Notes under the pieces: model-generated
Databases searched by the model: none
What the model was told of the DNA's origin: nothing
What the model saw: the letters and a program-made list of their open reading frames with translations, nothing else
Sequence record: MN850615.1
Source of the DNA: Escherichia phage kvi
Strand: one strand, 5' to 3'
Length of the DNA stretch: 64,000 bases
Made by a program: the position numbers and the translations under genes
Part shown: in pieces, positions 1-64,000 of the stretch
Layout: every line of letters starts with the position of its first letter
Numbering within the stretch: the first letter of the stretch is position 1

Positions 1-1
1 C

Positions 2-1600
2 ATGAAAACTACCAAAGAACTGATGGAAAAATGGTCCCCGCTGCTGGAGAACGAAAAACTGCCGGAAATCGCAACTGCGTCTAAGCAGAAACTGGTTGCT
101 AAAATTCTGGAATCTCAGGAAGCGGATTTTGCTGTAGACCCGATCTATAAGGATGAAAAAGTTGTTGAAGCATTCGGTGGCTTTATCGCAGAAGCCGAAG
201 TTGCTGGCGACCACGGTTATGACGCATCTCAGATCGCGGCTGGTCAGACTACTGGTGCAATCACTAACGTAGGTCCGGCTGTTATCGGTATGGTTCGCCG
301 TGCTATTCCTAACCTGATCGCATTTGATATTTGTGGCGTTCAGCCGATGAGCACTCCGACTAGCCAGATCTTTGCAATCCGTTCTGTATACGGTCCAGAT
401 CCGCTGGCAGGTGGCAATGCTCAGAATGTTCGTGAAGCATTCCATCCGATGTATGCACCTGATGCATTCCATAGCTCTCTTGCTGCTAAAGGTGCAACTG
501 TAGGTTCTCCGACCGGGACTCCGTTTGCTAAACTAACTATCAATACTCAGATTGATGCAGGTGATATTGTACACCACACCTTCGCAGAAACTGGCATTGC
601 ATATCTGCAAAACGTTACCGCAGGACAAGTAACCCCGACCAAATCTGGCAGCGAGTCAGATGATGAAGTTGTCATGAAGCTGATTGAAGAAGGTAAACTG
701 GCTGAAATCGCTTTCGGTATGGCTACCTCTATCGCTGAAATTCAGGAAGGCTTTAATGGTTCAACTGGAAACCCGTGGGCTGAAATGTCAATGCGTATTG
801 ACAAACAGGTTGTTGAAGCGAAATCTCGCCAACTGAAAGCTCGTTATTCTATCGAAGTTGCGCAGGATCTGCGTGCTGTACACGGTATGGATGCTGACGC
901 TGAACTGAATGCTATCCTGGCTAACGAAGTTCTGCTGGAAATCAACCGTGAAATCGTTGACGTGATCAACTTTACCGCTCAGGTTGGTAAGACTGGTATG
1001 ACTCAGACCGTTGGTTCTAAAGCTGGTGTATTTGACCTGCAAGACCCGATCGATACTCGCGGTGCTCGTTGGGCTGGTGAATCCTTCAAATCTCTGATCT
1101 ACCAGATCGACAAAGAAGCTGCTGAAATCGCTCGTCAGACTGGTCGCGGTGCTGGTAACTTTGTTATCGCTTCCCGTAACGTTGTAAACATTCTGGCTTC
1201 TGCTGATCAGGGTATCAGTCTTGCTATGCAGGGTGCTGCAAAAGGTCTGAATACCGACACCACTAAAGCTGTTTTCGCTGGTGTTCTGGCTGGTAAGTAC
1301 AAAGTGTTCATCGACCAGTATGCTCGTCAAGACTACTTCACCGTAGGTTACAAAGGCGACAACGAAATGGATGCTGGTATCTACTATGCTCCGTATGTTG
1401 CTCTGACTCCGCTGCGTGCAACTGATCCGCAGTCTTTCCACCCGGTTCTGGGCTTCAAGACTCGCTACGGCATCGGTATTAACCCGTTTGCAGACAGCAA
1501 ATCCCAGGCACCGTCCGCTCGCATCACCTCCGGTATGTTGAGCAAAGACAGCGTAGGTAAAAACGCATACTTCCGTCGTGTATGGGTTAAAGGTTGCTAA
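2..1600 (+). CDS. 23: Major capsid protein gp23
   Basis: 532 aa; recalled T4 gp23 matches along the whole length (PEIA, GDHGY, AIPNLIAFDICGVQPM, NAYFRRV.VKG); ATG at 2. Confidence 0.95.
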   Translation: MKTTKELMEKWSPLLENEKLPEIATASKQKLVAKILESQEADFAVDPIYKDEKVVEAFGGFIAEAEVAGDHGYDASQIAAGQTTGAITNVGPAVIGMVRRAIPNLIAFDICGVQPMSTPTSQIFAIRSVYGPDPLAGGNAQNVREAFHPMYAPDAFHSSLAAKGATVGSPTGTPFAKLTINTQIDAGDIVHHTFAETGIAYLQNVTAGQVTPTKSGSESDDEVVMKLIEEGKLAEIAFGMATSIAEIQEGFNGSTGNPWAEMSMRIDKQVVEAKSRQLKARYSIEVAQDLRAVHGMDADAELNAILANEVLLEINREIVDVINFTAQVGKTGMTQTVGSKAGVFDLQDPIDTRGARWAGESFKSLIYQIDKEAAEIARQTGRGAGNFVIASRNVVNILASADQGISLAMQGAAKGLNTDTTKAVFAGVLAGKYKVFIDQYARQDYFTVGYKGDNEMDAGIYYAPYVALTPLRATDPQSFHPVLGFKTRYGIGINPFADSKSQAPSARITSGMLSKDSVGKNAYFRRVWVKGC

Positions 1601-1685
1601 TATAAGCCAATTCCTGAAAACTCCGGTCGGGTGCAATACCCGACTTATCATAAACCTTATGACAGTGTAAAGTGTTAATTCCAAA

Positions 1686-1715
1686 GGGAAGACTCGAAAG
1701 GGTCTTCCCTTTTTG
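1686..1715 (+). terminator. Rho-independent terminator after gene 23
   Basis: GGGAAGAC / GTCTTCCC stem with 8-nt loop followed by TTTTTG; a weaker hairpin at 1626-1644. Confidence 0.7.
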
Positions 1716-1730
1716 CGTATTATAACCCGT

Positions 1731-1738
1731 TATAAATA
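1731..1738 (+). promoter_or_regulatory. T4-type late promoter motif TATAAATA
   Basis: Exact TATAAATA upstream of the small + ORFs at 1915 and 2100. Confidence 0.4.
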
Positions 1739-1914
1739 AGGTTGCAAGCCTATATTCTATTGGGAGCGAAAATAGATACACACAACAAAGACAGGAAGAT
1801 GCAGAACATCGGTGGGTTGCTAGCCTAAATCCGGTGTCTATGATATGTGATTGATTTTGATGCTGGATTTATTAAAACACAACAAACAATTCCACCAATT
1901 TTCGTAGTAACTGC

Positions 1915-2103
1915 ATGGCAAAGGGACCAATGAATGAAATGAGCGTTCATGTTGATATTGGGTCGGATAGATTTGGTAGATATACAGATCTGGTGTATGC
2001 CGACCTTGTTATGACATTCCAGTGTGACGCTAGCGGTAATTTTTGGTTTTGGTACGCTGTTCCCCGAATTAACCCAAAATTCTCCATAAGGAGGAATGCA
2101 TGA
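1915..2103 (+). CDS. Hypothetical small protein
   Basis: 62-aa ORF from track; no clear SD at first ATG (alternative ATG at 1930 has AAGGGA). Confidence 0.3.
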   Translation: MAKGPMNEMSVHVDIGSDRFGRYTDLVYADLVMTFQCDASGNFWFWYAVPRINPKFSIRRNA

Positions 2104-2252
2104 GTAAGAAAGAAAACAGCTATGTTATGACTCGTAAGGAATACAACGAATTGATGTTAGCATTAGCTTATGCAATTATTCGTTCTGATCATGCAATTAA
2201 TCTGGTAAACAAAGTTAACCGTAGCGTTGATAATGTTTCTAGGAAGAAGTAA
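2100..2252 (+). CDS. Hypothetical small protein (50 aa)
   Basis: Not in ORF track; AAGGAGG 7 nt upstream of ATG; stop overlaps preceding ORF (ATGA). Confidence 0.45.
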   Translation: MSKKENSYVMTRKEYNELMLALAYAIIRSDHAINLVNKVNRSVDNVSRKK

Positions 2253-2291
2253 GTTTATTTTTGGAATCCTTTGGATTCCTTTTTCTTTTTG

Positions 2292-2299
2292 TATAAATA
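2292..2299 (+). promoter_or_regulatory. T4-type late promoter motif TATAAATA for gene 24
   Basis: Exact TATAAATA about 38 nt upstream of the gp24 ATG. Confidence 0.5.
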
Positions 2300-2336
2300 T
2301 GATATATCCATTAAGGCAAATACAGGATTCATAAAC

Positions 2337-3578
2337 ATGACTCATATTTTTACTGAACTGTTGCGGGAATCTACTTCCTCAGTAGCTAACCAGACAGCGC
2401 GACCGCAACTATTATCATTAACTCGCGCGGTAAACAACCTGATTTTCTCTGATCTGGTAGCAATCCAGCCAACGGATCAACCAGTATCTGCATTGTACGG
2501 CCTACGTTATCTTAATCGTGATGGTCAGATGACTTTCCGAACTGCTGCGACCTACGGTGGCGCGGCTGGTGATCGCACAGAGATTGAAGAGTTTTCAAAA
2601 GAAAAATCTTATGACGAAGGCGCACTATTCAAATCAGGCGATGTTGTATACGAAGTTGTGACCGCTGGTACAGTCGGTGAAGATGCCGAAACTCCAGAAG
2701 CTGCAATCTTTAAAGGCGTAATGACAAACAAAATTCGTTTCTACAGCGATTGTGCATCGGTAGAATACTTTGAAGATAAAAACACCGAAATTTCGTCTAC
2801 CTCTATGCAGTTTGATAAATGGCAGGTTAATGTAGGTTCTCGTAAACTGAAAACCTCATTCACGACCGAATTGATGCAGGATCTTGAGGCAAGCCAAATC
2901 AACTCTGAAAACTCTGTAATTGATCTTCTGGCTACTGTTGCTTCCGAAGAGATCAACAAAGATATTATTCAGAAGTTGATCACTGTATCATCTCGCTATA
3001 AAATTAAAGGGATCACCCCTGATGGCGTACTTTCTCTCGTTAGCGTTCAGGATGCACCAACACAAGCGCGTGAACTTTACCGCTACGCGTGCGAAATGAG
3101 CAATCAAATGTTGCGTACTTCCTCCTTTGCTGGTACATACGTTTTGGCTTCTTCTCGCGTGGTTGGCCTCCTGCAATCTACCGGGTGGATGGAAGAAACC
3201 GACAATGCTCTAAGCGAAGGTCGTCTACGTTGCGGTCTGGAAGTGTACGCAGACACGACAACACCTTTCGATTATATGCTCGTTGGTTGTAAGCACATGA
3301 TCGGTGATATGGAGAGTGTAGGTTCTCTGTTCTACTCCCCATATACAGAAGCCGACGGCGCTGGCGCGTATAAGAGCGTAATTGACCCTAATAGCTTCCA
3401 GCATCATGTAGCTATTATGAATCGTTATTCACTCTCTGTCAACCCATACACATCAAAAGTTGATCAGGAAGAACACCAGGTCATCAAGGGTGACGATTGG
3501 GGTAAAATGGCTGGACGTTCAGAAATGTCCTACATTTTAGGAATCGAACTGCCACCGCTTGAGATTGACAACGCTTAA
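2337..3578 (+). CDS. 24: Head vertex protein gp24
   Basis: 413 aa from ATG 2337 (track ORF starts earlier at an alternative codon); gp23-paralog similarity, position directly after 23. Confidence 0.9.
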   Translation: MTHIFTELLRESTSSVANQTARPQLLSLTRAVNNLIFSDLVAIQPTDQPVSALYGLRYLNRDGQMTFRTAATYGGAAGDRTEIEEFSKEKSYDEGALFKSGDVVYEVVTAGTVGEDAETPEAAIFKGVMTNKIRFYSDCASVEYFEDKNTEISSTSMQFDKWQVNVGSRKLKTSFTTELMQDLEASQINSENSVIDLLATVASEEINKDIIQKLITVSSRYKIKGITPDGVLSLVSVQDAPTQARELYRYACEMSNQMLRTSSFAGTYVLASSRVVGLLQSTGWMEETDNALSEGRLRCGLEVYADTTTPFDYMLVGCKHMIGDMESVGSLFYSPYTEADGAGAYKSVIDPNSFQHHVAIMNRYSLSVNPYTSKVDQEEHQVIKGDDWGKMAGRSEMSYILGIELPPLEIDNA

Positions 3579-4166
3579 CTAAATATCTAACCAAGACAAG
3601 TCAGATCCGCCCAAGATTTTTTCGACGGCGGATCTATTTTCTTGATGATATAAGTTAAAACATGGTATCCCATGTCTACGGGCAACATAAACAGCAATTC
3701 GAGTTCCTCCCGAAACGATTCCATTAACTTCTTTCGCCCAGAATATCACACAATCTACAGGATCATCAAGTGTCTCACCTAAGACTTGAGCAACATTTCT
3801 AGAAAACAGATTTTGCATGTATAACGGTATAGAACGAGGATTATCATAAACGTGTTCTAATTCATCCATCGCCAGATTCTTTTGTTCTAAGGTTTGCCAT
3901 GCAATAACATCATGACCGTTATGCTTATGGTCATAAAACTTCCAATTTGGAATGAAAATTTTTCTATAATCTGGATCGTAATACTTCATGAAAGCATTGT
4001 CCATACCGTAAGCCCCTCCAGAATGCGCTACAACGCGATTTTCTGACAATACCCTCCCAATGGTACTAGCCATTATCAAAATGTCGCTAGGCGCTTTTCT
4101 AGAGCCTATTAAAGCACATCTACGAAGTGGTTTTACTCCAAATAGATCTTGTAACTGGTCAAACAT
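3579..4166 (-). CDS. DprA/Smf-like (SLOG-type Rossmann fold) protein
   Basis: 195 aa; ALIGSRKAPSD...VVAHSGGAYGMDNAF and IVSGGTRIAVYVARRHGIPCF resemble the DprA Rossmann core; GGAGG SD. Confidence 0.5.
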   Translation of the reverse strand: MFDQLQDLFGVKPLRRCALIGSRKAPSDILIMASTIGRVLSENRVVAHSGGAYGMDNAFMKYYDPDYRKIFIPNWKFYDHKHNGHDVIAWQTLEQKNLAMDELEHVYDNPRSIPLYMQNLFSRNVAQVLGETLDDPVDCVIFWAKEVNGIVSGGTRIAVYVARRHGIPCFNLYHQENRSAVEKILGGSDLSWLDI

Positions 4167-4190
4167 AATATTTCCTCCATAGAAAGCAAT

Positions 4191-4219
4191 ATCATACTAC
4201 AAGTTAATAACAAATGCAA
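4191..4219 (-). promoter_or_regulatory. Putative sigma70-like promoter (TTGCAT-17-TATGAT)
   Basis: On - strand upstream of 3579..4166; weaker match than the PeSL promoters. Confidence 0.3.
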
Positions 4220-4320
4220 GTATCCGCGTAGCGGAAGCGAGCACAGCGAGCAATAAAAACACTTCCAGTAATTGATTAATAAATGTTCGAAACAAATTTT
4301 TATTATTCTATAAGATAAGT

Positions 4321-4345
4321 CTTCGTTTTGATCATAATTTAATCA
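4321..4345. repeat. Direct repeat copy 1 (25 bp, CTTCGTTTTGATCATAATTTAATCA)
   Basis: Identical 25-mer recurs at 4470-4494 inside a 410-bp non-coding stretch. Confidence 0.6.
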
Positions 4346-4469
4346 TACATGTAAAAACTACACAAAAGGATATCGCTTCGCGAACCCCTACGGAGTATAA
4401 CATTTGTGTTACAATATGTAGTGATTAATAATTAACCAAAGATACATTTTCTATGTTCTAAAGATCTTT

Positions 4470-4494
4470 CTTCGTTTTGATCATAATTTAATCA
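4470..4494. repeat. Direct repeat copy 2 (25 bp)
   Basis: Identical to 4321-4345; flanks also similar (CATGTAAA..ACTA). Confidence 0.6.
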
Positions 4495-4547
4495 AACAGT
4501 ATTAATATTGTGCACATGTAAACTAAAATTATGTTAATAACAGATAC

Positions 4548-4572
4548 AAAAAAGCCGCCCAGAAGGACGGCT
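4548..4572 (-). terminator. Rho-independent terminator (- strand)
   Basis: GC hairpin AGCCG..CGGCT followed on - strand by TTTTTT; just downstream of ORF 4581..5018. Confidence 0.5.
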
Positions 4573-4580
4573 AATGTTAA

Positions 4581-5018
4581 TTATTTGTTGATAACGATCT
4601 GATTTCGGCGAATGGTAACATTACTCTTAGAGATGATCAGATCATCCGGCACTACGTTAGTTTTGTATGGTTGGAATCGAACAAGCATCTGATTGCGTTT
4701 AGACCCTTCCTTAATCTTGATTTCCATCTGGATATTGTTGCCTACGTGAGCAACCGCAATTTCACCTTTATTCTCATAGACCCACTTGCTGGTAACGTCT
4801 CCAGCAAAAGCCTTAATAACTTGCAATGCTTCGTCGTATGCGGTAGAGCTGTGAACTTTCAGAAGGCCAGCCGTAGCAAGACGGGAGCAGGTGATCGCCG
4901 GAGATTGCCAAACATCAACATTAATTTGCTCAATCAGAGTAACACCGCCCTGATCAACTGCTTTGAATGCTTCGAACATTGCCTTTTTCATTGCTACGTG
5001 GTTTTTACGGAATTTCAT
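4581..5018 (-). CDS. Hypothetical protein
   Basis: 145 aa; ATG with GAGGTG SD; no recognisable motif. Confidence 0.6.
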   Translation of the reverse strand: MKFRKNHVAMKKAMFEAFKAVDQGGVTLIEQINVDVWQSPAITCSRLATAGLLKVHSSTAYDEALQVIKAFAGDVTSKWVYENKGEIAVAHVGNNIQMEIKIKEGSKRNQMLVRFQPYKTNVVPDDLIISKSNVTIRRNQIVINK

Positions 5019-5064
5019 AATTAGTCACCTCTATTGATTAGTTATTCAGAATATTAATTACAAA

Positions 5065-5340
5065 TCAGGACATTGCCCGTTTGAATGCGTCCATTATAAC
5101 AGTGTTATTTGGCTTGTCAACACGTTTTTGAACTTTATTTTTAAATTTTTTGTTGATGTGGTGTTTACGATAAACAACCTTTTCACGATTGGCGTAAGAC
5201 TCTCGTGCATCTTTTACCATCAACCATGCCTTAGCCGCATCTTGTCCGCTGATCCCGCCAATCTTCTTAGCAATATCAACAAAATTAAGACCGTGGTCTT
5301 CGCGTAGCATGTAAACCATTAACGCTGTTTTCTTGTCCAT
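5065..5340 (-). CDS. Hypothetical basic protein
   Basis: 91 aa, lysine-rich C-terminus; start overlaps upstream stop (TAATG). Confidence 0.55.
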   Translation of the reverse strand: MDKKTALMVYMLREDHGLNFVDIAKKIGGISGQDAAKAWLMVKDARESYANREKVVYRKHHINKKFKNKVQKRVDKPNNTVIMDAFKRAMS

Positions 5341-5537
5341 TACTTCGCCTCATTGACGATTAACAGGATAGTGATCAGTACCGGAAACTGGATCATGACA
5401 GTACCAAAAAACCGGATAAACGCATTTTCTGACTTCCACACATGACATGCGACTAGCTGATAGACCATTGTTGCAACCAAAGCCAGAAAATACATCTCGA
5501 TTGGTGCTTCTTTGATCAATCGTACAATCTCATTCAT
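5340..5537 (-). CDS. Small hydrophobic (membrane) protein
   Basis: 65 aa, largely hydrophobic; GAGGTG SD. Confidence 0.5.
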   Translation of the reverse strand: MNEIVRLIKEAPIEMYFLALVATMVYQLVACHVWKSENAFIRFFGTVMIQFPVLITILLIVNEAK

Positions 5538-5664
5538 ACTTCACCTCATACATTCATAAACACAACAACGAATAATACAGTAACAGTTATCAACGCCATT
5601 TTCAACCCCATATTCATAATATTTTCTTCGCCTCACTATGGACAGTAGCATGTCGATGCGTGCC

Positions 5665-5692
5665 ATTATAGGCATCTAAATCGCTCTGTCAA
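5665..5692 (-). promoter_or_regulatory. Early promoter (TTGACA-16-TATAAT)
   Basis: rc of TGTCAA at 5687-5692 and ATTATA at 5665-5670. Confidence 0.5.
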
Positions 5693-5702
5693 GCACAAAA
5701 AC

Positions 5703-5727
5703 AAAAAAGCCACCCCGAAGGATGGCT
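5703..5727 (-). terminator. Terminator downstream of hoc
   Basis: AGCCACCCC..GGATGGCT hairpin followed on - strand by T-run. Confidence 0.5.
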
Positions 5728-5738
5728 GATAGATTTCA

Positions 5739-6953
5739 TTAAGCAGGATGCGTTTCACGAATGCGTAGAACTCGCTCTAACGTCTCTCGGTCCAGTTTAT
5801 GTAACTCTTTGGAATGATACATGAAACCATTGCGAGATTCCATGCAAGTGCAATCACTATATTTTTCTTCCGCTGCCGCGATTGTCTCCAGATCTTTGGC
5901 GTACTTGCTGGTTGAATAAACTTCTCGGTTACGCCACTCTAACCCAGCCTCATTGAATTTAACAATCTCGTCAAATACCCACCATCCAATGTAGATAAAT
6001 GAAGTTTTGCGCCACGGGATCGGGTGTACGTAACGAAACATTTTAACAACTTCCATTGAACATTTTCTACTTGTACTTGTTGCAACTTCTACTGTTTCAT
6101 CTTCGATCTGTTGATATAGTTTAGCAACACACCAGAATTTGGCTGTGTCATCGTAAGTAGCACTCTCTTTGAACAGATGACCGTCTGGAGTGATAGAAAA
6201 TCCTTCCAGTGCTTCGCCAACCTCACTACCGATCAGAGTCGGTGACATTTGCCCTTCGCGCTGCAAATACCAGTTATATTTGATCGTCAATTCAGGCATA
6301 CCGCTAGAATCGCCTACAATGTTCTCTGACACAACATAATTAAGTAAGATCTCATTACCTAGTGCCACGGTCTTTGATTCCACCACATCCTGATCTACGT
6401 TCATTGTTGCCAGCATGATTTTAGTCGATGCGCTAGCGGCTGAATCTTCCGACTCACCCCACACTTTTACAGTATACACGCCGTTTTTATCTGCTGTAAA
6501 TTCTTGGATCGTAATATCCTTTTTTGTGTCTATAACGTCATCGCCCTTACTCCAACTATAATGTAGTTCATAGTTGTCTGATGGAGTCTTCCCACCAGAA
6601 AATTTTACTGTTGCATGTAATTCTACGTTTGTTTGTGATGATACGTAGAAATGCTGCGGTTCGGTGATATTTACGATTAATTCAGCTTCTTCCATGAGGA
6701 AAACTTCAGATTCTACTGATGTCATCGTATCGGTATCCTGTACCGTTACTTTATAGCTACCCGCATTTTCACTTGTTGCGTCTGCTACAGTTAGCGTAGC
6801 TGTGCTATTTTCATGCGGTTGGTCGTCTTTTGTCCATGTATATGTCAAATTGCTGGGTAATGGTTCGTCACCCGCTACAGTCGCCGTTAAGGTGAAACCA
6901 TCTCCAGCAAGAAAACATCTTTTGTCAGATTTAATTGATACTGTGAAAGTCAT
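5739..6953 (-). CDS. hoc: Hoc, highly immunogenic outer capsid protein
   Basis: 404 aa; Ig-like repeats then C-terminal YVHPIPW..IGWWVFDEI..ESRNG motif as in recalled T4 Hoc. Confidence 0.85.
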   Translation of the reverse strand: MTFTVSIKSDKRCFLAGDGFTLTATVAGDEPLPSNLTYTWTKDDQPHENSTATLTVADATSENAGSYKVTVQDTDTMTSVESEVFLMEEAELIVNITEPQHFYVSSQTNVELHATVKFSGGKTPSDNYELHYSWSKGDDVIDTKKDITIQEFTADKNGVYTVKVWGESEDSAASASTKIMLATMNVDQDVVESKTVALGNEILLNYVVSENIVGDSSGMPELTIKYNWYLQREGQMSPTLIGSEVGEALEGFSITPDGHLFKESATYDDTAKFWCVAKLYQQIEDETVEVATSTSRKCSMEVVKMFRYVHPIPWRKTSFIYIGWWVFDEIVKFNEAGLEWRNREVYSTSKYAKDLETIAAAEEKYSDCTCMESRNGFMYHSKELHKLDRETLERVLRIRETHPA

Positions 6954-7122
6954 ATAAAGCCACTCCCATAGAAAATCCGAATTTAATTAATTGAAATAGT
7001 TGATTGCCATCAACCAGATAACCATTGCGAGATTCCAATACATGAGTATTAGAATAGTGATGCAACGAGGCCGAAATAGTATCGATCTCGTCTGGGTATT
7101 TGTTCTGTTTGATGTAATACAT
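6931..7122 (-). CDS. Hypothetical small protein with Hoc C-terminal-like motif
   Basis: 63 aa; YYIK..ESRNGY resembles the Hoc C-terminal region; overlaps hoc start by 23 nt. Confidence 0.3.
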   Translation of the reverse strand: MYYIKQNKYPDEIDTISASLHHYSNTHVLESRNGYLVDGNQLFQLIKFGFSMGVALYDFHSIN

Positions 7123-7218
7123 TGATTTTGTTAGACATGTAGTATCCTCTTTTTAATTGCATAACGGAACTACAATTAAAATTATAACAAATATTTCACA
7201 ACTTTTATCACCCAAAAA

Positions 7219-7944
7219 TTACTTGAGTGTGTGGAATTGGCTGTGTTTAGTCTCTCGCACCTTGACAGACCCATCGCGTTTGATATAATAGATCAGTGAC
7301 TTGAGGGTGTCGTGTACATACGCGTGCGGGAAACGCTCTGGATACTTCTTCCAATCTGGAGTATTAACGATCCAGTCGAAAATCCACCACGGGCAGGAGT
7401 AGTAACCACGACCGCCACCGATCAAGCAAATGGTCGGACGGAAGCCAGTAAGATCGCAAAATGAATCAGTGTCATGTGCTGGGGAACGATGCTCTGCTTC
7501 GTTAGAGAAAATGTTGGCTACCGGAGATTCCACTTTAACTTCCGGTGCTTCTTCAACATCTGACTTAACTTCTTCGACCACTGGTTCAACTGCCGGAGAT
7601 TCTTCTTTTGTTTCTTCAATGACGATCTCAGGTTCTTTCATTGCTTCAACCAGAGACGGATCAACTTCGTCGAATACCACTTTATCATCTGCGGTGTCTG
7701 CTGCCAGAATAAGATCGTTAATACTGGTTCCTTCTGCCGGAGTTTCTTCTTCCATTTCGGAAGCCAGTTTAGTTAATTCTGTTTCTACGAACTCGATCAT
7801 GTTCTCTAGCGAGAGCGTCTTTTTGACCTTTATATCAAATTGTTTTGCGTAGTCCGCTAATTCTGTTTTAGCGGCTTTCTGTGATTCTTTGTCGTCGGAC
7901 GCCGCAATAGCGCGGAGTTCTTCGAAATATTCTTTATCAAACAT
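7219..7944 (-). CDS. inh: Acidic protein, Inh-like by position, with Hoc-like C-terminal motif
   Basis: 241 aa; Glu-rich linker; C-terminal PWWIFDWIV..YYIKRDG resembles Hoc capsid-binding motif; sits where T4 has inh. Confidence 0.45.
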   Translation of the reverse strand: MFDKEYFEELRAIAASDDKESQKAAKTELADYAKQFDIKVKKTLSLENMIEFVETELTKLASEMEEETPAEGTSINDLILAADTADDKVVFDEVDPSLVEAMKEPEIVIEETKEESPAVEPVVEEVKSDVEEAPEVKVESPVANIFSNEAEHRSPAHDTDSFCDLTGFRPTICLIGGGRGYYSCPWWIFDWIVNTPDWKKYPERFPHAYVHDTLKSLIYYIKRDGSVKVRETKHSQFHTLK

Positions 7945-7970
7945 GTTATTCTCCTGATTGGGGGTGTTTG

Positions 7971-7978
7971 TATAAATA
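7971..7978 (+). promoter_or_regulatory. Late promoter motif TATAAATA for uvsW
   Basis: Exact TATAAATA about 37 nt upstream of ATG 8015. Confidence 0.5.
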
Positions 7979-8014
7979 TTTGTATACTGTATTTATTGAG
8001 TGAGGCTATTCGCT

Positions 8015-9517
8015 ATGCAAGATATTAAAATTCACTTTCTGAACTACTCCCATGTTCAAATTGAATGTAGCGATTCAATTTTATTAGAAATGCGAGATTA
8101 TTTTAGTTTTGAAGTCGAGGGAGCGCGGTTTCAAAAAAGATTTAAGTATGGTGGATGGGATGGGCGTATTCGTCTTTTAGATTACAACGGAAAGCTGCCA
8201 ATCGGCCTAACTAAAACCGTGGGAATCTTCGCTAAAAATATGGGCTATAGCGTATGGGTAGATCCTCGCTTATTCGAAAAAGAACAAGTTACAGAAGAAG
8301 AAATTACAAAATGGTGTAATGACTTAGAATTATATTCCGGTGCTAACAGGATCACCCCGCATTGGTATCAATCAAAGGCCGTCTTTGAAGGTATTCATCA
8401 TAAACGCCGTATGTTAGTTTTGCCTACGTCCGCTGGTAAATCTGCGATTGCTTGTATGTTGTCTCGTTGGTACTTAGAGAACTACGAAGGGAAAGTGTTG
8501 ATCATCGTTCCTACCACGTCGCTAGTGCTGCAAATGCGTGATGACTTTGTTGATTATCGCCAGTTTCCTTATGAAGCAATTCATACTATCATGAGCGGTA
8601 CTAGTAAACACGTAGGTGATCGCCTGATCGTTGTTAGTACGTGGCAATCTGCATGTAAACAACCTCGTGAGTGGTTCCAACAATTCGGGATGGTTATTGT
8701 TGACGAATGTCATAAAGCCACTGCTAAAAACCTGCTAAACATCGTTACTGATATGGATCATTGCCAATTTAAGATCGGCATGACTGGTTCCCCTCGTGAC
8801 GGGAAAGCTAACATGATGCAGTATGTCGGGCTTTTCGGTGATATTTCTAAGATCGTGAGTATTGACCGCCTGATGGAAGAAGGTCAGGTGACAAAACTGA
8901 AAATTAACTGTCTTTTCCTTCGTTATACCGATGAGGAATGTAGCGCGGTTAAGGGGCGAGAATATGCGGAAGAGATCAAGTATATTACGTCTAACCCACG
9001 ACGAAATAAGTTTGCTTGTAATTTGGCGCTAAAACTCGCTAAGAAGGGCGAAAACGTATTCCTGATGTTCCGCAATACTAAGCACGGAAAACTTATGTAT
9101 GACGCGTTACAGAAGGTACACGACAAGGTTTATTATATTGACGGTGGAGTTAAGACAGAAGAACGTGATGAATTTAAGAAAATGGCGGAGGGTGACACCG
9201 GGATCATTTGTGTTGCGTCTTATGGTGTGTTCTCTACTGGTGTTTCAATTAAGAATTTGCACCATGTTATTTTCGGTCATCCAGTGAAGGAATCAACTAT
9301 CGTTCGTCAGAGTATCGGTCGTGCATTGCGCAAACATGGTTCTAAGGATATTGCAACGGTCTGGGATCTTATAGATCATCTGGCGGTGAAGACAAAGAGC
9401 AAGAATGCTAAGAAACAGTTTAGTCACCTTAATTATGCTCTTAAACATGCCCTTGAAAGAATAAAAATTTACAACACCGACCGATTTGAATATGTCACGA
9501 AAACCATCGAGATTTAA
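8015..9517 (+). CDS. uvsW: UvsW DNA/RNA helicase
   Basis: 500 aa from ATG 8015 (track start 8000 is GTG); close match to recalled T4 UvsW (RFKYGGWDGRIRLLDY, LPTSAGKS, DECH, KHGSKDIATVWDL). Confidence 0.95.
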   Translation: MQDIKIHFLNYSHVQIECSDSILLEMRDYFSFEVEGARFQKRFKYGGWDGRIRLLDYNGKLPIGLTKTVGIFAKNMGYSVWVDPRLFEKEQVTEEEITKWCNDLELYSGANRITPHWYQSKAVFEGIHHKRRMLVLPTSAGKSAIACMLSRWYLENYEGKVLIIVPTTSLVLQMRDDFVDYRQFPYEAIHTIMSGTSKHVGDRLIVVSTWQSACKQPREWFQQFGMVIVDECHKATAKNLLNIVTDMDHCQFKIGMTGSPRDGKANMMQYVGLFGDISKIVSIDRLMEEGQVTKLKINCLFLRYTDEECSAVKGREYAEEIKYITSNPRRNKFACNLALKLAKKGENVFLMFRNTKHGKLMYDALQKVHDKVYYIDGGVKTEERDEFKKMAEGDTGIICVASYGVFSTGVSIKNLHHVIFGHPVKESTIVRQSIGRALRKHGSKDIATVWDLIDHLAVKTKSKNAKKQFSHLNYALKHALERIKIYNTDRFEYVTKTIEI

Positions 9518-9522
9518 TAAAT

Positions 9523-9546
9523 AGGGGCTTTAATGCCCCTTTATTC
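9523..9546 (+). terminator. Terminator after uvsW
   Basis: AGGGGC..GCCCCT hairpin followed by TTATTC. Confidence 0.55.
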
Positions 9547-9560
9547 TACGGAGATTAAAA

Positions 9561-9797
9561 ATGATTAGCTTTAAACGTTTTTTGGTTGAGGCCGCTATTG
9601 ACGGTTTCATGCGTAAGATTTATTCTTGTAATACTATCGAGGGATTAAATGAACTTGAGGCATATTATGAGAAGCGCAAGAAAGAAACAGAATTGAAACC
9701 TGCTGATGATATTTCGATCCGTGATGCCATCGCTGGACGCCGTAAGCAACTGGAAGCGGACAACGAGCCGGAAGAGGAGCCGGAAGAGGATTTTTAA
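9561..9797 (+). CDS. uvsW.1: UvsW.1-like small protein
   Basis: 78 aa directly after uvsW; GGAG SD; acidic C-terminus. Confidence 0.55.
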   Translation: MISFKRFLVEAAIDGFMRKIYSCNTIEGLNELEAYYEKRKKETELKPADDISIRDAIAGRRKQLEADNEPEEEPEEDF

Positions 9798-9801
9798 GAT
9801 A

Positions 9802-9828
9802 TAAAAAAAGCCCCATCAATGATGGGGC
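9802..9828 (-). terminator. Terminator-like hairpin (- strand orientation)
   Basis: GCCCCATC-AAT-GATGGGGC with T-run only on the - strand side. Confidence 0.45.
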
Positions 9829-9861
9829 AAAATAAACCAATTAAAATCGGTTATCAACAAA

Positions 9862-10038
9862 TTACATTAACAGCATTGTTTGCTCTACGAGTTGTTCTTG
9901 TTCTTCGCCGTTCGCATCTTCACTAATCGAACGTTCTGTTACTAGCTGTAAGCAGTAGCCAGTGTGAACAACGCCGTTTTCTGTCTGGACGGATAACGCA
10001 TCCTCGACAGGTTGTTTACAACAAATACAGATTTTCAT
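9862..10038 (-). CDS. Small Cys-rich protein (uvsY.-2-like by position)
   Basis: 58 aa, not in track; MKICICCKQP...; between uvsW and uvsY. Confidence 0.35.
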   Translation of the reverse strand: MKICICCKQPVEDALSVQTENGVVHTGYCLQLVTERSISEDANGEEQEQLVEQTMLLM

Positions 10039-10059
10039 AAAAATTCCTCCTGCATGTAT

Positions 10060-10467
10060 TTAGCGACCAGATTCCAGCATACGCAATTCTATAGCATTCT
10101 TGATCGCAAAGCCACGAGATTTAACGATATCAAGTGCGCGACCAGAAAAATCCATTACCATCTGGTAATATGCAATTTTCGTATCAAGCGGTAAGATCTC
10201 GTCGTCTGCTGCCATGACAACTTTCAATTCTGATTTCTCATATTCAGCACGACACCAGTCATCACTACGGTTAGTGTAAAAATCAAGACGATTTTTCATA
10301 GCCTTTTTCTTTTTAGCCTCAAGAGCAATCGTCTCTCTTTTCGCCTCGCTGTAAATCCTTAACCACTTTGAGTATACTACCGGATTATTCAGCGCCTCCC
10401 ATTGCAACTTAGTCGCATCGATCTTCATGTCAGCTTCTAATTGTTCTTTCAAATCGTTTAGGTCCAT
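10060..10467 (-). CDS. uvsY: UvsY recombination mediator
   Basis: 135 aa; matches recalled T4 UvsY (KSRGFAIK, YSKWL, RLDFY). Confidence 0.9.
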   Translation of the reverse strand: MDLNDLKEQLEADMKIDATKLQWEALNNPVVYSKWLRIYSEAKRETIALEAKKKKAMKNRLDFYTNRSDDWCRAEYEKSELKVVMAADDEILPLDTKIAYYQMVMDFSGRALDIVKSRGFAIKNAIELRMLESGR

Positions 10468-10514
10468 AATATCCCCTTATTCACACTAAGACCTATATCA
10501 TATCACACACAAAA

Positions 10515-10901
10515 TCACTTTGCAAGTCTTATGCGTAGTTGTTCAAGATCATCTGGGTTATCTATTACTGAAAAGTAGATTGATACTATGATTGAGTTAT
10601 CGTCGTACTGCGGAGTTACTTCTACTGTCAGGTTTCGGACCCGTGGTTCATAGTTTCGGATCGCCTCATTGATGTTTTTTGATAAAGTATCCACCGTCAG
10701 TGGGTTCATGTTCTCAAACAAAGATTTATTGAGATCGCATCCAAACAGTGGATCAAATGGACGAGATCCCTTGCGAGTAGTCACGATCAGTAGAATAGAA
10801 TCCTTAACCGCTTTAATCCCTATGTTCTTTTTAACGTCGTTATTCCACGATCTGGATATATTGAGATCCAAATCAGTATACATCTGATTAATAGTTGCCA
10901 T
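10515..10901 (-). CDS. 25: Baseplate wedge protein gp25
   Basis: 128 aa from ATG 10901 (track start 10913 is TTG); TTRKGSRPFDP.FGCDL and FSVIDNPDD match T4 gp25. Confidence 0.9.
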   Translation of the reverse strand: MATINQMYTDLDLNISRSWNNDVKKNIGIKAVKDSILLIVTTRKGSRPFDPLFGCDLNKSLFENMNPLTVDTLSKNINEAIRNYEPRVRNLTVEVTPQYDDNSIIVSIYFSVIDNPDDLEQLRIRLAK

Positions 10902-10909
10902 GTTATACC

Positions 10910-11539
10910 TCAAAGAATTTTAAGGAAACTGGATAGACCTGATAATGAATATACACCAGATTCCCCGCATTCGCACTTGATCGGTACTGCCAGCGTGATT
11001 TGATTTCTTGTTAGCTCGTCGATCACTTCTTCCACTTTATCCGTGGTAAGCATATCCAGCACGCGGTCAAAGTCCTGTGCGTTCAGGTCGTCTATATTGA
11101 ATTGCTGATCGCCGATCACGATATATTCGATACATGCAATTACCATCTGCATAATATCAACATCTTCTGTAAACTTAGGTTGACGAAACTTGATTTTTAC
11201 TTGTCCTAAGTCTAGAATATATGGTTCAACTTCTGGTATCTGTGTGCGTGAAACATCAAGAGAGTATACTTTCTCTTTATTGCATACACCACACACCCAA
11301 GTAGCATCAATTTTCATCTTATTGAGGCTGTGACACCATAAGAGAAGAAAAATATATTCTGCTTCGCATTTCTCTAGCTCTAATGCATTGATCCCCGTAC
11401 ATTCATGTATGATCTCTATAACAACCTCTGACAGCTTGCCAGTCTCTTTTGCTGCTACCAGTTTTTGAAATTCGCCGAAGGTGAAAGCACGGGCGTGTAT
11501 CAACTTTTCGCCTAATTGGATCTTGAAAAAGTATTGCAT
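10910..11539 (-). CDS. 26: Baseplate hub subunit gp26
   Basis: 209 aa; position and size as T4 gp26; CxxC pairs. Confidence 0.8.
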   Translation of the reverse strand: MQYFFKIQLGEKLIHARAFTFGEFQKLVAAKETGKLSEVVIEIIHECTGINALELEKCEAEYIFLLLWCHSLNKMKIDATWVCGVCNKEKVYSLDVSRTQIPEVEPYILDLGQVKIKFRQPKFTEDVDIMQMVIACIEYIVIGDQQFNIDDLNAQDFDRVLDMLTTDKVEEVIDELTRNQITLAVPIKCECGESGVYSLSGLSSFLKIL

Positions 11540-11581
11540 AATAAAACACCCTTTATAAACACATAGAATTATTTAGTATTT

Positions 11582-11589
11582 TATAAATA
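11582..11589 (+). promoter_or_regulatory. Late promoter motif TATAAATA for the 51-27-28-29-48-54 operon
   Basis: Exact TATAAATA 21 nt upstream of gp51 ATG. Confidence 0.5.
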
Positions 11590-11609
11590 CCCGAAAGGGG
11601 GATTATACC

Positions 11610-12380
11610 ATGAATATTATCCGAATAAAACTACCGGAAGGTGTGCAGAGATTTAAACCATTCACGGTAAAAGATTATAGAGATTTCCTTCTGGTGTCAA
11701 CTGAAATTAAGATGAATCCAGAAGAAGAACAAACGATTCTTGATGAGCTATTAGAAGAAATATATCCAGACGTAGATCCGGCATTTCGTGAATATATTTT
11801 CCTGAATGTCTTTACTAGTTCAATTGGTAAAACTAAGATACCGCTTTGTTTTACTTGCCCGACTTGCAACAAAGAAAGAAGAATGTTGCTTAACTTACAG
11901 GTTGAAGCACTAAAACCAATCGTTCTAGAGGCCGCAGGGCTTAAAATAACTTTCCGGTATGTTAAACCATCAACCGACTATGCAAAAACGTTTCTGGATG
12001 CGATAGAGCGTGTATCTGATGGTATTAATGACTATCTATGGACTGAATTGCCGGAAGAAGTTAGAGAACAGGTTATCGATTCAATCTCATTTTCTGAATT
12101 TGAAGAAGTTGTTAAGCAGATGCACACAATCAAGATCGAACAAAAGATATCTTGTTGTGAGAGTCATGACCTGAAATACATAGGTCTTCTTCCATTATTC
12201 AAATTGTTGTTGAATCCAGATGAGTTATTCATCTTTTATCGAATAAACCATCTATTGGCAAAATCAAATTATTCTATCAGTGATCTTATGGACATGTTAC
12301 CCGTCGAGAGAAACATTGCACTGACACTGGTCGAGAAAGACGTAAAAGAGGCAAACAATGCAAAGAACGGGGTTTCCTAA
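11610..12380 (+). CDS. 51: Baseplate hub assembly catalyst gp51
   Basis: 256 aa; gene order and size as T4 gene 51; CPTC motif. Confidence 0.8.
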   Translation: MNIIRIKLPEGVQRFKPFTVKDYRDFLLVSTEIKMNPEEEQTILDELLEEIYPDVDPAFREYIFLNVFTSSIGKTKIPLCFTCPTCNKERRMLLNLQVEALKPIVLEAAGLKITFRYVKPSTDYAKTFLDAIERVSDGINDYLWTELPEEVREQVIDSISFSEFEEVVKQMHTIKIEQKISCCESHDLKYIGLLPLFKLLLNPDELFIFYRINHLLAKSNYSISDLMDMLPVERNIALTLVEKDVKEANNAKNGVS

Positions 12381-13467
12381 TGTCTCAATAAAACTTTATC
12401 AGGATTATGAGGCATTTCTAAATCATCGCTTTATAGAATTGGGTGCTACCTTTGTTACAATGACTCTGCGTGATTCGATTCGTGGGGTGAACGAAGGATT
12501 GTTGCAATTCTATGATAATAAGGCGATGCATACAAAATTAAACGGGAGAGAGATCATTCAGATTTCGCTATCCACTGCTAATACAGATGAAGTGTTTAAC
12601 CGAATCTATGGGATCTCTCATAGTAATGTAACAATTGACCAAAAATCTGACAACATTTTAACATTCCAGTTAAAGAGCTATCACGAAACATTAAACCTTA
12701 AATTTTCTCGCTCATTGACAAATAACGCGGTTAATAACGTAACTAGCATGATTGATGCTATCTATAAGGAAGTTCCTTTATGGAAACCTACTATAAAGGG
12801 TGATAACGTTGTTATTCCTCGTTGTCCGTGGGTTAGTACCATAAATGACTATATGGATTTTGTGAGGGCATACGGGCAAAGCGTAGAAACCGAGTCTTTC
12901 GTGTATTGCTGGGAAGATTTTGATGGTATAACGATCGCTGGACACGATACAATATTAAAAAATGAGCCAATACCAGCTATAATCTGTGAGCCTAGACTCA
13001 TGGGGCAGTTTATTGATATGTCGCCTAATCTGATGGTTTTTAATTTCGAGTGGCAGACTAAGAGTAATGCTAAAGTTAAAAATTCATTTAGCAATGTGAC
13101 ATACACAACTATTGATTTTGTTACTAAGCAGTATAATAAAATTATTGTTGGTAATGGGGATAACATTGCACACTTTGCTCATGGTGGCGCTTATGGCGAT
13201 TTAACTTATAAGAATGCGTTTTTGGAAGGTTCTAAACTTGCCACAATAGAACAATATGATTCATATGCTACCGCCGTGTGTCACGGTAATTTTTCGTTGC
13301 GCCCCGGTATGGTTATTCGATTCTTTGATGAGAAGCAACAAGCACGCAATGATTTTATTGTTGACGAAGTGGTGCATGAAATTAGCCGAGAGCAATCATT
13401 AACTCACCTGTATATGATCGGTAACAGCGAAGAATTACAGGAAGTCAAATTTGAAGGTAAGATATAA
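12358..13467 (+). CDS. 27: Baseplate hub subunit gp27
   Basis: 369 aa; MTLRDS..GLLQFYD..NGREIIQIS matches recalled T4 gp27 N-terminus. Confidence 0.9.
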   Translation: MQRTGFPNVSIKLYQDYEAFLNHRFIELGATFVTMTLRDSIRGVNEGLLQFYDNKAMHTKLNGREIIQISLSTANTDEVFNRIYGISHSNVTIDQKSDNILTFQLKSYHETLNLKFSRSLTNNAVNNVTSMIDAIYKEVPLWKPTIKGDNVVIPRCPWVSTINDYMDFVRAYGQSVETESFVYCWEDFDGITIAGHDTILKNEPIPAIICEPRLMGQFIDMSPNLMVFNFEWQTKSNAKVKNSFSNVTYTTIDFVTKQYNKIIVGNGDNIAHFAHGGAYGDLTYKNAFLEGSKLATIEQYDSYATAVCHGNFSLRPGMVIRFFDEKQQARNDFIVDEVVHEISREQSLTHLYMIGNSEELQEVKFEGKI

Positions 13468-13985
13468 TGACAGAAACTAAACCTATGTTAAAATTTGTTG
13501 TTCCTGTAAAAAAATTAGAGATAAACGGGAAACATATCAAGATCCCAAAAATGGGGATTAAGCAACATCGATTATTAAAAGATGTTCGTAGCTGTGATGA
13601 AACATTAAAGATTCTTCTTGATTCAATCTGTCCTGGGTTAAACGCTGCCGAGTCTGAATTGGTTATGCTTAACCTTTGTGCGTTTAATGGTAAGTGTCTG
13701 GAAGAAAAAGATGGTCTTAAGCTGTCTGATGTGTATATTTGTACAGAGACTGAATTTACTTTAAATGGTAAAGTCTTTAAATTTAAAAATCCAATGTATA
13801 CTTCTGACCCCATTATCGATGACGCTGATTTCTTGAGTCATCATTATCACGATCCTAGCGTAGACTTCCATGATTTCCCAGCTTTTATTATGGATTGGGC
13901 TACAGGATTAAGAAAAACTATTGCACTGGATACACCGGAAGGTACTATCTATGGTGGAATTAACATATTGGATCGCCTATCATGA
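13467..13985 (+). CDS. 28: Baseplate hub distal subunit gp28
   Basis: 172 aa; TAATG overlap with gp27; position. Confidence 0.8.
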   Translation: MTETKPMLKFVVPVKKLEINGKHIKIPKMGIKQHRLLKDVRSCDETLKILLDSICPGLNAAESELVMLNLCAFNGKCLEEKDGLKLSDVYICTETEFTLNGKVFKFKNPMYTSDPIIDDADFLSHHYHDPSVDFHDFPAFIMDWATGLRKTIALDTPEGTIYGGINILDRLS

Positions 13986-15715
13986 ATGACGCATTAACAT
14001 CATTTCGCGGGATGCGCAAGGAAGCGGAAGAAAACCCGATTGATAAACTTAACAAATTAGATAAACTTGATTCTATTGATAATTTGCAAGCCGCTACCGA
14101 ATTGGTGGCTGAGACAGTGGAACAAAAATCTAATGAAGTTGTTGGTGCGGTAGAGGATAACACCGCAGCCAATGAATTGACGGCAGAAAATACACAATCT
14201 ACCGCTGGCAATACCCAAAAAACTTATGAAGAATTGCAAAAACTCAATAATTTCTCTTCTCAGATGAATGAGAAATTACGTGGTTTTGGTGTTATGATGG
14301 AACGTAGATTTGGTGTTGTCAGTAAAATGGCTAGCGGTATTGGTGCGATTGAAGAAGCACTGAAAAAACCGGAACAACCGCAAACAATGCCATCACCTCA
14401 GCCAGTTTTGCCTACTGTACCGGAACAGCCTAATAATGACAACTATCAAGGTCTTCCAAAGAAAAAACCAGATGTTGAGGAACGGAAGAAAAAGAACGCC
14501 GCAGATAAGCGCGATGCGGATTCTATGGAAAATCTTCTTAAAGTTGTTCGTGGAGGATTTAAAGAAACCATAGGTATCTCTAATAAGGTCTTAGGGATGT
14601 TATTTAAGATCACCTTGACCGCTATGGCAGAAGCCGCAAAATGGGGCGCTATTTTGATGGGTATTGTTTTTGCCATTGATACCCTTATGATTCATTTCAG
14701 ATATTGGAGTGATTTATTCGAAACAAAATTTGATGAATTTATGGATAAGGCCGGAGAATGGGCTGGACCAATTAGCGATATCTTAACCACGATTCGTCAA
14801 GTTCGAGATTATTGGTCTAAAGGCGAATATGGAGAATTAATTAAATCTCTTGTTATGGGTATTGGTGATGCATTCTATAAAACCTTTATCCAACTTGATC
14901 GAATTATCACTACTGGTATTGCTAAAATTCTTCGCATGATCCCCGGTATGGGTGATTATGCCGATAAGTTAGAATACGGTGCTTTAAAGTCTGCTGTTGC
15001 TAAAGGCTATAAGCCAAATGAAAGAGAACTCGAATTAATGGATAAGGTCGAGTCTGAACACGAAGAAGACAAATATGGAGAGCGCACAGGATGGACAGGA
15101 AAAGCCCGTGATATTGGCGAAGCTATTGGGGATTCTATTAAGGATAAAGTTAACGAAGGTCTTGTTAGTCTGGGCTGGAGAGATCAAAAGGATGTTGACG
15201 CAGAGAAACGACAAGAAGAATTAAAACGCGGGGAATACAAGTCTGTTTCTGCTGAACAACGATCTGCTAGTCGTAAACTTAAAATTAAAAGCGAGGGAGC
15301 GATCAATAATATTAATGAAGTTATGGAGAATTTGAGCGGTGACTATGACAAAGAAAGAATGGAAGAGTTGAAAAAGGATATTGATGTTTACCGTGAGCAA
15401 GTTCAAGATCCTACATTAGTTGAAAGTGATCGTTCTCAGTTAGAGCGTCTTATTGAAAAATTTGATGAGATGTATGCTGATAAAACTAAGGGTGTGGTTC
15501 CAACCAAACCTGTTCCTGCAACTGAAACGGAAACAGCAAAACAAGCGGAACGTACTGAACAAATGCAGAAACAAGCTGCAATCCAGCAACAAACGACAAA
15601 TCAGACCTCAAACGTAAATAATACACAAATTGTAACAAACAATAGAACTATTAAACAGGGTGCACCAACAACTAGAATTGATGCCCCTGGTACAATTAAT
15701 ATGGGGAACTTTTAA
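13982..15715 (+). CDS. 29: Baseplate hub / tail length determinator gp29
   Basis: 577 aa; coiled-coil and Q-rich; position and size as T4 gp29. Confidence 0.85.
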   Translation: MNDALTSFRGMRKEAEENPIDKLNKLDKLDSIDNLQAATELVAETVEQKSNEVVGAVEDNTAANELTAENTQSTAGNTQKTYEELQKLNNFSSQMNEKLRGFGVMMERRFGVVSKMASGIGAIEEALKKPEQPQTMPSPQPVLPTVPEQPNNDNYQGLPKKKPDVEERKKKNAADKRDADSMENLLKVVRGGFKETIGISNKVLGMLFKITLTAMAEAAKWGAILMGIVFAIDTLMIHFRYWSDLFETKFDEFMDKAGEWAGPISDILTTIRQVRDYWSKGEYGELIKSLVMGIGDAFYKTFIQLDRIITTGIAKILRMIPGMGDYADKLEYGALKSAVAKGYKPNERELELMDKVESEHEEDKYGERTGWTGKARDIGEAIGDSIKDKVNEGLVSLGWRDQKDVDAEKRQEELKRGEYKSVSAEQRSASRKLKIKSEGAINNINEVMENLSGDYDKERMEELKKDIDVYREQVQDPTLVESDRSQLERLIEKFDEMYADKTKGVVPTKPVPATETETAKQAERTEQMQKQAAIQQQTTNQTSNVNNTQIVTNNRTIKQGAPTTRIDAPGTINMGNF

Positions 15716-16773
15716 TGAAAATTAGTGTTATCAATGATGCCGTTGATAGCTTTAAAGCGGGGGTTAAAACCTCCGCTGGTTTTACCTCAAAAAATAAAGG
15801 GAAAACATTAACCGCTCAATTCCCCGCTGAACGTGCTAGCGGTAATGATGCTAGCGGTTATTATATCAACGACTTATATAATAATGGTCTGTTATTCACT
15901 GCATACGATTATACATCTCGTACTACCGGATCGTTGCGTGATTTCAGGAAAAAGAAAAATGTTGCTAGTGGTTTTGGTGGTAGCGTTAATATCGCTGGTT
16001 TTGATTTAAATTTGGGTGGGAGAAATGCTGCATTTGACCGAGAGGCAATTGCTAATATTCTTCTTCCTCGTAGTCAATCTGACGTTGACGCTGCTAGCCA
16101 TAAGTTTAATGATGTTGGTGAATCTGTCATTTCTCGCGGCGGTGGTACTTTAGGCGGTGCTCTTTCTAATATGGCATCTACTGCCGTTTTTGGTGGTATC
16201 GAAAGTATTACTGGTGGATACCTTGCCGATCACGGTGAACAGATTTATAATACTGCGCGAAGCATGTATGCTGGTGCTGACGCACGAACTAAAAACTACG
16301 TATGGCATCTAACCCCACGTAGTATTGAAGACCTTCGCAATATTCTGATCATATACGAAACGTTTTTAGAATTGTCTTATGGTTCTAGTGGTATTTCCAG
16401 CACCGCAAAAGAATTAAAAGCGGAAGTTGATGCGTGGTATAAAAATACACTATTGAGAAAATCCACTCCAGAGGAAGCGAAGAGAAATGATACTCTTTTT
16501 GAAGGGATCACCGATTTTCTATCAAACGCAATTACTGTATCTAACCCGACAATATGGATGATCTCTAACTTCGGCAAGCGTACATCGTTTGAAGGGCGTA
16601 GCGATGCATTTGGTCCCGCTCAGATCTCAAGTGTACGTCTGGACAAGTCGCCTGATGGTAAGTTTAATGGCCTTGCTATTTCTCCTAACTTGCCGAGTAC
16701 CTTTGTTCTGGAAGTATCATTTAGAGAGATCTTGACACTTTCCCGTGGTACTATATTTGGGAGTGCGGCATAA
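15715..16773 (+). CDS. 48: Baseplate tail tube cap gp48
   Basis: 352 aa; ATGA coupling to 29; position. Confidence 0.85.
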   Translation: MKISVINDAVDSFKAGVKTSAGFTSKNKGKTLTAQFPAERASGNDASGYYINDLYNNGLLFTAYDYTSRTTGSLRDFRKKKNVASGFGGSVNIAGFDLNLGGRNAAFDREAIANILLPRSQSDVDAASHKFNDVGESVISRGGGTLGGALSNMASTAVFGGIESITGGYLADHGEQIYNTARSMYAGADARTKNYVWHLTPRSIEDLRNILIIYETFLELSYGSSGISSTAKELKAEVDAWYKNTLLRKSTPEEAKRNDTLFEGITDFLSNAITVSNPTIWMISNFGKRTSFEGRSDAFGPAQISSVRLDKSPDGKFNGLAISPNLPSTFVLEVSFREILTLSRGTIFGSAA

Positions 16774-17705
16774 TGTTTGATTTAAATGACTTTAACGAAC
16801 AAGCCGCTAACCTTGACTTTCAGCGATCTAACTTATTCAGCGTGGCATTTGCCACCACTCCAAGTAATAAGACACAAGCGATCCTAGAAAGTATGGGCGG
16901 TGCGGTATATGATATTATACCAAATGCATTAAATGACTATTTCGGGATTACTCGTGGTGATTATACTGACGCATTAACAAATCTTGCTGTGCAGGGTGTT
17001 AGGCGTGCTGTTGATTCATCTGGTGTCAAAAAGTATCTTTTAGGTGCAATGTCATCCCGCGTAGTTCAATCTCTTCTGGGGCAATTTGATGTTGGTACAT
17101 ATGCGCTTGATTGGTTCAATATGGCATATAAGACAAGCGGTCTTCTGGTGTATGCTGTTAAGGTTCCAGAAAACAGATTGAATTATGAAATGGACCGTAA
17201 CCACAATGCGCCAAACATTCGAATTACCGGACGTGATTTTGATCCGCTTGTATTGAGCTTTAGAATGGACTCTAGCGCATCAAACTATAGAGCAATGCAG
17301 GATTGGGTTAACTCAGTAGAAGACCCCGTTACAGGGCTTCGTGCGCTTCCTGTTGACGTTGAAGCAGATATTCAGGTTAACTTACATAACCGAATGGGAG
17401 TTCCTCACACGATCATGATGTTTAATGGTTGTGTTCCTGTTGGTGTGAGTGCACCGGAATTAACCTATGAAAACAACAACGAAATTACAACATTCGATGT
17501 TACTTTTGCGTATAGGACTATGCAAACTGGTGCTGTAGGAGAGCAAGCCGCGCGAGAATGGATTGAGGATAAGGCAATAAACGCAATAACAAACACTTTC
17601 GGCAATAATTTACTTGATAGTGGGTTATCTGCTGCTGGTAATGCTTTATCGCGTCTAAATGGCGTTGGTGGGCGTGTGGTGAATACTGTCACTAACTGGT
17701 TCTGA
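16773..17705 (+). CDS. 54: Baseplate tail tube initiator gp54
   Basis: 310 aa; position; TAATG coupling to 48. Confidence 0.85.
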   Translation: MFDLNDFNEQAANLDFQRSNLFSVAFATTPSNKTQAILESMGGAVYDIIPNALNDYFGITRGDYTDALTNLAVQGVRRAVDSSGVKKYLLGAMSSRVVQSLLGQFDVGTYALDWFNMAYKTSGLLVYAVKVPENRLNYEMDRNHNAPNIRITGRDFDPLVLSFRMDSSASNYRAMQDWVNSVEDPVTGLRALPVDVEADIQVNLHNRMGVPHTIMMFNGCVPVGVSAPELTYENNNEITTFDVTFAYRTMQTGAVGEQAAREWIEDKAINAITNTFGNNLLDSGLSAAGNALSRLNGVGGRVVNTVTNWF

Positions 17706-17714
17706 TAAGCGAAA

Positions 17715-17745
17715 GGCGGGGATTATCCCCCGCCTTTTTATTTTG
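17715..17745 (+). terminator. Terminator after gene 54 (convergent junction)
   Basis: GGCGGGGGA-TTA-TCCCCCGCC followed by TTTTTATTTT. Confidence 0.7.
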
Positions 17746-18223
17746 CTAAATCATTGCAATATTTTAGTGCCTTAGTTTGAAATTCTGCGCTGTTAAGTTC
17801 TTCATAACGGTCATAATCACCGTTTAATGCTGCCTTTCTTGCTTCTTGCTCTATCTGCATGTCAGACATGATAATACAGCGATCCCGTGCTTTCATCTTC
17901 TCAAGTTGTATAGACTCTTCTTTCTGCTTGCGCAATTCTTCTTGACGCTTCTTTTCTTCTTGTGCTTTCTCTTCCTGCGCTTCTTTGATTGCATCCTTGA
18001 ACATCTGCGTTTGTGGTGCTAAACCAACTTTAACGCGATCCACGTCTCGACGTTCCATTTTAGAAATAAAGCACGATTCGATCTGATCATCACTTGCATA
18101 TGCTGCTTTACATTCACGAAGCAAGAAAACCGGATCTGATTTAGCATTCATCATAGCTTCCATGTTGGCACAACCAGTAAGCATGAATGCAGCCGCAAGA
18201 CCAATCAGTTTAATCATTTTCAT
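17738..18223 (-). CDS. Predicted lipoprotein
   Basis: 161 aa; signal peptide with lipobox LTGC; Glu/Lys-rich coiled segment. Confidence 0.6.
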   Translation of the reverse strand: MKMIKLIGLAAAFMLTGCANMEAMMNAKSDPVFLLRECKAAYASDDQIESCFISKMERRDVDRVKVGLAPQTQMFKDAIKEAQEEKAQEEKKRQEELRKQKEESIQLEKMKARDRCIIMSDMQIEQEARKAALNGDYDRYEELNSAEFQTKALKYCNDLAK

Positions 18224-19044
18224 TTAGTCACCTCACCGAAAATTGTAAATTGTCTACGATTCTCATCGCCGAAAGATTCTACTACGTCGTTTACCTTGAC
18301 GCAAGTCCCGCGCGGTAAAATTACTTCACATTCGCAAGGGTTCCATGCAATTGACCCAACAACAAAACCTTTATGATCTTTTACGTCAATTACCCATGAT
18401 ACATTACAAGAATGCTGCATCTTTCCGGTCATTGATTCATATCGATTCTCACAATAAAGGCTAGTGCTGTTTGATAGCCATCCTCCAAAGATGATTGGTG
18501 TCATGCTGGTCGATACAAAGTTTTTAAAGGTAAACTCCTTATCTTCAATGATGCGCTCTATTGTCTGAATGTCAAGATGTTGACCGCGATAAAGAGTACC
18601 GTTTAACTTTTCGGTTTTATCCATGACACAATCCATCAAATCAACAATCTCTGATATCTCATCGGTCATGTCTTCTTCCCCTAAGAGAGCACCATTTACC
18701 CATTCGTATTGCTCAGACACATAATCACAGATTGCATTATATTCTGCTGGTGTTATGTTGTTATGTTTGTAATGTTTGAATACATTATCTCCAAAGTCTT
18801 CGGAGTGTACTTCATACATCACATTAATGATTTTCTTGACAAATCCATAATCTTGTGTCTCACGCTCAAGGAAGCGGATAACCTTCACATAATCATCAAA
18901 GTTAATCTGATCGCTGATCATCTCAGTGATCATGTAGCCATTAATCCCCTCAATGTCATATGTTTCGATGTAATTATCCATACGTTCCATCATTGATTCG
19001 CGTGATTCTTCCGAAAGACGAAAATCCTGTAATTTCTTGAACAT
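18220..19044 (-). CDS. ADP-ribosyltransferase, Alt/Mod family (second copy)
   Basis: 274 aa; R-S-E triad: LYRGQ, FVSTS, ECEVILPRG; paralogous to Alt C-terminal domain. Confidence 0.8.
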   Translation of the reverse strand: MFKKLQDFRLSEESRESMMERMDNYIETYDIEGINGYMITEMISDQINFDDYVKVIRFLERETQDYGFVKKIINVMYEVHSEDFGDNVFKHYKHNNITPAEYNAICDYVSEQYEWVNGALLGEEDMTDEISEIVDLMDCVMDKTEKLNGTLYRGQHLDIQTIERIIEDKEFTFKNFVSTSMTPIIFGGWLSNSTSLYCENRYESMTGKMQHSCNVSWVIDVKDHKGFVVGSIAWNPCECEVILPRGTCVKVNDVVESFGDENRRQFTIFGEVTK

Positions 19045-19061
19045 TTTAAACCTCCCATATA

Positions 19062-19095
19062 ACAGAAAACGGGGCTAGTATAAAACTAGTCCCCG
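19062..19095 (-). terminator. Hairpin/terminator between alt and downstream ART gene
   Basis: CGGGGCTAGT..ACTAGTCCCCG stem, T-run on - strand. Confidence 0.45.
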
Positions 19096-19122
19096 TTTGA
19101 GTCAACCATTATTTCTTAAAAA

Positions 19123-21174
19123 TTACATTTTAAATTTATCTGGCATTGCGTCTACAGATACCAGATCAGCGATAAGCTGACGTAGAGTTGCCTTATCTGC
19201 TTTCTTACGTTCGGTTTTAGCTTCGCTAATGAAGCTGGAGAAAGACAGGTCAGAAGCAGGTTTAACAACACCTTCACGGATGAATGCATCACCGTCCGCG
19301 ATCATCTCGCCAGATTCTTGTAATGCTGCCAGTTCATTTTTGTTCATAATATGTGCCTCAATGTAATAAGTTTCTTGTGAATCCGTCGATGCCGTAGCAC
19401 GAGTTACCGTATCAAAGGATAACACAACACCGCGAGGAAGTAAAATCTCGCATTCTTTGTAAGCAAATGCTTTGTTACCTACTGGCAAGACAGGGATGTT
19501 TTCCGCGCCAGCAATGGAGAAAGCAACATTAGCGCCACCTTCACCACGAGAGCCAGCCATAGAATCAACACCAGCAACGGCACTAGCCACGTTTGCATTC
19601 CAGCCGCCAAAAATGTTAGGTGCAAGGGAAGTGCTCACATAGTTTTTAAAGTAAAACGCTTTTTGCTTACGTGCAGTTTCCCACATTTGCGACCGGAAGT
19701 CCATACCACGATACAGAATAGTACCCGGATCAAGTTTAACTCCATAGTTGGAGAAGGCATTATCCAGTGCATCACACATCTTGACCAATTCTTCTGGATC
19801 TGCGATGCCTTCAAACTCTTCCAGCTTACGGTCGGTTAGGAAGTTGTTCATATTGATGTATGCTGCATCGGCATATTCGCTCAACACAAAACCTTCCGCG
19901 CCCGGCAGATCAAGATCAATATCTGCCATCATTTCACCCATGTTGCTAGCAATTGCTTCAAACATACCGGAAGCAACATTACGTAGGGCATCGGTTTTAA
20001 TCTGGGTGATGTGACTACGCAGCATTTCAGCTTTTACATCTGCTGGCATAGACTGGTCTACTCGATCCATTGCCAGGGCGGTGATCTTGTTTTCGAATAC
20101 TTCCTCGCTCATGATTTCTTTTAAGCGTTTGATTGATGCTGCGATAACTTCCGCAGACAATGGATCATATTGATCCTGAACTTTTACCAGTTCGCTTACT
20201 GCGTATTTTGCATCGGCTTCGCTTTCAAAAATAGTACGCATGAAACCATAGCGAGTGATAATATCACTTGTCCAGTCATTCAGAGAACGAGCGGTTGAAC
20301 GTTCTAAGGCTTGACGGTCAATCAGAGTATTAAACTGTTTCTTAGGTTCTGCTTCGGTGATATCTTCTTCCGGTTTAAGATTAATTTTTTCTGGATGATT
20401 CACATAGTCGCTGTTATAGGTCGCTTGAGTTTTCAGCATTTCTTCTTTAGTCAAACGAGATTTAGCCGCTACGCGTTGTTCTGCTTCCGCGTTTCGTTCT
20501 TCTTCTGACACAAGACTAGCCGCATATGCCTCATCTTTAGTCAGAGATTCACCAGTAGCCTTAGATACCCAGCGATCACCTAAATCACTTTCTACTTTAG
20601 TGAACAAGGATTCATCAAGTTTAATCCCTTTAATCTTATCAATCGCCATCCCGCGACGCTTGACAACAACTAAAGCGATCTTTTTGCTGGTCATTACTTC
20701 CTGCTGGAATACTTCAAACTTCGGTGTACGACGCACCAAACGCTCTATAACGCGCTTAACCAGTTCGGTCTTACCTTTCATGCGGGATACGTTAAAACGG
20801 AACATAACAGCGTCTAATTGCGCTTTACGGGCTGTTTCCATAACCACATCAAAAGCACTTGACATAACTGCAATCGGGTTATCGCCTAGACCATTTTTAA
20901 GCTGTACAATACGACCGCTTTTGTTCATTTCGCACAGTACAACATGTGCGGTCTTGTCACCCATACGAATGATTTTAGGTGTTTTGTTGGTGAAGTTACA
21001 AAGACGGACAATCACATCTTTATCGCGTGTCTGTACTGCAAAAAGCTGTTTAGGATTCTGCTTAGGCTTTAAGCACTGTACCGGAGCAATACTGCCAAAG
21101 TTTTCTTCCTCTTCCGTCAACAGCCATTTCTCGAAAGATTCAATCATTAGATCGTCGATTTCTAAGTTAAACAT
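19123..21174 (-). CDS. alt: Alt ADP-ribosyltransferase
   Basis: 683 aa (T4 Alt 682 aa); ILYRGMD, YVSTSLAPNIFGG, ECEILLPRG. Confidence 0.9.
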   Translation of the reverse strand: MFNLEIDDLMIESFEKWLLTEEEENFGSIAPVQCLKPKQNPKQLFAVQTRDKDVIVRLCNFTNKTPKIIRMGDKTAHVVLCEMNKSGRIVQLKNGLGDNPIAVMSSAFDVVMETARKAQLDAVMFRFNVSRMKGKTELVKRVIERLVRRTPKFEVFQQEVMTSKKIALVVVKRRGMAIDKIKGIKLDESLFTKVESDLGDRWVSKATGESLTKDEAYAASLVSEEERNAEAEQRVAAKSRLTKEEMLKTQATYNSDYVNHPEKINLKPEEDITEAEPKKQFNTLIDRQALERSTARSLNDWTSDIITRYGFMRTIFESEADAKYAVSELVKVQDQYDPLSAEVIAASIKRLKEIMSEEVFENKITALAMDRVDQSMPADVKAEMLRSHITQIKTDALRNVASGMFEAIASNMGEMMADIDLDLPGAEGFVLSEYADAAYINMNNFLTDRKLEEFEGIADPEELVKMCDALDNAFSNYGVKLDPGTILYRGMDFRSQMWETARKQKAFYFKNYVSTSLAPNIFGGWNANVASAVAGVDSMAGSRGEGGANVAFSIAGAENIPVLPVGNKAFAYKECEILLPRGVVLSFDTVTRATASTDSQETYYIEAHIMNKNELAALQESGEMIADGDAFIREGVVKPASDLSFSSFISEAKTERKKADKATLRQLIADLVSVDAMPDKFKM

Positions 21175-21214
21175 TTTATATCCTCTAGTTGATAACCTAT
21201 AAACCTATATTTAT

Positions 21215-21236
21215 GAAAAAGGGGCTTAACGCCCCC
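21215..21236 (-). terminator. Terminator closing the accessory early block
   Basis: GGGGC-TTAAC-GCCCC with flanking A/T runs. Confidence 0.5.
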
Positions 21237-21241
21237 ATTTA

Positions 21242-21454
21242 TTATAATGCACCATCGAGCAATTGCTCTAAGGTGTATCCTGAATAGTCTTTTTCAATAA
21301 GGGTATATTTTCCTACTCGTTTAATCCAGCCACGCATTTCAACGTATTCTGCGTAGTTGATGGTGCGAGTTGTTCCATCTTCCAGTAATGCAGTACCGAT
21401 TTCGTTAATGCGGTCATAAGTTACGTCGGTAATGATGATTTCGATGTTAGCCAT
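21242..21454 (-). CDS. Hypothetical protein
   Basis: 70 aa; AAGGAG SD; downstream of promoter at 21491. Confidence 0.5.
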   Translation of the reverse strand: MANIEIIITDVTYDRINEIGTALLEDGTTRTINYAEYVEMRGWIKRVGKYTLIEKDYSGYTLEQLLDGAL

Positions 21455-21490
21455 TTGATACTCCTTAGTAGTTCGTTTCGGTATGGGTGT

Positions 21491-21519
21491 ATTATGATAT
21501 ACACCATCTGTTATGTCAA
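21491..21519 (-). promoter_or_regulatory. Early promoter cassette (TTGACA-17-CATAAT)
   Basis: rc of TGTCAAC..ATTATG plus conserved leader CGAAACGAA..GGAG. Confidence 0.6.
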
Positions 21520-21525
21520 CAACTT

Positions 21526-21690
21526 TTAGAACATTTTTGAAATTAATTCTGCTTTGATTTCGCAGAGAACATCTAAAGATTTCTCGTCACCCGCTTTTGC
21601 TGCTTCTGCTTGCATTTTTGAAATGGCTTCAATGTCAGTGCAATTATAAGCCGCTTGAACTTTAGCGATTGCGATGATTAAGTGTTTCAT
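21526..21690 (-). CDS. Hypothetical small protein (54 aa)
   Basis: Not in track; AGGAGA SD; immediately downstream of promoter at 21723. Confidence 0.4.
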   Translation of the reverse strand: MKHLIIAIAKVQAAYNCTDIEAISKMQAEAAKAGDEKSLDVLCEIKAELISKMF

Positions 21691-21722
21691 GTTTGATTCT
21701 CCTTTCGTTTCGGTATGTGTGC

Positions 21723-21752
21723 ATTATGGGGGATCACCGATCCCCCTGTCAA
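21723..21752 (-). promoter_or_regulatory. Early promoter with palindromic spacer (PeSL-like)
   Basis: TTGACA-GGGGGATCGGTGATCCCC-CATAAT on - strand. Confidence 0.65.
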
Positions 21753-21759
21753 CAATTTT

Positions 21760-22278
21760 TTAGTTATTTTTTAATTGCTCATCTTGCAATAGGGCAATCA
21801 CATGCTGGCGATGTTCTTCCGATTGAGGCACACCGAAAAAGTTTGTTTTGTAGAAATACTCTAATCGGTCTTCTCGTGTGCTCTCTTCCATCATGATCGC
21901 GGGTAGTCCGAGATTTCTGAAACGTCGCTTTTCTGCTGGCGTAAAATCACTGTAATACAACATAGAATCATCATTACAAGCAATGCTAAACTCATCATTC
22001 ATAAAGGAGAATATTGCGTTTAAACGCTGTTTACCGTCCACGATTTCGATCTCATAGCGAGAGCCATCATCAATCTTAGCCATTGCGATAGCACCAACCG
22101 GAAAATCATTAATAAGGTTTTCGATAAACATACGTTTGTTTTCGGTGTCCCATACTAAAGGACGCTGATAATCTGGGTTCATGTTGATATAGCCATCTTC
22201 TAACCATGCATCATAAACAGAGATGACAAAGTTTTTAGTATTGGTATAGTAACGGCGTTTAGGCGTTAAACGGTTCAT
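21760..22278 (-). CDS. DUF262 / ParB-like (GmrSD N-terminal-type) domain protein
   Basis: 172 aa from ATG 22278; PDYQRPLVW and IVDGKQRLNAI match DUF262 signature; no nuclease domain. Confidence 0.6.
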   Translation of the reverse strand: MNRLTPKRRYYTNTKNFVISVYDAWLEDGYINMNPDYQRPLVWDTENKRMFIENLINDFPVGAIAMAKIDDGSRYEIEIVDGKQRLNAIFSFMNDEFSIACNDDSMLYYSDFTPAEKRRFRNLGLPAIMMEESTREDRLEYFYKTNFFGVPQSEEHRQHVIALLQDEQLKNN

Positions 22279-22279
22279 G

Positions 22280-22612
22280 TTATAGTCTCCTGAATGGATC
22301 ATCACGTAAATCAATATCTTTTAAGAACTCATCCCATGAATGCCGGATATTGTTCTTAATTCTCCAGATAAGCGCAGGGATTGAACGCTCTCCCATCTGG
22401 AAGTATGGATCATATGATCCGTATGCCCAATATGCTACTACAATTCCACAATCAGCGCAATAGTATTCTATTTCACTGGCTGGCGACCAAAGTCCATCAA
22501 TATGATCGGTGATCTTGCTTTCGATGTTATGGCTATGACAATCAGGGCAACGGATGCAATGACCTTGTTTATCGTAATTTGACGTTAGCGAATACTTAAA
22601 CAATCTCATCAT
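22280..22612 (-). CDS. Zinc-ribbon protein
   Basis: 110 aa; CIRCPDC ... CADCG; ATGATGA overlap with upstream gene. Confidence 0.55.
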   Translation of the reverse strand: MMRLFKYSLTSNYDKQGHCIRCPDCHSHNIESKITDHIDGLWSPASEIEYYCADCGIVVAYWAYGSYDPYFQMGERSIPALIWRIKNNIRHSWDEFLKDIDLRDDPFRRL

Positions 22613-23325
22613 AGATCCTTATTTGCTTCAAATACTGCCTTTGCGAATCCTCGCGGGGTAAGTGACCTGATAGTCTTTGTTTTCGTTCCTTTCCCGCCTA
22701 GCTTAGAATGCTGTTTACTGTACCCTTTATTAATCTGCAACGGTTTCTTTTCTGGCATTATAAAGCCTTGTCCGGTCCATAAGCAAGTCTTTTTCGGGTA
22801 CATATCACGGGCGGCGATATACTCAGGAAAAGTAGGATGTTTATCATCTTCCGGCAAATAACCGCCATATTCCCACGGGTGGAACATGTAATCAGGCTTA
22901 CGCCACATGCTAGAGATAACGCTTACAGGATTCTCTATCATGTAGGGAACTCCTAGCCATTCACCCAAATAAGCGGTTATTTTAGCTGCCCTTACATCAT
23001 GAACTTGAATCAATGGTCCTTGTTCTCGTTTCTTTCGTTCAAAGTGTGCAGCGCCACTAACAGCTAAATTGGTGCACGGTGGGAATGCAAAGATAATATC
23101 CGGTTTCCCCCATTCAAGGTCCATTGCTCTTTCCAGCCAGTTCAAATCAATCCAGGTGTTTACATAGGTAATGTTTGGATGTTCAAATCTGGTATTATAC
23201 TTTTTGTATGTGCCGTGGTCGCCATCATCAGCATTAAAGCAGATCACCTTATGACCTGCTTTAGCCCATTCTAGCCCCATTATCCCCGATCCGTCAAAGT
23301 TACAGAATATTAATTTTTGTTTCAT
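22609..23325 (-). CDS. Compact DNA C5-cytosine methyltransferase-like protein
   Basis: 238 aa; motif I FCNFDGSG, motif IV FPPCTN, motif VI MIENPV, C-terminal RSLTPRGFAKAV; very short variable region. Confidence 0.6.
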   Translation of the reverse strand: MKQKLIFCNFDGSGIMGLEWAKAGHKVICFNADDGDHGTYKKYNTRFEHPNITYVNTWIDLNWLERAMDLEWGKPDIIFAFPPCTNLAVSGAAHFERKKREQGPLIQVHDVRAAKITAYLGEWLGVPYMIENPVSVISSMWRKPDYMFHPWEYGGYLPEDDKHPTFPEYIAARDMYPKKTCLWTGQGFIMPEKKPLQINKGYSKQHSKLGGKGTKTKTIRSLTPRGFAKAVFEANKDL

Positions 23326-23567
23326 ATACGCCCCTTTAATCCAACACAGATTTTAGAAGGTTCTTTGCCGTGCCACATTAAGTAAAGTCCGTTAATGCGG
23401 CCTTGTTTTGTATATGATTCTTTTCTGATCTTCTTATAGTGTCGTGTTTCCTCAACTGATTGTTTAGAATACCAATCATAAAGGAAGAGGCACAAAGGCC
23501 AACCATTAGCGGCCTTAATGCAGTTATTAAGAAATTCCTTATTGCGTTTAATTAATTTTCTTTTCAC
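23322..23567 (-). CDS. Hypothetical protein (GTG start, translationally coupled)
   Basis: 81 aa; GTGA overlap with upstream stop. Confidence 0.4.
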   Translation of the reverse strand: MKRKLIKRNKEFLNNCIKAANGWPLCLFLYDWYSKQSVEETRHYKKIRKESYTKQGRINGLYLMWHGKEPSKICVGLKGRI

Positions 23568-23815
23568 GCTGCCCCCATTGGTTTGATAGTAACAGAATCT
23601 AAAAGACCTTTGTTAGCCAGTTCGCGGCAAGTTTTCAGATCCGCAACTTCCCAGCCAGCCGCAATCAGGTTATCAATGAGGCTGTTAGCAACTTCTTCGC
23701 TCATGAAAGAGCACTGTTTGCCGATGGTGTAGCGTACACGCTGTAATTTCAGTTTACGGAAGCCTTTAACGTTCAGGTCTTTAGCGATTTTCTTTGCGGT
23801 TTCGATGTTAGCCAT
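23564..23815 (-). CDS. Hypothetical protein (first gene of 5-gene operon)
   Basis: 83 aa; AGGAGA SD; preceded by promoter at 23856. Confidence 0.5.
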   Translation of the reverse strand: MANIETAKKIAKDLNVKGFRKLKLQRVRYTIGKQCSFMSEEVANSLIDNLIAAGWEVADLKTCRELANKGLLDSVTIKPMGAA

Positions 23816-23855
23816 TGTTTGATTCTCCTAAGTGGTATCTCGTCTTGATGGTTGT

Positions 23856-23884
23856 ATTGTAGGGGAGTTATCCTCCCCTGTCAA
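23856..23884 (-). promoter_or_regulatory. Early promoter with palindromic spacer
   Basis: TTGACA-GGGGAGGATAACTCCCC-TACAAT. Confidence 0.6.
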
Positions 23885-23898
23885 TACTTTTTATAAAA

Positions 23899-24066
23899 TT
23901 ATTTGTTAATTTCTGGTGCGTTGCTAGGATAGTAACCTTCTTTAACACCCAGATATTTTGCAACCATTCCTACAATCTTCTGTGCTACTACAATGTCAAA
24001 TTTCAGATAATCTTCGCCGTGGGTTTCAATGATATATGCTTCACATGCTGCTTTAGTCTCGAACAT
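23899..24066 (-). CDS. Hypothetical 55-aa protein, paralog A
   Basis: MFETKAACEAYIIETHGEDYLKFDIVVAQK...; near-identical to 27180..27347. Confidence 0.45.
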   Translation of the reverse strand: MFETKAACEAYIIETHGEDYLKFDIVVAQKIVGMVAKYLGVKEGYYPSNAPEINK

Positions 24067-24099
24067 TTTGATTCTCCTATTTCGTTTCGGTATGTGTGT

Positions 24100-24128
24100 A
24101 TTATAGGGGATCTCCCGATCCCCGTCAA
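24100..24128 (-). promoter_or_regulatory. Early promoter with palindromic spacer
   Basis: TTGACG-GGGATCGGGAGATCCCC-TATAAT. Confidence 0.65.
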
Positions 24129-24142
24129 CAACTTTTTTAAAA

Positions 24143-24424
24143 TTATTCGTGATTAGTTTCGATGTTGTACATTTTGCACCAGTTCAGCCAATCGCCCAGA
24201 TCTTGATAGTTGATGCTTTTATCTGCTGCCATCGTTTTTGTCTTGATACCCATATGTGCGTTATGAGTAAGCATTTTTACAGTGAACTCAATTTTATCGC
24301 CTTTAGCTTTAACATCAACCAGTTTGGTCCACTGGCTACCAGCGCCGCGAATGTTCATACCAACGATGTTTCCGATGTATGCTTCTTTGTTTTTCAGGAT
24401 TTCGGTTGCTTTGATGAATTTCAT
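24143..24424 (-). CDS. Hypothetical protein
   Basis: 93 aa; conserved leader/SD. Confidence 0.55.
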   Translation of the reverse strand: MKFIKATEILKNKEAYIGNIVGMNIRGAGSQWTKLVDVKAKGDKIEFTVKMLTHNAHMGIKTKTMAADKSINYQDLGDWLNWCKMYNIETNHE

Positions 24425-24457
24425 TTTTGATTCTCCAGTTCGTTTCGGTATGTGTGT

Positions 24458-24486
24458 ATTATGCTATGTTCTTACTTTGGTGTCAA
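24458..24486 (-). promoter_or_regulatory. Early promoter (TTGACA-17-CATAAT)
   Basis: rc of TGTCAA..ATTATG with conserved leader. Confidence 0.6.
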
Positions 24487-24494
24487 CAACTTTT

Positions 24495-24764
24495 TTAGAT
24501 ATTTTCAGAAATAAATTTTAAAACTTGACGTAAATGTTTCTCATCTTTGATAGACGCCGGAAGTTCTTCTTTTACTTCCTGTGCAAGATAGATATTTCCG
24601 TTCCAAGTGAAAGATCCGTCTTCGTTTACGCGATAGCTGAACATCCACTCGCAATCATTTTCGATTTCATATACACACAGAAGGGTGTAATCGTTAAAGC
24701 TATTGATTTCAAGGTCGAAGCCGTGACGTTTTGCAAAGTTGGTAGTGGTTTTAGTCAGCGCCAT
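24495..24764 (-). CDS. Hypothetical protein
   Basis: 89 aa; AGGAGA SD. Confidence 0.55.
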   Translation of the reverse strand: MALTKTTTNFAKRHGFDLEINSFNDYTLLCVYEIENDCEWMFSYRVNEDGSFTWNGNIYLAQEVKEELPASIKDEKHLRQVLKFISENI

Positions 24765-24804
24765 TGTTTGATTCTCCTAAGTGGTATCTCGTTTCGATGG
24801 GTGT

Positions 24805-24833
24805 ATTATGCTATAGGCGTGATCTGGTGTCAA
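24805..24833 (-). promoter_or_regulatory. Early promoter (TTGACA-17-CATAAT)
   Basis: rc of TGTCAA..ATTATG. Confidence 0.6.
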
Positions 24834-24854
24834 TGTTTTTTTTAATTTTATGCA

Positions 24855-24881
24855 ATAAAAAAGCCGACGCTAAGGTCGGCT
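24855..24881 (-). terminator. Rho-independent terminator (- strand)
   Basis: AGCCGAC-GCTAAG-GTCGGCT followed on - strand by TTTTTTATT. Confidence 0.6.
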
Positions 24882-24938
24882 AATAAAATCATTTAGACAA
24901 ATAATCATTCTGCGCAATCCGGTCGGCGTATGCTGGTG

Positions 24939-25196
24939 TTATGTCAATCGCCAGCACTTTAACGCGTGCTTTCTTACGACCTGGTTTTCTCGTAACCAGT
25001 GCTCATGACCGTGAACATTTTTATACTGCGATGCTTCTTCGAAGGTACGGATCGGACCTGGGTAATCAGCGTAAAGGATCTCTAGATCTTCGGTGATGTA
25101 AAAATATACATCATAATGGCTGTTCTCTAGTTTAAGCAGAGAGTTGCGAAATTGTGGTAAATTCTCGCGGGTAAATTCAACTACAAGATTTTTCAT
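24939..25196 (-). CDS. HxHW-family small protein, apparently frameshifted/truncated
   Basis: 85 aa from ATG 25196; family motif HGHEHW present but conserved VLAIDI tail is in another frame ending at 24889. Confidence 0.4.
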   Translation of the reverse strand: MKNLVVEFTRENLPQFRNSLLKLENSHYDVYFYITEDLEILYADYPGPIRTFEEASQYKNVHGHEHWLRENQVVRKHALKCWRLT

Positions 25197-25219
25197 AGTG
25201 ATATCCTCATTCAGATAGA

Positions 25220-25243
25220 TTAAAAGGGGGGCGTTAATCCCCC
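25220..25243 (-). terminator. Terminator-like hairpin
   Basis: GGGGG-CGTTAAT-CCCCC with A/T flanks. Confidence 0.4.
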
Positions 25244-25248
25244 ATATA

Positions 25249-25536
25249 TTAAAACAGTCCTTCCTGTACACCGTAGTAGAGTTCGTCGCTGATAATTTCA
25301 TTAATGCGACGGTGTGCATATTCCTGATTTGCGAAGTTGTCAGCAAGTTCTACTTTAGTTTCGCCGTCATGAGTCCATTTAGTGATAACTTTACCATCTG
25401 CAAATTTGAAGTTGAACTCTTTAGCTACTGCATCGCGTACCAGACGTGCGAACTTGTTGTTACGGATTGCATTGTCTGTTTCGTTTGCAGCGTGAGCAAA
25501 TTTGTTAACTTTCAGAGTGATAGTAATGTATGCCAT
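25249..25536 (-). CDS. Hypothetical protein (AKEFN family)
   Basis: 95 aa; RLVRDAVAKEFN; paralog of 28564..28875. Confidence 0.55.
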   Translation of the reverse strand: MAYITITLKVNKFAHAANETDNAIRNNKFARLVRDAVAKEFNFKFADGKVITKWTHDGETKVELADNFANQEYAHRRINEIISDELYYGVQEGLF

Positions 25537-25582
25537 AATTTTATTCTCCTAGTTAGAAAGTGTATCTCGTTTCGATGGGGAT

Positions 25583-25611
25583 ATTATGCTATATCCCCGA
25601 TCCGGTGTCAA
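25583..25611 (-). promoter_or_regulatory. Early promoter (TTGACA-17-CATAAT)
   Basis: rc of TGTCAA..ATTATG. Confidence 0.6.
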
Positions 25612-25617
25612 CACTTT

Positions 25618-25896
25618 TTATAAAATAATTTTTTGATATTTTTCTATGATGTTCGTGTAAGTCACATCAACCGCTAGCACCGTTGCTTCGAATCCACCGT
25701 TTAGCCAATGGCTATGATCATGATCGTGAAAGAAACCTAGACCAGTACGAAGACCTTCTTTATATTCTGCGCGTACATTCAGTTTGTCGTCGATAAACAG
25801 ATAAAACCATGAATTTTTACTAGGATTGATGATACAACCTTTCAGATTAGGGAGAATATCACGACTAAGAATAAACTTATCACCTACTTTGAACAT
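25618..25896 (-). CDS. HxHW-family small protein
   Basis: 92 aa; FHDHDHSHW..VLAVDV. Confidence 0.5.
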   Translation of the reverse strand: MFKVGDKFILSRDILPNLKGCIINPSKNSWFYLFIDDKLNVRAEYKEGLRTGLGFFHDHDHSHWLNGGFEATVLAVDVTYTNIIEKYQKIIL

Positions 25897-25900
25897 AATA

Positions 25901-26221
25901 TTAGTCCTCACTTATAAGGTCAAACCAATTGTTTTTCGCATAATGCTTAATGCGTGCTTGATCTGCTTCCGCTGGTGATAGATTCCATGCAACCACTACA
26001 ACTTCTGACGCATCGTCATCCGTTTCTGATACCCAATGATTGTGATTCATACAGTTATTTGCTATCGAGTGAGCAAATGATTTCATCACTGGAGACGTAT
26101 AATCATAGTAACGGATTTTCAGATTTTCATCAACGTACAAATAGATCGTATAAGGTTTATATTCAGTAACCAGTAACAGACAGTTACGCAATTCTGGGAA
26201 AATCTTTTTAGTTAATTTCAT
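25901..26221 (-). CDS. HxHW-family small protein
   Basis: 106 aa; NHNHW..VVVVAWN; N-terminus similar to 24939 member. Confidence 0.5.
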   Translation of the reverse strand: MKLTKKIFPELRNCLLLVTEYKPYTIYLYVDENLKIRYYDYTSPVMKSFAHSIANNCMNHNHWVSETDDDASEVVVVAWNLSPAEADQARIKHYAKNNWFDLISED

Positions 26222-26222
26222 T

Positions 26223-26441
26223 TTATAATCCTCGGTCGCGGCTATAGTACACGGTACGCCATACAATTTCATGTTTCGTGTCGCTCCAGCACACGATCTC
26301 ATTTACTCTTAAATCTTTGTTATCAACAAAAGATGAACATTGTGACGCTTCTTTCATCATTTTATATGCTGTTTTCTCATCAAATACAGCACAGATTTCT
26401 TTATACACTCGATAATCTTTGAATTGACTCTGGATACCCAT
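26223..26441 (-). CDS. Hypothetical protein (paralog pair with 26401..26658)
   Basis: 72 aa from ATG 26441; FKDYRVYKEI..KMMKEASQC. Confidence 0.45.
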   Translation of the reverse strand: MGIQSQFKDYRVYKEICAVFDEKTAYKMMKEASQCSSFVDNKDLRVNEIVCWSDTKHEIVWRTVYYSRDRGL

Positions 26442-26658
26442 AATTAACACCATTCCAACCAATTGTTTTTGAGAAAACGTTTATCCACTGTTGAGTGTAG
26501 CATGTTTCTTTCCATGATACAATACGAGTAGAATAATGGTTTTTGTTTCCAGAAAAGGACGGGCATTTTGATGCATCTTCCATCATCTTTTCGGCGAACT
26601 CTGGTGCGTATACTCGCAGGATCTGTTGATATGCTTTGTATTCTTTAAATTTGCTCAT
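26401..26658 (-). CDS. Hypothetical protein (paralog pair)
   Basis: 85 aa; FKEYKAYQQI..KMMEDASKC; 3' end overlaps next gene in another frame. Confidence 0.45.
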   Translation of the reverse strand: MSKFKEYKAYQQILRVYAPEFAEKMMEDASKCPSFSGNKNHYSTRIVSWKETCYTQQWINVFSKTIGWNGVNYGYPESIQRLSSV

Positions 26659-26923
26659 AATCATTCACTACCTTATCAGCTTCTTTTGTTGTTTTTACAT
26701 CAACTGCGATAACTCGTAAATGTTCGTCATGGTTCCACCAGTGGTCATGAATATCAGCTTGTGATTTATCACCAAAGGAATCACGAATATCATTTTTACA
26801 TTTATAGCTAATGTGACCTTCATAGTCAACATAAAGGTAATTATCGAAAATCGGCGTTTTTAAGATCATACCGAAAAATCTTTCTTTGTGTGTCTTATCC
26901 AGCGTTGCAGTAATTCGCATCAT
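26645..26923 (-). CDS. HxHW-family small protein
   Basis: 92 aa; IHDHWWNHDEHLRVIAVDV. Confidence 0.5.
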   Translation of the reverse strand: MMRITATLDKTHKERFFGMILKTPIFDNYLYVDYEGHISYKCKNDIRDSFGDKSQADIHDHWWNHDEHLRVIAVDVKTTKEADKVVNDYEQI

Positions 26924-26935
26924 AATATATTCCTC

Positions 26936-27115
26936 TTAGAAAGGGATGGTCATTTCTTGAGCTTGTACATTCTCGTTAGGATTAAACTTCATCCAACCGA
27001 TATTGTCTACCAGCATATGCACATTTTTATCATATCCTACGTGGGTAGTCAATACTGTATGTGCTTTACCTTCAATGATGAGTTCCATGTACTTCTGAAC
27101 TTCGATAGCTTTCAT
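26936..27115 (-). CDS. Hypothetical small protein (59 aa)
   Basis: Not in track; conserved leader; downstream of promoter at 27148. Confidence 0.4.
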   Translation of the reverse strand: MKAIEVQKYMELIIEGKAHTVLTTHVGYDKNVHMLVDNIGWMKFNPNENVQAQEMTIPF

Positions 27116-27147
27116 TTTGATTCTCCGTTTGTTGTCTTGATGGGAGT

Positions 27148-27176
27148 ATCTTACTACTCCCTTTAATCATTGTCAA
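27148..27176 (-). promoter_or_regulatory. Early promoter variant (TTGACA-17-TAAGAT) with hairpin over -10
   Basis: GGGAGTAGTAAGATACTCCC palindrome overlaps -10. Confidence 0.5.
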
Positions 27177-27179
27177 CTA

Positions 27180-27347
27180 TTATTTGTTAATTTCTGGTGC
27201 GTTGCTCGGATAGTAACCTTCTTTAACACCAAGATATTTTGCAACCATTCCGGTGATCTTCTGTGCTACTACGATATCGAATTTCAGGTAGTCTTCACCG
27301 TGGTTTGCTACAATGTACGCTTCGCATTCTGCTTTAGTCTGGAACAT
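27180..27347 (-). CDS. Hypothetical 55-aa protein, paralog B
   Basis: MFQTKAECEAYIVANHGEDYLKFDIVVAQK...; duplicate of 23899..24066. Confidence 0.45.
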   Translation of the reverse strand: MFQTKAECEAYIVANHGEDYLKFDIVVAQKITGMVAKYLGVKEGYYPSNAPEINK

Positions 27348-27381
27348 TTTTGATTCTCCTATATCTCGTTGGTATGTGTGC

Positions 27382-27410
27382 ATTATAGGGGATCGGTGAT
27401 CCCCTGTCAA
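27382..27410 (-). promoter_or_regulatory. Early promoter with palindromic spacer
   Basis: TTGACA-GGGGATCACCGATCCCC-TATAAT. Confidence 0.65.
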
Positions 27411-27415
27411 CAACT

Positions 27416-27709
27416 TTATAATGCTTTATATGCGTATTTCATAAATTTGTCTGCCACTTCATTGGCATGTTCAGATTCTACGCCTGATTCGAGAACAATA
27501 GCTAGGTCGGTTTCGTCATTCCCGCCGTACCAATGATTTGATGTTCGATTTTTTTCAATTGGAAATTGGTCACTTTTATCTGTGCGACAAAATACATCTA
27601 AATGCTCGTCGATGTAAAAGATCCAATCTTCATAAAGAATAACGGTATTAGAAAGATTTTTATTGCCTTCAACGAAAGGTTCGGCTACAAACAAATTAGT
27701 ATGTTCCAT
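27416..27709 (-). CDS. HxHW-family-like small protein
   Basis: 97 aa from ATG 27709; YIDEHLD..NHWYGG..LAIVLESGV; GAGGA SD. Confidence 0.45.
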   Translation of the reverse strand: MEHTNLFVAEPFVEGNKNLSNTVILYEDWIFYIDEHLDVFCRTDKSDQFPIEKNRTSNHWYGGNDETDLAIVLESGVESEHANEVADKFMKYAYKAL

Positions 27710-27725
27710 AGTATTTTCCTCAAAA

Positions 27726-27917
27726 TTATACAGCTTCGTAAACTTCCCAATGTCCAACACCAGCACGCTTAACGAAAAGGTTTTCTTTGATGTTATTCAT
27801 AAACGTCTGGATGGATTTAATGCGATTTGAAGGTTTCCAGTCTTCGTTGGCATTGCGTCGATACATCATAACATTACCAGTTCGCTTATATTCAGCAACC
27901 ATTTTAAGACCACACAT
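27726..27917 (-). CDS. Hypothetical protein
   Basis: 63 aa; GAGGA SD. Confidence 0.45.
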   Translation of the reverse strand: MCGLKMVAEYKRTGNVMMYRRNANEDWKPSNRIKSIQTFMNNIKENLFVKRAGVGHWEVYEAV

Positions 27918-27966
27918 AATATTATCCTCAATTTGTGGGAGAGTATTACCCCTCCCAATGATTGTT

Positions 27967-27995
27967 ATGTTATATCACACAAAATGGCGTGTCAA
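27967..27995 (-). promoter_or_regulatory. Putative early promoter (TTGACA-17-TAACAT)
   Basis: -35 lies within the 3' end of the upstream gene. Confidence 0.4.
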
Positions 27996-28295
27996 TGCTT
28001 CTTTTGCGGTTCCGCTAAGACTTTCGATCTCGCCTGGCATAACATCAACCGCCAGAACTTCTACAACATCCTCGGACCCTAACCAGTGAGTATGACCTTT
28101 GTAGAACTTAATAACCAGACTACCTTCCTCGTCCCATTTAACGCTATCGCTAGCCCACCACACATCACCGTCGATAAAGTTGATGTAAAGCACACTACGC
28201 CACATTGAATTAATTACTTTCAATACTGCGCCTTTCATCTCTTCCACGGTATGGTCTTCCATTTTGAAGACCTCACCTACCTGAACTTTTGCCAT
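27975..28295 (-). CDS. HxHW-family small protein
   Basis: 106 aa; GHTHWLGSEDVVEVLAVDV; GAGGTG SD. Confidence 0.5.
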   Translation of the reverse strand: MAKVQVGEVFKMEDHTVEEMKGAVLKVINSMWRSVLYINFIDGDVWWASDSVKWDEEGSLVIKFYKGHTHWLGSEDVVEVLAVDVMPGEIESLSGTAKEALTRHFV

Positions 28296-28312
28296 TTAGT
28301 CACCTCTCTTTA

Positions 28313-28492
28313 TTACATAACAATCACGCCAGCCGTTGAAAGTTGATGTTTCAACTGAGCATTTTCTGCTACCGTCAAATCAATGATTTCTTGTGACGCT
28401 GCAATCATATAGCCATTGGTGATATTGTTTTGCATCAGTTCAATGGTTTCTTCGTTGTAGCGGATTTTAGCGATGATTTCGTTGAAGTTCAT
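28313..28492 (-). CDS. Hypothetical small protein (59 aa)
   Basis: True ATG at 28492; track ORF is extended upstream through the promoter palindrome. Confidence 0.45.
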   Translation of the reverse strand: MNFNEIIAKIRYNEETIELMQNNITNGYMIAASQEIIDLTVAENAQLKHQLSTAGVIVM

Positions 28493-28526
28493 AATTGATT
28501 CTCCTAGTTCGTTTCGGTATGTGTGT

Positions 28527-28555
28527 AGTATAGGGGATCGGTGATCCCCTGTCAA
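28527..28555 (-). promoter_or_regulatory. Early promoter with palindromic spacer
   Basis: TTGACA-GGGGATCACCGATCCCC-TATACT. Confidence 0.6.
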
Positions 28556-28563
28556 CAACTTTT

Positions 28564-28875
28564 TTAAAGTTTTTCCATGATAACGGTCATAATTACATCT
28601 TCTGCGCGAGTGGTTAGATTATCAGCGTCAGCATGTGGGCGGTTGGTTGTTACAGAGATAACACCGTTGCGCACTGGTTTGATGTTGATATCAAGATGAT
28701 CCGCGAAACGTTCGCCAGTTACAGAATGAATTTTGGTGTTAAATTCTTTTGCCAGTGCCTTGCGAACTTCACGAATCAGGGTAGCGTTTTTCAGTTGGTT
28801 CTCCGCGCTCATGGTCTTCTGGGTGTTCATGGTTCCGTCGAAGTCAATCATTGGCAGCGTTACGATGTATTTCAT
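28564..28875 (-). CDS. Hypothetical protein (AKEFN family)
   Basis: 103 aa from ATG 28875; LIREVRKALAKEFN. Confidence 0.5.
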   Translation of the reverse strand: MKYIVTLPMIDFDGTMNTQKTMSAENQLKNATLIREVRKALAKEFNTKIHSVTGERFADHLDINIKPVRNGVISVTTNRPHADADNLTTRAEDVIMTVIMEKL

Positions 28876-28920
28876 TTTTGATTCTCCGTTTAAGAAAGTG
28901 TGTTTCGTTTTGATGTGTGT

Positions 28921-28949
28921 AGTATAGGGGATCACCGATCCCCTGTCAA
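28921..28949 (-). promoter_or_regulatory. Early promoter with palindromic spacer
   Basis: TTGACA-GGGGATCGGTGATCCCC-TATACT (loop inverted relative to 28527 copy). Confidence 0.6.
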
Positions 28950-28961
28950 CAACTTTTTGAA

Positions 28962-29438
28962 TTATTTTTCTTGATGCTCGCGATCGTACTTTTCGAAATA
29001 AAATTCTACTGGCTGGTCGTGGATTGACAGCAAGCCAAAGCGTTTAGCCGCTCGCAATCCCATATTGCGCTGAATGTACTTCTGGAAGTTCTCGCGTATA
29101 CACTTACGCCAGGATTCTAAGCCCATGCAGCTTTTATAAAGATTGCATTGCACACATGCCGGATTCATGTTATCAAGTATATCATGCTCCGGTTTATGCA
29201 TTCCTACAACCTTATACTTCCACGATCCATCATCATTACGGGCAATTCGTCCATTTTCATCATAGACAACCTTTGAGCGTCGTAATACTGGTTTGATATG
29301 GTCTGCGTGCCAGCGATCCCCTAGTTCCTCGCCACAATAGGCACAACGTCCACCGTATTTCATTTTCAGGATCTGACGTTGCTCTTTCTTTGACAATTTT
29401 TTAGGTTTAGGGGCTTTCGCCCCTTCATTATCACACAT
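28962..29438 (-). CDS. HNH endonuclease
   Basis: 158 aa; CAYCGE..WHADHIKPV..NMNPACVQCN; start overlaps ligase stop by 8 nt. Confidence 0.8.
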   Translation of the reverse strand: MCDNEGAKAPKPKKLSKKEQRQILKMKYGGRCAYCGEELGDRWHADHIKPVLRRSKVVYDENGRIARNDDGSWKYKVVGMHKPEHDILDNMNPACVQCNLYKSCMGLESWRKCIRENFQKYIQRNMGLRAAKRFGLLSIHDQPVEFYFEKYDREHQEK

Positions 29439-30927
29439 CGAATACCTCTTTTACTGTATTTGCAGCGGTCTTGTCGTAGCGAATACGTTTGATGATCGGG
29501 AGAAATAAAGAGAACTCCGGTTCATCTTCTTTACGTGATTTGCTGCGAATGTACCCGTTGCATGTCATCTCGATGACTTTTCCAATCAGGTTATGACGGT
29601 CAGCCCATAACATTTCTCGGTCAAGTTCATTTCGACGATCGAACGGAATTACACGTTCGATACCATCATCACCTTTTTCGGTTGTAGTGTCGGTTAATCC
29701 CGATCCGGTGTTAGTCATCATTCGTCCACACGCACTACGGACAGTAAAACCGCCTACCTTATTGGGGTCTTTACTATGCGGATATACATCAACAATTTCC
29801 GCGTCGAAGTCAATCACTTCTTTAAATTTAACCTGATCTTTACTACGGCGATCTTCAAATACACCATGTAAATTTTTAAGGATAATACCTTCTAAGCCCA
29901 TGTTGACATAACGATGATATACTTCGCGAGCTTCATCGATATTGTTAACTACAGTGTTTTCGATGATCTGAACACGAGGATCGTTAAGTTCTTCAACAAT
30001 CTGTTTTAGTTCTTCAAATCGATCTTTATATTGCTTCGTTGCTTTCTCGTTTCCGTAGTACACATCACGGTCGATAACATCCCAGACAGTGTAAACAATA
30101 CATTGGGCTTCTTCTTTTGGAATAGTTCCTTTCAGTGATTTGTTGAGGATACCATTTCCGGTCTGACGGTCTGCAACAACGGATTCTTTCACTGCTTCCG
30201 CTACTGGCGTTAATGGCATTTCCTCTTCTTCAAATATCCATGACAGAGTACCATCATAAACGCTCTCAACGAAGTTCTGCGCTGGTGTTTGCGAAAGGGT
30301 AGGCATATATACCAATTCACCATCTAGAACAATTCCACGGCCTCGTAGACGCTCTAAAACCGCAAACAAATCATCAAGTCCTTGATAGGTATTACCTGAG
30401 CGGGTATAGATTGCTAATGTTTCCCCGTCAATATCAGCCATACCACGAGCGCCATCGCTTTTAAGTTGTGCATACGCCGGATACTTGATATTAGCAATAG
30501 TCTTATCAGAACATGACGATGCAAGGTGACACGGTTGCTGGGGGATCAGTTTCTTCCATACCTTGTTTGCAGTGGTAGCGGAACAACCACATTCCAGATC
30601 ACGATTCAGGACCATCATTGCAACTTTAGCATCATCTTCTGACAAGCAAGTCAGAGTATCGGTAACTAGCTGTAATGCTGCGTTACCAGTTACTTGACGC
30701 GTGGCAAGTTTATTTTTAAAGACCTGTAATGCACCGGATAAAGACAATACAGACGAATAGCGAGATGGTTTATCGTATTTCTTTACGCCAAACGTAACCT
30801 GTTTGCAATATGCCAGATAAAAGCATTCTTTCAGTGTTTCATTGCTTGCAGATTCTTTCAGGATCTTTTCTTTCAGCGATGTTTTGTCGGTCGCTGCAAG
30901 CTGGTTAATGATATTAAGAATTGACAT
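29431..30927 (-). CDS. 30: ATP-dependent DNA ligase gp30
   Basis: 498 aa from ATG 30927; KVW..LIPQQP..LASS, AQLKSDGAR (KxDG), LDGELVY, EGIILKN, KFKEVID as in T4 ligase. Confidence 0.9.
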   Translation of the reverse strand: MSILNIINQLAATDKTSLKEKILKESASNETLKECFYLAYCKQVTFGVKKYDKPSRYSSVLSLSGALQVFKNKLATRQVTGNAALQLVTDTLTCLSEDDAKVAMMVLNRDLECGCSATTANKVWKKLIPQQPCHLASSCSDKTIANIKYPAYAQLKSDGARGMADIDGETLAIYTRSGNTYQGLDDLFAVLERLRGRGIVLDGELVYMPTLSQTPAQNFVESVYDGTLSWIFEEEEMPLTPVAEAVKESVVADRQTGNGILNKSLKGTIPKEEAQCIVYTVWDVIDRDVYYGNEKATKQYKDRFEELKQIVEELNDPRVQIIENTVVNNIDEAREVYHRYVNMGLEGIILKNLHGVFEDRRSKDQVKFKEVIDFDAEIVDVYPHSKDPNKVGGFTVRSACGRMMTNTGSGLTDTTTEKGDDGIERVIPFDRRNELDREMLWADRHNLIGKVIEMTCNGYIRSKSRKEDEPEFSLFLPIIKRIRYDKTAANTVKEVFDV

Positions 30928-31393
30928 TTTCACCTCGTTTTGTTAAACGTTCACGAATATCATTGAGGATACTACAAAATTCCGATTCAGTCAATATAGT
31001 CTTTAACGGATCAGTTCCACCTATGCTATGACGCAATTTCTTATTTCCGGTAGCGAGTAATGCTTTACAAAATTCTGGGTTATTCCGTGCCATCGTAACA
31101 AATGCCAGATGTACCAGTCTGTAATAATGCTCACTCATTCGATGAATAGGGCGACCCTGAAAATATAACATGTGATTCTCAATCTTTTCAGTTCTTCCGG
31201 TTCTTTTTGCTTTGCCACCGTGCATCAAAAAGATTTCTCTTTGTCTCTGAGGGTTCTTAAATCTTAGCCCCTGTAAAAATCCTTCTGTGCTGTTAATATC
31301 GCAACCAAATAGACGGAATGGTCTTTTATTGAAATTACTCAATTCACCCGATGGATAAGGTCCACCCGCATAGATATCAATTTCAGAAGTCAT
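30914..31393 (-). CDS. NADAR (DUF1768)-like protein
   Basis: 159 aa; GGPYPSGELSNFNKRPF..EGFLQGLRF..EHYYRLVHLAF fits the NADAR/YbiA pattern. Confidence 0.55.
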   Translation of the reverse strand: MTSEIDIYAGGPYPSGELSNFNKRPFRLFGCDINSTEGFLQGLRFKNPQRQREIFLMHGGKAKRTGRTEKIENHMLYFQGRPIHRMSEHYYRLVHLAFVTMARNNPEFCKALLATGNKKLRHSIGGTDPLKTILTESEFCSILNDIRERLTKRGENVNS

Positions 31394-31547
31394 TGAAACT
31401 AATCTCGCTAATCAGAGAGAACGGATCATAATCGTCATTAGGAATATCGATAGTAATCGAATGAGGGTTTACCCATACACCAAACTGGTCTTCTTCGGTG
31501 AATACTTCGGTATGGATTTCGTGGATGTTTACATTCATAGTTTTCAT
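31383..31547 (-). CDS. Hypothetical small protein (54 aa)
   Basis: Not in track; AAGGA SD; 3' end overlaps NADAR start. Confidence 0.3.
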   Translation of the reverse strand: MKTMNVNIHEIHTEVFTEEDQFGVWVNPHSITIDIPNDDYDPFSLISEISFNDF

Positions 31548-31590
31548 AATAAAATTCCTTAATAATCAATAACTTACAAAATCATATAGC

Positions 31591-31618
31591 CAAAATATAG
31601 GCGGGATTATTACCCGCC
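31591..31618 (-). terminator. Terminator after gene 31
   Basis: GGCGGG-ATTATTA-CCCGCC with T-run on - strand. Confidence 0.5.
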
Positions 31619-31629
31619 GTTTAAAATCA

Positions 31630-31953
31630 TTAACCGTAAACTACCACAATATTCTGTTTGTGTGTTACAGTCCATTTCAGGTCGATCTCTTCTTCCTTCT
31701 TAACGCCGTTAATAACGTCTGGATGAGGAACTTTATTCATCTTGCCATGTGGCAGTAAAACAGTTTTACCCAGCAATTCTTTATCTACCGTTTCACCGAT
31801 ATCAATAATCTTACCTACCAGCGGAATCTCGCCCATAGTGCGCTTTTGCTCAATAATGATCCCCATAGAGCTTTTTACTTCTGTCCCTGCGCTTTCTGCT
31901 TTAGCTTCAATAATCACATAGTCACCAAGTGCTTTAGGAGTTTTAACGGTCAT
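31630..31953 (-). CDS. 31: gp31 co-chaperonin (GroES-like)
   Basis: 107 aa; GDYVIIEAKAESAG and NKVPHP loosely match recalled gp31; position. Confidence 0.8.
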   Translation of the reverse strand: MTVKTPKALGDYVIIEAKAESAGTEVKSSMGIIIEQKRTMGEIPLVGKIIDIGETVDKELLGKTVLLPHGKMNKVPHPDVINGVKKEEEIDLKWTVTHKQNIVVVYG

Positions 31954-31994
31954 AATTTTATTACCTCTTCAAATCAATACAGTTTAATGATGAA

Positions 31995-32309
31995 TTATTT
32001 ATAAATTTCGACGATCTGCGCTGGAGTCAGCCCGTCTACATTAATCAGACTATCAAGCCCAAAACTACGGAAACCTTCAACTGCAATTTCATATACTGGC
32101 AAAGATGTTTCTGATTCTTTACGCGGTTTTTCAACATTCGGAACTAACCACTTTTCGTATGTTTCAAACGGCATCAGTGCCGGATCTCGCGTGGCGATCA
32201 TCTCACGGACAGTACCATCTTTCTTAGTAAACTGCAAAGAGTGAGTACCGACCGAAAACATTTTCTTTAGTGCTTCACGAAGTGCGATATTATCAACTTG
32301 TTCAGTCAT
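31995..32309 (-). CDS. Hypothetical protein
   Basis: 104 aa from ATG 32309; position between 31 and cd. Confidence 0.5.
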   Translation of the reverse strand: MTEQVDNIALREALKKMFSVGTHSLQFTKKDGTVREMIATRDPALMPFETYEKWLVPNVEKPRKESETSLPVYEIAVEGFRSFGLDSLINVDGLTPAQIVEIYK

Positions 32310-32808
32310 TATCAATACCCTTCAAATCAGTCAATAATGCTTTTGGAATACGCGTGATTGTAATATCTGCATTATTCAGAATATCAGCCCAATCACGCCC
32401 ACCATTTCGATCATATGTGTCGCAATAGTATAGATGTTTAATACCACTGTTTGCAATTGCTTTAGCGCAATCTGGACACGGTGAAGCAGTACACCACATA
32501 CTAGCGCCTTCAATCGATACACCGCTACGGGCAGCAAACAAAATAGCATTTAATTCAGCGTGGATCTCGTTTTTCTGTGACCATGCACTATGCTCTGGTC
32601 GTTTTTCTGGGATCATTTTGCCGTCATCATCCAGCCAACCGTTTTTATGTGCATGACAGCTACAATTTACTTGCCCTGCTGGAGTTCCGTTAAATCCAGT
32701 AGAAATGATTCGCCCGTCTTTTTCAATTAGTGCGCCTACCTTCCACGAAACGCATTTAGAGTTCTTTGCGATTAGATAGGCGATCTGCATGTAAGTTTGT
32801 GACAACAT
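32302..32808 (-). CDS. cd: dCMP deaminase
   Basis: 168 aa; HAELNAI and PCPDCA zinc-binding motifs. Confidence 0.9.
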   Translation of the reverse strand: MLSQTYMQIAYLIAKNSKCVSWKVGALIEKDGRIISTGFNGTPAGQVNCSCHAHKNGWLDDDGKMIPEKRPEHSAWSQKNEIHAELNAILFAARSGVSIEGASMWCTASPCPDCAKAIANSGIKHLYYCDTYDRNGGRDWADILNNADITITRIPKALLTDLKGIDND

Positions 32809-32834
32809 AATATAATCCTCACATCACATATTAA

Positions 32835-33038
32835 TTAACCGTATACGCGAAAGTATTCTACTGATCCGTCGCTATACTGTTTTACATTGAATGTATTCAC
32901 ACCATGATTATTTCTCATGATGACATATACACTGCGACGTTCATCGCTAAACGGCATAACTGGCGCTGGTTCAATATCAACACTAAAACCACGTTTAGCA
33001 AGTGCTTCGCCTAATTGCTTGAGTTTATCGGTAAACAT
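32835..33038 (-). CDS. Hypothetical protein
   Basis: 67 aa between cd and pseT. Confidence 0.45.
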   Translation of the reverse strand: MFTDKLKQLGEALAKRGFSVDIEPAPVMPFSDERRSVYVIMRNNHGVNTFNVKQYSDGSVEYFRVYG

Positions 33039-33916
33039 TAAAAGTCTCCGTAGTTAACCTGAAAACATTCTACACCAATTGAGCGGTACATGTCAACCAC
33101 TTGATCACGGTCATCTACTGCCAACACAACATGATAACGCGGTGCAATTTCAGAGAAGAAGATCTCTTTCTTCACTTCATGATCAGGACGACGATCATTA
33201 GTTTCACGTTGAAAGTGATCGCTAGGTTCAATACCCTGTTCACGCAGCCATTGCAGAGTATCTTCTTCGCAAACATCCTCACGCCCTGAGCATGTAATGA
33301 TACGATAACCATTATCACGATACAGTTTAAGCATTTCGATCACTTGCGGACGCGGTTTATCTTCTTTGACCTTTGTCCAGTCAAACGGATGACGACCGCC
33401 CTTATCCGCTAATGTTCCATCAATATCAAAGATCACTGCCTTCGGCAGCATGGTATTCGGTTTGTATACTTCTTGACCCATATATTCCTGCATCAGATAA
33501 AATTGGTTGCGCAAATGAGAAAGTGGGATTGCTTTCTCTCCGCGATAGAAATTACGTTTCTTTAGTGTCTCAAATGATTCATTGAACACTTGTTCAGTAT
33601 ACACCGCGTTAAATTCTTTTGCAAGTTCTTTGTAGAATACACGATGTTTTTCTTTCAGGTTAGTATCAGAGATAATGATACTTAATCCGCGTGATAGAGT
33701 CTCACGAGCAATCATTCTCTGAATAGACTCTACCAGCTTTTCTTTTTCCTTAGTATACTTGTATTTCAAATGTGAGTCAACGCCAAACAACATAAGACGA
33801 AGATCATCGCGATTCACATTACGATAATTACTAAACCGTTTACATGTTTCCATAGCCCATGTAGTTTTACCGGACCCAGAACAACCAACGGTTAAAATCA
33901 CTTCACATTTCGGCAT
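33038..33916 (-). CDS. pseT: Polynucleotide 5'-kinase / 3'-phosphatase
   Basis: 292 aa from ATG 33916 (AAGGAG SD); Walker A GCSGSGKTT; DxDGT phosphatase motif. Confidence 0.85.
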   Translation of the reverse strand: MPKCEVILTVGCSGSGKTTWAMETCKRFSNYRNVNRDDLRLMLFGVDSHLKYKYTKEKEKLVESIQRMIARETLSRGLSIIISDTNLKEKHRVFYKELAKEFNAVYTEQVFNESFETLKKRNFYRGEKAIPLSHLRNQFYLMQEYMGQEVYKPNTMLPKAVIFDIDGTLADKGGRHPFDWTKVKEDKPRPQVIEMLKLYRDNGYRIITCSGREDVCEEDTLQWLREQGIEPSDHFQRETNDRRPDHEVKKEIFFSEIAPRYHVVLAVDDRDQVVDMYRSIGVECFQVNYGDF

Positions 33917-34368
33917 TATTTCTCCTTCGGTTTGCACCGTTCCTCATTAAGTTCTTTTCGATAATAACACATGATCAACTTACTTTCAAGTGTATATCTC
34001 TTAATATCCGCAAGCCAGACTCTGAATTTTTGGGAGTCCTCCCACGACATAGAAACTCTAGGTTTACCGTCTATTGTATCCACTTTCAGGTCAATGTCAA
34101 CTTTTTCTATTGGTGCTGGTAGTGGTGGATGTAATTTCGGTTCCTGTGAATAATGGTCCATTGTACACGAAGAAAGCGCAAATACAATAGGCACAGCGAA
34201 GACATGGATTATGGAGGTCTGAAAATTCTTATGTGCTTTCTTAAACATCCAGTGTATCACGAAAATTGAAAACACCATCAGGATAATAATGCTTGCACCT
34301 ATCCCCAGATAATCAACCAGATTAAAATTGCTTATCTGCTCTTGTGTAGGCAATATTTCTATGCTCAT
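33916..34368 (-). CDS. Putative o-spanin (lipoprotein) / membrane protein
   Basis: Lipobox-like ALSSC then Pro-rich HPPLPAP; start uncertain (34368 with AAGGAGG SD, or internal ATG 34248). Confidence 0.45.
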   Translation of the reverse strand: MSIEILPTQEQISNFNLVDYLGIGASIIILMVFSIFVIHWMFKKAHKNFQTSIIHVFAVPIVFALSSCTMDHYSQEPKLHPPLPAPIEKVDIDLKVDTIDGKPRVSMSWEDSQKFRVWLADIKRYTLESKLIMCYYRKELNEERCKPKEK

Positions 34369-34688
34369 TTAGTAGCCTCCTTTAATTCTTCGGTAAACTC
34401 CTTAAATGAATCATTAAGCTGTTTCTCTACCAACTTTGGTTTTTGTGCTACTACATAGCCTCGTGTAGCGTCTTTCATTGCTTTGTTTTGTTCTTCTGCA
34501 AACTTAGTTCTTATTCCGTACATCTCCTTTTGTAGTGAGTCTACGACCTTCATCTTTTCATCTGTCTTTTTCTTATATTCTGTAAATTCCTGATTCAGCC
34601 GATCTACCTCCTTTTTATTTTCCCACCACATATTGCCACCTACCCCCAGCAATACAGATATGATAACAATGTATATCAGCTTTGACAT
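34365..34688 (-). CDS. Putative i-spanin
   Basis: 107 aa from ATG 34688; N-terminal TM helix then charged coiled-coil; position beside pseT as in T4. Confidence 0.5.
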   Translation of the reverse strand: MSKLIYIVIISVLLGVGGNMWWENKKEVDRLNQEFTEYKKKTDEKMKVVDSLQKEMYGIRTKFAEEQNKAMKDATRGYVVAQKPKLVEKQLNDSFKEFTEELKEATK

Positions 34689-34701
34689 ATTACCCCCAAC
34701 G

Positions 34702-34726
34702 ACAAAAGGCGGGGAACTAGCCCCGC
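34702..34726 (-). terminator. Terminator after rnlA
   Basis: GCGGGG-AACTAG-CCCCGC with T-run on - strand. Confidence 0.5.
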
Positions 34727-34732
34727 TTATTA

Positions 34733-35902
34733 TTACCAATCAATCTTATCAGCCGGAATAAGTTTCTTATAATTCCGTAGATAGTAAGTTTTCATTGAAT
34801 CCAGAATACGGTCATAATCAAGACCATCAAATGCAATCATCAGACACATGAAAATATATGCTTGTGCATCACCATGTTTACGTGATTCGATAGTCGCATT
34901 TGATGCATATGTCTTTCTGTCTTCTCCCGCGTGTGCGTTATAAAATTCTGTTGCTGTCGTGAAGGCATTGCGAAGAATAGACCTGAATGCTTCCTCGAAT
35001 AGCTCGATTCGTTCCAGTGCTTCCGGTTCGCCTTCATATGCAGCACGCAAATCATCGGTTTCGCTTTCTACGACATAGTAGATCAGGTTATTAGGAAACA
35101 TCGATGTGTTTTTAATGTTATGCACACCAATATACCATTCACTCTTCACTTTGAACATTTGACCGTCTTTAGTGCGTGCAACAATTCCTTCGATACCTTC
35201 TGCGGTCCGAACTTCATCAAGAATATTGCTAAAACGCGCTGAATCAACCTGTAACGCATTTACCAGATGAGGACGTAGGATTGCGTCAGCAAATAGCATT
35301 TGATGCGGTACGTACTCTCCTGTGACGTTATGGCGTACATTCAGAAGTGTTAGCGACGGTTCAGAATATTCTACAACAATTCGGTTGCTGGGTGCTGTAT
35401 ATTCAAAGTTGAAAGTATAATCAGACCCAATATCAGCAATCTTAGCGCGTAGATCCGCATACTTCTCTGAATACAGAAGACCGTTTGCTCTCTCTGCCTG
35501 GCTTGAGTACAAGGCCGCTTTAGACTTCAACTGAACATAGCCGTTATCAATGTATGTGCTTACTAGACTACCGTCCATTTTGTCCATGACCATTTCCACA
35601 TCTTCCGGCTTAAAGCGAGCGCGATCATTCTCACCCAAATTAAAAAACTTCTCCATAGGACGAGATGCGATGCGGACCGGACGACCTTTATCGTCAATTT
35701 CAAACATGATCCCGCGACACTCTAACGCATCTGGTTTATTCCACATTTCCGGTTTGCTCAAGTACAGATAGCTAAAAATGCGCATACGGGTTTGCATCGC
35801 CGTAATTTCATCTTTGTAATAGAACGTATCAGATCCGTCACATAGTGCCATCAGATTTTTGAACAATGCTAAAACTTTTTTGTTGTTTTCTTTTGTTGAC
35901 AT
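34733..35902 (-). CDS. rnlA: RNA ligase 1
   Basis: 389 aa; RIASRPMEKFFNLGEN, KMDGSLVS match T4 RnlA. Confidence 0.85.
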   Translation of the reverse strand: MSTKENNKKVLALFKNLMALCDGSDTFYYKDEITAMQTRMRIFSYLYLSKPEMWNKPDALECRGIMFEIDDKGRPVRIASRPMEKFFNLGENDRARFKPEDVEMVMDKMDGSLVSTYIDNGYVQLKSKAALYSSQAERANGLLYSEKYADLRAKIADIGSDYTFNFEYTAPSNRIVVEYSEPSLTLLNVRHNVTGEYVPHQMLFADAILRPHLVNALQVDSARFSNILDEVRTAEGIEGIVARTKDGQMFKVKSEWYIGVHNIKNTSMFPNNLIYYVVESETDDLRAAYEGEPEALERIELFEEAFRSILRNAFTTATEFYNAHAGEDRKTYASNATIESRKHGDAQAYIFMCLMIAFDGLDYDRILDSMKTYYLRNYKKLIPADKIDW

Positions 35903-36299
35903 AATTTGTGTTCCATTCTGGTTTAAATTTGGTGATCAAAACAGGTTCTTCGATATCGGCAGTGCTTATAATATCCTTGCCCGTTGGATTCTCAATATAT
36001 AACTCAAAGCACTGGCGGTAATAGAATGTTACTGTCTTACCTTCCTCTAGCGCCTTATGAATATTCTTACTCTTGCGAGTATCCGCTGTTGGTGTTTGTC
36101 TGTTAATGCTAGTCCGGTAATAATTGATCCGCTTTCTGAGATTGACAGTCTGACCAATGTATACCAGTTCATCATCAACCGAAATAGCGTAAAGAACATT
36201 TAAACGGTTCTTCTGAGGCGGTAGAATCACGTCACCATCTTTACACTCTAAACATGAATATTTAACGAATCCATAGTTTTCTATTAGCTCATTAATCAT
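35838..36299 (-). CDS. denA: Endonuclease II (GIY-YIG)
   Basis: 153 aa; VLYAISVDDELVYIGQTVNLRKRINYYRTSINR near-identical to recalled T4 DenA; C-terminal extension overlaps rnlA. Confidence 0.85.
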   Translation of the reverse strand: MINELIENYGFVKYSCLECKDGDVILPPQKNRLNVLYAISVDDELVYIGQTVNLRKRINYYRTSINRQTPTADTRKSKNIHKALEEGKTVTFYYRQCFELYIENPTGKDIISTADIEEPVLITKFKPEWNTNYVNKRKQQKSFSIVQKSDGTM

Positions 36300-36317
36300 T
36301 ATCCTTTCCTCACGTCA

Positions 36318-36342
36318 CAACAAAGGCGGGATTTCTCCCGCC
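36318..36342 (-). terminator. Terminator-like hairpin
   Basis: GGCGGGA-TTTC-TCCCGCC. Confidence 0.45.
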
Positions 36343-36349
36343 CACCTTA

Positions 36350-36748
36350 TTAACTTTCCAGAATATCGCGAGCTTCGTTACGCTCCTTGATGATTTTCAG
36401 GACAAATTCCAGTTTTTCTTTGTTTAGTGTTCCGTTTTCCATTGCTTCTTTGACGGTAAACACTCCGCCACCTTGACCGTATACAGTGACAGTGATTTCA
36501 CCTAACATCGTGGTATGAAAACCGCCAATTTTCGGTGATTCGAAAGAAACAATTACCTCGCGGACAGTATTACCGTCGTTGATTTCTGAGAGGGTAATGT
36601 CGTTTTTGTAGGCGGTTGCTTTAACCATACGGATCAGCATAGTCTGATCTGGGGAGATGGTCATTTTGTCCATTGCATGTTGCAATGCAGCGTAACCGAA
36701 AACTTTAACGAAGTCCAGAACGTCTTTGCGAGTTTGAAATTTAATCAT
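36350..36748 (-). CDS. Hypothetical protein
   Basis: 132 aa; downstream of promoter at 36782. Confidence 0.55.
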   Translation of the reverse strand: MIKFQTRKDVLDFVKVFGYAALQHAMDKMTISPDQTMLIRMVKATAYKNDITLSEINDGNTVREVIVSFESPKIGGFHTTMLGEITVTVYGQGGGVFTVKEAMENGTLNKEKLEFVLKIIKERNEARDILES

Positions 36749-36781
36749 CTTGATACTCCTTAGTTGTTTTGGTATGGGAGT

Positions 36782-36810
36782 ATCTTACTACTCCCGTGAT
36801 ATGCTGTCAA
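36782..36810 (-). promoter_or_regulatory. Early promoter variant (TTGACA-17-TAAGAT) with hairpin over -10
   Basis: Same GGGAGTAGTAAGATACTCCC element as at 27148. Confidence 0.5.
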
Positions 36811-36818
36811 CTGCTTTT

Positions 36819-36968
36819 TTATGCAACCGCAAACATCAACATTTGAACATTCTTGGCTGTCTGGCTTTCAAAGTTCTGACATTCTTTGATAATGTCCTCT
36901 ACTTTCTCGCCGGAGATCTCCGCGTAAGTTTCGATTGCCATTTTCAGTACCGCGTCAAAGTTGTTCAT
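36819..36968 (-). CDS. Hypothetical small protein (49 aa)
   Basis: Not in track; conserved leader/SD. Confidence 0.4.
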   Translation of the reverse strand: MNNFDAVLKMAIETYAEISGEKVEDIIKECQNFESQTAKNVQMLMFAVA

Positions 36969-37006
36969 TTGATTCTCCTTAAAGTGTATTTCGTTTCGAT
37001 GGGGGT

Positions 37007-37035
37007 ATATTAATACCCCCGTTATTCAGTGTCAA
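37007..37035 (-). promoter_or_regulatory. Early promoter variant with hairpin over -10
   Basis: TTGACA then GGGGTATTAATATACCCCC palindrome. Confidence 0.45.
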
Positions 37036-37254
37036 CTACTTTTTAATGACAATTTCGAATTTTGCTACCTTTCGTCCTCGTTTATTGAAAGCAACCCACG
37101 GACGGTTTTCAATATAGAACAATTCTTCGCCAATAATGAATACTGGCTGATTGTAAAGGCGACCCATCAGGTCACGCTGGCGAATGGTAGTAGATTCGTA
37201 TACTTCGCCTACTACAAAGTGTTTGCTGATAGAGTCGGTGCAAGTAAATTTCAT
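37036..37254 (-). CDS. Hypothetical protein
   Basis: 72 aa. Confidence 0.5.
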   Translation of the reverse strand: MKFTCTDSISKHFVVGEVYESTTIRQRDLMGRLYNQPVFIIGEELFYIENRPWVAFNKRGRKVAKFEIVIKK

Positions 37255-37283
37255 TTTGATTCTCCTTTGTTTCTTGGTGGGGT

Positions 37284-37313
37284 ATATTACTACCCCCCGT
37301 TATTCAGTGTCAA
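37284..37313 (-). promoter_or_regulatory. Early promoter variant with hairpin over -10
   Basis: TTGACA-18-TAATAT, GGGGGGTAGTAATATACCCC. Confidence 0.45.
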
Positions 37314-37320
37314 CTACTTT

Positions 37321-37539
37321 TTACTTGTTGTATTCATTCCACCATTGAGTGAGCTTATCAATTATTTTTGTGTTTCTATCCAACTTATCCCACCGTTTTC
37401 TAGGGTTTATCAACCGGAATAGGTAAGGTGTACTTGTTAAGTGAACTCGGTCAATGTAGTGATTGATGTACTGCTTTTCGATTCTAAGTTTCATCTTTTT
37501 ACGATGAAAATATGCAATGACTTGTTCTTCTGTTTCCAT
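37321..37539 (-). CDS. Hypothetical protein
   Basis: 72 aa. Confidence 0.5.
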   Translation of the reverse strand: METEEQVIAYFHRKKMKLRIEKQYINHYIDRVHLTSTPYLFRLINPRKRWDKLDRNTKIIDKLTQWWNEYNK

Positions 37540-37563
37540 ATGTTCCTCCGTTTCGATGTGCGT

Positions 37564-37592
37564 ATTATGCTATGGCAAGATCAGATTGTCAA
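37564..37592 (-). promoter_or_regulatory. Early promoter (TTGACA-17-CATAAT)
   Basis: rc of TGTCAA..ATTATG. Confidence 0.6.
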
Positions 37593-37603
37593 CACCCAAT
37601 AAC

Positions 37604-37628
37604 AAAAAAAGTCGCCACTATGGGCGAC
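37604..37628 (-). terminator. Rho-independent terminator
   Basis: GTCGCC-ACTATG-GGCGAC followed on - strand by TTTTTTT. Confidence 0.55.
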
Positions 37629-37640
37629 TTTGAACAAACA

Positions 37641-38117
37641 TTAATCATGACCGTGATTTGCAATATCCGCTCGCGTCTTATCTTTGTGATTTCCTACGTC
37701 AAAGACACGATAACCATTTTCACGCAAAACTTTAATCACTTCTGGGTTATCCTCAAAGACTCCGACAACTTCATCTTTATCAAAGGATTTAATTACCTCT
37801 AATTTGATGTGATAGTCTTTACGGGAATCTGTACGGCCTCTCATAAAGATTTTATCAAAACACACCCCGTTAGAAATTAACCAATCAATTGTTTCCATGT
37901 AAGCATGTGAACTTCGTCCGGTGAGGATGTAAATCAAATGCCCGTTGTCGGAAAGAGCATTAATAACACGAATTACATCGTAAATGGGGGAATCTCCCCC
38001 ACATGCCTTGTTATATTCGATCCATGACTCGACTTTATCAAGATTTTCGGTTGGCATCTTTGCTAGTCGATGCGTTGGATCTGTGATCGTAAAATCTAAA
38101 TCGACAAAATATATCAT
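37641..38117 (-). CDS. HAD-superfamily phosphatase-like protein
   Basis: 158 aa; N-terminal FVDLDFTI (DxD motif), ILTGR. Confidence 0.45.
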   Translation of the reverse strand: MIYFVDLDFTITDPTHRLAKMPTENLDKVESWIEYNKACGGDSPIYDVIRVINALSDNGHLIYILTGRSSHAYMETIDWLISNGVCFDKIFMRGRTDSRKDYHIKLEVIKSFDKDEVVGVFEDNPEVIKVLRENGYRVFDVGNHKDKTRADIANHGHD

Positions 38118-39274
38118 AGATATTTCCCGAATCGGTTGTAGTCATCGTCTGTTAAATCGGTATTAACCTGAGATACCAGATACATGATCTCTACTTCTTG
38201 CGCCGCGTTTTGAACTTCGTCAGAGTTCAACCATTTACGCATCCACGGTAACGGATGACGACGAACACTAAACGGGCTTTTCAGTCCGGCAGCACGCATA
38301 CGGGAATCTGCCAGGTATTCTACATAGGTTTTCAGAATTTCCGGTGACAGGTTAGGAATTGCCCCCATTGCGAATAGGTGGTCTACCCATTCTTTTTCTT
38401 GCTCGACAACATCCAGAAAGATTTTCGTTGCTTCGCCTTCAAGTTCTTCCGCAATCTGTTTCCACTCATCACCATCAACCCCCGTTTGCCATTGACGAAT
38501 AATGTATTGTGTGCCTTTTAAGTGAAGTTGTTCATCACGCGCAATAAATTTCATGATCTTCGCGTTACCTTCCAGTAAACCACGTTCGGCAAAGCTGAAA
38601 GTACATGCAAAGGACACATAAAAACGAATTGCTTCCAGTGCATTGACGCAGTGTGCACACAGATAAATCGAAGCCATCAGATCTCGTTTTGTATCTTCAA
38701 AAAATCTTCTTGCATCATCTAATGCTGTCTGGTCGTCTCGTTCTTCCCAATAACGGAGATCTTCTTTTGCATTCTCATACTTACGAATCCAATAAAGAAC
38801 ATCATCATAATATTTCCCGATAGATTCCGCTCGCTTCATGATAGCAGGGTTATCGATGATCTGGTCGAACTCACTAGCCGGATCAATGAAACAGTTACGC
38901 ATAATGTGTGTATAGCTTCGGCTATGAATCGTTTCGCTGAATGTCCATGTTTGCAACCATGTATCGAGAGTTGGATCAGATACAATTGGACCAAATGCTG
39001 CGGACGGTGCGCGACCTTGAATAGAATCAAGTAATGTCTGATACTTCAAGTTTTCAGTAAAGAAACGCTTTTCAACGTCACCCATATTAAGATATTGAAT
39101 GCGGTCGGTTGCAAGTGAAATTTCTTCTGGACGCCAGAAAAATGACAATTGCTTTTCGATCAGTTCTTCAAATACTTGATGACGCTGAATATCATAGCGA
39201 GCTATACCCAACCCACTACCCAGAAACATCGGTTCGTTCATAATATCAACATGTTCGCGGTTAAATACGCTCAT
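38114..39274 (-). CDS. nrdB: Ribonucleotide reductase beta subunit
   Basis: 386 aa; di-iron motifs (CAHCVNALEAIRF, ARDEQLH). Confidence 0.95.
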   Translation of the reverse strand: MSVFNREHVDIMNEPMFLGSGLGIARYDIQRHQVFEELIEKQLSFFWRPEEISLATDRIQYLNMGDVEKRFFTENLKYQTLLDSIQGRAPSAAFGPIVSDPTLDTWLQTWTFSETIHSRSYTHIMRNCFIDPASEFDQIIDNPAIMKRAESIGKYYDDVLYWIRKYENAKEDLRYWEERDDQTALDDARRFFEDTKRDLMASIYLCAHCVNALEAIRFYVSFACTFSFAERGLLEGNAKIMKFIARDEQLHLKGTQYIIRQWQTGVDGDEWKQIAEELEGEATKIFLDVVEQEKEWVDHLFAMGAIPNLSPEILKTYVEYLADSRMRAAGLKSPFSVRRHPLPWMRKWLNSDEVQNAAQEVEIMYLVSQVNTDLTDDDYNRFGKYL

Positions 39275-39289
39275 TAATTCACCTCACTA

Positions 39290-39457
39290 TCACTTTTTAA
39301 CACAAAAGAACTTAGTATTTCTGTTTATTTCGCTATCCTGCTGCAATTCCTGCACAGCTTCAAAACAATTTTGATATGATGAAAACTCTACGCTGGTAAC
39401 AGTTCCTTTATTATATACGCCTACGCTAACGGAAAGCAATAACCATAATGTAGTCAT
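39290..39457 (-). CDS. Small protein X1 (55 aa), tandem paralog
   Basis: Not in track; MTTLWLLLSVSVGVYNKG..; GAGGTG SD. Confidence 0.4.
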   Translation of the reverse strand: MTTLWLLLSVSVGVYNKGTVTSVEFSSYQNCFEAVQELQQDSEINRNTKFFCVKK

Positions 39458-39630
39458 TAGTTCACCTTTTGTTTTTCAACGCAATATAGATTCATAAAGC
39501 GTTTATTGTCTTCGCTGATAATCTCGCGAGCTTTAACGCAATCCTGCTTTGTTGCAAACTCAATGCTTGACATATTTCCGTAATTATACATTGAATTGCT
39601 TATTGCAATCAATAACCATACAGTAGCCAT
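39457..39630 (-). CDS. Small protein X2 (57 aa), tandem paralog
   Basis: Not in track; MATVWLLIAISNSMYNYG..; TAATG coupling both sides. Confidence 0.4.
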   Translation of the reverse strand: MATVWLLIAISNSMYNYGNMSSIEFATKQDCVKAREIISEDNKRFMNLYCVEKQKVN

Positions 39631-39797
39631 TATCCGACAACCTCAAAACATTTATCATCAGGAAGAATCGCCCATTCTACACCGTATTCATCCTCGACGT
39701 AGTAGCAAGTCCCATCATGTCGAGCATCATATTCATCACCAACAACAAAGCTATCAGCTAGTTCAAAATCTACAGCAACACATTTTAATTTGGTCAT
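39630..39797 (-). CDS. Hypothetical small protein (55 aa)
   Basis: True ATG at 39797 downstream of promoter; track ORF extended upstream. Confidence 0.4.
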   Translation of the reverse strand: MTKLKCVAVDFELADSFVVGDEYDARHDGTCYYVEDEYGVEWAILPDDKCFEVVG

Positions 39798-39828
39798 AAT
39801 AAAATCCTCACTTGTTTTTGATGGTTGT

Positions 39829-39857
39829 ATTATAGCGGGGATTTCTCCCCGCGTCAA
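39829..39857 (-). promoter_or_regulatory. Early promoter with palindromic spacer
   Basis: TTGACG-CGGGGAGAAATCCCCGC-TATAAT. Confidence 0.6.
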
Positions 39858-39865
39858 CACTTATT

Positions 39866-42109
39866 TTACAGCTTGCAAGATGAGCACTCGCTAGAGTCTT
39901 CCGTACCATCTGCACCGTCGCGAACGTTCGCATAATACAGGGTTTTCAGACCGTAATATTGAGCAAACAACATATCATCTAAAACATCAGCAATATCGAC
40001 TTTACCCGTCTTATAAGTGCTTGGATCGTAGGATGTGTTGGAACTAATCGCCTGATCTACAAACTTCTGCATGATCGCTGCCAGTGTCAGATAAGGCTTG
40101 TTACCTTTCTTGATCAGTGTCCAAAGCAGGTCAATAACATCAGCATTATTCTCTACGTTCGGAATAACCTGATTAAATTGCCCTTCTTTCGATCCTTTAA
40201 CCGATACAATACCGCGAGGCGGTTCAATACCGTTTGTGCTGTTAGATACCTGAGAAGACGACTCACAAGGCATCAGAGCCGAAAGCGTACTGTTACGAAT
40301 GCCATATTTTTTCAGGTCTTCGCGCAGTTCTTCCCAATCCATCTCATATACCGGATCAACCAGTTCATCTACTGTCTTTTTGTACCAGTCGATAGGCAGT
40401 TCACCGCGTCCATAACGTGTTTCGTGCATCAGTTCGCAAGCACCCTTCTCTTTAGCCAGTTGCACACTAGCCTTAATCAGAGCATATTGCAAGCGTTCAA
40501 ACGTTTTATGCGTAAACTCGTTAGCGTCTTCATATGTGAAGAAATTATCCGCGAGATACGATGCAAAGTTAGTCACCCCAACACCCAGAGAGCGACGTTT
40601 TTTGGATGTCAGAGCTTGCTCTACAGGATAATCCTGGTAATCTAACAGGTTGTCAAGTGCACGCACCATAACCATAGCAATGCGTTCTACTTCTTCCATA
40701 TTTTCGATATCAAAGTTTCCTAAAACATATGCTGCCAAAGTACATAGGCTGATCTCTGAATCATCACGACCCATCGGTTTTGTAGGCAGAGCAATTTCAC
40801 AACACAGGTTGGATTGTTTAATCGGTGCTACATTACGAATAAACGCCCCGTGATTGTTCATGTTGTCTGTGAACGTTGGGTAGATTCGACCAGTGTTAAA
40901 ACGTTCAATTGCCACCGCTAAAAACAGGTCTTCGGCTTTAACACGAGTTTTACGAACACTCGGATCTTTTTCCAGTTTTTCGTAAAGCTGGCGGAAACCT
41001 TCCTCATCTCGGAAGTATAGATCCCACAACAAGCCACCTGCAACATCTGGACTAAACAGAGTAATGTAATCCCGTTTAAGGAATCGCTCTACCATCAGGT
41101 TATTAATCTGTACGCCGTAATCAAGATGACGAATGCGGTTATCTTCCACCCCCTTATTGTTCTTTAACACAATCAGACTTTCAAACTCTAAATGCCACAT
41201 TGGGTAATAGAGAGTCGCCGCCCCGCCACGAATACCGCCTTGTGAGCATGACTTAACGGCAGTCTGAAAATGTTTCCAGAATGGGATAACGCCAGTATGA
41301 CGAACTTCACCATGCCCGATCTTAGATCCTTCCGCGCGAATCATACCAGCATTGATACCGATACCAGCACGCTTGCTAATATACTTGATGATTGCATTTG
41401 CTGTTTCGTTGATGCCCTGCAATGAGTCATCACTTTCAATCACCACACACGAACTAAATTGGCGTGTTGGGGTACGCACACCAGCCATAATCGGAGTAGG
41501 CAGAGATATTTGCTTATTCGCAACAGCATTATAAAAATCAATCACATGTTCAAGTCGATTTTCTGTCTCTTCTTGATGCAAGCACATACCGATCAGCATA
41601 TACGCAAATTGCGGTGTTTCGATGATTTTCTTAGTGCTGCGATCCTGAACAAGATATTTCTCTTTTAACTGCATAGCACCAGCATAGGTCATTTTAAAAT
41701 CAAGTTTATGGTCGATGAATTTCTCCAGATATTCCACTTCTTCACGGGAATACTTTTGCAGAATTTCGCGATCATATTTTCCGGTTGCAATATTACGCTC
41801 AATATGGCTGTAAAAATCAATCGGTTGGAATTGACCGTATACTGATTTGCGAAGCGCGAACATTGCAAGGTTACTTGCTACATATTGATAATCGGGTGTT
41901 TCTACAGTAATGTTATCTGCGGCGACCTTAATCAATACTTTCTGGATATCATTGGTAGACATACCTTCTGTCAGAAGTGGTTCAACCATATCAAACAATT
42001 CATATGGATCAACGTTATGACCTTCGGCTGCCGCTTCCAGAATTTTCATTACTTTTTCTTTTTCAAACGGAACAGTCAGACCGGAAGACTTAACAACATT
42101 TTTAATCAT
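39866..42109 (-). CDS. nrdA: Ribonucleotide reductase alpha subunit
   Basis: 747 aa; ATP-cone N-terminus; class Ia catalytic region. Confidence 0.95.
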   Translation of the reverse strand: MIKNVVKSSGLTVPFEKEKVMKILEAAAEGHNVDPYELFDMVEPLLTEGMSTNDIQKVLIKVAADNITVETPDYQYVASNLAMFALRKSVYGQFQPIDFYSHIERNIATGKYDREILQKYSREEVEYLEKFIDHKLDFKMTYAGAMQLKEKYLVQDRSTKKIIETPQFAYMLIGMCLHQEETENRLEHVIDFYNAVANKQISLPTPIMAGVRTPTRQFSSCVVIESDDSLQGINETANAIIKYISKRAGIGINAGMIRAEGSKIGHGEVRHTGVIPFWKHFQTAVKSCSQGGIRGGAATLYYPMWHLEFESLIVLKNNKGVEDNRIRHLDYGVQINNLMVERFLKRDYITLFSPDVAGGLLWDLYFRDEEGFRQLYEKLEKDPSVRKTRVKAEDLFLAVAIERFNTGRIYPTFTDNMNNHGAFIRNVAPIKQSNLCCEIALPTKPMGRDDSEISLCTLAAYVLGNFDIENMEEVERIAMVMVRALDNLLDYQDYPVEQALTSKKRRSLGVGVTNFASYLADNFFTYEDANEFTHKTFERLQYALIKASVQLAKEKGACELMHETRYGRGELPIDWYKKTVDELVDPVYEMDWEELREDLKKYGIRNSTLSALMPCESSSQVSNSTNGIEPPRGIVSVKGSKEGQFNQVIPNVENNADVIDLLWTLIKKGNKPYLTLAAIMQKFVDQAISSNTSYDPSTYKTGKVDIADVLDDMLFAQYYGLKTLYYANVRDGADGTEDSSECSSCKL

Positions 42110-42156
42110 ATTACCTCACTTCATATTTTAGCAGGAACAAGTTTATCCTCCATATT

Positions 42157-42180
42157 GGGGGCTTTCGCCCCCTTTGTTTA
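42157..42180 (+). other. GC hairpin with + strand T-tract in a - strand gene gap
   Basis: GGGGGC-TTTC-GCCCCC followed by TTTGTTTA. Confidence 0.4.
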
Positions 42181-43398
42181 TACTGCCATTTGAGCGGTGA
42201 TCGCTGGATGGCTTTGATAGTTGTGAATTTTAAAGTCTTTCGGAGTCTTTGTCAATACCTCATCTAAAGATTTAAATTCCGGCAACTCAATTGTTGGTTT
42301 ATCAAACGGAACACGGCTTAACTGTTCCATAACTTGATCAAAGTGGTTTTTGTAAATGTGAGTATCTCCACCAGAGAAAATCAGTTCTCCTACCTCAAGA
42401 TCACACATTTTCGCTATGATGTGAGTTAACAGCGCATAGCTGGCAACATTAAAGGGCAAGCCCAAAAAGCTGTCTACGCTTCGCTGAAACCACATACAAG
42501 ACAGTTTACCTTCATTGACGTAGAATTGCACGAAAGGATGACATACACCTAATACAGCATTATGTGTTCCCTGTACGTTCCATGAGTCAATAATGATCCG
42601 GCGATCCGTTGGATTGTTTTTAATTTGTTCAATCACGTTTTGTAACTGGTCTTCCCAAATCTTCGGGCGATAGACATATTCTTCATCGTCTTTAGTGCTT
42701 GATGTGTCTACGTCCATACTAACAAACATCGTGGTATCCGGTGCTATAATATCCCCACCCAGATAATCACTATCAAGCAGATAACCGAAATAACCATCAT
42801 CTACCCATTCCTGGAATCCCCACAAGCAATATGCATCATTAACAAAATTAGATTGAGTCTTCCAGTGGTCTGCTACCAGAATATAATCAAACTCTTCATA
42901 ACGCATACCACGCCAGATAGCACATAAACGGTCTTCTGTGTCATTGGTTGGCGTAAAGTCTTCTACCCACGGGTGCTTAAATGTATGTGTATATTTGCTC
43001 TTAACGCGCTTAATTTTGATTTCACCATGTGGATGAATCGGTTTGCGTCGCCACGCCATACCATACATATTGCCGACATTATAACCATTGAATCGCAAGG
43101 GATTCTTTTCTTTCATATCAAGACAGTTGCCGCGCCAAATATCAAAGGCTTCCTCGTCAAACTTGCCGCGTGTAATTTCCTGTAAGCGACGGCGGTCAAG
43201 TGATCCCTCCATAAACCATAGCAATTCGCCAATTACAGAGGCTGTAGCCATCTTTTTAGTGGTCAGTAATGGGAAACCCTTGCTTAAATCAATTCGCATC
43301 TCTGCGCCGAATTTAGAGAGCGTACCTACCCCCGTGCGGTCTTCACGAGGACAGCCATTATCAAGAACATCACGCAATAGTTTCAAATATTCTTTCAT
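42178..43398 (-). CDS. td: Thymidylate synthase with large internal insertion
   Basis: 406 aa; conserved TS blocks (FPLLTTKK, DSWNV, CH, GLPFNVASYALLTHIIAKMCDLEVGE) split by about 130 extra residues. Confidence 0.8.
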   Translation of the reverse strand: MKEYLKLLRDVLDNGCPREDRTGVGTLSKFGAEMRIDLSKGFPLLTTKKMATASVIGELLWFMEGSLDRRRLQEITRGKFDEEAFDIWRGNCLDMKEKNPLRFNGYNVGNMYGMAWRRKPIHPHGEIKIKRVKSKYTHTFKHPWVEDFTPTNDTEDRLCAIWRGMRYEEFDYILVADHWKTQSNFVNDAYCLWGFQEWVDDGYFGYLLDSDYLGGDIIAPDTTMFVSMDVDTSSTKDDEEYVYRPKIWEDQLQNVIEQIKNNPTDRRIIIDSWNVQGTHNAVLGVCHPFVQFYVNEGKLSCMWFQRSVDSFLGLPFNVASYALLTHIIAKMCDLEVGELIFSGGDTHIYKNHFDQVMEQLSRVPFDKPTIELPEFKSLDEVLTKTPKDFKIHNYQSHPAITAQMAV

Positions 43399-43639
43399 CC
43401 CACATCACCTTTTTCTTATTGATTGCTTTCTTACGCAGTTTTGCTACTGTCTCGTCAATGTCTATAAAGATAACACCACGGTCGAATATAGTAGCAGGTC
43501 TTGATATATCGCTATTTTCTTGCACAGGAAACCATGATGCGCTCGCTTCATCATAGAGATATTGTAAACCGTAATAATCTACGGCTACTGCGTAGTTTTC
43601 ACTGGTAGCTGTCCATAATTGAATAATACCGACTTTCAT
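43370..43639 (-). CDS. Hypothetical protein
   Basis: 89 aa from ATG 43639. Confidence 0.45.
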   Translation of the reverse strand: MKVGIIQLWTATSENYAVAVDYYGLQYLYDEASASWFPVQENSDISRPATIFDRGVIFIDIDETVAKLRKKAINKKKVMWDERIFETIA

Positions 43640-43731
43640 TATTGTTCCCGTCCGCAATGTAAGCACCGACTACCAGCAAACATTAAAGATTCACCACAAT
43701 GTTTGCACTCATAATCTGTCAGAATTTTCAT
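43639..43731 (-). CDS. Tiny zinc-ribbon ORF (30 aa)
   Basis: Not in track; CKHCG..CLHCG; TAATG coupling. Confidence 0.25.
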   Translation of the reverse strand: MKILTDYECKHCGESLMFAGSRCLHCGREQ

Positions 43732-43732
43732 G

Positions 43733-44314
43733 TTACGCCTTCTTACGTTCTAAAATTTGTTCGCTGATCAGGTAATTATCAAGGAAGTAATTATGTTCTT
43801 CTTTGGTTACAAAGTCAAAATACAATTCCTGAATCATTTCCTTAGATATACCAACATCATATTCAAATGGATCGTTGATCCCTGAACGTTTAACATACGT
43901 TAACACAATACGGTCCGCAAAGTCAACTGCTTTTTCAATCAGGGAAGGTCCACCAATAACGCTTACCAAACCTTGCAATTTCTCTATGACTTCTAATAAT
44001 TCCTTCAATCCACCATCATTAGTAATCGCGGTATACACATCAGGTTGTTCGCCGTTTTTTGCTTTCGGTGCTGGCTTACTAGTATCGGTACTAACAACCA
44101 CATTCACACGACCTTCCAGTGCTTTAGGGAGACTTTCAAAGGTATTACGTCCCATTACAACCGCCGCAAGATCAACATCTCCCATAGTGCGCATTTTAAA
44201 GTTTTCCATGTCCTTTTTAATTGGACGCCCCCAGGGTAAACCGCCTTTAAAACCAAAAGCCCAATTTTCATCTGACATTTTAGTGTCACCAATCGCAAAT
44301 ACACATTGAATCAT
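43733..44314 (-). CDS. frd: Dihydrofolate reductase
   Basis: 193 aa; GLPW motif; position next to td. Confidence 0.85.
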   Translation of the reverse strand: MIQCVFAIGDTKMSDENWAFGFKGGLPWGRPIKKDMENFKMRTMGDVDLAAVVMGRNTFESLPKALEGRVNVVVSTDTSKPAPKAKNGEQPDVYTAITNDGGLKELLEVIEKLQGLVSVIGGPSLIEKAVDFADRIVLTYVKRSGINDPFEYDVGISKEMIQELYFDFVTKEEHNYFLDNYLISEQILERKKA

Positions 44315-44329
44315 AATATAAATCTCCCA

Positions 44330-44659
44330 TCAAATCAGTTTGAAATAGTTTTCGTTTACATTTTCTTCTGTGATTGCTGTCTTAAATTCTTGACCGTTAT
44401 CCGGTGTGATGAAATAACGGTCAGAATAATCACGAAAACGTTTTAAGTGAGATACCCCAACATTAACACCATGTTCCCAAAAACGAAAGGTAATCATTTT
44501 TGGTTCATATCGATAGTCGCTGGTTAACACAGTACCATCACCGCGACGGGCTTCATAAACCGTAATACATTCACGATTAGCGGCTTTAAGGCATTCTTCA
44601 ATAGTGCCGCACGAGATAATACTTACTTTTTCATCTACGATTTGTTCTACAGTCCACAT
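44330..44659 (-). CDS. Hypothetical protein
   Basis: 109 aa; downstream of promoter at 44691. Confidence 0.5.
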   Translation of the reverse strand: MWTVEQIVDEKVSIISCGTIEECLKAANRECITVYEARRGDGTVLTSDYRYEPKMITFRFWEHGVNVGVSHLKRFRDYSDRYFITPDNGQEFKTAITEENVNENYFKLI

Positions 44660-44690
44660 AATATAATCCTCTCTTTGTTTTGATGTTTGT

Positions 44691-44719
44691 ATTATACACT
44701 ATTGCGTTACGCTGTCAAC
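44691..44719 (-). promoter_or_regulatory. Early promoter (TTGACA-17-TATAAT)
   Basis: rc of TGTCAA..ATTATA. Confidence 0.6.
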
Positions 44720-45044
44720 CTTTTTGTTCCATGAAAAGCGGTGCTGTTTCTTCTTTCAGTTTAATAACTAGCGCGGAAACTTCATCAAGAAAATCTTTTT
44801 CCATATGAGCAAGCATTGATTTAGAATCTTTGATGACTTTCAAAGAATATTCACTTAGATTTCCTTTTCCTAACAATAATGCAGGATACACACTATGTGG
44901 GATCTCGATTTCATGATATTCGCTCATAGTATAATATTTGTGAATTTTTAAATCTATATTTCTTCGTTGTACGTCCACATCAGCAATGACATACAGAAGT
45001 TCGATTTTATCGCTTTTCTGGGAAAGGGTAGCATTCAAAAACAT
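44715..45044 (-). CDS. Hypothetical protein
   Basis: 109 aa; downstream of promoter at 45074. Confidence 0.5.
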   Translation of the reverse strand: MFLNATLSQKSDKIELLYVIADVDVQRRNIDLKIHKYYTMSEYHEIEIPHSVYPALLLGKGNLSEYSLKVIKDSKSMLAHMEKDFLDEVSALVIKLKEETAPLFMEQKG

Positions 45045-45073
45045 TGTTAATCCTCCTTTGTTTCGATGTGTGT

Positions 45074-45101
45074 ATTATACATTACCGCGCCAGCATGTCA
45101 A
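45074..45101 (-). promoter_or_regulatory. Early promoter (TTGACA-16-TATAAT)
   Basis: rc of TGTCAA..ATTATA. Confidence 0.55.
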
Positions 45102-45163
45102 TATATTTTTCATAAAAATTTAGGCAATAAAAAAGCCTCCCCGAAGGGAGGCTGTAAAATTCA

Positions 45164-46138
45164 TTACATCGCTAACAGAGAGTCCAGGTCATCCAGATCA
45201 GAAGCGGAGGAAGTACCGCCACCCAGGTCCAGAGATGCCATCAGGTCATCAGCGGAAGAATCTAACGCCGTGCTAGCTGCGTTAATACCAACTACAGTGC
45301 TAGCTGCGGTCATACCAGAATCGAATGCATTCATCTGTGCGTCAAAATCGTCAAGCTGGCTGTTAATCGCTGCCGCAGCACTGGAAGCCGCAGCACCAGC
45401 TACCATAGAAACGCCCATAGTTTTCTTAAATTTGGTTTCCAGTTCATCGAACGGTTTAAACTGGCTAGGCGCTACAATCTCACTCAGATCAACCATGTTT
45501 TCCATCAGATATTTCTGATATGCTTCGTCTTCAATTTTCGGAAGCTGTGATTGCTGCATGAAACGAGAATCATCATAGTTCTGGTGTTTATCAACCTTCT
45601 TAGCTTTCAGGAGGAAGTTAGCACCGGAGAACACACAAGTTACATCTACCGGAACTTCGCCCATATCGGTATTCACGTTCACCATCGCAACGATCTTATC
45701 ATAAATTTTCTGACCGAAGCGGAATTTGAATACCTTACCTTCATTTTCTGGCGCTTGAGGATCTTTCAGTACCAGAATATTTGCGTAGTAAGAGGCTTTA
45801 CGCTTAATCAGTTGCCATTCGGTTTTATCGGTATTGTACAGGTCTTTTTCGTTAATATATTTGCACACAGGGCAAGAATCAAAATCACCGTGGGTGCTGG
45901 AGCAGTTTTCCCAATACCATTTACCATTAACTTTGAAGGAATGGTTTACCAGTTTCACAATCGGCAGACCGTCTTCTGTCTTAGACGGCAGGAAGCGAAT
46001 CAGGGCTTCACCGTTACCTGCTGCATCAGTCTTAATCTTCCACTCTTTCGGATCTTCTTTGGAGAAACCGTTGCCACCTTTCAGTGCGGCCAGTTGAGCT
46101 TGCAGTTTGGAGCTATCTTGACGACGAAACATGTTCAT
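45164..46138 (-). CDS. 32: Single-stranded DNA-binding protein gp32
   Basis: 324 aa; [19 protein letters not shown] zinc site, acidic C-terminus. Confidence 0.95.
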
Positions 46139-46198
46139 AATTATACCTCTTTATACATTAACTATTGATTAATTTACGTTTTATACTATATCAGATAC

Positions 46199-46795
46199 TT
46201 AATTGCTTGTCAATACTTTATCAATTATATCTAACAGTTTTGGCTTTCTATTTTCAAATTCTAACATCTCTTCGGGAGAAATGTCAACTACTTCTGTTTT
46301 GTTGAAAAAGTTTGGGTCTATAGCATCAGCAACAAAGTTTCTCGCAAGTGCTGCCGCTTTCTCATGAACATATATTCCCAAATATATCAACTTCTTTCTT
46401 TCGACCTGAATATTGGCAACATATTTACCATCTCGTTTATAAAGACTAACACCGATATATTCAGACGATCGGCCTTTCTGTTTACCCATATTTCTTGAGT
46501 TTTGTTGCTCGTTCGCATCTCTCAAGTTTTCAATCCGATTATCTGTTATAATTCGGTTAACATGGTCAACGTATTTTGGCATGTATCCATGATGCATAAA
46601 GAAAATTATTCTATGCTCTTTATGATGTTTACCATCGATACACACCAATCTGTATCCATGACTAGGATTAACTCCACCCGCTCTAGATCCGACTTTATGC
46701 TTTCTGTTTGTCGATATCTTGCGAATCAGCTTACCGTTATCATATTTAAAGAGTTCATGACAACGAGCATACAATTCAGGATCATATGTTTTCAC
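46199..46795 (-). CDS. HNH homing endonuclease with AP2-like DNA-binding domain
   Basis: 198 aa, GTG start; HNH block (DHVNRIITDNRIENLR) and AP2-like (SEYIGVSLYKRDGKYVANIQ); inserted between 32 and 59. Confidence 0.7.
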   Translation of the reverse strand: MKTYDPELYARCHELFKYDNGKLIRKISTNRKHKVGSRAGGVNPSHGYRLVCIDGKHHKEHRIIFFMHHGYMPKYVDHVNRIITDNRIENLRDANEQQNSRNMGKQKGRSSEYIGVSLYKRDGKYVANIQVERKKLIYLGIYVHEKAAALARNFVADAIDPNFFNKTEVVDISPEEMLEFENRKPKLLDIIDKVLTSN

Positions 46796-47459
46796 CTTTT
46801 AACCTCGATATTTCTTTACACTCTTTAACTACTTTAACAAATAATGCTCTTGCTTTTGCGGCGTCAATAACAAGTAGTTTCTTGTACGCCTTCATTTTAA
46901 CACTATAAGTTTGCCAAATCAAGTCTTTGGCTACCTTGTCGTGTTCGTCGATTATATTTAGAAAGCTATCTAACAACATAAACGACTCAAACGATATAAT
47001 CCGATTTTGCAGTAGTTTAAAGATACCGCTAGTTTCGGTTGCGGGATTGTATGTAATTAGCTCTTTAAGAGTAACCCCGCGTTTCTCTGAGAAGTATACC
47101 AGACTTTTAATGTCATCGTCAAATCGTGTTGCCGCATCAGTGATTTTACCGATGTACTCCATGTAAAACCCGTATGCGTCAACATCGGTGATTTCACCTA
47201 CCCATGCATCGGTATTAGATACCAGATTGCTTAGGAATAGGAAGTATAATTCTCTTAGATTGTACTTTTCCGCTAATTTTGCGAAATAATACTTATCTCT
47301 GCGTTTATTGAATGCGGCATCAGATAACCGCATCCTCCAATTATATTTTACGCAATCATAACGCCCGTTCATATGAGCTTTCATCATGCAATATAACATA
47401 TACACAGATTTAGCATTAATTCGCATATCTGGTTCTGGAGGAAGACGGTTTCTGATCAT
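46782..47459 (-). CDS. 59: Helicase loader gp59
   Basis: 225 aa; KYNWRMRLSDAAFNKRRDKYYF, IISFESFMLLDSFLNIID match T4 gp59. Confidence 0.9.
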   Translation of the reverse strand: MIRNRLPPEPDMRINAKSVYMLYCMMKAHMNGRYDCVKYNWRMRLSDAAFNKRRDKYYFAKLAEKYNLRELYFLFLSNLVSNTDAWVGEITDVDAYGFYMEYIGKITDAATRFDDDIKSLVYFSEKRGVTLKELITYNPATETSGIFKLLQNRIISFESFMLLDSFLNIIDEHDKVAKDLIWQTYSVKMKAYKKLLVIDAAKARALFVKVVKECKEISRLKGENI

Positions 47460-47468
47460 ACATACCCC

Positions 47469-47738
47469 TTAAATATCGAGAGTGTTGGTCGGTTCGTCGA
47501 TCACTCCCTTCCTGAGTGTTCTATTTACTATACATTCTTGTGTGATCTTGTCAATAATGGACACCGGAATATACTTCTGATAGTGACCATATTCGATAGA
47601 GTTTTCCTCTACAAACTGCGTTGTCGCTTCAAGATAAGTCAATCCCTCTTCAACAACCAGTTTTTCGATTGCAAGACCGTTTGCTGTTTTATTCGCGGCT
47701 TTTACCGCATGTTCATTAAGCATTGAACACCCGATCAT
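47469..47738 (-). CDS. 33: Late transcription accessory protein gp33
   Basis: 89 aa (ATG at 47738 or 47723); LTYLEATTQFVEENSI matches T4 gp33. Confidence 0.75.
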   Translation of the reverse strand: MIGCSMLNEHAVKAANKTANGLAIEKLVVEEGLTYLEATTQFVEENSIEYGHYQKYIPVSIIDKITQECIVNRTLRKGVIDEPTNTLDI

Positions 47739-47991
47739 AGAGTTCTACCGCTTCGTCGCGTTCTGCTTCGAAGGTTTCGCGCTGTTGCTGGTGATACAGT
47801 TTAAACAGAATGCCCCACATTTTACCATCTACGCCTAATTCTTCTTTAGCACGCTGTTTGATCTCTTTGATCTTATCGCCATATGCTTCTTGAATGGTTT
47901 TCTGATCGCTGGCTTCTTTAATCAGTTGCGCCAGGGTATTTCCGTGTACATTTTCATCGAATACTACTTTTTCTTTTTTCTGTTCAGTCAT
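47716..47991 (-). CDS. dsbA: DsbA-like dsDNA-binding protein
   Basis: 91 aa; position between 33 and rnh. Confidence 0.7.
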   Translation of the reverse strand: MTEQKKEKVVFDENVHGNTLAQLIKEASDQKTIQEAYGDKIKEIKQRAKEELGVDGKMWGILFKLYHQQQRETFEAERDEAVELYDRVFNA

Positions 47992-47996
47992 AATAT

Positions 47997-48596
47997 TTAA
48001 CCCTCTTTCGTCATTAATTGAAAACCACGTTCAGCTTTTGAAATTTCGCTAGGACTTAAATCGTCACCAACATATTCTAGCATCATTTCTCGGATAATGT
48101 CAAGTGCTTTTTCATCACCTGATTTTAACTCGAACTCAAGTTCATAATGAGCAGTGTTTCCCAATCCTTCGCCTACTTTGCCATAATAGAAAGTGTCTTT
48201 GCACATTTCCACTATACCACAACCCATATCTAGAGTCAATGACTTGCGATATGTCATTACTTGCATTATTGCAGTGATATAGTCGGAGTTTACCCCTAGA
48301 CTATCAATAAAATGGACGAACTCATCCCAATTTGAAAATGTCATTTCCTCGCGGTTGAATAGTCCAGATTCATTATCACCCATTTTGACCATGATCTCTG
48401 ATTTTCTACAGTCAAGTCGTGCATAAATTCCTTTTTGACGTAGCGCATGATCTTCGGTATCATAATAAAATTCGTGTTTTAATATGTTATCTCGGTCTAA
48501 GAGATTGTACCCGTCATACATTGCCACCCACAAATCACAGATGGTTTCGACGCCAATTTGTGAGTGTGCATAGTATTTTAATTCAAGTTCTTTCAT
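47997..48596 (-). CDS. CYTH (triphosphate tunnel metalloenzyme)-like protein
   Basis: 199 aa; N-terminal ELELK (ExExK), YYDTED, C-terminal HYELEFELK. Confidence 0.5.
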   Translation of the reverse strand: MKELELKYYAHSQIGVETICDLWVAMYDGYNLLDRDNILKHEFYYDTEDHALRQKGIYARLDCRKSEIMVKMGDNESGLFNREEMTFSNWDEFVHFIDSLGVNSDYITAIMQVMTYRKSLTLDMGCGIVEMCKDTFYYGKVGEGLGNTAHYELEFELKSGDEKALDIIREMMLEYVGDDLSPSEISKAERGFQLMTKEG

Positions 48597-48606
48597 GTGT
48601 CAACCC

Positions 48607-49554
48607 TTAGAACTCACCAATTTTCTGTAACATTTTAACTAACGCATTTGTTACAAAATAGTTATAAATTTTACCGCGTGGTGCTGGTTTAGATTTTTCC
48701 CATGCTAACAAAATTTCATATTCGATGTTATCAGGAATAAATTCAAAATCAATAAGTTCGCGGTTTTCGTCAAAGCGTCGTGCTTCTTCCTCTGTCATCA
48801 AAGACTTTGGATCTTCGGCATCGAAAATTTGCTCTAACCATTTGGTTGCAATTGGTTTAGCTCGTTCTCCTTCCAGTCGTGAGATAATGAAATCACTACG
48901 GCACTTGATAGAAGCTACACCGTCTTTTGCGTCACCCTTAACACATTTTACCATAAGGTCTTTGTAAGGGCTACCATATTTGCATTTCTTCCACGCTTTC
49001 TGTACTGGCGACCACTGTTTCACGTTTTTGTATTTGTGCAACTGTGTGTAGTCACCATCGCCGGAGTTGATTAGCACCTGGCGACCTTCTACAGAAAACT
49101 TTTTAGTTAATACAGCGATTATATCATCCGCTTCAACTTTGTCAACCTTAATAACGTGATAAGGCATGTTCTCTTTAAACTCTTCGGTGATCTTATTGAT
49201 CGCAGCAAAGATCATCTCCCAATCACGCGGATCTGCGTCTCGTTTTTCCTTACGGTTGCGTTTATAGTAAGGTGCGATATCACGTCGCCAGTAACCTTTG
49301 CTTGAATCAAAGGCAAGTACCGTAATTGGGTATTGCTCTTTGAATTTTGTCATATTATAACGCATGGTGTCAAGGATAAGATGACGGATCATACCTTCAT
49401 TAATAGGATCTTCCGGTTTAAAGGTATGTGAGATAGTAGCAATCATAAGCTGCGACATATCAATCAAATGCACACCTTCCGGCAGTTTATCTTCTGGATC
49501 ATCGAAGAAATCATTAAGTGTAGCGGTCGTTTTTGTAAATGGGTTATACGTCAT
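48607..49554 (-). CDS. rnh: RNase H (FEN-family 5'-3' exonuclease)
   Basis: 315 aa; GYWRRD, VEADDIIAVL, SGDGDYTQLHKYKNVKQWSP match T4 RNase H. Confidence 0.9.
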   Translation of the reverse strand: MTYNPFTKTTATLNDFFDDPEDKLPEGVHLIDMSQLMIATISHTFKPEDPINEGMIRHLILDTMRYNMTKFKEQYPITVLAFDSSKGYWRRDIAPYYKRNRKEKRDADPRDWEMIFAAINKITEEFKENMPYHVIKVDKVEADDIIAVLTKKFSVEGRQVLINSGDGDYTQLHKYKNVKQWSPVQKAWKKCKYGSPYKDLMVKCVKGDAKDGVASIKCRSDFIISRLEGERAKPIATKWLEQIFDAEDPKSLMTEEEARRFDENRELIDFEFIPDNIEYEILLAWEKSKPAPRGKIYNYFVTNALVKMLQKIGEF

Positions 49555-49556
49555 AA

Positions 49557-49742
49557 TTAAGTTCTCTCCACTCTCACAACAACATATTCGCCAAACGAGT
49601 TAGATACTTCACGGTCATACCCGTACTTCTCCATAACTCGCAGAATTGCATTGTTTAATTCGGCGCGGAAATAATTGTAATCCTTATCAGGGATTCTGTC
49701 AACTACCCATTTTGCACCTTCTGACAAATCAACTTTAACCAT
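49557..49742 (-). CDS. Hypothetical protein
   Basis: 61 aa upstream of rnh. Confidence 0.45.
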   Translation of the reverse strand: MVKVDLSEGAKWVVDRIPDKDYNYFRAELNNAILRVMEKYGYDREVSNSFGEYVVVRVERT

Positions 49743-49780
49743 AATATATCATCCTCTTTTGTTTCTATCAAGCCTTATTT

Positions 49781-49788
49781 TATAAATA
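49781..49788 (+). promoter_or_regulatory. Late promoter motif TATAAATA for gene 34
   Basis: Exact TATAAATA 29 nt upstream of gp34 ATG. Confidence 0.5.
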
Positions 49789-49816
49789 TGAACATACTAT
49801 AAAAGGAGACCCAATA

Positions 49817-52800
49817 ATGGCAGATTTTTCTCAACATTTCAAGGCCACATTTGGCTTTGACGCTGGTAATGAAAAGGTCGTCAATGTAGCATTGGCTGAT
49901 AAGAATGTCAACACCGATGCGGTCAACGTTGAATTTTTCAATTACCATAATGGTATTACTCAGTATGACACAACTCGCGGTTATGATCAATACGGAACTA
50001 CAATCTATCAAAACCGTCCGTATTATGCAAAAGAAGATATCACAAAGCCAGCAGGTGATTTTGACCCGACTAAATGGCAAGCACTGCGCACGGACCCACG
50101 TTGGGATTATATTGCAGCAACTTCCGGTGATACTCCTTTACAGTCTGGTGATTATATCGCAGCAGATGGTCAATTTGCAAACTTGACTTTCTCTATGCCA
50201 ACTAAACCAGCAGAGGGAGACACTATAACAGTAAAAGATATCGGTGGCAAGTGTGGTGTTAACGAATTATCGTTCTTGAGTACAGGACATGAGTTTTACC
50301 ATAACGGTAATGTGTACAACCGAAAATGGTATTGCACTACCCCGTATGCAATGAACTATTTCATCTTTGTTCGTAATCGTTGGCATGTTTATCAGACAGG
50401 AACAGAGCCACGCGGTGTGTACGCACAGCCAGCGATTGATGCTATTCAAATGCAGAATGGTGATCAGGTATTTCGTCGTAGTTCGTTGGGTAATATTACC
50501 TTAGTGCTTCCTAAGTTTGCCAACAATGGCGACATGATCCAGACTACAGACCTTGACGGATTAACCGCAACCAACCACGTTACGGTTAAAGTTCATGAGC
50601 ACGCAGAAGAACAATCAATTGGCACGTCCGGTCTAAAAGAGATTATCGGTAAGCGTAGCGGTCATGGTGTATTCATCTTTGACAAGACGGAAAACTTATG
50701 GCGTTTGTGGGATGGTGATCAGTCTGTTCGTCTTAAACCGATCATCGATGACACTCGCTTGCAACCTAATAGCTATGTTGCTGTATTTGGTGATCGTGAT
50801 GTTACTCTGACGCTGCCGACCAATGTCGAGCCGGGTGATCGTATTCAAGTTTCTATGCAGTATATGAACGGAAACCAGAATTGCCGTATTATCACCGCCA
50901 CAGAGGATACAAAAATCCTTATGCAGAAAAACATGGTTCAGTTTCCTAAGCGTAGCGAGTACCCATTCAATGGGACCGATACATGGACGGGAGTATCTGA
51001 ATTATCTTTCAACGCTGCAAATGATTATGTACCTTATCTGGAGTTCTCTTATTCAGAAGGTGATGATGGTAAGAAATACTGGTTGGTGGCACATGCTCAC
51101 CCGATTGTAGAACGAGTAGATCCGACTCGTAAAGATCGTGTTGGTGTAATTGCACTGGCTACCCAGACTGAAACGAATAAAAATCATGAAGATAATCCTA
51201 GCGACGAAGTTGCGGTGACTCCAAAGGTTCTGGCTAATAAAACAGCCAACGAAACTCGACGCGGTATTGCTCGCATTGCGACTCAAGCGGAAACGCATCA
51301 AGATACTGGTTCCAACTTCCTGGATGATGTTATCGTTACGCCTAAAAAGTTAAATGACTGTGTTGCTACCGAAGCCCGTCGTGGTGTGATGGAAATTGCA
51401 ACTCAACATGAAACCAATGAAGGTTTAGACGATACCCGCGCTATTACTCCTAAGAAATTAGAAGAACGTCGCGCTTCCGAAGATCTCGCTGGTATTGCTG
51501 AAATTGTTCAGGCTGGCGGCAGTGCTGCCGCTCGACGTGGCGAAGCTGGTACAGGGATCTATAACATCAATGACCATGCTAAAATTGTTACGCCAAAAAA
51601 CATCAACGAAGTCAAGGCGACCGAAACTTCCCGTGGTGTTGGCTATCTGGCAACTGACGCGGAAGTGCAAGGGGCTACAGAATCAACCCCGCAAGATGCT
51701 TTACTCATCACGACTCGCACGCTAACGAAACGTACTGCTACCGAATCGCGCACTGGTATCGCTGAAATTGCAACTCAGGAAGAAACAAACTTAGGTCAAA
51801 GTGATAACCATATCATCACGCCTAAAAAGCTGCATACTCGCCGCGCAACGGAAACTTTACACGGTTTAGCAGAAATTGCAACTCAGCCGGAATTTGACGC
51901 AGGTCGTGACGATTCTCGCATTTCTACCCCATTGAAGATTAAAACCTTCTTTGAGAATGCACAGCGTTTGAAAGTAGATCCGACTCAGGGGCTTAACCTT
52001 ACTGGTGATTTGTGGCAAGGTATCATGATCAGCGGTCTGGATGCAACCGAAGACACAAAAGGTGTCGCTAAAGTTGCTACTACTCAGCTTACGGATGCGG
52101 GTCAAGATGATACTACAATCATCACGCCTAAAAAGCTGCAAGGCAAAAAGGCAACCGAAGGTAAAGAAGGTATTATCCGAGTTGGTACTCAAGCCGAAAC
52201 CGTGGCTGGTGCACTGGCTAATGTAGCAATTTCTCCGAAGAACTTCAAATATGTTGTTCAGACAGAGGATACATGGAAAGCAACCGAATCGCGTCGTGGC
52301 TTCTTGAAAGTTGCTACTCAGGAAAACTGTTTTGTTGGTGATAATCTGCAAGGTTCTACTCAAGAACTAGGAAACTACCAGCATGACGGAATTGCTGTTA
52401 CCCCGAAAGGATTAAACTACGCACTTGCTAATTTCTTACCTAAGATGGCAACCGCTCAGAATAGTTTGAAATTGGGTAACGTAGAGGCCGCTAAATGGGC
52501 GCGTAGAGACATTGACCAGACCATAGAGAGCAATTACACGTTTAATAAAAAAGTTAACGTGAAGGGCGATTTAGAGTGCTTAAAATCAGGTTCCTTTGAA
52601 ACTCTGTCTGTGACTAAGAACTCGACCGATGTTCCGAGTAATGGTCATCTGGTGTTGGGTGAGCGTGGAGTTGACGGTCACACCGGAATTACTCTGCATG
52701 GCACAACCGCATCGGAAGGCATGAAAAACTCTTGGTCTATTATCGTTGGTGGTACTGGAACAGCGCAAGTTGTTGATAGTGATGCTATCGCTTTCGGTAA

Positions 52801-53557
52801 AATCAATGATGGTGGAGTCGTTGAGCATTACGCCTTTGCTATGAAACACAATGGCGACGCGACAGCATATAGAGACTTTATTGCAGGTCGTAACCTGTAT
52901 GCGAAACAAGGCGGTTTATACATTGTTGACCAGTCTAATCCGGCAATGACTCGTTCCCCAGATGGTATGCTGAATATCGGTCACGGTGGAAGTGTTAACA
53001 TCAAGGCAGGGCATCAAACGTTAACTACAGAGATCGCCGGACAGAAGTATCAGATCGTACACGCAGGAAACGCTGACGAAGTTCTTAACCGTCAGTTTGT
53101 TAAGAATGCTGGCGATACAATGGTCGGTAAGCTGACTATGGATAATGCGCCTATTGTTTCTGTTAAGCATGAAGCTAGCGCGGCAACCGCTCCGGCAATC
53201 GGTAACATCGGTTTCTGGAATATGCGAGTTACTACCCAGAACATCAAAGAAACTTATCCAGAGAAGAAAAACGGTACTCTGATGCAATGGGGTACTGACG
53301 CGGACGGGCTTACCCAGCTTTGGTCCCCTGATGGTACTCATAAACATTATATCCGTTCCGGTACTGGTGGTCAATGGACCGCATGGGGTGAAATTTACAC
53401 CAAACAGAATAAGCCTACCGCTCAGGAAATCGGGGCAGTAGTTGCAGAAGGTGGTTTAATGAACTCTATGACGGTTCGTGACTGGATCAAAGTTGGTAAT
53501 GTTAAAATCATCGCCAATAATCTGACTCGTACCGTAGACTTTATTTGGGAAGACTAA
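49817..53557 (+). CDS. 34: Long tail fibre proximal subunit gp34
   Basis: 1246 aa; repeated ATQAET/IATQ motifs; size and position. Confidence 0.9.
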   Translation: MADFSQHFKATFGFDAGNEKVVNVALADKNVNTDAVNVEFFNYHNGITQYDTTRGYDQYGTTIYQNRPYYAKEDITKPAGDFDPTKWQALRTDPRWDYIAATSGDTPLQSGDYIAADGQFANLTFSMPTKPAEGDTITVKDIGGKCGVNELSFLSTGHEFYHNGNVYNRKWYCTTPYAMNYFIFVRNRWHVYQTGTEPRGVYAQPAIDAIQMQNGDQVFRRSSLGNITLVLPKFANNGDMIQTTDLDGLTATNHVTVKVHEHAEEQSIGTSGLKEIIGKRSGHGVFIFDKTENLWRLWDGDQSVRLKPIIDDTRLQPNSYVAVFGDRDVTLTLPTNVEPGDRIQVSMQYMNGNQNCRIITATEDTKILMQKNMVQFPKRSEYPFNGTDTWTGVSELSFNAANDYVPYLEFSYSEGDDGKKYWLVAHAHPIVERVDPTRKDRVGVIALATQTETNKNHEDNPSDEVAVTPKVLANKTANETRRGIARIATQAETHQDTGSNFLDDVIVTPKKLNDCVATEARRGVMEIATQHETNEGLDDTRAITPKKLEERRASEDLAGIAEIVQAGGSAAARRGEAGTGIYNINDHAKIVTPKNINEVKATETSRGVGYLATDAEVQGATESTPQDALLITTRTLTKRTATESRTGIAEIATQEETNLGQSDNHIITPKKLHTRRATETLHGLAEIATQPEFDAGRDDSRISTPLKIKTFFENAQRLKVDPTQGLNLTGDLWQGIMISGLDATEDTKGVAKVATTQLTDAGQDDTTIITPKKLQGKKATEGKEGIIRVGTQAETVAGALANVAISPKNFKYVVQTEDTWKATESRRGFLKVATQENCFVGDNLQGSTQELGNYQHDGIAVTPKGLNYALANFLPKMATAQNSLKLGNVEAAKWARRDIDQTIESNYTFNKKVNVKGDLECLKSGSFETLSVTKNSTDVPSNGHLVLGERGVDGHTGITLHGTTASEGMKNSWSIIVGGTGTAQVVDSDAIAFGKINDGGVVEHYAFAMKHNGDATAYRDFIAGRNLYAKQGGLYIVDQSNPAMTRSPDGMLNIGHGGSVNIKAGHQTLTTEIAGQKYQIVHAGNADEVLNRQFVKNAGDTMVGKLTMDNAPIVSVKHEASAATAPAIGNIGFWNMRVTTQNIKETYPEKKNGTLMQWGTDADGLTQLWSPDGTHKHYIRSGTGGQWTAWGEIYTKQNKPTAQEIGAVVAEGGLMNSMTVRDWIKVGNVKIIANNLTRTVDFIWED

Positions 53558-53590
53558 TTAAAGGGGGCGAAAGCCCCCTATGGGGTTATT

Positions 53591-54730
53591 ATGACACAAG
53601 AGATAGAATTACGCAACACTGGAATTAGGTTTGCGCATTTCGACGAAGACTCTGCGACATTTACCAGCATTTCAGAAAATAACTCTGTGATGTATAAGCT
53701 GGAAGTGCGCGGATCTAATGCGGATTCTACCAAACCAGCAAGAATTAGATTTAATGGAGTGGAGATCGTCGGGACTGGCTATGAGACTGGCCTAAACTTT
53801 AAAGTTTTTACTCCAACTGGACAATTGCACGAAGAAAAGGTATTCTATGGTCGTGGTGCTGTATTGGCAATGCGTGATTATCTTTATTTGCTAAAAGGCG
53901 ACTATATCATTGCGATGGCAACGCATGGAGAATTGTTTGCAGATCCGATAAGTGATGATATATTTTCTAAGCTGGGATCTGTATCATTCCCGAATCACAT
54001 TTTGCTACAGCAAATGCCTCGTGTATCCTATGCAGCAATTTATTCTACTAAAATGGGTAAAATTGTGTGCGAAGGGATGCAAGCAACTCACGGGGAAGGT
54101 CAAGATTCGTCTATACAGATCGAGAAAGTTTATGATACTATAGACGATCTTGCAATAACAGGAACACCACAACGATTTTTAGATTATCCGGTTGAGTATG
54201 TTAGCGAAGATTCCGAACATTTCGAGCTAATACAATGGCCTCGTGATGAGACCAGCGCCCCACTTGAGGATTTTAACATAAAGGCAGGTGACAAACTATC
54301 AATATCCTTTGAATTGTTCCGTGATAGTGCCGCAGCCGCAGCCAACGTAACAGCGCGTTTCTATCACAACTACTTCACCGATGGACAATATCAAACTGGT
54401 GTTCGATACAATGCCAGCAAAAAAGACCAATGGGAAAAGTTTGAAGCCGTCTATACCGTACCGGAAGGAGTTGATAGTGTAGTAACTGGTTGTATCAGAT
54501 ATCCAACCAACTCCAATGAAGGTATTGTTAAAATTAGAAACATACTAATAACGCCGATCAGTGGAGTCGTCAAAACTACTGGTCCTACTTCATTTGGTGT
54601 TAATGGTGTTAGAACAACTCATATTCAGGATAACGGTGATTTTACTAACCCTGTAATGAGTCTTCTTAAACTACCCAGAGATAATAAACACATCACATCC
54701 AACAACTTTAAAGAGTTCGATGTTGATTAA
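53591..54730 (+). CDS. 35: Long tail fibre hinge gp35
   Basis: 379 aa; position and size. Confidence 0.8.
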   Translation: MTQEIELRNTGIRFAHFDEDSATFTSISENNSVMYKLEVRGSNADSTKPARIRFNGVEIVGTGYETGLNFKVFTPTGQLHEEKVFYGRGAVLAMRDYLYLLKGDYIIAMATHGELFADPISDDIFSKLGSVSFPNHILLQQMPRVSYAAIYSTKMGKIVCEGMQATHGEGQDSSIQIEKVYDTIDDLAITGTPQRFLDYPVEYVSEDSEHFELIQWPRDETSAPLEDFNIKAGDKLSISFELFRDSAAAAANVTARFYHNYFTDGQYQTGVRYNASKKDQWEKFEAVYTVPEGVDSVVTGCIRYPTNSNEGIVKIRNILITPISGVVKTTGPTSFGVNGVRTTHIQDNGDFTNPVMSLLKLPRDNKHITSNNFKEFDVD

Positions 54731-54741
54731 CATTTTTAACA

Positions 54742-54770
54742 AGCCGATCCATGTGGTCGGCTTTATTTTT
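54742..54770 (+). terminator. Terminator after gene 35
   Basis: AGCCGATC..GGTCGGCT hairpin followed by TTTATTTTT. Confidence 0.55.
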
Positions 54771-54892
54771 ATACAGTTGGTTAAATTGTAACCAAAACGA
54801 AGAAAGATCTTTAGAATAATAGAAAATTTGTTTCGGTTAAAAAGTAGTCAGTGCCTACGGCACGTCGCGAAGCGATATTTTGTTAACATTCT

Positions 54893-54900
54893 ATAAATAC
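54893..54900 (+). promoter_or_regulatory. Late promoter motif TATAAATA for gene 36
   Basis: Exact TATAAATA 32 nt upstream of ATG. Confidence 0.5.
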
Positions 54901-54932
54901 TCGGAACTATAACTAATTTTTGAGGTTACTTT

Positions 54933-56423
54933 ATGGCAGATTTGAAATATGGATCTACTGTAGGTGGATCTCCCATTTGGACGCAAGGAAACTTGACGAT
55001 CCAGCCAGCGGGGGATCAGCTTTTCTACAAAGGTCATAAAATCTATACCGCTTTTGATAAACCTTCGGCTGCCGATTTTGATGCTGTTAGTGCATCCGAA
55101 GGTGGCACATTTCAAAAGCAAGTTCATTTCGAGGAAGGTTTAAGCGTAGGTAGCGCATCGGCTGGAGAAACCAAAAAGAACGGGATCTTTAAAGGAAATA
55201 GTGATGCGGCTAACTTTGATGGTGTAAGTTGGGGTTTGCATTCGTGGAAATCTATTGGTTTTGTTAATGCCCGTGATGGCGTTATCATGGCTTATATTGA
55301 CACTACCACAGGTGATTTTAAAACTAAAGGGACTATCGAAGGGACAACCATTAAAGACACAGGTCAACGCGTCTATAGCCCTGTTAATAAACCAACGAAT
55401 AATGATTTAGATTTGGTGTCTCGTCGCGGTGATACCCTCACAGGAACATATAATTTAAACACTGTCACTGTTAAACTATCGGTTGATTCGAAATTAATTG
55501 CAAGGGAACGTGATTTAATTAATTTTGATGCGACTAAGATCTATTATGGTAACGTTCTTGATACGTTGGTCTTCCGAAGTAAAGATGAGCCTACCATTTT
55601 TGTTAATGGTAAAGAAGGTCGTTTTTATCACACCAACAATAAACCAACTAAAGCCGATGTGGGACTAGGCAATGTCACCAATGATGCACAGGTTAAACGT
55701 GCTGGTGATATTATGGAAGGTAACTTGCAAGCGCCTAGAATGTTGGCGACAAACGATCCGGCTGGTCCTAATGAATTGGTTCGTTTGAGCTACTTTGAGA
55801 AAAAATCAATGGTAGCAAATCCATCCATCATTGGAAACGTTGATTGGAACACTCTTATTAATCGCGGTATCTATCGTGTGGAAAATGCTGGGTCGGGTAC
55901 TAATAAACCGTCTGATAGCTATTATAACGGCGTTTTGATGGTATATCGCCCAGAAGATGCTGTCGGTACTCGTCGAATTGTTCAGGTATACTATCCTGAA
56001 TCTATTGATCATCCGATGTGCTGGCGTTCTTGTTCTAATGAATCATGGACTGTATGGAACTATGTAGATCACCGTAAATTGGCTGATATTCGCTATGTTA
56101 ACGTAACTGGCGATACCATGACAGGACCGTTAACTGTTCCGGCGGCAAATGGCGTTAAAACGGCTAGCGGTGCATATAATGGTGATAACTACTATGCTGG
56201 ACTTAATAGCTTAAATGGTACAGCAATGATTCATCGTGTTAGCGATATTAAAGCGCACGAGAAACTAGGAATCACACATGATTCTAAAATTATTTTCGTT
56301 AAATCTCGTGGCAATACTCAGGACACCGATACCTTTGAATTATACCACGAAGGACATAAACCAACTCCTGATGAGGTTGGCGCGGTTCCGCTCAATGCGG
56401 TAATTGATTTTGGTACTTTCTAA
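54933..56423 (+). CDS. 36: Long tail fibre distal connector gp36 (enlarged)
   Basis: 496 aa; N-terminus MADLKYGSTVGGS.IW.QGN matches T4 gp36, which is only 221 aa. Confidence 0.8.
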   Translation: MADLKYGSTVGGSPIWTQGNLTIQPAGDQLFYKGHKIYTAFDKPSAADFDAVSASEGGTFQKQVHFEEGLSVGSASAGETKKNGIFKGNSDAANFDGVSWGLHSWKSIGFVNARDGVIMAYIDTTTGDFKTKGTIEGTTIKDTGQRVYSPVNKPTNNDLDLVSRRGDTLTGTYNLNTVTVKLSVDSKLIARERDLINFDATKIYYGNVLDTLVFRSKDEPTIFVNGKEGRFYHTNNKPTKADVGLGNVTNDAQVKRAGDIMEGNLQAPRMLATNDPAGPNELVRLSYFEKKSMVANPSIIGNVDWNTLINRGIYRVENAGSGTNKPSDSYYNGVLMVYRPEDAVGTRRIVQVYYPESIDHPMCWRSCSNESWTVWNYVDHRKLADIRYVNVTGDTMTGPLTVPAANGVKTASGAYNGDNYYAGLNSLNGTAMIHRVSDIKAHEKLGITHDSKIIFVKSRGNTQDTDTFELYHEGHKPTPDEVGAVPLNAVIDFGTF

Positions 56424-56427
56424 TATT

Positions 56428-56451
56428 AGCGGGGATTCTCCCCGCTTTTCT
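56428..56451 (+). terminator. Terminator after gene 36
   Basis: GCGGGGA-TTC-TCCCCGC followed by TTTTCT. Confidence 0.6.
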
Positions 56452-56491
56452 AAATAATATTATTCTAATAACCGTTTAAGGATTTTATAAA

Positions 56492-59260
56492 ATGGCAGAT
56501 TTAAACAGAATCCAGTTTAAACGCACTAGCGCAGCCGGACGTAAACCGGATGCTGGTACGATGAATCCGGGAGAGTTGGCAATTAACTTAGCAGACCAAT
56601 ATCTGCTTACAAAAAATGATGATGGGCAAATTGTTAATTTAAGCTGCCCTCCTGTTTATGATAAAGGCTTTAATGTAAACGGTCGTGTTGTTGTAGATGA
56701 CCTTGTGTGGAGTAATACCGCAAACTATTTCGATGATCCGACCGCACGAAATCTTGATAAATTTGGGGCGTTTCGTACTAATGATATGGATGGTCATCTA
56801 GCATTGGCTTTGCATATTCCCCATCCTAGCGGTATAAATCATGCTCGTGGGTTGGATTTTACTTATGGTTCTAACGTTGTTCCTACTGTAAAAACCTATG
56901 GTTATAACGCTGATGGTGTATTGGCATATTCATATCGCATGTATCACGAAGGTGATAAGCCTAGTCCGTCAGAATTGAATGTGTACAGCAAACAAGAAGT
57001 AGATCGGATGTTCCAGAAGACCATCAACTTTGGTGTAGAAACTGGATGGTTTAAAATTGCTACCGCCATTATTCCGCAAAATGATGGACGTAGCTTGAAA
57101 ATTAGATTGATTGGTGGAAATGGGTGGAACGTAGGACAAACTGGACAATGTAATATTATTGAACTTGTTATAAGGACTAGCAACGGTTCGCCTAAAGGAA
57201 TTAACTTTGTTGCGTATCATCATGTTTCTGGTTACGAGAATCAATTTTGTGCCATTAATACAAGTGATGACACTTATGATATCTATGCATATTACTTCGA
57301 ATTTACTAATATGGTAATGGCTGAATATCAAGCGTCTACCGGTGTTAATTTAACTGTACTTGATCGACCTGAATATGTAGGCGAAAAACCTGTAGCTGAT
57401 CATATCTATGATGCATATACAATACACTCCTTTAACAGTTTCAGTAACCGTGGGACATTAAATTTTGCTGGAAACCATCAAGGCCAATATGACATTGAGC
57501 ATATGAACGAACAACCGACAAATGCTAAAAATATGTTGCGTCGGTTTAGAAGCTCTGCTCTTGCCACTATCTGGCATGAAACCGTTGATGACCAGAATTA
57601 TCGTCTTGCCACTGGCAGTACAGATTCAGGTCAACAATTATTGCTGACAACAACCGGGTTACATGTCAAGAGATTAACATTGGATGGTGGTGCTGCGGGT
57701 GGAAATGCTGGTATTGATATTCGTCGAGGACCAAACGAAGCAAGCCATTTTAATTTTATGGATTATCGCACTGGTCAAGATGTTCGTAATGGCTGGTTTG
57801 GTTTTGGTGATTTGACGACCAAAGATTTTATTTGGTGGAACGATAACGGTCAAAACTCGATAAACTTGGTCGAAAACGGTGAATTACAGATTTCTGGTGG
57901 TAAAGGCCAGAAAATTGTAATGAATAGCGAAGTTGCATTATCTGAAAATGCTCGTTTGGCTGTTAGAGGTGGTAATTATGGCGTGATATTCCGTAATGAT
58001 GGAACGAGCTTTCATCTGCTTACTACCGATTTAAAAGATTCTTTTGGTAATTGGAATAATCGCAGACCGTTCAGTTATGATTTCGCCACTGGTGGATTAT
58101 ATTTAGGTGGTACTGACACCGCACGTTGTTTGCATCTGGGAATTGATGGTAGTACCCGTATCGAGGATAACTTAGTTTTCAGGGCGGGATCTCGTCAATC
58201 AATGGACTACTTAGAATTTGTTCATTGGGGGGCAAGCAATGTAGGTCGAAATAACGTTTTAAGTCTTCGTGACTCAAAAGGGTTTTTAGCAGAATTTGAG
58301 CGTAAAGGTGATAACACCATTCAAAATACATTCTTCGGAAGATTTAAAGTCAATGGTGATTCTAACGTTATTACCATTAATGCTCCTACTGATTCTGATG
58401 CTGTTTATGTGAAAGGTACTTGTAATGATGTAGATAACTGGTATATCGGTAAAGGTGGTGCTGGTAATGGATTAGTTTTTTGTAGTTATAAGACTAATGC
58501 GGCTGTTCATCTCACAGATAATGGTGAGATAGCACTTGCGCCACAAAATTTTAATAATGTTAGTATTAGCAAAGACCGCATCTATATAAACGCTACACAG
58601 TGGGTTGCTAATCATTCCGGTGCATGGGACGGACAATGGCGCGAAGAAGCACCTATCTTTGTTGATCAGGGTAGTGTTGGAGAAGATAGCTATTATCCAC
58701 TTATTAAAGGACATAGCCAGATCACAGGTCAAGGTTATTCTACTAAGGTTGACTTTGGCTTACGTCGTACTCCCCAAACATGGGGACAAGCTGTTATTCG
58801 TGTTGGTTCTGCGGAAAACTCGCCAGCGGCTGGTCATCCTCAAGCTGTATTCGAGTTCCATCATGATGGTACTTTCTATTCTCCGGGTAATGGTAACTTT
58901 AACGATGTTTATATTCGTTCTGATGACCGTCTTAAGATTAATAAAGAAGAGTTAGAAAACGGAGCACTTGAAAAAGTATGCCGTCTGAAAGTTTATACTT
59001 ACGATAAAGTTAAGTCTATTAAAGATCGTAGTGTGATTAAACGTGAAGCTGGTATTATTGCTCAGGATCTTGAAAAAGAATTGCCGGAAGCTGTATCGAA
59101 AGTTGAAGTTGATGGATCTGACGTACTGACAATTTCTAACTCGGCAGTGAATGCTCTTTTAATTAAGGCTATTCAGGAAATGAGTGAAGAAATTAAAGAA
59201 TTGAAAACTCCTTTCTTTACTAAAATTGCTCGCAAAATTAGTAAATATTTTAAATTCTAA
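56492..59260 (+). CDS. 37: Long tail fibre distal subunit gp37 with C-terminal S74-type chaperone
   Basis: 922 aa; N-terminus MADLNRIQFKRT matches gp37; C-terminus SDDRLKINKEEL..VYTYD resembles the intramolecular chaperone. Confidence 0.85.
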   Translation: MADLNRIQFKRTSAAGRKPDAGTMNPGELAINLADQYLLTKNDDGQIVNLSCPPVYDKGFNVNGRVVVDDLVWSNTANYFDDPTARNLDKFGAFRTNDMDGHLALALHIPHPSGINHARGLDFTYGSNVVPTVKTYGYNADGVLAYSYRMYHEGDKPSPSELNVYSKQEVDRMFQKTINFGVETGWFKIATAIIPQNDGRSLKIRLIGGNGWNVGQTGQCNIIELVIRTSNGSPKGINFVAYHHVSGYENQFCAINTSDDTYDIYAYYFEFTNMVMAEYQASTGVNLTVLDRPEYVGEKPVADHIYDAYTIHSFNSFSNRGTLNFAGNHQGQYDIEHMNEQPTNAKNMLRRFRSSALATIWHETVDDQNYRLATGSTDSGQQLLLTTTGLHVKRLTLDGGAAGGNAGIDIRRGPNEASHFNFMDYRTGQDVRNGWFGFGDLTTKDFIWWNDNGQNSINLVENGELQISGGKGQKIVMNSEVALSENARLAVRGGNYGVIFRNDGTSFHLLTTDLKDSFGNWNNRRPFSYDFATGGLYLGGTDTARCLHLGIDGSTRIEDNLVFRAGSRQSMDYLEFVHWGASNVGRNNVLSLRDSKGFLAEFERKGDNTIQNTFFGRFKVNGDSNVITINAPTDSDAVYVKGTCNDVDNWYIGKGGAGNGLVFCSYKTNAAVHLTDNGEIALAPQNFNNVSISKDRIYINATQWVANHSGAWDGQWREEAPIFVDQGSVGEDSYYPLIKGHSQITGQGYSTKVDFGLRRTPQTWGQAVIRVGSAENSPAAGHPQAVFEFHHDGTFYSPGNGNFNDVYIRSDDRLKINKEELENGALEKVCRLKVYTYDKVKSIKDRSVIKREAGIIAQDLEKELPEAVSKVEVDGSDVLTISNSAVNALLIKAIQEMSEEIKELKTPFFTKIARKISKYFKF

Positions 59261-59297
59261 CAACAAGGGGGCAACGCCCCCCTTTGGAGTATAAATT

Positions 59298-60077
59298 ATG
59301 GCAGTAGTTGGTGTTCCTGGTTGGATTGGAAGTTCAGCCGCAAATGAAACAGGGCAACGATGGATGAGTCAAGCGGCTGGTCAATTAAGATTGGGTGTTC
59401 CTTGCTGGATGAGTCAATTTGCAGGTCGCTCGCGAGAAATTATTCATACACTTGGTGCAGACCATAACTTCAATGGTCAGTGGTTCCGTGATAGATGCTT
59501 TGAAGCAGGTAGTACACCTATAGTGTTTAATATCACTGGAGATTTAGTATCATATTCTAAAGATGTTCCTTTATTCTTTATGTACGGAGATACACCGAAT
59601 GAATATGTTCAGTTGAATATACACGGCGTAACGATGTATGGACGTGGCGGTAATGGCGGTAGCAATGGTCCTGGATCAGCCGGGGGGCATTGTATTCAAA
59701 ATGATATTGGTGGGAGACTAAGAATTAATAATGGTGGAGCTATTGCAGGTGGCGGTGGCGGTGGCGGTGGCGGTAACAGGGGTCGACTAGTATTTGGTGG
59801 TGGCGGTGGTCGCCCATTCGGTGCTGGTGGGTCTTCCTCGAATATGGGTTCTGGTGCAACCGCTGGCACTATTTACGCTCCGGGTCAAGGATCTGTTGGT
59901 TCGGGGTCTCTTAGTGCATATACAGGCGGTGCGGGCGGTAACGTTGGTGCTGCTGGAGGAAGATGTAATACTCACGGTAACGGTACAGAATATAACGGCG
60001 GAGCTGCTGGTTATGCTGTTATAGGGTCTGCTCCAACGTGGCAAAATCGCGGAGCTATTTACGGACCGGCTGTTTAG
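59298..60077 (+). CDS. 38: T2-type receptor-recognising adhesin gp38
   Basis: 259 aa; N-terminus [17 protein letters not shown] and glycine-rich motifs. Confidence 0.85.
59748..59776 (+). repeat. (GGTGGC)n codon repeat in gp38
   Basis: Tandem GGCGGTGGC units encoding poly-Gly. Confidence 0.6.
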
Positions 60078-60140
60078 ACGCAATTATAAAAAGAATTAAG
60101 GAAAACTCCCACGGAAGGGAACTACTAAGGAGAAACGGCT

Positions 60141-60380
60141 ATGGTCTATAATATCGTCATTGGTGCTTTGTCTAATTTCGGAATGAAACTATTGTCAAAG
60201 TTAATTAGTGAAAAGATGCTCACTAAAATTTTCTTCTATTGCGCTCGTCGTCTTGCGGCTTATACCAATACGCCAATTGATGATCGTTTTGTGGAAGAAC
60301 TTTATAAGGAGTTTAATAAAGATCAGTCAGAAGATAGTAACGAGCAAGATAAACCTAGTGATAGTCAACTACCTAAATAA
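60141..60380 (+). CDS. Hypothetical protein between 38 and t
   Basis: 79 aa; AAGGAG SD; hydrophobic N-terminus, acidic tail. Confidence 0.45.
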   Translation: MVYNIVIGALSNFGMKLLSKLISEKMLTKIFFYCARRLAAYTNTPIDDRFVEELYKEFNKDQSEDSNEQDKPSDSQLPK

Positions 60381-60413
60381 GAGTACACTGTCATAGTTAT
60401 CTTAGGGCATTAT

Positions 60414-61070
60414 ATGCAAGTTTCTGAAAAAGGGAAAGACTTTGCTATCTCAAATGTCCTGCGCGCTATTTTCACAACTAAAAGCACGGAGTTGCTCGTA
60501 CTTCGTGTTTTTGCTGCCGTCGTGTTGTCCATATTAGCATTTGTCGTTTATAGTAAAAACGAGTTATTTGCGCTTTATAAAGAGACTCGTTATGAGACTT
60601 ATGCTCACATTCTCCAGGTAGAGAAAGACCGCAATTTTGATAATGCAGCACAGGAGCAGTTACAGATAGTTCATGTGTCGGCTGATGCCGATTTTTCTGC
60701 TGTTTTTAGTTTTCGTCCGAAAAACCTAAACTATTTTGTTGATTTGGTGGCATATGAAGGAAAGCTACCGCATACAATCGATGAAAAAAATTTAGGTGGA
60801 TTCCCTATCAATAAAACGAGTGAAGAATATCGTAGGCATCTTTTAGGTAAATCCTATTTTACCGATAAAGATTTCCAGTATATTCCATCAAGAGAAAAGA
60901 AATTAGAGAATATCGATATAGGTTTCATGTATTCTTGTCCTATATTCAATCTCGATAATGTCTATTCTGGTAGTATCGCCATTTCATGGAAGAATAAACC
61001 GGATATTGACATTGAGAATTTAGATACTCTTTGCAATCAATCTGCCAGAATCCTCGGAAGGATTAGATAA
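60414..61070 (+). CDS. t: Holin T
   Basis: 218 aa; LQIVHVSADADFSAVFSFRPKNLNYFVDLVAYEGKLP and LCNQSARILGR match T4 holin. Confidence 0.9.
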   Translation: MQVSEKGKDFAISNVLRAIFTTKSTELLVLRVFAAVVLSILAFVVYSKNELFALYKETRYETYAHILQVEKDRNFDNAAQEQLQIVHVSADADFSAVFSFRPKNLNYFVDLVAYEGKLPHTIDEKNLGGFPINKTSEEYRRHLLGKSYFTDKDFQYIPSREKKLENIDIGFMYSCPIFNLDNVYSGSIAISWKNKPDIDIENLDTLCNQSARILGRIR

Positions 61071-61076
61071 CTTAAA

Positions 61077-61108
61077 GGGGAAGCCTTTCGGCCTCCCCTT
61101 CTTTTTAT
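61077..61108 (+). terminator. Terminator after t (convergent junction)
   Basis: GGGGAAGCC-TTTC-GGCCTCCCC followed by TTCTTTTTATT. Confidence 0.6.
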
Positions 61109-61353
61109 TGGCGCATAGACGCGCCTGAATCGCATTTTGACGCTGTATGATGAAAACAGGTAGCGTACCAGTCATCGGCTTGTTTGTCTTCGTCAGAAAA
61201 CGCGTAATTGCGTTGTATGCCGTTTTCTACTTTGACCAGTGCAATAGCTGTTTCTGGAAGATCAATCAATCGGACAAAATCGCCATCTTCCCATTCTACA
61301 CGAGCAATATCATAACCCATCTCAAAATAAACAATCGCTTGCTCTAATCTCAT
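61105..61353 (-). CDS. Hypothetical protein
   Basis: 82 aa. Confidence 0.45.
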   Translation of the reverse strand: MRLEQAIVYFEMGYDIARVEWEDGDFVRLIDLPETAIALVKVENGIQRNYAFSDEDKQADDWYATCFHHTASKCDSGASMRQ

Positions 61354-61697
61354 TCTGGAAACTTCCCGTAAACATTCTCTGCCAACTTACGTGCATCGCT
61401 AATAATATCTTTCATGTGATGGTCGTATTGCTTTGCCATAATAAGAATACAATCAATGAAGAATGAATAACGTCTAGAATTTACTAAAAAGTTTTTACCT
61501 AGTGAATCAAACGGATCTGGATCATCAAGTTCGATAGATTCTCTAACTTTAGACAATTCTTTCATTACAAGGTTTACATCGTTTATAATATCTTTTGATT
61601 TATATGCGCCTTTCTTTAACAATATGGCGGTCAATTCTGACGCAGTTTCTTGAAATTCTTTCTGATAAGCTGAGTTTACATCATCGATATTAAACAT
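61350..61697 (-). CDS. Hypothetical protein, tandem paralog 1
   Basis: 115 aa; MFNIDD...ENVYGKFPE. Confidence 0.5.
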   Translation of the reverse strand: MFNIDDVNSAYQKEFQETASELTAILLKKGAYKSKDIINDVNLVMKELSKVRESIELDDPDPFDSLGKNFLVNSRRYSFFIDCILIMAKQYDHHMKDIISDARKLAENVYGKFPE

Positions 61698-61706
61698 AAT
61701 CGCCTC

Positions 61707-62039
61707 TCAAATATTGCCGTAAATGTTTTCAGTCATGGTTCTTGCTTCTTCCAGCATTTTGGTCATGCTCATGGTGTAGTTGTTATCTCGTACAGACTTA
61801 ATAACGACAAGCAAGGAATCTAGGAAAACTTTATATACTCTCCATTTTACGCTATTGTTGAATAGTTTTATATCTTCTACTTTATCGATCAGATAACCTA
61901 AAACAGATAGCGCCTCGTTCACTTCTTCCGTTACTTTACTGCCACTAAACCAGATGGGGTAAAGCTGGATTGACAGCGACCGTGCTGCCTCTTTCAGTTC
62001 GGTCGCCTTCCATGATTCATATTGATCAAAGTTAAACAT
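61707..62039 (-). CDS. Hypothetical protein, tandem paralog 2
   Basis: 110 aa; MFNFDQ...ENIYGNI. Confidence 0.5.
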   Translation of the reverse strand: MFNFDQYESWKATELKEAARSLSIQLYPIWFSGSKVTEEVNEALSVLGYLIDKVEDIKLFNNSVKWRVYKVFLDSLLVVIKSVRDNNYTMSMTKMLEEARTMTENIYGNI

Positions 62040-62051
62040 TATAGAATACCA

Positions 62052-62384
62052 TTACAGATGAAAACCTGTTACGATCACCGCATCGATCATACCGCTAGGA
62101 ATAAACGGTTCGCCCTCTTTTATTTCAACTTTGAATTGATGCCATTTCGCTAATACTTCTTCCGGTACACCCAGCGATTTGGCGTCTGCTTTAGTTTCAT
62201 CCATAATCCAACTAGGCTGCATGAGAGCATAGTTTACATAGTCCATTTCTGGGGTCATGTCATCAATGTTAATATATTTGCAGTTGACGCGTTTCAGAAT
62301 TTCAAATTCTTTATTGTCAACCTGTACCATGTATAATTCAGTAGTTTCTGGAATCAGTTCCCACACAATCAGTACATTTTTCAT
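62052..62384 (-). CDS. Hypothetical protein
   Basis: 110 aa. Confidence 0.5.
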   Translation of the reverse strand: MKNVLIVWELIPETTELYMVQVDNKEFEILKRVNCKYINIDDMTPEMDYVNYALMQPSWIMDETKADAKSLGVPEEVLAKWHQFKVEIKEGEPFIPSGMIDAVIVTGFHL

Positions 62385-62392
62385 AGTTCACC

Positions 62393-62761
62393 TCACTTAA
62401 CAAAGATTTTCTTTAATGCTTTCAGGATCGTTGCTTCCGGTGCTTCTTCCGGTGGAGGAAGCAATTCTACCACTTCCTCTTCCAACTCGATATAGTCTAC
62501 CAGATATTCTACATAGAATGCAAGTGCTTCCATGAAATTAGATGCTACATCCGATTCACCACAAGCGCCTACATGCATTGTATAAACATCACTGCGATCA
62601 AGTTTGTGGATGCTTCCCAGATAGTTTCGGTTATACCAGACTTCCCACACTTTCAGCTTTCCGGTTTTGGTTGCTGTTTTATAATCGGTTTCGTAATGAT
62701 GCAATTGACGTTGCAGATCATTGATAATAACACATTTTTCGTAATTGTTTTGAATTTCCAT
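62393..62761 (-). CDS. Hypothetical protein
   Basis: 122 aa; acidic C-terminus. Confidence 0.5.
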   Translation of the reverse strand: MEIQNNYEKCVIINDLQRQLHHYETDYKTATKTGKLKVWEVWYNRNYLGSIHKLDRSDVYTMHVGACGESDVASNFMEALAFYVEYLVDYIELEEEVVELLPPPEEAPEATILKALKKIFVK

Positions 62762-62771
62762 GATGTAATCC

Positions 62772-62963
62772 TCACTTATCGTTAAGAAGTTCTAAAACTT
62801 TCTGTCGTACTTTGTCAATATTAGTTGATTCAAAAACTGTACGGTATCCCCAGCTTTGACCGTATGATCGCGAGCAATCCCCATATCCCCATTGTTCAAT
62901 CTGATAGTATTCAAGGAATGGGTGCTGCCGAACTATGATACCATCGCGATTAAAAATTACCAT
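62772..62963 (-). CDS. Hypothetical protein
   Basis: 63 aa. Confidence 0.4.
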   Translation of the reverse strand: MVIFNRDGIIVRQHPFLEYYQIEQWGYGDCSRSYGQSWGYRTVFESTNIDKVRQKVLELLNDK

Positions 62964-62986
62964 AATATAATCCTCACGTCAACAAC

Positions 62987-63274
62987 TTATTTTCGGTTGT
63001 GGTCACGATATGTTTTAAAATATCCCTCGTACCACGGTAAAATATCTGGATTTTTACCACTATACAGACCTTTAACCATCATGTCAATAAGGCCACCTGG
63101 TGTTTGATAGTTTCCAGCTTTTATAAGCTCTCTGATTAAAATCTCTCTGTATATGTCTTTCGGATCTTCGTAATCAACTTGTATTGTGGTTGTGTTCTCA
63201 TTCAATTTGGTTTCTGGAGTATCTCGCATCGCATCCCACCAATCTTTTGTGATCTTCATGTTATTGAATTGCAT
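62987..63274 (-). CDS. Hypothetical protein
   Basis: 95 aa. Confidence 0.45.
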   Translation of the reverse strand: MQFNNMKITKDWWDAMRDTPETKLNENTTTIQVDYEDPKDIYREILIRELIKAGNYQTPGGLIDMMVKGLYSGKNPDILPWYEGYFKTYRDHNRK

Positions 63275-63285
63275 AATTTAACCTC

Positions 63286-63894
63286 TTACTTGCAAACGTA
63301 TTGATCTACATCAATTGCGCCACCGAATGTAGGATGACGTTTTTCGAATCGAATAGTTCCGTCGTTTGGTTCGAAAACGGAGTATTCATATAGATCTTTC
63401 TTGCCAACATTCTTATAAAACCCGCCTTTAGTCATAACGGTTTCTTGTACGTTTGCTTTGTGTACGTTGTATTCGTCAATGTATACAAAATCAACCATCT
63501 TCCCATTTTTAATGGTTACTTTAAGATCTCCTGGTTGATTTCCATATTTGGCATACAGTGGCGCTTCTTTAATTTTTGTGGAAATTCCATCTTTCATACT
63601 CCACTCATAACGAACGGTGCATTGATAGGTAAAAGTTTCGACCTTCGGTTCTTCTACCACTTTTGCTTCCTGTTTCGGTTGTTCTTCTTCAACCTTCGCA
63701 GAAGTCTCTGAATCGCTTTCTGACGCGGTTTCTTCTTTAGGTAATACATTCATCAAGTTTTGGATTTGAGCGTTGTATACAGCCTCCAGTGGCTGAATCT
63801 GCCCGATATTGATCATTGTATCACGAACAGTTTTATTCCAGTTTCGTTGCTCTTGTTTCAGAGACGGATCAATCTTAACAGCCTTAACATACAC
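63286..63894 (-). CDS. Hypothetical protein with acidic linker
   Basis: 202 aa; likely GTG start; helical N-domain, Glu/Lys linker, beta-rich C-domain. Confidence 0.45.
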   Translation of the reverse strand: MYVKAVKIDPSLKQEQRNWNKTVRDTMINIGQIQPLEAVYNAQIQNLMNVLPKEETASESDSETSAKVEEEQPKQEAKVVEEPKVETFTYQCTVRYEWSMKDGISTKIKEAPLYAKYGNQPGDLKVTIKNGKMVDFVYIDEYNVHKANVQETVMTKGGFYKNVGKKDLYEYSVFEPNDGTIRFEKRHPTFGGAIDVDQYVCK

Positions 63895-64000
63895 CTCATG
63901 AAGTTTAGAGTCCAGTGCGGAGATAGACTCATTAGCACAAATAAACTTCTCTGATTTGGTAGTAGCTTTAGCGCAATCAAAGGACGCAGCGTTAGCACCG

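Follow-up and report, generated by a model that had tools for sequence, protein, structure and literature searches.

A gene for a small HNH endonuclease lies directly after the DNA ligase gene (gene 30) of Escherichia phage kvi. We consider it best explained, with a probability of roughly 55%, as a formerly mobile, homing-type cassette that was captured beside gene 30 and is now fixed there, its linkage to ligase being a matter of position. The DNA analysed, 64,000 nucleotides of record MN850615.1 (the window), comes from a Krischvirus genome, that is, an RB49-like phage of the T4 type, and the 4-kb stretch around the HNH gene matches 58 complete phage genomes at 96–99% identity. The gene itself is already known. 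Its counterpart in RB49, ORF212c or RB49p212 (NP_891783.1), shares 97.5% amino acid identity, the same position after gene 30 and the same 8-nt overlap with it; it is annotated as 'HNH endonuclease' in RefSeq, and RB49ORF212c was placed among 'putative mobile DNA elements' by Nolan et al. in 2006 (PMC1524935). A literature search for functional data on the gene returned annotation-level mentions only. What is added here is the distribution of this known gene, the purifying selection acting on it, its co-divergence with ligase and the context of its family. The original prediction had offered three functions, namely a domesticated homing nuclease, a nicking enzyme partnering ligase and a packaging-associated HNH protein. 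The first fits the data best and the other two fare poorly.

Position of the HNH gene at the end of gene 30

The HNH coding sequence occupies 28962..29438 on the minus strand and specifies, from an ATG start (29436–29438), a protein of 158 aa with a predicted mass of 18.7 kDa and a pI of 9.3. Upstream on the same strand lies gene 30 (29431..30933), assigned as ATP-dependent DNA ligase by Pfam PF01068 (E 2.8e-22), PHROG 114 (E 2e-141) and the RB49 annotation; its longest ORF has 500 codons from a GTG start at 30933, and the ATG annotated in RB49 comes two codons later. The ligase TGA stop (29431–29433) falls within the HNH start region, giving the 8-nt overlap ATGTGTGA (29431..29438, minus strand) that the original prediction had described, and the overlap is identical in RB49, SSG23, Makalu_002 and JSE. 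A Shine-Dalgarno sequence, AGAGG (29445..29449, minus strand), is located within the ligase coding sequence 6 nt upstream of the HNH ATG, and the annotation of Ec_Makalu_002 has a ribosome-binding site at the equivalent place. The GC content of the gene is 43.6% vs. 40.5% for the window, and a comparison of their base composition gave no clear foreign signal.

RNA folding places a GNRA-tetraloop hairpin, GGGGC-GAAA-GCCCC (29410..29423, minus strand), in HNH codons 6–10. The hairpin is stable and may affect translation or mRNA stability. In the alignment, the 24-nt segment that contains it is identical in five Krischvirus genomes and missing in a metagenomic relative (contig L008).

Domain, catalytic residues and predicted fold

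The protein belongs to Pfam HNH (PF01844), scoring 27.0 bits where the gathering threshold is 21.4 (E 5e-6), and to PHROG 2118, 'HNH endonuclease', which matches over its full length (residues 4–157, E 1.2e-54). The Pfam alignment covers residues 32–53 only, because a beta-hairpin insertion of 35 aa (approximately residues 54–88) splits the HNH domain. In a family alignment of 112 sequences (the window protein and 111 homologues), the two CxxC pairs recognised in the original prediction, C32/C35 and C95/C98, are invariant as zinc ligands, and the catalytic residues D46-H47, N90 and N99 are present and invariant, as is K102. The conservation extends into a family-specific C-terminal region, which is helical, carries an FYFE motif and has R111, F146, F148 and E149 invariant in the same alignment. 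An AlphaFold2 model built with the 112 sequences is confident (mean pLDDT 93) and has the beta-beta-alpha fold that defines the HNH superfamily. The DH...N...N arrangement is the catalytic set of Cas9- and McrA-type HNH domains. The ORF is therefore a small beta-beta-alpha-metal nuclease of the Cas9/McrA-like 'DH-N-N' type with a CCCC structural zinc site, and with both its active site and its zinc site intact it is, judged by its residues, catalytically competent.

The characterised small phage HNH enzymes with two CxxC pairs are site- and strand-specific nickases (PMC3592412), and MobA and MobE of T4 nick DNA as well (PMC2988022). By analogy with these enzymes nicking is the likeliest activity, and we infer that the protein most likely nicks or cuts duplex DNA at short sites in a metal-dependent manner.

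Several other classes of HNH protein were considered. Similarity to the HNH domains of Cas9 and IscB is at the level of the fold only (16–23% identity), and the Krischvirus protein differs from both in standing alone, without a RuvC domain, an RNA guide or a CRISPR context. An McrA-type restriction endonuclease was rejected, since no N-terminal domain reading modified DNA is fused to the HNH. A defence-system effector (Septu PtuB, retron HNH, CBASS Cap5) was rejected too: NCBIfam and PADLOC gave weak matches to retron, PtuB and Cas9 models, limited to the core motif, with E-values from 5e-4 to 1e-2. The neighbours of the HNH gene include none of the corresponding partner genes (PtuA ATPase, reverse transcriptase, SAVED domain).

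Weak matches to PHROGs labelled as endonuclease VII (E 4e-10 and 1e-6), a weak match to PF02945 (E 0.079) and BFVD proteins named 'recombination endonuclease VII' raise the idea of a second junction resolvase or debranching enzyme of the endonuclease VII kind. We regard this as very unlikely, as PF02945, at 13.3, misses its cut-off of 23.6, the similarity is limited to the shared HNH core, the structural match is weak, and RB49 has a canonical gene 49 (RB49p061). Whether the HNH protein might replace endonuclease VII was checked by looking for a gene 49 homologue; there is none in the window, but RB49 has the gene elsewhere, and the idea was rejected.

Distribution among Krischvirus and other T4-like phages

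Each of the 58 complete Krischvirus records has the HNH gene, always at the same site and with 95.8–100% nucleotide identity; a 59th record matching the ligase is a 1.5-kb GenBank fragment that ends inside gene 30. The copies in phages W115 and AV108 are 100% identical to that of the window. A T4-type ligase was found in 1813 phage records, the next-best ligase after those of Krischvirus being 46% identical. Homologues of the HNH protein occur in 175 phage records, 117 of them outside Krischvirus, and all of these 117 have less than 60% identity; in a spread sample of the matches listed, all non-Krischvirus entries are records of 12–79 kb from phages that are not of the T4 type. A tblastn search at E<=1e-3 gave no match in the hundreds of T4-like genomes outside Krischvirus. 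The synteny comparison thus shows that, among the T4-like phages in the collection, the gene is specific to Krischvirus, given that its homologues elsewhere are below 60% identity and those sampled are not T4-type.

The position after gene 30 is occupied differently in other genera. In T4 it is alt.1 that overlaps the 3' end of gene 30; this gene encodes 62 aa, is unrelated to the HNH gene and shares 4 nt with gene 30, so the original remark that a nuclease after ligase departs from the T4 arrangement was correct. Gene 30 is followed by alt in Acinetobacter phage 133 (Acj133) and by proteins of unknown function in one Klebsiella and one Aeromonas phage, and a nuclease after gene 30 was not found in any of the other T4-like genera examined. 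These differences indicate that the 3' flank of gene 30 is a variable junction.

Two further observations concern this junction. In Klebsiella phage Kiwi_ER50 (contig L183, 3302–3973), a 223-aa protein of PHROG 21266, the function of which is unknown, overlaps the ligase 3' end by 26 nt and takes up the position that the HNH has in Krischvirus. Three T4-like contigs from freshwater metagenomes (L136, L151 and L169) have an unrelated short HNH ORF approximately 1.3 kb, or a few genes, downstream of ligase; it reads CAYCGG...DH...N...CVKC, is devoid of the insertion, and is the only other ligase-proximal HNH seen, which is probably a coincidence.

Selection and co-divergence with ligase

Pairwise comparison of five Krischvirus genomes gives dN/dS values of 0.02–0.08 for the HNH gene at dS 0.17–0.31, with values of 0.01–0.04 for ligase and 0–0.09 for gene 30.3 in the same genomes. 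The HNH gene is under strong purifying selection, similar to that on ligase, and these values, together with its conservation in 58 phage genomes, show that it is not a chance ORF. A deeper comparison is provided by two metagenome contigs, L008 and L009, in which the ligase C-terminus and the HNH protein are 71% and 70% identical to those of the window and the gene order is the same. In L008 the two genes overlap through a TAATG stop/start instead of the 8-nt overlap, and on both contigs the HNH gene is followed by a canonical terminator and then by an early-type promoter. Between this lineage and the window, dN is 0.24 and 0.22 for the two genes. The shared order implies that the pair predates the genus Krischvirus and that its two members diverged at the same rate, the sample for this being one metagenomic lineage represented by two short contigs from related samples. 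Searches of phage collections, IMG/VR and metagenome contigs yielded no Krischvirus-like ligase that lacked the HNH gene; in IMG/VR and the metagenomes, all ligases at least 98% identical had the HNH after them, and the remaining ligases were at most 44% identical.

One Krischvirus-like contig (L101; MAVA01000210.1, 435–1029) has three separate 1-nt deletions in the HNH gene, and shortly before the HNH stop codon its sequence diverges from that of the window. Decay of this copy, errors in sequencing and a chimeric assembly are all conceivable causes.

Once fixed, a homing endonuclease would be expected to decay. The strong conservation seen here argues instead for a direct benefit to the phage, and this blurs the line between a captured, fixed cassette and its most serious rival. 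In that reading the gene encodes an accessory nuclease, made early, that takes a direct part in the DNA metabolism of the phage or in host takeover and owes nothing to past mobility. Such an enzyme might degrade or nick host or competitor DNA, act in counter-defence, or process replication or recombination intermediates, as is thought for nin-region nucleases. Strong purifying selection and retention in every complete Krischvirus genome are what would be expected of it, as is co-expression with early replication genes. RB49-type phages have ordinary cytosine DNA; they would thus be without the selective degradation of cytosine DNA practised by T4 and might use another nuclease. Against this, all other T4-like genera do without the HNH gene, no specific pathway is indicated, and nothing in the sequence explains how the enzyme would tell self from host DNA. 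We rate the accessory role as a tentative alternative, clearly less probable than a captured and fixed cassette.

Operon structure and the overlap with ligase

The HNH gene is the last of four ORFs on the minus strand that overlap head to tail. The run starts with a 54-aa ORF (31383..31547; PHROG 15277), with a terminator-like hairpin (31600–31618, minus strand) just upstream of it, and continues through gene 30.3 (30914..31393; PF08010, E 1e-38), which overlaps the ligase start, and gene 30. Start/stop overlaps are present at every junction of this operon and also between gene 30 and alt.1 in T4, from which we conclude that the 'translational coupling' of ligase and HNH is ordinary gene packing. 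A promoter search found no late promoter upstream of the HNH gene nearer than gene 31.

As a side observation, the product of gene 30.3 (30914–31393) also has a weak match to the NADAR domain (E 0.02). NADAR enzymes remove ADP-ribose from DNA, so that the match may hint at a DNA-repair link with ligase.

The overlap bears directly on the proposal that HNH and ligase form a nick-and-seal module, in which site-specific nicks made by the HNH protein would be resealed by ligase or would prime replication or recombination, with coupling setting the stoichiometry. Krischvirus phages conserve the 8-nt overlap, the 70%-identical relative retains one of the form TAATG, the two genes have stayed side by side through 29% divergence of the ligase, and both enzymes act on nicked DNA. 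However, the overlap is of a generic kind, as described above, and the HNH gene has its own strong Shine-Dalgarno sequence. The T4-like genera with alt.1 (T4), alt (Acj133) or proteins of unknown function after gene 30 have no nuclease there. Outside Krischvirus the family has no tie to ligase either: none of approximately 90 other loci (80 from IMG/VR, together with annotated phage loci and Logan contigs, Krischvirus-like contigs being the exception) has a T4-type ligase within 4–6 kb. The suggestion in the original prediction of a nicking enzyme working with ligase has adjacency as its support, and with other family loci lacking a T4-type ligase and the overlaps being generic, we consider a functional partnership improbable.

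Starting 13 nt past the HNH stop codon, the promoter scan identified the first PeSL element of the hyperplastic region (28921..28949, minus strand; repeat family D1), an early promoter of the form TTGACA-17-TATACT with the stem-loop GGGGATCGGTGATCCCC in its spacer. PeSLs combine a terminator and a promoter in one cassette and were reported from RB49 and phi1 and subsequently from other T4-like phages (PMC2839356, PMC4122927). The window has three copies vs. 0 expected by chance (27384–27410, 28529–28555 and 28923–28949, all on the minus strand), each composed of TTGACA, a GGGGATCnnnGATCCCC stem-loop in the spacer and TATA(C/A)T. A small hyperplastic-region ORF follows each copy, and the copies resemble one another over up to 73 nt of flanking sequence. 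Across Krischvirus genomes, the DNA downstream of the PeSL varies, whereas the HNH gene and everything upstream are conserved. The HNH gene thus closes a conserved early operon that borders on the hyperplastic region.

Within the PeSL stem-loop there are two GATC sites, the target of Dam, and RB49 has its own gene for a Dam methylase. One could imagine that the HNH protein nicks the DNA of its own phage during replication, for instance at, or close to, the GATC-rich stem-loops of the PeSLs, and that the co-translated ligase reseals it, making the pair a nick/seal device that would drive PeSL-mediated modular shuffling or recombination-primed replication in RB49-like phages; we regard this elaboration as highly speculative and far from probable.

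Beyond the HNH gene, four small ORFs of the hyperplastic region on the minus strand (25901–26221, 26645–26923, 27416–27709 and 27975–28295) share the motifs YLYVD, HxHW and VxAVDV weakly but consistently, at 18–24% identity, which suggests a diverged paralogue family. Two further ORFs, 26223–26462 and 26401–26664, resemble tandem paralogues.

Relatives of the HNH protein outside Krischvirus

Homologues in other phages occur in a variety of places. In Edwardsiella phage eiAU-183 the homologue (gp20) lies between the DNA polymerase and helicase genes; in Salmonella phage c341 (gp24) it is in the ea region beside other HNH genes; and in Acinetobacter phage fEg-Aba01 (gp38) it comes directly after the helicase gene. 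At the 80 IMG/VR loci, the commonest upstream neighbours are O-like initiators, P-like loaders and primosomal proteins, and downstream neighbours include RusA, NinG and Q antiterminators, i.e. the nin region of lambdoid prophages. Homologues beside O/P replication genes and RusA/NinG are in keeping with an accessory role in DNA metabolism, but other phage groups have the gene only sporadically and can do without it, which weakens that case.

The clearest example of dispensability comes from the siphovirus group of HC6 and Bas77, in which the homologue is located just upstream of the terminase genes. Comparison of phage HC6 (L002, 3453–3917) with Seszw_1 (L181, around 1412–1420) reveals a clean indel of approximately 464 bp that corresponds to the HNH ORF, directly upstream of a gene resembling the terminase small subunit, with flanks that are 92% identical. 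The two phages provide a usable filled-site/empty-site pair for the PHROG 2118 HNH family. The contexts of the family and this clean indel indicate a free-standing cassette that phages can dispense with and that settles next to conserved genes, the cassette behaviour being documented in this one phage group outside Krischvirus.

The same group supplies the argument for a role in packaging, in which the HNH protein, like HK97 gp74 or that of phage gamma, would assist terminase in cutting concatemers. The terminase-adjacent homologue of HC6/Bas77 is its main attraction, but close relatives within this sole terminase-adjacent group are without the HNH gene, and most homologues are found in replication or nin regions. 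In T4-type phages, DNA is packaged by the headful, with gp17 supplying the nuclease. In the window, the gene belongs to an early operon of replication genes, with gene 30 and small hyperplastic-region ORFs as neighbours in place of terminase or portal genes, and has no late promoter upstream. The packaging function offered in the original prediction thus finds little here to recommend it, and we rate it as extremely improbable.

Where the Krischvirus copy came from can be suggested from its nearest relatives. The closest homologues outside the genus, at 45–49% identity, share the long insertion and are on contigs with typical phage genes, and the RB49 annotation of the gene records similarity to a Salmonella plasmid ORF. 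These observations suggest that the gene was acquired horizontally, with a mobile element of enterobacteria as its source.

Comparison with known phage HNH systems

The Krischvirus protein and its PHROG 2118 relatives share the domain, the invariant residues and the C-terminal FYFE region, and all are encoded by early-region genes. The relatives, at less than 50% identity, belong to temperate phages and siphoviruses, lie in replication, nin or ea regions or beside terminase, and are sporadic among related phages. The Krischvirus copy differs from them in having the longest beta-hairpin insertion and in being fixed beside ligase.

MobA-E and I-TevIII of T4 are similar in that an HNH gene has been inserted beside a conserved, essential gene of a T4-type genome. 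As expected of a Mob-type element, the Krischvirus gene is next to conserved genes, lying directly 3' of gene 30 at the boundary between core and hyperplastic region, but it is not sporadic among close relatives, none of the 58 complete genomes being without it. RB49 ORF040 (AP2-HNH), by contrast, is absent from the close relative phi1 (PMC2839356). Homology to the Mob, Seg and I-Tev enzymes of T4 was not detectable by tblastn at E<=1e-3. Compared with Mob/I-TevIII, the protein is without a long C-terminal DNA-binding extension, and its gene is embedded in an operon with a good ribosome-binding site, whereas the Mob type is regulated separately and tightly. The site-specific nicking HNH enzymes N.phiGamma, Gme HNH (4H9D) and GVE2 HNH (5H0O), which come from phages and prophages, serve in packaging, and their genes adjoin cos sites and terminase, which is not the case in Krischvirus; the Krischvirus protein is further distinguished from these three by its extra 35-aa insertion and its family-specific C-terminal region.

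A proposed captured and fixed cassette

Based on these comparisons, we propose the following history. A phage-borne family of free-standing HNH genes (PHROG 2118) would come and go as discrete cassettes, and an ancestor of Krischvirus would have captured one copy, most likely from an enterobacterial temperate phage. Insertion would have taken place immediately behind gene 30, on the border of the hyperplastic region, and made the cassette the last cistron of the early 30.3-30 operon. Its transcription would depend on read-through, and its translation either on an AGAGG site of its own or on coupling to termination of ligase translation. In Krischvirus it would then no longer be mobile, having become fixed and having co-diverged with ligase. 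It is this combination, a cassette elsewhere in the family and here a gene fixed and under purifying selection, that makes the domesticated homing nuclease of the original prediction the best fit.

Fixation, co-divergence with ligase and purifying selection together suggest that the phage keeps an active nuclease. The benefit would most likely be as with the homing nucleases of T-even phages, namely the cutting of DNA from co-infecting or competing phages that is without the protected allele. Competition with co-infecting phages and an accessory role in early DNA metabolism are the leading candidates for what maintains the gene.

Should the HNH protein prove to be a nickase with a short recognition site, it might be of practical use as an enzyme. 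For the biology of these phages, an HNH cassette that is mobile and sporadic in other phages and is fixed, selected and operon-embedded in one T4-like lineage provides a clean evolutionary example, making the Krischvirus gene a reasonable test case for asking what benefit keeps a 'domesticated' homing-type nuclease alive.

Follow-up and report, generated by a model that had tools for sequence, protein, structure and literature searches.

NADAR proteins reverse the ADP-ribosylation of guanine that is catalysed by DarT1 (Schuller et al. 2023; PMC11543638), acting on guanine N2 linkages (PMC11543638, PMC12945103). Hydrolysis of ADP-ribosylated guanine (G-ADPr) in vitro was described for gp30.3 of phage T4 in a 2024 paper in Toxins (PMC11125620) and also in PMC12945103. 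Johannesman et al. (2025, Nat Commun; PMC11825919) mapped the DarTG1 resistance of T-even phages to gene 30.3, which was therefore renamed adfN. The T4 gene is dispensable on hosts that lack DarTG1 and essential only where DarTG1 is present, and in a transposon screen adfN insertions were lost on DarTG1 hosts only. T4 AdfN alone strips ADP-ribose from DarT1-modified DNA in vitro, acts on guanine-modified, not on thymidine-modified DNA, and is impaired by the substitutions E36A or K43A or by loss of its C-terminal helix, which is also missing from the defective RB69 allele; the protein is fully effective only in T-even infection (PMC11825919). The three phage NADARs assayed so far are all guanine-DNA specific and all counter DarTG1 (PMC11825919). 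A His residue in the last β-strand marks the phage NADARs, replacing the Glu or Asp of other subfamilies (PMC11125620, PMC11543638).

Here, we analysed a 64,000-nt stretch of the genome of Escherichia phage kvi (MN850615.1; hereafter the window), a Krischvirus, i.e., an RB49-like T4-type coliphage. An earlier note, made from the sequence alone, had proposed that an ORF in the window acts in the reversal of DNA ADP-ribosylation or against DarT. Orthology to T4 AdfN, membership in family PF08010 and the key residues support this proposal, and we predict that the product of this gene, 30.3, is a DNA guanine-ADP-ribose glycohydrolase.

Gene 30.3 and its neighbourhood

The ORF exists as the earlier note had described it, and it is a real gene rather than a chance reading frame (Table 1). 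The 3.1-kb stretch around it matches 59 phage records, among them those of AV108, kaaroe and RB49, at 97.7–99.4% identity, and the ORF is intact in all 59 of these Krischvirus records. Its product is 100% identical to gp30.3 as annotated in the RB49 record AJ550428 from 2003, in which the 54-aa ORF is likewise named, as gp31.-1, and the gene downstream is annotated as gene 30, DNA ligase. Gene 30.3 is under purifying selection: codon differences to four Krischvirus relatives comprised 16 synonymous and a single non-synonymous one, and dN/dS was 0.11 against a metagenomic relative (L009; 69% protein identity), in which gene order and overlaps around 30.3 are as in kvi. An exhaustive HMMER search recovered 973 homologous representatives at E ≤ 0.001, compared with only 13 proteins in a word-indexed search, and tblastn matched the gene in 1509 phage records.

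Public annotation of these homologues is inconsistent. Most records call them "hypothetical protein", and those of Rhizobium phage P10VF (L008, 3504–3965) and UPEC03 are labelled "putative homing endonuclease". For phage vB-Eco-KMB43 (OR525698; L005, 2665–3144), a 59-aa fragment is annotated, which might be read as a shortened gene; however, the record contains an intact ORF of 159 aa that does not differ from that of kvi, and we consider the entry a misannotation.

Table 1. Features of the phage kvi window, with coordinates counted from its first nucleotide.
Feature	Positions	Strand	Description
Second ADP-ribosyltransferase gene	18220-19044		
Alt-like ADP-ribosyltransferase gene	19123-21174		
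GmrSD_N protein gene	21760-22302	minus	180 aa; GmrSD_N (DUF262) restriction-endonuclease N-terminal domain, E=7e-20
PeSL-like cassette	27382-27410	minus	
PeSL-like cassette	28527-28555	minus	
PeSL-type early promoter	28921-28949	minus	TTGACA-GGGGATCGGTGATCCCC-TATACT, stem-loop in spacer; downstream block edge
HNH endonuclease gene	28962-29438	minus	158 aa; PF01844 E=5e-6; phrog_2118 E=1.2e-54
Gene 30, ATP-dependent DNA ligase	29431-30927	minus	498 aa from ATG 30927; PF01068 E=2.8e-22; phrog_114 E=2e-141
Gene 30.3 / adfN orthologue	30914-31393	minus	159-aa phage-type NADAR, ATG start
Gene 31.-1	31383-31547	minus	54-aa ORF; phrog_15277 E=3.7e-42; annotated gp31.-1 in RB49
Terminator-like GC-rich hairpin and T-run	31600-31618	minus	6 GC pairs, tail TATATTTTGG; upstream block edge
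Thymidylate synthase ORF	42178-43398	minus	406 aa, ~140 aa longer than usual
HNH_3 + AP2-domain ORF	46199-46597	minus	called with 132 aa; N-terminus apparently incomplete

Gene 30.3 is surrounded by gene 31, 31.-1, the ligase gene and an HNH gene, all packed tightly. Its stop codon TAA (30914–30916) lies inside the ligase gene, so that the two overlap by 14 nt, and the GAGGTG Shine-Dalgarno sequence of the ligase sits within the 30.3 coding sequence. At the other end, 31.-1, itself preceded by an AAGGA Shine-Dalgarno sequence, overlaps 30.3 from its ATG (31393) by 11 nt within the sequence ATGACTTCTGA, and 31.-1 is probably translationally coupled to 30.3. The ligase stop and the ATG of the HNH gene overlap by 8 nt. 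This last gene, found in 58 of the 59 Krischvirus records covering the query, closes the block, and the four genes 31.-1, 30.3, 30 and HNH, which belong to the early region, are probably co-transcribed and translationally coupled. The overlaps at both ends of 30.3 and the nearby HNH nuclease gene had been recognised correctly before; the term "fused", which the earlier note had used, does not apply, as these are separate, overlapping and co-directional genes and encode no fusion protein. The kvi ligase shares 41% identity with T4 gp30 and is annotated likewise in W115 and RB49.

Upstream, the block is bounded by a terminator-like hairpin directly after gene 31. Between this hairpin and 31.-1 we searched for a promoter and found no convincing one, which suggests that the block is transcribed by read-through. 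A PeSL-type early promoter directly after the HNH stop forms the downstream edge.

Mobile PeSL promoter/terminator cassettes are known from RB49 and phi1 (PMC2839356, PMC4122927). Three near-identical PeSL-like cassettes exist in the kvi window, all on the minus strand and one of them the promoter just mentioned, with the pattern TTGACA-GGGGATCnnnGATCCCC-TATAnT and a perfect stem-loop in the spacer, a combination not expected to occur even once by chance. Small ORFs in the hyperplastic region that follows the HNH gene are flanked by these cassettes.

The small gene 31.-1 evolves fast. The metagenomic relative L009 (4847–5011) keeps its position and the 11-nt overlap with 30.3 despite the distance; the two proteins share 38% identity (dN/dS 0.47), and the motif IPNDDYDPxSLI is their sole conserved part. 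T4 gp30.4 occupies the equivalent position, and no similarity between it and gp31.-1 was detected; we therefore do not regard gp31.-1 as its counterpart.

Two further genes in other parts of the window deserve mention. The PF00303 match of the thymidylate synthase ORF is divided into two stretches, the second of which (profile positions 110–266) begins only at residue 250, implying an in-frame insertion in the middle of the gene. The ORF with HNH_3 and AP2 domains sits between gene 32 and gene 59 and resembles the remnant or insertion of a homing endonuclease.

Family membership, fold and key residues

The 30.3 protein matches PF08010 over almost the entire profile (positions 2–138 of 138), scoring 132.5 bits where the cutoff is 36 (E=1.2e-38). 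It also matches phrog_652, and BLASTP aligned it to T4 gp30.3 over the full length with 38% identity (E=2e-30). The score against PF08719, the canonical NADAR family of the YbiA type, remained below threshold (15.5 bits where 35.1 are required; E=0.021), and NCBIfam holds no model for the protein. The earlier note had suggested a comparison with PF08719 and the NADAR fold; the former did not reach its cutoff, whereas the fold is present, together with PF08010. The kvi protein is thus akin to the canonical NADAR proteins at the level of superfamily, i.e., fold, only. YbiA was reached by family profile search, not by a single-sequence phmmer search against the PDB, in which the sole match, to DltA, was spurious.

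A single-sequence AlphaFold run yielded an unusable model (pLDDT 46.6); instead, we used a run with an alignment of 73 sequences. This model has the NADAR (YbiA) fold, a helical core flanked by small sheets, and contains a C-terminal helix (residues 136–158); aligned with T4 gp30.3, the kvi protein extends to the T4 C-terminus and beyond. In an alignment of 166 family members, E37 is the catalytic Glu, which aligns with E36 of T4 and is a Glu in 160 of the sequences; its equivalents are E43 in PnNADAR and E88 in E. coli C7. H122, at the last strand (119–121/122), is the His of phage NADARs, kept in 159 of the 166 members and invariant in alignment A3. Q41 and essentially every other residue of the family signature are retained as well.

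These features make the gene the Krischvirus (RB49-type) orthologue of T4 gp30.3, and its product is probably, like AdfN, a minimal single-domain ADP-ribosylglycohydrolase with NADAR fold. Both proteins belong to PF08010 and to the same length class (159 aa in kvi, 152 aa in T4), are similar from end to end, and share the minimal NADAR core with its catalytic Glu and the His typical of phage NADARs, as well as the C-terminal helix that T4 AdfN requires. Both are also encoded between gene 31 and gene 30 as orphans without a toxin partner. They differ in that kvi has R44 in place of K43 and nine additional C-terminal residues, and in that kvi 30.3 directly abuts the ligase gene and follows the 54-aa 31.-1, which is unrelated to the 30.4 found at this place in T4. 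Furthermore, kvi lies outside the Tevenvirinae tested, and its allele is known from sequence alone.

Other described NADARs are less similar. DarG1 proteins (E. coli C7; Geobacter lovleyi, 8bat; PMC11543638) are encoded next to their DarT1 toxin; in contrast, the only ADP-ribosyltransferases (ARTs) in the kvi window are Alt-type and ~10 kb away from 30.3. In the kvi protein, moreover, the last strand carries His where DarG1 has its catalytic Asp, Arg stands at the position equivalent to K95, and neither the N-terminal extension of DarG1 nor its DNA-binding elements are present. It does not have the characteristics of a DarG1 antitoxin of a DarTG1 system. Compared with E. coli YbiA and PF08719 (2b3w; PnNADAR, 8bau), His replaces the Glu that defines YbiA, and the kvi protein has no link to the hydrolysis of riboflavin intermediates. 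AdfN-Bas32 and AdfN-Bas60, from T5-like phages and Vequintavirinae, are phage-encoded orphan NADARs too, and both counter DarTG1; they represent other NADAR branches that were acquired independently (PMC11825919), whereas kvi carries the gp30.3 branch.

Among metagenomic proteins, NADARs of the gp30.3 type occur in fusions with thymidine kinase (P0070), a calcineurin-like phosphoesterase (P0058) or BspA-type leucine-rich repeats (P0061), and as tandem duplicates (P0019, P0021). Homologues of ~470 aa with an unannotated N-terminal region of ~320 aa are common (P0024, P0039, P0076).

Arginine at the phosphate-binding position

The position of the phosphate-coordinating Lys, seven residues after the catalytic Glu, is occupied by Arg (R44) in kvi. 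Its equivalents K43 in T4, K50 in PnNADAR and K95 in E. coli C7 are all Lys, as are 150 of the 166 aligned members; Arg was found in 10 (~6%). It is common to Krischvirus, the 69%-identical L009 relative and the homologue of Acinetobacter Lazarusvirus fHyAci03, which is the closest one outside Krischvirus. Therefore, R44 is a stable trait of this lineage.

In the NADAR of E. coli C7, the very same exchange, K95R, left G-ADPr hydrolysis in vitro intact, and the rescue of cells from DarT1 was lost (PMC11543638). Hence, the efficacy of the R44 allele in vivo is not guaranteed, and in the searchable literature we found no paper on RB49 or any other Krischvirus against DarTG1.

One may therefore ask if the target of the kvi NADAR hydrolase has shifted or widened, so that DNA modified by DarT1 is not its main substrate and the K-to-R exchange is an adaptation. 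Guanosine-ADP-ribosylated RNA, or DNA modified by guanine ARTs resembling pierisin/ScARP or YarT, would be examples of such targets. Retention of Arg from Krischvirus through the L009 relative to Lazarusvirus would then indicate that R44 was selected rather than accidental. The loss of anti-DarT1 function in vivo in the DarG1-type K95R variant is in line with this, as are the capacity of all NADAR families to hydrolyse RNA G-ADPr too (PMC12945103) and the variation of in vivo specificity between NADAR subfamilies (PMC11125620). However, all other residues of the family signature are unchanged, and a phosphate ligand is changed only conservatively when Arg replaces Lys, an exchange that, as K95R, kept catalysis in vitro (PMC11543638). 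Moreover, each of the phage NADARs assayed to date was specific for guanine in DNA and active against DarTG1 (PMC11825919). We consider a shifted target unlikely and prefer an AdfN-type activity on DarT1-modified DNA.

A related idea concerns the branch as a whole. The fixed Arg, corresponding to the uncoupling K95R exchange, and the absence of 30.1 and 30.2 from the window tentatively suggest that AdfN of Krischvirus and Lazarusvirus may differ from T4 AdfN in its in vivo target or in the need for a partner, although we rate this as improbable. The difference might lie in another guanine-ART toxin, in RNA G-ADPr or in a dependence on the co-translated gp31.-1. If true, comparison with T4 AdfN could help to identify the T-even-specific factor which the latter needs.

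Gene order and the adjacent DNA ligase

The earlier note had taken the adjacent ligase gene as a hint at function. It is conceivable that NADAR and ligase, perhaps with the HNH nuclease, form a repair module that excises and reseals ADP-ribosylated DNA; the way in which start and stop codons overlap from 30.3 through 30 to HNH implies co-expression, and the L009 relative keeps these overlaps too. However, overlapping genes are the norm throughout the kvi genome, and the gene order of other phages does not fit a joint mechanism. T4 has the genes in the order 31-rIII-30.9...30.4-30.3-30.2-30.1-30-alt.1-alt and Acinetobacter phage fHyAci03 in the order 31-rIII-..-30.3-30.2-30-alt, i.e., 30.2, and in T4 also 30.1, separate 30.3 from the ligase gene. 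The 30.3 homologue of Aeromonas phage 31 is found in a tRNA cluster and that of Rhizobium phage P10VF adjoins a helicase gene, both without ligase adjacency. Homologues of T4 gp30.1, gp30.2, gp30.4–30.9 and rIII were not detected within the kvi window, and 30.3 abuts the ligase gene because 30.1 and 30.2 are absent. The adjacency thus represents inherited T4-type synteny plus gene loss and provides no evidence of a joint mechanism.

The biochemistry likewise speaks against such a module, as T4 AdfN needs no second protein to remove ADP-ribose from DNA in vitro. Judging from the NADAR mechanism (PMC11543638), the DNA backbone would stay intact with no nick to seal, and hydrolysis would restore an intact base, so that no ligase step should be needed. 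Due to the variable synteny across phages, we rejected a functional coupling to the ligase, which we regard as extremely unlikely.

ADP-ribosyltransferases of the phage

The earlier note had also pointed to two ADP-ribosyltransferases in support of a DNA-reversal role. Both genes are present (Table 1), but by family assignment they encode Alt-type modifiers of RNA polymerase, which weakens this argument. In T4, Alt, ModA and ModB modify host proteins, at arginine, and the two ARTs of the window are not known to modify DNA. Gene 30.3 might instead clean off-target or regulatory ADP-ribosylation set by these two enzymes. Their genes, ~10 kb away, are transcribed in the same direction as 30.3, and alt adjoins the 30.3-30 block in T4 and in the Acinetobacter phage. 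Yet enzymes of the Alt family act on arginine in proteins, whereas NADARs act on guanine N2 linkages, and T4 does without adfN on hosts free of DarTG1. Furthermore, 30.3 homologues exist in phages or at positions without alt nearby (Aeromonas phage 31, P10VF). Since the ARTs of the phage are Alt-type, we rejected a role linked to them; it appears very unlikely compared with the removal of guanine ADP-ribose placed by a host toxin.

Just downstream of the Alt-like ART region, the window encodes a protein with the GmrSD_N domain (Table 1).

Proposed function and implications

By analogy with the T4 protein and other NADARs, the kvi gene product would strip ADP-ribose from guanine and thereby defeat DarTG1; for this explanation as a whole we estimate a probability of roughly 0.8. 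In a host carrying DarTG1, DarT1 would ADP-ribosylate guanine in the phage DNA and block replication. In the ADP-ribose bound by kvi AdfN, E37 and H122 would surround the distal ribose and the basic R44 would contact the diphosphate; hydrolysis of the N-glycosidic bond between ribose and guanine would then give unmodified DNA and allow the phage to replicate. The activity, the guanine specificity and the anti-DarTG1 role presumably match those established for its relatives.

The function of the family was already published between 2023 and 2025, and the gene was already named gp30.3 in RB49. Only the lineage-fixed K-to-R exchange and the absence of the T4 flanking genes are mildly new. The kvi gene should be labelled as an AdfN-type anti-DarTG1 NADAR, and beyond correct annotation the import is small. 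Nevertheless, this assignment predicts that RB49-like coliphages, therapeutic or environmental, resist E. coli carrying DarTG1. With its K-to-R exchange, the natural variant lends itself directly to testing the weight of this residue in vivo, and a comparison of the RB49 allele with T4 AdfN should be useful with regard to the T-even-specific requirement of the latter.

What the first reader, a model, noticed from the sequence alone, without database searches (positions are those of the whole stretch)
39290..39797. Three coupled micro-genes between nrdA and nrdB, two of them tandem paralogs
Between nrdA and nrdB, where T4 has a homing endonuclease as I recall, a promoter drives three ORFs of 55, 57 and 55 aa joined by TAATG overlaps. 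The last two are paralogs with a hydrophobic N-terminus and a conserved Cys pair (MTTLWLLLSVSVGVYNKG..C..C and MATVWLLIAISNSMYNYG..C..C). None is in the 60-aa ORF track. They may be small membrane or secreted peptides.
Basis: seen in the sequence. Interest (0 to 1): 0.45.

Follow-up and report, generated by a model that had tools for sequence, protein, structure and literature searches.

The report
Small accessory genes between nrdA and nrdB
Three tiny but real, already annotated phage genes sit behind a known type of promoter/stem-loop cassette between the two ribonucleotide reductase genes; two are tandem copies of a widespread small phage protein of unknown function that looks soluble rather than membrane-bound or secreted.

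Summary
The window is an RB49-type (Krischvirus) T4-like coliphage. On the minus strand, between nrdA and nrdB, lie three ORFs of 55, 57 and 55 aa joined by TAATG overlaps and preceded by TTGACG-17-TATAAT. They are annotated as hypothetical proteins (RB49p233/232/231) in about 50 genomes. They show purifying selection (dN/dS 0.18, 0.06, 0.22), yet some isolates have lost or broken them.

The promoter is a PeSL, the early-promoter/stem-loop cassette described for RB49/phi1 in 2010. With no room for another promoter, it probably also heads the nrdB transcription unit.

ORF2 and ORF3 are true paralogs (36% identity, E=6e-15) in PHROG 5579. The family has 59 clusters at 50% identity and no Pfam or NCBIfam model. 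It occurs in T4-like, T7-like, jumbo and lambdoid phages, always in DNA or nucleotide metabolism modules. F25, C31 and C50 are invariant.

AlphaFold (pLDDT 89) makes the hydrophobic N-terminus a β-strand of a compact ββαβ domain. It is too short and polar for a membrane helix and usually lacks a charged signal n-region, so the membrane/secreted reading is not supported.

ORF1 is an unrelated acidic SH3-like β-barrel. Biochemical function remains unknown. This is an ordinary, already catalogued ORFan cassette.

The parts
39829..39857 (-). PeSL early promoter: -35 TTGACG (39857-39852), 17-nt spacer, -10 TATAAT (39834-39829)
   Evidence: 11 of 12 match. One search finds the same architecture at 23884, 24128 and 27410. 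Arbiol et al. 2010 (PMC2839356) describe PeSLs in RB49/phi1. GEC-3S annotates a promoter at this position.
39835..39851 (-). PeSL stem-loop CGGGGAG-AAA-TCCCCGC filling the promoter spacer; presumed attenuator or terminator for transcripts leaving nrdA
   Evidence: folding energy -19 kcal/mol for the promoter region. The terminator role is inferred from reporter assays on another PeSL in PMC2839356. It was not tested for this copy, and no U-tract follows.
39805..39809 (-). Shine-Dalgarno GAGGA of ORF1
   Evidence: Sequence
39630..39797 (-). ORF1, 55 aa, acidic (pI 4.05, net -10); PHROG 16302; RB49p233; predicted 5-strand SH3-like β-barrel
   Evidence: E=9e-42; pLDDT 73; dN/dS 0.18
39457..39630 (-). 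ORF2, 57 aa; PHROG 5579; RB49p232; ββαβ mini-domain with invariant F25, C31, C50
   Evidence: E=1.6e-23; pLDDT 89; dN/dS 0.06
39290..39457 (-). ORF3, 55 aa; PHROG 5579; RB49p231; tandem paralog of ORF2
   Evidence: E=1.5e-23; dN/dS 0.22
38114..39274 (-). nrdB. It starts 15 nt after the ORF3 stop with its own SD (GAGGTGA) and no intervening promoter or terminator, so it is probably in the same transcription unit.
   Evidence: no terminator-like site between 39290 and 39274
39866..42109 (-). nrdA, the upstream flank; its stop codon abuts the AT-rich arm of the PeSL

Best explanation
This is a PeSL-plus-ORFan cassette in a plastic spot of an RB49-type phage genome.

Shown:
- A sigma-70-type early promoter whose 17-nt spacer is a GC-rich hairpin (a PeSL) sits directly after nrdA.
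- It precedes three short genes joined by TAATG stop/start overlaps. nrdB follows 15 nt later.
- All three ORFs are under purifying selection.
- They are individually dispensable in natural isolates.

Inferred:
- The hairpin attenuates read-through from nrdA.
- The promoter re-initiates early transcription of ORF1-ORF2-ORF3-nrdB and the phosphatase gene that overlaps the nrdB stop. RB49-type phages lack MotA and middle promoters, so this PeSL probably supplies nrdB expression as well.
- The overlaps couple translation, giving roughly fixed ratios of the three products.

Proteins:
- ORF2 and ORF3 are a lineage-specific tandem duplication of a widespread small phage protein family (PHROG 5579). 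The predicted fold is a cytoplasmic ββαβ mini-domain. The hydrophobic N-terminus is strand β1, both faces of that strand are hydrophobic, and F25, C31 and C50 are invariant.
- My best guess is that this domain works as a homodimer in single-copy phages and possibly as an ORF2/ORF3 heterodimer here. It would bind a host or phage protein of the DNA or nucleotide metabolism machinery through the conserved W5/L7/F25 face. The Cys pair would stabilise the fold or hold a shared metal.
- ORF1 is an unrelated, very acidic SH3-like β-barrel and is probably another early protein-binding factor.
- The molecular targets are unknown.

The confidence value of 0.6 covers the whole statement. The genetic anatomy (real genes, PeSL cassette, tandem paralogs, soluble fold) I hold at about 0.85. 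The dimer and target part I hold at about 0.3.
For: Identity and annotation: the stretch 39200-39900 is 100% identical to phages MIZ2/3/6 and 99.1% to RB49, where the ORFs are RB49p233/232/231.

Promoter and PeSL. Sibling copies lie at 23884, 24128 and 27410 and there is a repeat family. Promoter and terminator activity of other PeSLs is shown in PMC2839356. RB49 lacks MotA and middle promoters (PMC1524935).

Coding status: dN/dS 0.18, 0.06, 0.22.

Plasticity of the locus:
- ORF2 is cleanly deleted in FL20 and G37-3 by recombination between the paralogs' 5' ends.
- P0004 is a mid-gene ORF2/ORF3 chimera.
- ORF2 and ORF3 are absent in JSE.
- ORF1 carries a nonsense codon in JEP8 and G37-3 and a frameshift in FL20.
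- Homing endonuclease genes sit between ORF3 and nrdB in PTE-Eco09 and G2494.
- A Dcm methylase gene in KMB43 is flanked by two identical PeSL cores.
- A relative with 81% identical NrdB has the same PeSL core driving a single ORF2/3-type gene and no ORF1.

Family: 59 clusters at 50% identity, nearly all 50-70 aa; invariant F25, C31, C50.

Fold: pLDDT 89, β4-11, β20-25, α28-41, β46-53. The same fold is seen in many small phage proteins.

Not membrane.

Contexts:
- Lambdoid nin or early regions.
- Between td and frd, with a class II RNR-like gene nearby.
- Near ThyX and PolA.
- A T7-like phage, next to the DNA polymerase gene.

ORF1.
Against: There are no expression data for this locus: no transcript mapping, ribosome profiling or proteomics was found. 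This PeSL copy has not been assayed, and its hairpin has no U-tract. The fold is a prediction, and AlphaFold does not model membranes. I could not read model coordinates, so the C31-C50 distance is unknown. Dimerisation, heterodimerisation and a target in nucleotide or DNA metabolism are inference only. Small ORFans commonly populate such modules, so the context signal is weak. Natural loss of each gene shows that none is essential. One isolate (JEP8) has C31F in ORF2.
Confidence: 0.6

Rival explanations
1. ORF2 and ORF3 are small exported or membrane-anchored peptides. The hydrophobic N-terminus would act as a signal or anchor. The invariant Cys pair would form a DsbA-made disulfide in the periplasm. 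They might then act in superinfection exclusion or envelope modulation.
Against: The best 19-residue window has a predicted insertion energy of +4 to +10 kcal/mol in all 32 members. The uncharged run has a median of 13.5 residues. 27 of 32 members lack K/R ahead of it. The N-terminal residues W5, L7, S11, N16 and G18 are among the most conserved. AlphaFold models the segment as a β-strand with high confidence. No conserved AxA-type cleavage site is visible in the alignment.
Confidence: 0.15
2. The ORF2/3 family is a dedicated accessory factor of deoxynucleotide synthesis. It could be a two-Cys redox or metal-handling partner, or a regulator, of ribonucleotide reductase or the thymidylate cycle. 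That would explain its place between nrdA and nrdB.
For: Members lie between nrdA and nrdB in Krischvirus and in a relative with 81% identical NrdB. One lies between td and frd, overlapping the frd start, with a class II RNR-like gene and a glutaredoxin gene nearby. Others lie 1 kb from ThyX, near MazG-like genes or near a dNMP kinase gene. The Cys pair is invariant.
Against: Many members sit in lambdoid nin or early regions with no nucleotide-synthesis genes. JSE keeps nrdA and nrdB but lacks both paralogs, and FL20 and G37-3 keep only one. There is no CxxC motif and no redoxin, ferredoxin or NrdI similarity by Pfam, NCBIfam, PDB sequence search or fold search. The nrd/td region of T4-like phages is a known insertion hotspot (PMC2988022), so position alone is weak evidence.
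Confidence: 0.1
3. The three ORFs are passenger cargo with no current role for the phage. They would persist only because PeSL-mediated recombination and mini-circles spread them.
For: The locus is highly plastic, and each ORF is missing or broken in some isolates. PeSL-flanked cassettes move (PMC2839356).
Against: dN/dS of 0.06-0.22 across isolates. ORF2/3 homologs with invariant residues are conserved across very different phage families. Deletions that collapse the paralogs stay in frame and leave a complete chimeric gene.
Confidence: 0.1

Closest known systems
PeSL (promoter-early stem-loop) plus ORFan cassettes of phages RB49 and phi1 (Arbiol, Comeau, Kutateladze, Adamia, Krisch 2010, PMC2839356)
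   Same: Same phage group. Same parts in the same order: upstream stop codon, AT-rich stretch, sigma-70-like -35 and -10, a GGGG...CCCC hairpin between the boxes, SD and ATG of small ORFans. Other copies occur in the same window. The element is associated with insertions and deletions between close relatives.
   Different: The paper's text does not name this particular copy. It lies inside the conserved nucleotide-metabolism block rather than a classical hyperplastic region. It carries three genes and probably also feeds the essential-type gene nrdB.
T4 nrdA-mobE-nrdB interval (PMC2988022)
   Same: Same genomic slot. The inserted gene is translationally coupled through an overlapping UAAUG(A). 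The slot is a hotspot for mobile insertions, and some Krischvirus isolates do carry HNH or homing endonuclease genes here.
   Different: The three ORFs have no nuclease domain. T4 uses a MotA-dependent middle promoter for nrdB, whereas RB49-type phages have no MotA.
PHROG 5579 and PHROG 16302 (phage protein families of unknown function)
   Same: ORF2 and ORF3 match PHROG 5579 end to end (E about 1e-23). ORF1 matches PHROG 16302 (E=9e-42).
   Different: PHROGs gives no function.
Small ββαβ phage mini-proteins, including DUF1482 (structure level only), and the MzrA periplasmic domain (PDB 4pwu)
   Different: No sequence-level match to the Pfam DUF1482 model or any other Pfam model. The fold is generic, and ClpS, PII and RRM domains score almost the same.
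Gp54 of phage Bas11 (PDB 9axb), a small non-essential β-barrel protein that triggers CapRel-SJ46 (PMC11578894)
   Different: The score is no better than for ordinary SH3 domains. The ORF1 model is only moderately confident (pLDDT 73). No sequence similarity was found. Gp54 has six strands.

Membership tests
PeSL regulatory cassette (RB49/phi1) | Sigma-70-like -35 and -10 boxes with 16-18 nt spacing, in an intergenic position upstream of an ORF | tested here: met
   TTGACG-17-TATAAT at 39857..39829, 11 of 12
PeSL regulatory cassette (RB49/phi1) | Stable GC-rich stem-loop (often GGGG...CCCC) within or next to the promoter | tested here: met
   CGGGGAGAAATCCCCGC fills the spacer; folding energy of the region is -19 kcal/mol
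PeSL regulatory cassette (RB49/phi1) | Repeated in the genome with the same layout, ending in SD and ATG of a small ORFan | tested here: met
   Copies at 23884, 24128 and 27410 share the downstream ACA(A/C)C(A/C)AT motif; repeat families D1-D4
PeSL regulatory cassette (RB49/phi1) | Marks boundaries of insertions and deletions between close relatives | tested here: met
   The KMB43 methylase gene is flanked by two identical PeSL cores
PeSL regulatory cassette (RB49/phi1) | Measured promoter and terminator activity | not testable with these tools
   Shown only for other PeSL copies in PMC2839356
PHROG 5579 | Full-length match to the family profile | tested here: met
   ORF2 E=1.6e-23 (residues 2-53 of a 52-position profile); ORF3 E=1.5e-23
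PHROG 16302 | Full-length match to the family profile | tested here: met
   ORF1 E=9e-42, residues 1-55 of 55
Sec-type signal peptide / secreted peptide | Positively charged n-region before the hydrophobic core | tested here: not met
   No K/R before the hydrophobic run in 27 of 32 family members, including ORF2 and ORF3
Sec-type signal peptide / secreted peptide | Poorly conserved h-region followed by a small-x-small cleavage site | tested here: not met
   W5, L7, S11, N16 and G18 are 88-97% conserved. No conserved AxA-like site. No dedicated predictor (SignalP) was available.
Single-pass membrane protein | Hydrophobic helix of about 18-20 residues or more with favourable insertion energy | tested here: not met
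   Summed Hessa scale for the best 19-mer is +4.0 to +10.2 kcal/mol. The longest uncharged run is 10-18 residues. AlphaFold gives a strand, not a helix.
Pfam DUF1482 | Match to the Pfam model at or near its gathering score | tested here: not met
   No hit at E up to 1 for ORF2, ORF3 or 30 relatives. Only fold-level resemblance.
Homing endonuclease (as T4 mobE in this slot) | HNH or GIY-YIG nuclease domain | tested here: not met
   No such Pfam or PHROG hit. The endonuclease genes of relatives are separate ORFs of 179-215 aa.
Thioredoxin/glutaredoxin-type redoxin or RNR-linked ferredoxin (YfaE) or NrdI | CxxC (or 4-Cys cluster) motif and a matching fold or profile | tested here: not met

The most novel reading that the evidence does not exclude
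The ORF2/3 family (PHROG 5579) may be an unrecognised two-cysteine mini-domain that acts directly on deoxynucleotide synthesis. It could, for example, bridge a metal or redox centre as a dimer, or regulate ribonucleotide reductase or the thymidylate cycle. This would explain why phages as different as Krischvirus, a phage with a class II RNR-like gene and a ThyX/PolA phage keep it inside their nrd/td/frd clusters. The tandem pair here could then be a heterodimeric version.
Probability: 0.07. Interest if true: 0.6.

Novelty: already known. Interest (0 to 1): 0.2.

Why it matters
It matters little as a discovery. The genes have been annotated since the RB49 genome, the families are in PHROGs, and the promoter/stem-loop cassette was described in 2010.

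It has modest value as a worked example:
- A hydrophobic N-terminus plus a Cys pair in a micro-ORF need not mean a membrane or secreted peptide.
- The nrdA-nrdB slot is a natural laboratory of cassette gain, loss, duplication and collapse.
- PHROG 5579 is a broadly distributed, strongly constrained mini-protein with no Pfam model. It repeatedly lies in DNA and nucleotide metabolism modules, which makes it a reasonable candidate for a small-protein interaction screen.

Tried and rejected
- Pfam, NCBIfam and PDB sequence searches gave nothing significant for any of the three proteins.
- The word-indexed homolog search with ORF2 alone found only near-identical proteins. The full HMMER scan was needed to see the family.
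- Long multi-stretch hits (P0017, P0043, P0049) were set aside as repeat or RRM-like false positives.
- The afdb50 fold library was unavailable.
- The search for related loci on IMG/VR failed with the broad alignment. Sub-alignments returned only 2 loci each, so neighbourhood statistics could not be made. I relied on 12 individual contexts instead.
- I tested for a conserved downstream partner gene. The 144-aa and 142-aa genes that follow two homologs are unrelated.
- No further paralogs of either family exist in the 64-kb window.
- No DNA-level match of the Salmonella prophage homolog was found in complete E. coli genomes.
- A literature search for expression or anti-defence data on Krischvirus ORFans found nothing usable.
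- The internal promoter-like site in ORF2 (39612..39583) was judged to be a by-product of the conserved Tyr-Asn codons TAT AAT.

Full report
**What is there**

The stretch 39200-39900 is 100% identical to Escherichia phages MIZ2/3/6 and 99.1% identical to RB49. It has matches in 61 phage records, nearly all Krischvirus, the RB49-type T4-like coliphages. The genes run on the minus strand: td (42178-43398), nrdA (39866-42109), three short ORFs, nrdB (38114-39274), and then a polynucleotide kinase/3'-phosphatase gene that overlaps the nrdB stop.

The short ORFs are:
- ORF1, 39630-39797, 55 aa
- ORF2, 39457-39630, 57 aa
- ORF3, 39290-39457, 55 aa

Both junctions read TAATG. Each start has a Shine-Dalgarno motif, and nrdB starts 15 nt after the ORF3 stop. 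In RB49 these ORFs are RB49p233, p232 and p231, all annotated as hypothetical proteins.

**Are they genes?**

Yes. I compared 11-13 other Krischvirus genomes per ORF.
- Variable sites by codon position (1st, 2nd, 3rd) are 7/3/11 for ORF1, 4/1/11 for ORF2 and 10/6/20 for ORF3.
- Nei-Gojobori dN/dS is 0.18, 0.06 and 0.22.

None of the three is indispensable, however.
- ORF1 has a nonsense codon in JEP8 and in G37-3, and a 2-bp deletion in FL20.
- ORF2 is cleanly removed in FL20 and G37-3. Recombination between the similar 5' ends of ORF2 and ORF3 left one in-frame gene.
- A metagenomic protein, P0004, is a mid-gene ORF2/ORF3 chimera.
- JSE lacks both ORF2 and ORF3 and has a homing endonuclease gene there instead.

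**The promoter**

TTGACG-17 nt-TATAAT lies at 39857..39829 (11 of 12). Its spacer is the hairpin CGGGGAG-AAA-TCCCCGC, and the region folds at -19 kcal/mol.

This is a PeSL, a promoter-early stem-loop. Arbiol et al. 2010 described about 50 such cassettes per genome in RB49 and phi1. Most precede ORFans, reporter assays showed promoter and terminator activity for other copies, and recombination between copies shuffles the genes they flank (PMC2839356). That paper does not name this copy.

Sibling copies with the same layout lie at 23884, 24128 and 27410 in this window (repeats). GEC-3S annotates a promoter at the equivalent position.

RB49 has no MotA and no middle promoters (PMC1524935). There is no room for a promoter, and no terminator-like site, between ORF3 and nrdB. 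I therefore infer that this PeSL also drives nrdB. In T4 that job falls to a middle promoter downstream of mobE (PMC2988022).

**A plastic slot**

T4 carries mobE between nrdA and nrdB. Krischvirus isolates show many variants at the same place.
- A homing endonuclease or HNH gene lies between ORF3 and nrdB in PTE-Eco09, SFHK24 and G2494.
- KMB43 carries a Dcm methyltransferase gene between nrdA and ORF1, flanked by two identical PeSL cores. This is the signature predicted by the PeSL shuffling model.
- A metagenomic relative with 81% identical NrdB has the same PeSL core driving a single ORF2/3-type gene (P0079) and no ORF1. Its nrdA is split by an I-HmuI-like endonuclease gene.

On this comparison, the single-copy state is plausibly ancestral, the ORF2/ORF3 duplication would be specific to Krischvirus, and ORF1 would be a separate acquisition.

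**ORF2 and ORF3**

They are paralogs, with 36% identity and E=6e-15. Both match PHROG 5579 end to end. No Pfam or NCBIfam model matches them.

A profile scan of 1.84 billion representative proteins found 59 clusters at E up to 0.001. Nearly all are 50-70 aa long. F25, C31 and C50 are invariant. W5, L7, N16 and G18 are nearly invariant.

AlphaFold2 with a 29-sequence alignment gives mean pLDDT 89 and the topology β(4-11)-β(20-25)-α(28-41)-β(46-53). The hydrophobic N-terminus is therefore predicted to be a strand of the fold.

Simple physics agrees.
- The best 19-residue window has a summed Hessa energy of +4.0 to +10.2 kcal/mol in all 32 members tested.
- The uncharged run has a median of 13.5 residues.
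- 27 of 32 members have no Lys or Arg before it.

Strand β1 is hydrophobic on both faces and a single helix can cover only one of them. I therefore infer dimerisation or target binding through the conserved W5/L7/F25 surface. The translationally coupled pair here could form a heterodimer. This is inference, not a result.

**Where the family lives**

Members occur in the following settings.
- Lambdoid nin or early regions, or near integrases.
- An unannotated gap next to the DNA polymerase gene of the T7-like Enterobacter phage SDFMU_EhYP.
- A jumbo Erwinia phage.
- Next to a Dam methylase gene.
- Between td and frd, upstream of a class II RNR-like gene and a glutaredoxin gene.
- 1 kb from ThyX, with PolA nearby.
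- Between nrdA and nrdB, here and in the relative with 81% identical NrdB.

The setting is a DNA or nucleotide metabolism module wherever the neighbouring genes can be named; in several cases the neighbours are all unannotated. That is suggestive, but small ORFans are common in such modules, and phages without any nucleotide-synthesis genes nearby also carry the family. No conserved partner gene was found.

**ORF1**

ORF1 is unrelated to ORF2/3. It matches PHROG 16302 (E=9e-42) and was found only in Krischvirus-like sequences. It is very acidic (pI 4.05, net charge -10).

**Verdict**

The gene and promoter reading is right. The membrane or secreted reading is not supported. The element is a known kind of cassette, in a published genome, with catalogued protein families of unknown function.

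The most novel reading that the evidence still allows is that the two-Cys mini-protein acts on deoxynucleotide synthesis. I put that at about 7%.

Noticed in passing
window 42178-43398 (-): The thymidylate synthase is 406 aa. The Pfam TS domain is split into two stretches (residues 250-406 match profile positions 110-266), which implies an insertion of roughly 130 aa of unknown nature. A 412-aa td occurs in the related metagenomic locus L028.
   Followed up: partly
window 23884-23856, 24128-24100, 27410-27382 (-): Three more PeSL copies have a GGGG...CCCC hairpin in the promoter spacer. Each is followed by a similar ACA(A/C)C(A/C)AT leader, an SD and an ATG. Related hairpin-less promoters lie at 44718 and 45101.
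   Followed up: partly
L013 (phage KMB43) 1613-1643 and 2513-2543: A DNA cytosine methyltransferase gene is inserted between nrdA and ORF1 and is flanked by two identical PeSL cores. This is direct evidence for PeSL-mediated cassette insertion at this locus. ORF3 is present but unannotated in that record.
   Followed up: yes
L028 1753-4940 and L029: In a metagenomic relative with 81% identical NrdB, nrdA is split into two ORFs by an I-HmuI-like endonuclease gene. This recalls the mobE-split nrdA of Aeromonas phage Aeh1.
   Followed up: no
window 39583-39612 (-) and the equivalent site in ORF3: The conserved Tyr-Asn pair of the ORF2/3 family is encoded by TAT AAT, which creates -10-like hexamers inside both paralogs. 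One of them scores as a promoter-like site, TTGATT-18-TATAAT. This is probably a coding by-product.
   Followed up: no
L002 (Enterobacter phage SDFMU_EhYP, OQ884031) 2184-3334: This gap is unannotated in the GenBank record. It holds a clear 56-aa homolog of ORF2/3 (2644-2814) and several other plausible small ORFs between the AAA ATPase and DNA polymerase genes.
   Followed up: partly
L014 (phage GEC-3S) 604-792; protein P0007: ORF1 of GEC-3S carries an in-frame 7-aa tandem duplication (YDARRDE-YDARHDG), giving a 62-aa protein.
   Followed up: no
L009 (phage JSE) 1765-1845: In JSE, ORF2 and ORF3 are excised precisely, at the junction GGATAAT|AGTGAGG. A homing endonuclease gene sits between the old nrdB Shine-Dalgarno motif and the nrdB ATG.
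   Followed up: partly
L027 1671-1853: A family member (P0045) sits 17 nt after td and shares one base with the frd start. It is therefore co-transcribed and probably translationally coupled with DHFR in an unrelated phage. That phage also carries a class II RNR-like gene.
   Followed up: partly

What the first reader, a model, noticed from the sequence alone, without database searches (positions are those of the whole stretch)
42651..43044. Thymidylate synthase carries a roughly 130-residue in-frame insertion
The td product is 406 aa against about 264-286 aa for E. coli and T4 enzymes. All conserved blocks are present, but about 130 extra residues sit between the WR block and the IEQIKNNP block (roughly residues 119-250). 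The insert is open in frame and lacks intein terminal residues, so it is a protein insertion rather than an intron or intein. Its position corresponds to the variable small domain where the Lactobacillus casei enzyme has its shorter insert.
Basis: partly seen in the sequence, partly recalled or inferred. Interest (0 to 1): 0.55.

Follow-up and report, generated by a model that had tools for sequence, protein, structure and literature searches.

The report
Fossil homing-endonuclease domain inside thymidylate synthase
The phage's thymidylate synthase really does carry a ~130-residue folded extra domain, and it is the stripped-down remnant of a mobile "homing endonuclease" module that has inserted in frame, with no intron or intein, at one loop of this enzyme in many phage lineages.

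Summary
The td ORF (42178..43398, minus strand, 406 aa) is a complete ThyA-type thymidylate synthase (TS). A single block, residues 118-249, sits between the invariant YGxQWR motif and the DQ helix. The window is a Krischvirus (RB49 group), and all 58 relatives in the phage collection carry the block.

There are no stops in frame, no Rfam hit and no intein junction residues. The insert has dN/dS 0.11-0.34, and AlphaFold2 folds it confidently (pLDDT about 92).

The claimed equivalence to the L. casei insert is wrong. That insert lies upstream of YGxQWR. This one lies downstream, in the loop where human TS has its 12-residue insert.

The block is homologous to the core of free-standing IPA-HNH homing endonucleases such as ICP1 gp59 (hhalign 97.9%, E 4e-13). 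At least 60 diverse TS clusters carry a fuller version of about 250 aa at the same site. One of them has a TS core 85% identical to an insert-less TS, which suggests mobility. The window's copy has lost the N-terminal module, the C-terminal part and the family's near-invariant Lys and Asn. It is most likely a nuclease-dead passenger or co-opted domain on an active enzyme.

The parts
42178..43398 (-). td gene: ThyA-type thymidylate synthase, 406 aa plus stop codon, in the T4-like frd-td-nrdA order
   Evidence: ORF list; PF00303 1.5e-84 and TIGR03284 8.6e-85; 58 Krischvirus records annotate it as td / thymidylate synthase
43048..43398 (-). TS N-terminal part, residues 1-117, ending in the invariant YGMAWR (E. 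coli Y94-R99)
   Evidence: Aligns to E. coli ThyA 1-99
42652..43047 (-). The insert, residues 118-249 (132 aa): a reduced IPA-HNH-type homing-endonuclease core on a two-stranded stalk
   Evidence: Unmatched by any TS profile. hhalign of short-form inserts vs free-standing IPA-HNH proteins: 97.9%, E 4e-13. tblastn to the long TS inserts: 1e-12. pLDDT about 90-98
43009..43047 (-). Stalk strand 1 (residues 118-130, RKPIHPHGEIKIK). The PHG..I.R motif is shared by short and long forms
   Evidence: DSSP strand E118-130 in the full-length model; conserved in alignment A1
42943..43008 (-). Variable linker (residues 131-152). It occupies the place where long forms carry the ~75-aa N-terminal beta-rich module ending in GVGYLG
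   Evidence: Alignments A1 and A5. The long form aligns to free-standing template columns 8-169, the short form only to columns 54-165
42799..42942 (-). Helical core (residues 153-200) with the family's conserved W162, M165, W179, N184-F185 and AYCLWGFQEWVD
   Evidence: Helices H153-171, 177-180, 182-189 and 195-200. W/W/F columns are invariant in 172 family members
42715..42798 (-). Degenerate beta-hairpin (residues 201-228). It reads LDSD...GGD...APDTTMF where the family has LDKD...G(S/N)(N/K).YSPDTC.F
   Evidence: Strands E206-209 and E224-227. The family Lys (81/85 free-standing, 70/72 long TS forms) is Ser210 here
42679..42714 (-). Acidic linker (residues 229-240, DVDTSSTKDDEE). It replaces the segment that carries the family's conserved Asn and the ~50-aa C-terminal part of the long forms
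   Evidence: No helix is predicted after E224-227. The Asn column (75/85 and 64/72) is Asp231 here
42652..42678 (-). Stalk strand 2 (residues 241-249, YVYRPKIWE). V(Y/V)RP.I(W/Y) is conserved in short and long forms
   Evidence: Strand E241-250 pairs with E118-130; alignment A1
42181..42651 (-). TS C-terminal part, residues 250-406 (DQLQNVIEQIKNNP...AQMAV), with R266/R267, C286 and the rest of the active site
   Evidence: Aligns to E. coli ThyA 110-264; invariant columns

Best explanation
The extra residues 118-249 are a translated, independently folded domain descended from an IPA-HNH-type homing-endonuclease module (the family of Vibrio phage ICP1 gp59). That module inserted in frame, without an intron or intein, into the surface loop of thymidylate synthase (TS) just after the YGxQWR motif. 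In many phages, including jumbo coliphages and Klebsiella phages, the module is nearly complete at about 250 aa: N-terminal beta-rich module plus LDKD core plus a C-terminal segment. In the Krischvirus lineage it has been cut down by internal deletions to the ~100-residue core, held away from the enzyme on a two-stranded beta stalk. It has lost the family's near-invariant Lys and Asn and both flanking modules. The most likely working picture is therefore a catalytically normal TS dimer carrying a nuclease-dead passenger domain. Shown: the insert exists, it is translated and constrained, its homology, the reduction, and the shared insertion site. Inferred: TS activity is retained, nuclease activity is lost, and the direction of change was long to short. 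Purifying selection on the insert is weaker than on the enzyme. This is expected if the domain must still fold so as not to poison TS, and it leaves room for a co-opted binding role.
For: Single-block insert with all TS catalytic residues intact. No stops in frame, all other frames closed, no second copy in the window. No Rfam family. dN/dS of the insert is 0.11-0.34 against 0.01-0.10 for the core; against the P0002 gene (dS about 0.5-0.7) it is 0.11-0.17 vs about 0.10. AF2 full-length model: pLDDT 92.4, pTM 0.91, insert well ordered. Insert-only model: pLDDT 91.9. Homology chain: window insert to long TS inserts by tblastn, 1e-12. Long insert to PHROG 'HNH endonuclease' families at 4e-32 and to 1,436 phage records that include ICP1 gp59. 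Short-only profile vs free-standing-only profile: 97.9%, E 4e-13. Long-only profile vs free-standing-only profile: 100%, E 1.8e-46. Foldseek on viral models returns a 564-aa TS and small phage proteins of this family. ICP1 gp59 is a founding IPA-HNH member in PMC10448857. An exhaustive profile search gave 8,239 relatives; 69 of the best 150 are TS-embedded. Signature loss in the short forms. The short-form genes examined (P0002, P0005 and P0006) sit in the frd-td-nrdA context of T4-like phages.
Confidence: 0.7

Rival explanations
1. Co-opted functional domain. The reduced HNH-like core is no longer a nuclease but has acquired a role, for example binding DNA, RNA or a partner protein. It could tether TS to the replication / dNTP-synthesis machinery or regulate td expression. 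This role, and not mere foldability, would keep it under selection.
For: dN/dS is 0.11-0.34, and several motifs are invariant across short forms that share only 40-60% identity in the insert. The domain is fixed in all 58 Krischvirus genomes and in related uncultured T4-like phages. Inactive His-Me finger domains recruited for binding are documented (Smad MH1, Enpp; PMC5714182).
Against: The conserved residues are largely buried-type aromatics (W, F, Y, L), which suits a folding core. The DNA-binding modules of the parent family (AP2, N-terminal module) are exactly what has been lost. No partner or ligand is indicated by any result.
Confidence: 0.22
2. Still-active selfish element. The insert in this phage retains endonuclease or nickase activity as part of Td and promotes its own inheritance (homing or marker exclusion) in mixed infections.
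For: The parent family is regarded as homing endonucleases. Presence of the module is polymorphic between TS cores that are 85% identical (P0017 vs P0095), which suggests that long forms are or recently were mobile. PacI shows that a His-less His-Me finger can cut.
Against: The window copy lacks the family Lys and Asn, the segment after the second strand, the N-terminal module and the C-terminal part. It is fixed in its lineage and not sporadic: the nearest insert-less TS core is only 55% identical.
Confidence: 0.04
3. Spliced element. The segment is removed as RNA (group I/II intron) or as protein (intein, BIL or another autoprocessing domain), so the mature enzyme is of normal length.
For: T4 td famously carries a group I intron, and phage TS genes host inteins.
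Against: The reading frame is continuous through both junctions in about 80 diverged homologues. There is no Rfam hit and no Hint/intein Pfam hit. The junction residues are wrong for protein splicing. The segment shows amino-acid-level homology to free-standing proteins and protein-level selection. The predicted stalk strands pair with each other and continue directly into the TS fold.
Confidence: 0.02
4. Lineage-specific elaboration of the TS small domain, equivalent to the L. casei insert and unrelated to mobile elements.
For: TS small-domain loops do vary in length. The window protein also has about 17 extra residues at the L. casei site, as T4 Td does.
Against: The insert lies on the other side of the YGxQWR motif from the L. 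casei insert. It is significantly homologous to free-standing endonuclease-family proteins.
Confidence: 0.02

Closest known systems
IPA-HNH homing endonucleases (ICP1 gp59, gp115/116, gp209; Barth et al. 2023, PMC10448857)
   Same: The insert's core is homologous to the N-terminal divergent 'HNH' domain of this family. The long TS-embedded forms also contain the family's N-terminal beta-rich module.
   Different: Family members are free-standing genes between essential genes and carry a C-terminal AP2 DNA-binding domain. Here the domain is embedded in frame inside an enzyme. It lacks AP2 and the N-module and has lost the LDKD Lys and the conserved Asn.
ShiLan domain of mycobacteriophage DNA methylases (Arsenault et al. 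2025, PMC11855218)
   Same: An insertion in a phage enzyme gene that reads through in frame with no stops, has no intein or intron features, and is predicted to protrude from the host protein.
   Different: In ShiLan the HNH endonuclease is encoded out of frame and the in-frame product is a featureless hairpin. Here the in-frame product itself is the endonuclease-family domain and no alternative frame is open. ShiLan is sporadic, whereas the window's insert is fixed in its genus.
Inteins with in-frame HNH or LAGLIDADG endonucleases, including those in phage thymidylate synthases
   Same: A homing-endonuclease module sits in frame inside a conserved nucleotide-metabolism enzyme, at a conserved sequence.
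   Different: There is no Hint splicing domain and no splice-junction residues (sequence). The domain must stay in the mature protein.
T4 td group I intron with I-TevI
   Same: The same host gene (td) in the same phage group was invaded by a homing endonuclease.
   Different: A different site, a different endonuclease family (GIY-YIG), and RNA splicing. No intron is detectable here.
Insertions in other thymidylate synthases (L. casei 50-aa small-domain insert; 12-aa insert in human/eukaryotic TS)
   Same: The site coincides with the loop where human TS has extra residues (FGAEYRDMESDYSGQG), so this loop tolerates insertions.
   Different: The insert is ten times larger, is an autonomous folded domain, and is of mobile-element origin. 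It is not at the L. casei site.
Catalytically inactive His-Me finger domains recruited for other roles (Smad MH1, Enpp nuclease-like domain; PMC5714182)
   Same: A nuclease-superfamily domain that has lost key residues is retained inside a protein with another function.
   Different: Those cases have demonstrated binding or structural roles. No role is known here, and the superfamily assignment itself is only weakly supported.

Membership tests
ThyA-type thymidylate synthase (PF00303 / TIGR03284) | Full-length profile match above the curated cut-off | tested here: met
   PF00303 283.8 bits (cut-off 24.3); TIGR03284 284.5 bits (cut-off 108.35), in two pieces flanking the insert
ThyA-type thymidylate synthase (PF00303 / TIGR03284) | Catalytic Cys (E. 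coli C146) and the dUMP/folate-binding residues R21, R126', R127', R166, S167, D169, N177, H207, Y209, E58, W80, Y94 | tested here: met
   C286, R21, R266, R267, R306, S307, D309, N317, H347, Y349, E58, W88 and Y112 are in invariant columns with four verified reference enzymes
ThyA-type thymidylate synthase (PF00303 / TIGR03284) | Enzymatic activity (dUMP to dTMP) | not testable with these tools
   Needs an enzyme assay or thyA complementation
IPA-HNH homing endonucleases (PMC10448857) | Sequence homology to the divergent N-terminal HNH-like domain of ICP1 gp59-type proteins | tested here: met
   Short-form profile vs free-standing profile (includes ICP1 gp59): 97.9%, E 4e-13, 98 columns. Foldseek hits to small phage proteins of the family
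IPA-HNH homing endonucleases (PMC10448857) | Family signature L-D-K-D ... T ... N (K in 81/85 and N in 75/85 free-standing members) | tested here: not met
   The window has LDSD (Ser210) and Asp231. Other short forms have C, Q or L at the Lys position
IPA-HNH homing endonucleases (PMC10448857) | C-terminal AP2 DNA-binding domain | tested here: not met
   No AP2 hit in the window protein or insert at E<=10. Free-standing relatives show AP2. The corresponding segment is replaced by a 12-residue acidic linker
IPA-HNH homing endonucleases (PMC10448857) | Free-standing gene placed between essential genes | tested here: not met
   Embedded in frame in td, with no internal open alternative frame
HNH / His-Me finger superfamily | beta-beta-alpha-metal fold with a catalytic His (or substitute) and a metal-ligand Asn/His | tested here: inconclusive
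Intein (Hint domain) | N-terminal Cys/Ser, C-terminal His-Asn followed by Cys/Ser/Thr, and Hint-fold blocks | tested here: not met
   The junctions read WR|RKPIHPHG and KIWE|DQL. No Hint/intein Pfam family at E<=1
Group I / group II intron | Ribozyme core detectable by covariance model; interruption of the reading frame | tested here: not met
   No Rfam match at E<=1 over 41900-43700. The frame is continuous in all homologues
L. casei-type TS small-domain insert | Insertion between the WDEW helix and the YGxQWR motif (L. casei residues 90-139) | tested here: not met
   The window insert lies after YGxQWR. The L. casei insert aligns to a different gap
ShiLan-type unspliced insertion element (PMC11855218) | Hidden endonuclease ORF in an alternative frame of the insertion | tested here: not met
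   The other sense-strand frames have 5 and 17 stops; the longest open stretch in any other frame is 74 codons, on the antisense strand

The most novel reading that the evidence does not exclude
The long (~250 aa) versions found in at least 60 diverse TS clusters may be a previously undescribed kind of mobile element. It would be a homing endonuclease that invades a conserved enzyme gene directly in frame, needs no intron or intein because it lands in a tolerant surface loop, and is expressed and acts as part of the TS polypeptide. The Krischvirus insert would then be the first recognised 'fossil' stage of this cycle, possibly co-opted for a new binding function. The ~30-residue loops in some insert-less TSs would be the last vestige.
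Probability: 0.3. Interest if true: 0.8.

Novelty: new variant of a known kind. Interest (0 to 1): 0.6.

Why it matters
Homing endonucleases are thought to colonise essential genes only when shielded by a self-splicing intron or intein, or to sit beside such genes as free-standing ORFs. Here an endonuclease-family module sits unspliced and in frame inside a highly conserved enzyme. It occupies one and the same loop in many phage lineages, and its presence is polymorphic between close TS relatives in at least one of them. This points to a third way of colonising genes: insertion into a tolerant loop. It also provides a natural decay series (about 270, 170, 130 and perhaps 30 residues) for studying how selfish DNA turns into a permanent protein domain. 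In practice it explains an odd gene length in a well-used phage genus (RB49, Phi1, JSE and many therapy candidates). It flags mis-annotations, since some of these TSs are labelled 'HNH endonuclease' or 'hypothetical protein'. It also identifies a TS loop that tolerates insertion of whole domains, which is useful for enzyme engineering.

Tried and rejected
(1) The search for homologous proteins with the 131-aa insert alone returned nothing ('no candidate shares three 5-residue words'), although near-identical proteins are in the database. This is a limit of the word index and not evidence of absence.

(2) Pfam and NCBIfam on the short and long inserts: no family.

(3) Profile of insert plus free-standing proteins against PDB sequences: nothing. 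Foldseek against the PDB: nothing significant. The afdb50 library was unavailable.

(4) Intron hypothesis: Rfam scan at permissive E-values gave nothing.

(5) ShiLan-type hidden out-of-frame endonuclease: rejected, because no alternative frame is open.

(6) Derivation from the canonical HNH_3+AP2 endonuclease resident in the same window (46199..46795): rejected, because hhalign shows no similarity to the IPA-HNH profile.

(7) Module embedded in other host enzymes: ten long non-TS hits had no recognisable host domains, so among the best hits TS is the only embedding host seen.

(8) Internal promoter or terminator signals in td: at chance level.

(9) Literature: no paper in the held library describes the RB49-group Td insert or an endonuclease-family domain inside ThyA. 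Desplats et al. 2002 is not held.

(10) Geometry of the domain relative to the active site and dimer interface could not be measured, because model coordinates are not exposed.

Full report
OBSERVATION. The window is a Krischvirus, the RB49/Phi1/JSE group of T4-like coliphages. A megablast of the gene finds 58 phage records at 90-99% identity, all covering at least 80% of the query. The ORF 42178..43398 on the minus strand encodes 406 aa. It lies between frd (43733..44314) and nrdA (39866..42109), which is the T4 gene order. Pfam PF00303, NCBIfam thymidylate-synthase models and about 120 PDB thymidylate synthases (TS) match it in two pieces, roughly residues 1-117 and 250-406. I verified my reference sequences for E. 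coli, T4, L. casei and human TS as exact matches to PDB chains 1aob_A, 1tis_A, 1lca_A and 1hw3_A, then aligned them with the window protein. W116-R117 and D250-Q251 fall in invariant columns. Between them the window has 132 residues, where E. coli has 10, T4 has 5 and human has 17. Every catalytic and substrate-binding residue of ThyA is present.

NOT AN INTRON OR INTEIN. The coding frame through 42651-43044 has no stop, and every other frame on both strands is closed. A permissive Rfam scan of 41900-43700 finds nothing. The junctions (WR|RKPIHPHG... and ...RPKIWE|DQL) lack intein splice residues, and Pfam reports no Hint domain. Nei-Gojobori dN/dS was computed on six Krischvirus genes and three metagenomic relatives. 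It gives omega 0.11-0.34 for the insert against 0.01-0.10 for the TS core. Against the most informative partner (the P0002 gene, dS about 0.5-0.7) it is 0.11-0.17 against about 0.10. AlphaFold2 with a 36-sequence alignment gives pLDDT 92.4 and pTM 0.91, and the insert is as confident as the enzyme. Strands 118-130 and 241-250 form a two-stranded stalk. This stalk carries a compact domain of four helices (153-200) and a beta-hairpin (206-209, 224-227). The insert modelled alone gives pLDDT 91.9.

POSITION. In alignment A4 the L. casei 50 residues fall between WDEWA and the YGxQWR motif. The window's insert falls after that motif, in the loop where E. coli has AWPTPDGRHI and human TS has its extra residues.

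WHAT THE INSERT IS. A tblastn of the insert against phage genomes finds all Krischviruses. It also finds, at 29-32% identity (E down to 1e-12), longer TS genes in the jumbo phages Escherichia UE-S1 and Klebsiella phiKp_21, and TS-like genes annotated 'HNH endonuclease' in Vibrio phages D69 and D148. These carry a 200-250-residue insert at exactly the same site. The long inserts match PHROG families annotated HNH endonuclease (phrog_2081 4e-32, phrog_953 6e-25). They also hit 1,436 phage records. The examples I examined are small free-standing genes wedged between replication genes: Vibrio D342 between primase and polymerase, Acinetobacter Ab7, Bacillus B4, and ICP1 gp59 just after the DNA polymerase. 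ICP1 gp59 is a founding member of the 'IPA-HNH' homing endonucleases of Barth et al. 2023. That family has a divergent N-terminal HNH-like domain that Pfam HNH_3 does not detect, plus a C-terminal AP2 domain, and it is enriched in Barbaviruses and Flaumdraviruses (PMC10448857). My hit list agrees with this: 115 Rheinheimera phage records, weak AP2 hits in Ab7 and B4, and a Pseudomonas KIL3b protein in the fold search. Profile-profile tests make the link direct. Short-form inserts alone against free-standing proteins alone give 97.9% probability, E 4e-13, over 98 columns. Long-form inserts against the same free-standing profile give 100%, E 1.8e-46, covering template columns 8-169, that is from the N-terminus of the free-standing proteins through the core.

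HOW COMMON, AND IS IT MOBILE. A word-index search with the full protein returned 17 over-length TSs of 401-613 aa, and everything below them was of normal length. An exhaustive HMMER search of 1.84 billion cluster representatives with the insert profile found 8,239 relatives, 2,765 of them at E<=1e-10. Of the best 150, 69 are TS-family proteins. Sixty have both TS halves flanking the module and most are 500-580 aa long; the other 81 have no TS. Ten long non-TS hits showed no other host enzyme. I compared TS cores with the insert columns removed. P0017 (559 aa, from a 97-kb phage-like contig with DHFR upstream) is 85% identical to the insert-less P0095 but only 64% identical to any other insert-bearing TS. 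The module sits at the identical site. Several other long forms also have an insert-less nearest neighbour, though by small margins. Presence of the module is therefore not confined to one TS clade. That fits repeated invasion of one target site, although precise loss cannot be excluded. In contrast, the window's lineage is embedded among insert-bearing TSs, its nearest insert-less core is 55% identical, and the insert is fixed in the genus. The short-form genes whose contigs I examined (P0002, P0005 and P0006) lie in frd-td-nrdA contexts of T4-like phages.

MECHANISM (best estimate). Td is a normal ThyA dimer, an inference from the intact residues and fold. It carries on a beta stalk a domain descended from a homing-endonuclease module that once inserted in frame into the loop after YGxQWR. 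The domain must still fold, which explains omega below 1. It is less constrained than the enzyme, which explains an omega several-fold higher than the core within the genus and a 4-codon indel polymorphism (SEYN in RB49, SSG23 and Brandy). A co-opted binding role cannot be excluded; I rate it at about 0.2. Continued homing activity of this copy is unlikely, at about 0.04.

COMPARISON WITH KNOWN SYSTEMS AND NOVELTY. The closest family by descent is IPA-HNH, but the window's insert fails four of that family's five defining features, so it is a derivative and not a member. The closest concept is the ShiLan insertion in mycobacteriophage methylases. That element is also unspliced and reads through in frame, but its endonuclease is encoded out of frame (PMC11855218). 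Inteins and the T4 td intron share the logic of invading this kind of gene but rely on splicing. I found no paper in the held library describing the RB49-group insert or an endonuclease-family domain inside ThyA. The sequences themselves have been public since RB49 was deposited (AY343333) and are simply annotated as td. I therefore rate this a new variant of a known kind. The window's copy is a fossil of moderate interest. The wider class of long, possibly active, in-frame modules is the more interesting lead.

Noticed in passing
window 46199..46795 (-): A canonical free-standing HNH_3 (2.2e-11) + AP2 (7.4e-05) homing-endonuclease gene of 198 aa lies immediately upstream of gp32 (45164..46138), about 3 kb from td. 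hhalign shows it is unrelated to the td insert's family.
   Followed up: partly
window 42157..42172: A perfect GC-rich palindromic hairpin (GGGGGCTTTCGCCCCC) lies just after the td stop codon and before nrdA. It could be a terminator or an RNA-stability element on the coding strand.
   Followed up: no
window 43370..43666 (-): A small ORF between frd and td overlaps the td start codon. It has no Pfam hit. Relatives annotate it as an 89-aa hypothetical protein (RB49ORF236c).
   Followed up: no
window about 42880..42890 (insert residues ~170-171); L013, L015, L016: A four-codon indel polymorphism (SEYN) lies inside the insert. RB49, SSG23 and Brandy Td are 410 aa, while the window, Phi1 and phiS are 406 aa. 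It sits where the long forms have the 'RCYNP....Y' segment.
   Followed up: partly
proteins P0085 and P0095 (insert-less TS, about 305-317 aa): These otherwise normal TSs carry about 30 extra residues in the same loop. They include 'NW(Y/F)SGP', which MAFFT repeatedly aligns to the module's 'EWVDSG'. This may be the last vestige of a decayed module. It is speculative.
   Followed up: no
L011 4588..7239 (metagenomic T4-like phage encoding P0005): nrdA appears split into two ORFs by a 237-aa free-standing ORF with a faint I-HmuI NUMOD-like hit. This resembles the mobE-split nrdA of Aeromonas phage Aeh1.
   Followed up: no
L008 671..1693 and L009 476..1693: In the phage that encodes the 88%-identical Td (P0002), a CapR-domain ORF of 340-405 aa sits between gp32 and frd, a stretch where the ORFs listed in the window are only small ones. 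This suggests turnover of endonuclease-related genes in the region.
   Followed up: no
L003 2051..3484 (Vibrio phage D69): A TS-like protein that carries the long module is annotated only as 'HNH endonuclease'. Its TS core is divergent (for example TRSG in place of DRTG), so it may be a TS paralogue such as a pyrimidine hydroxymethylase.
   Followed up: no
window 45200..45400: A local GC spike of 0.54 is simply the Ala/Ser-rich acidic C-terminal tail of gp32. It is ordinary.
   Followed up: yes
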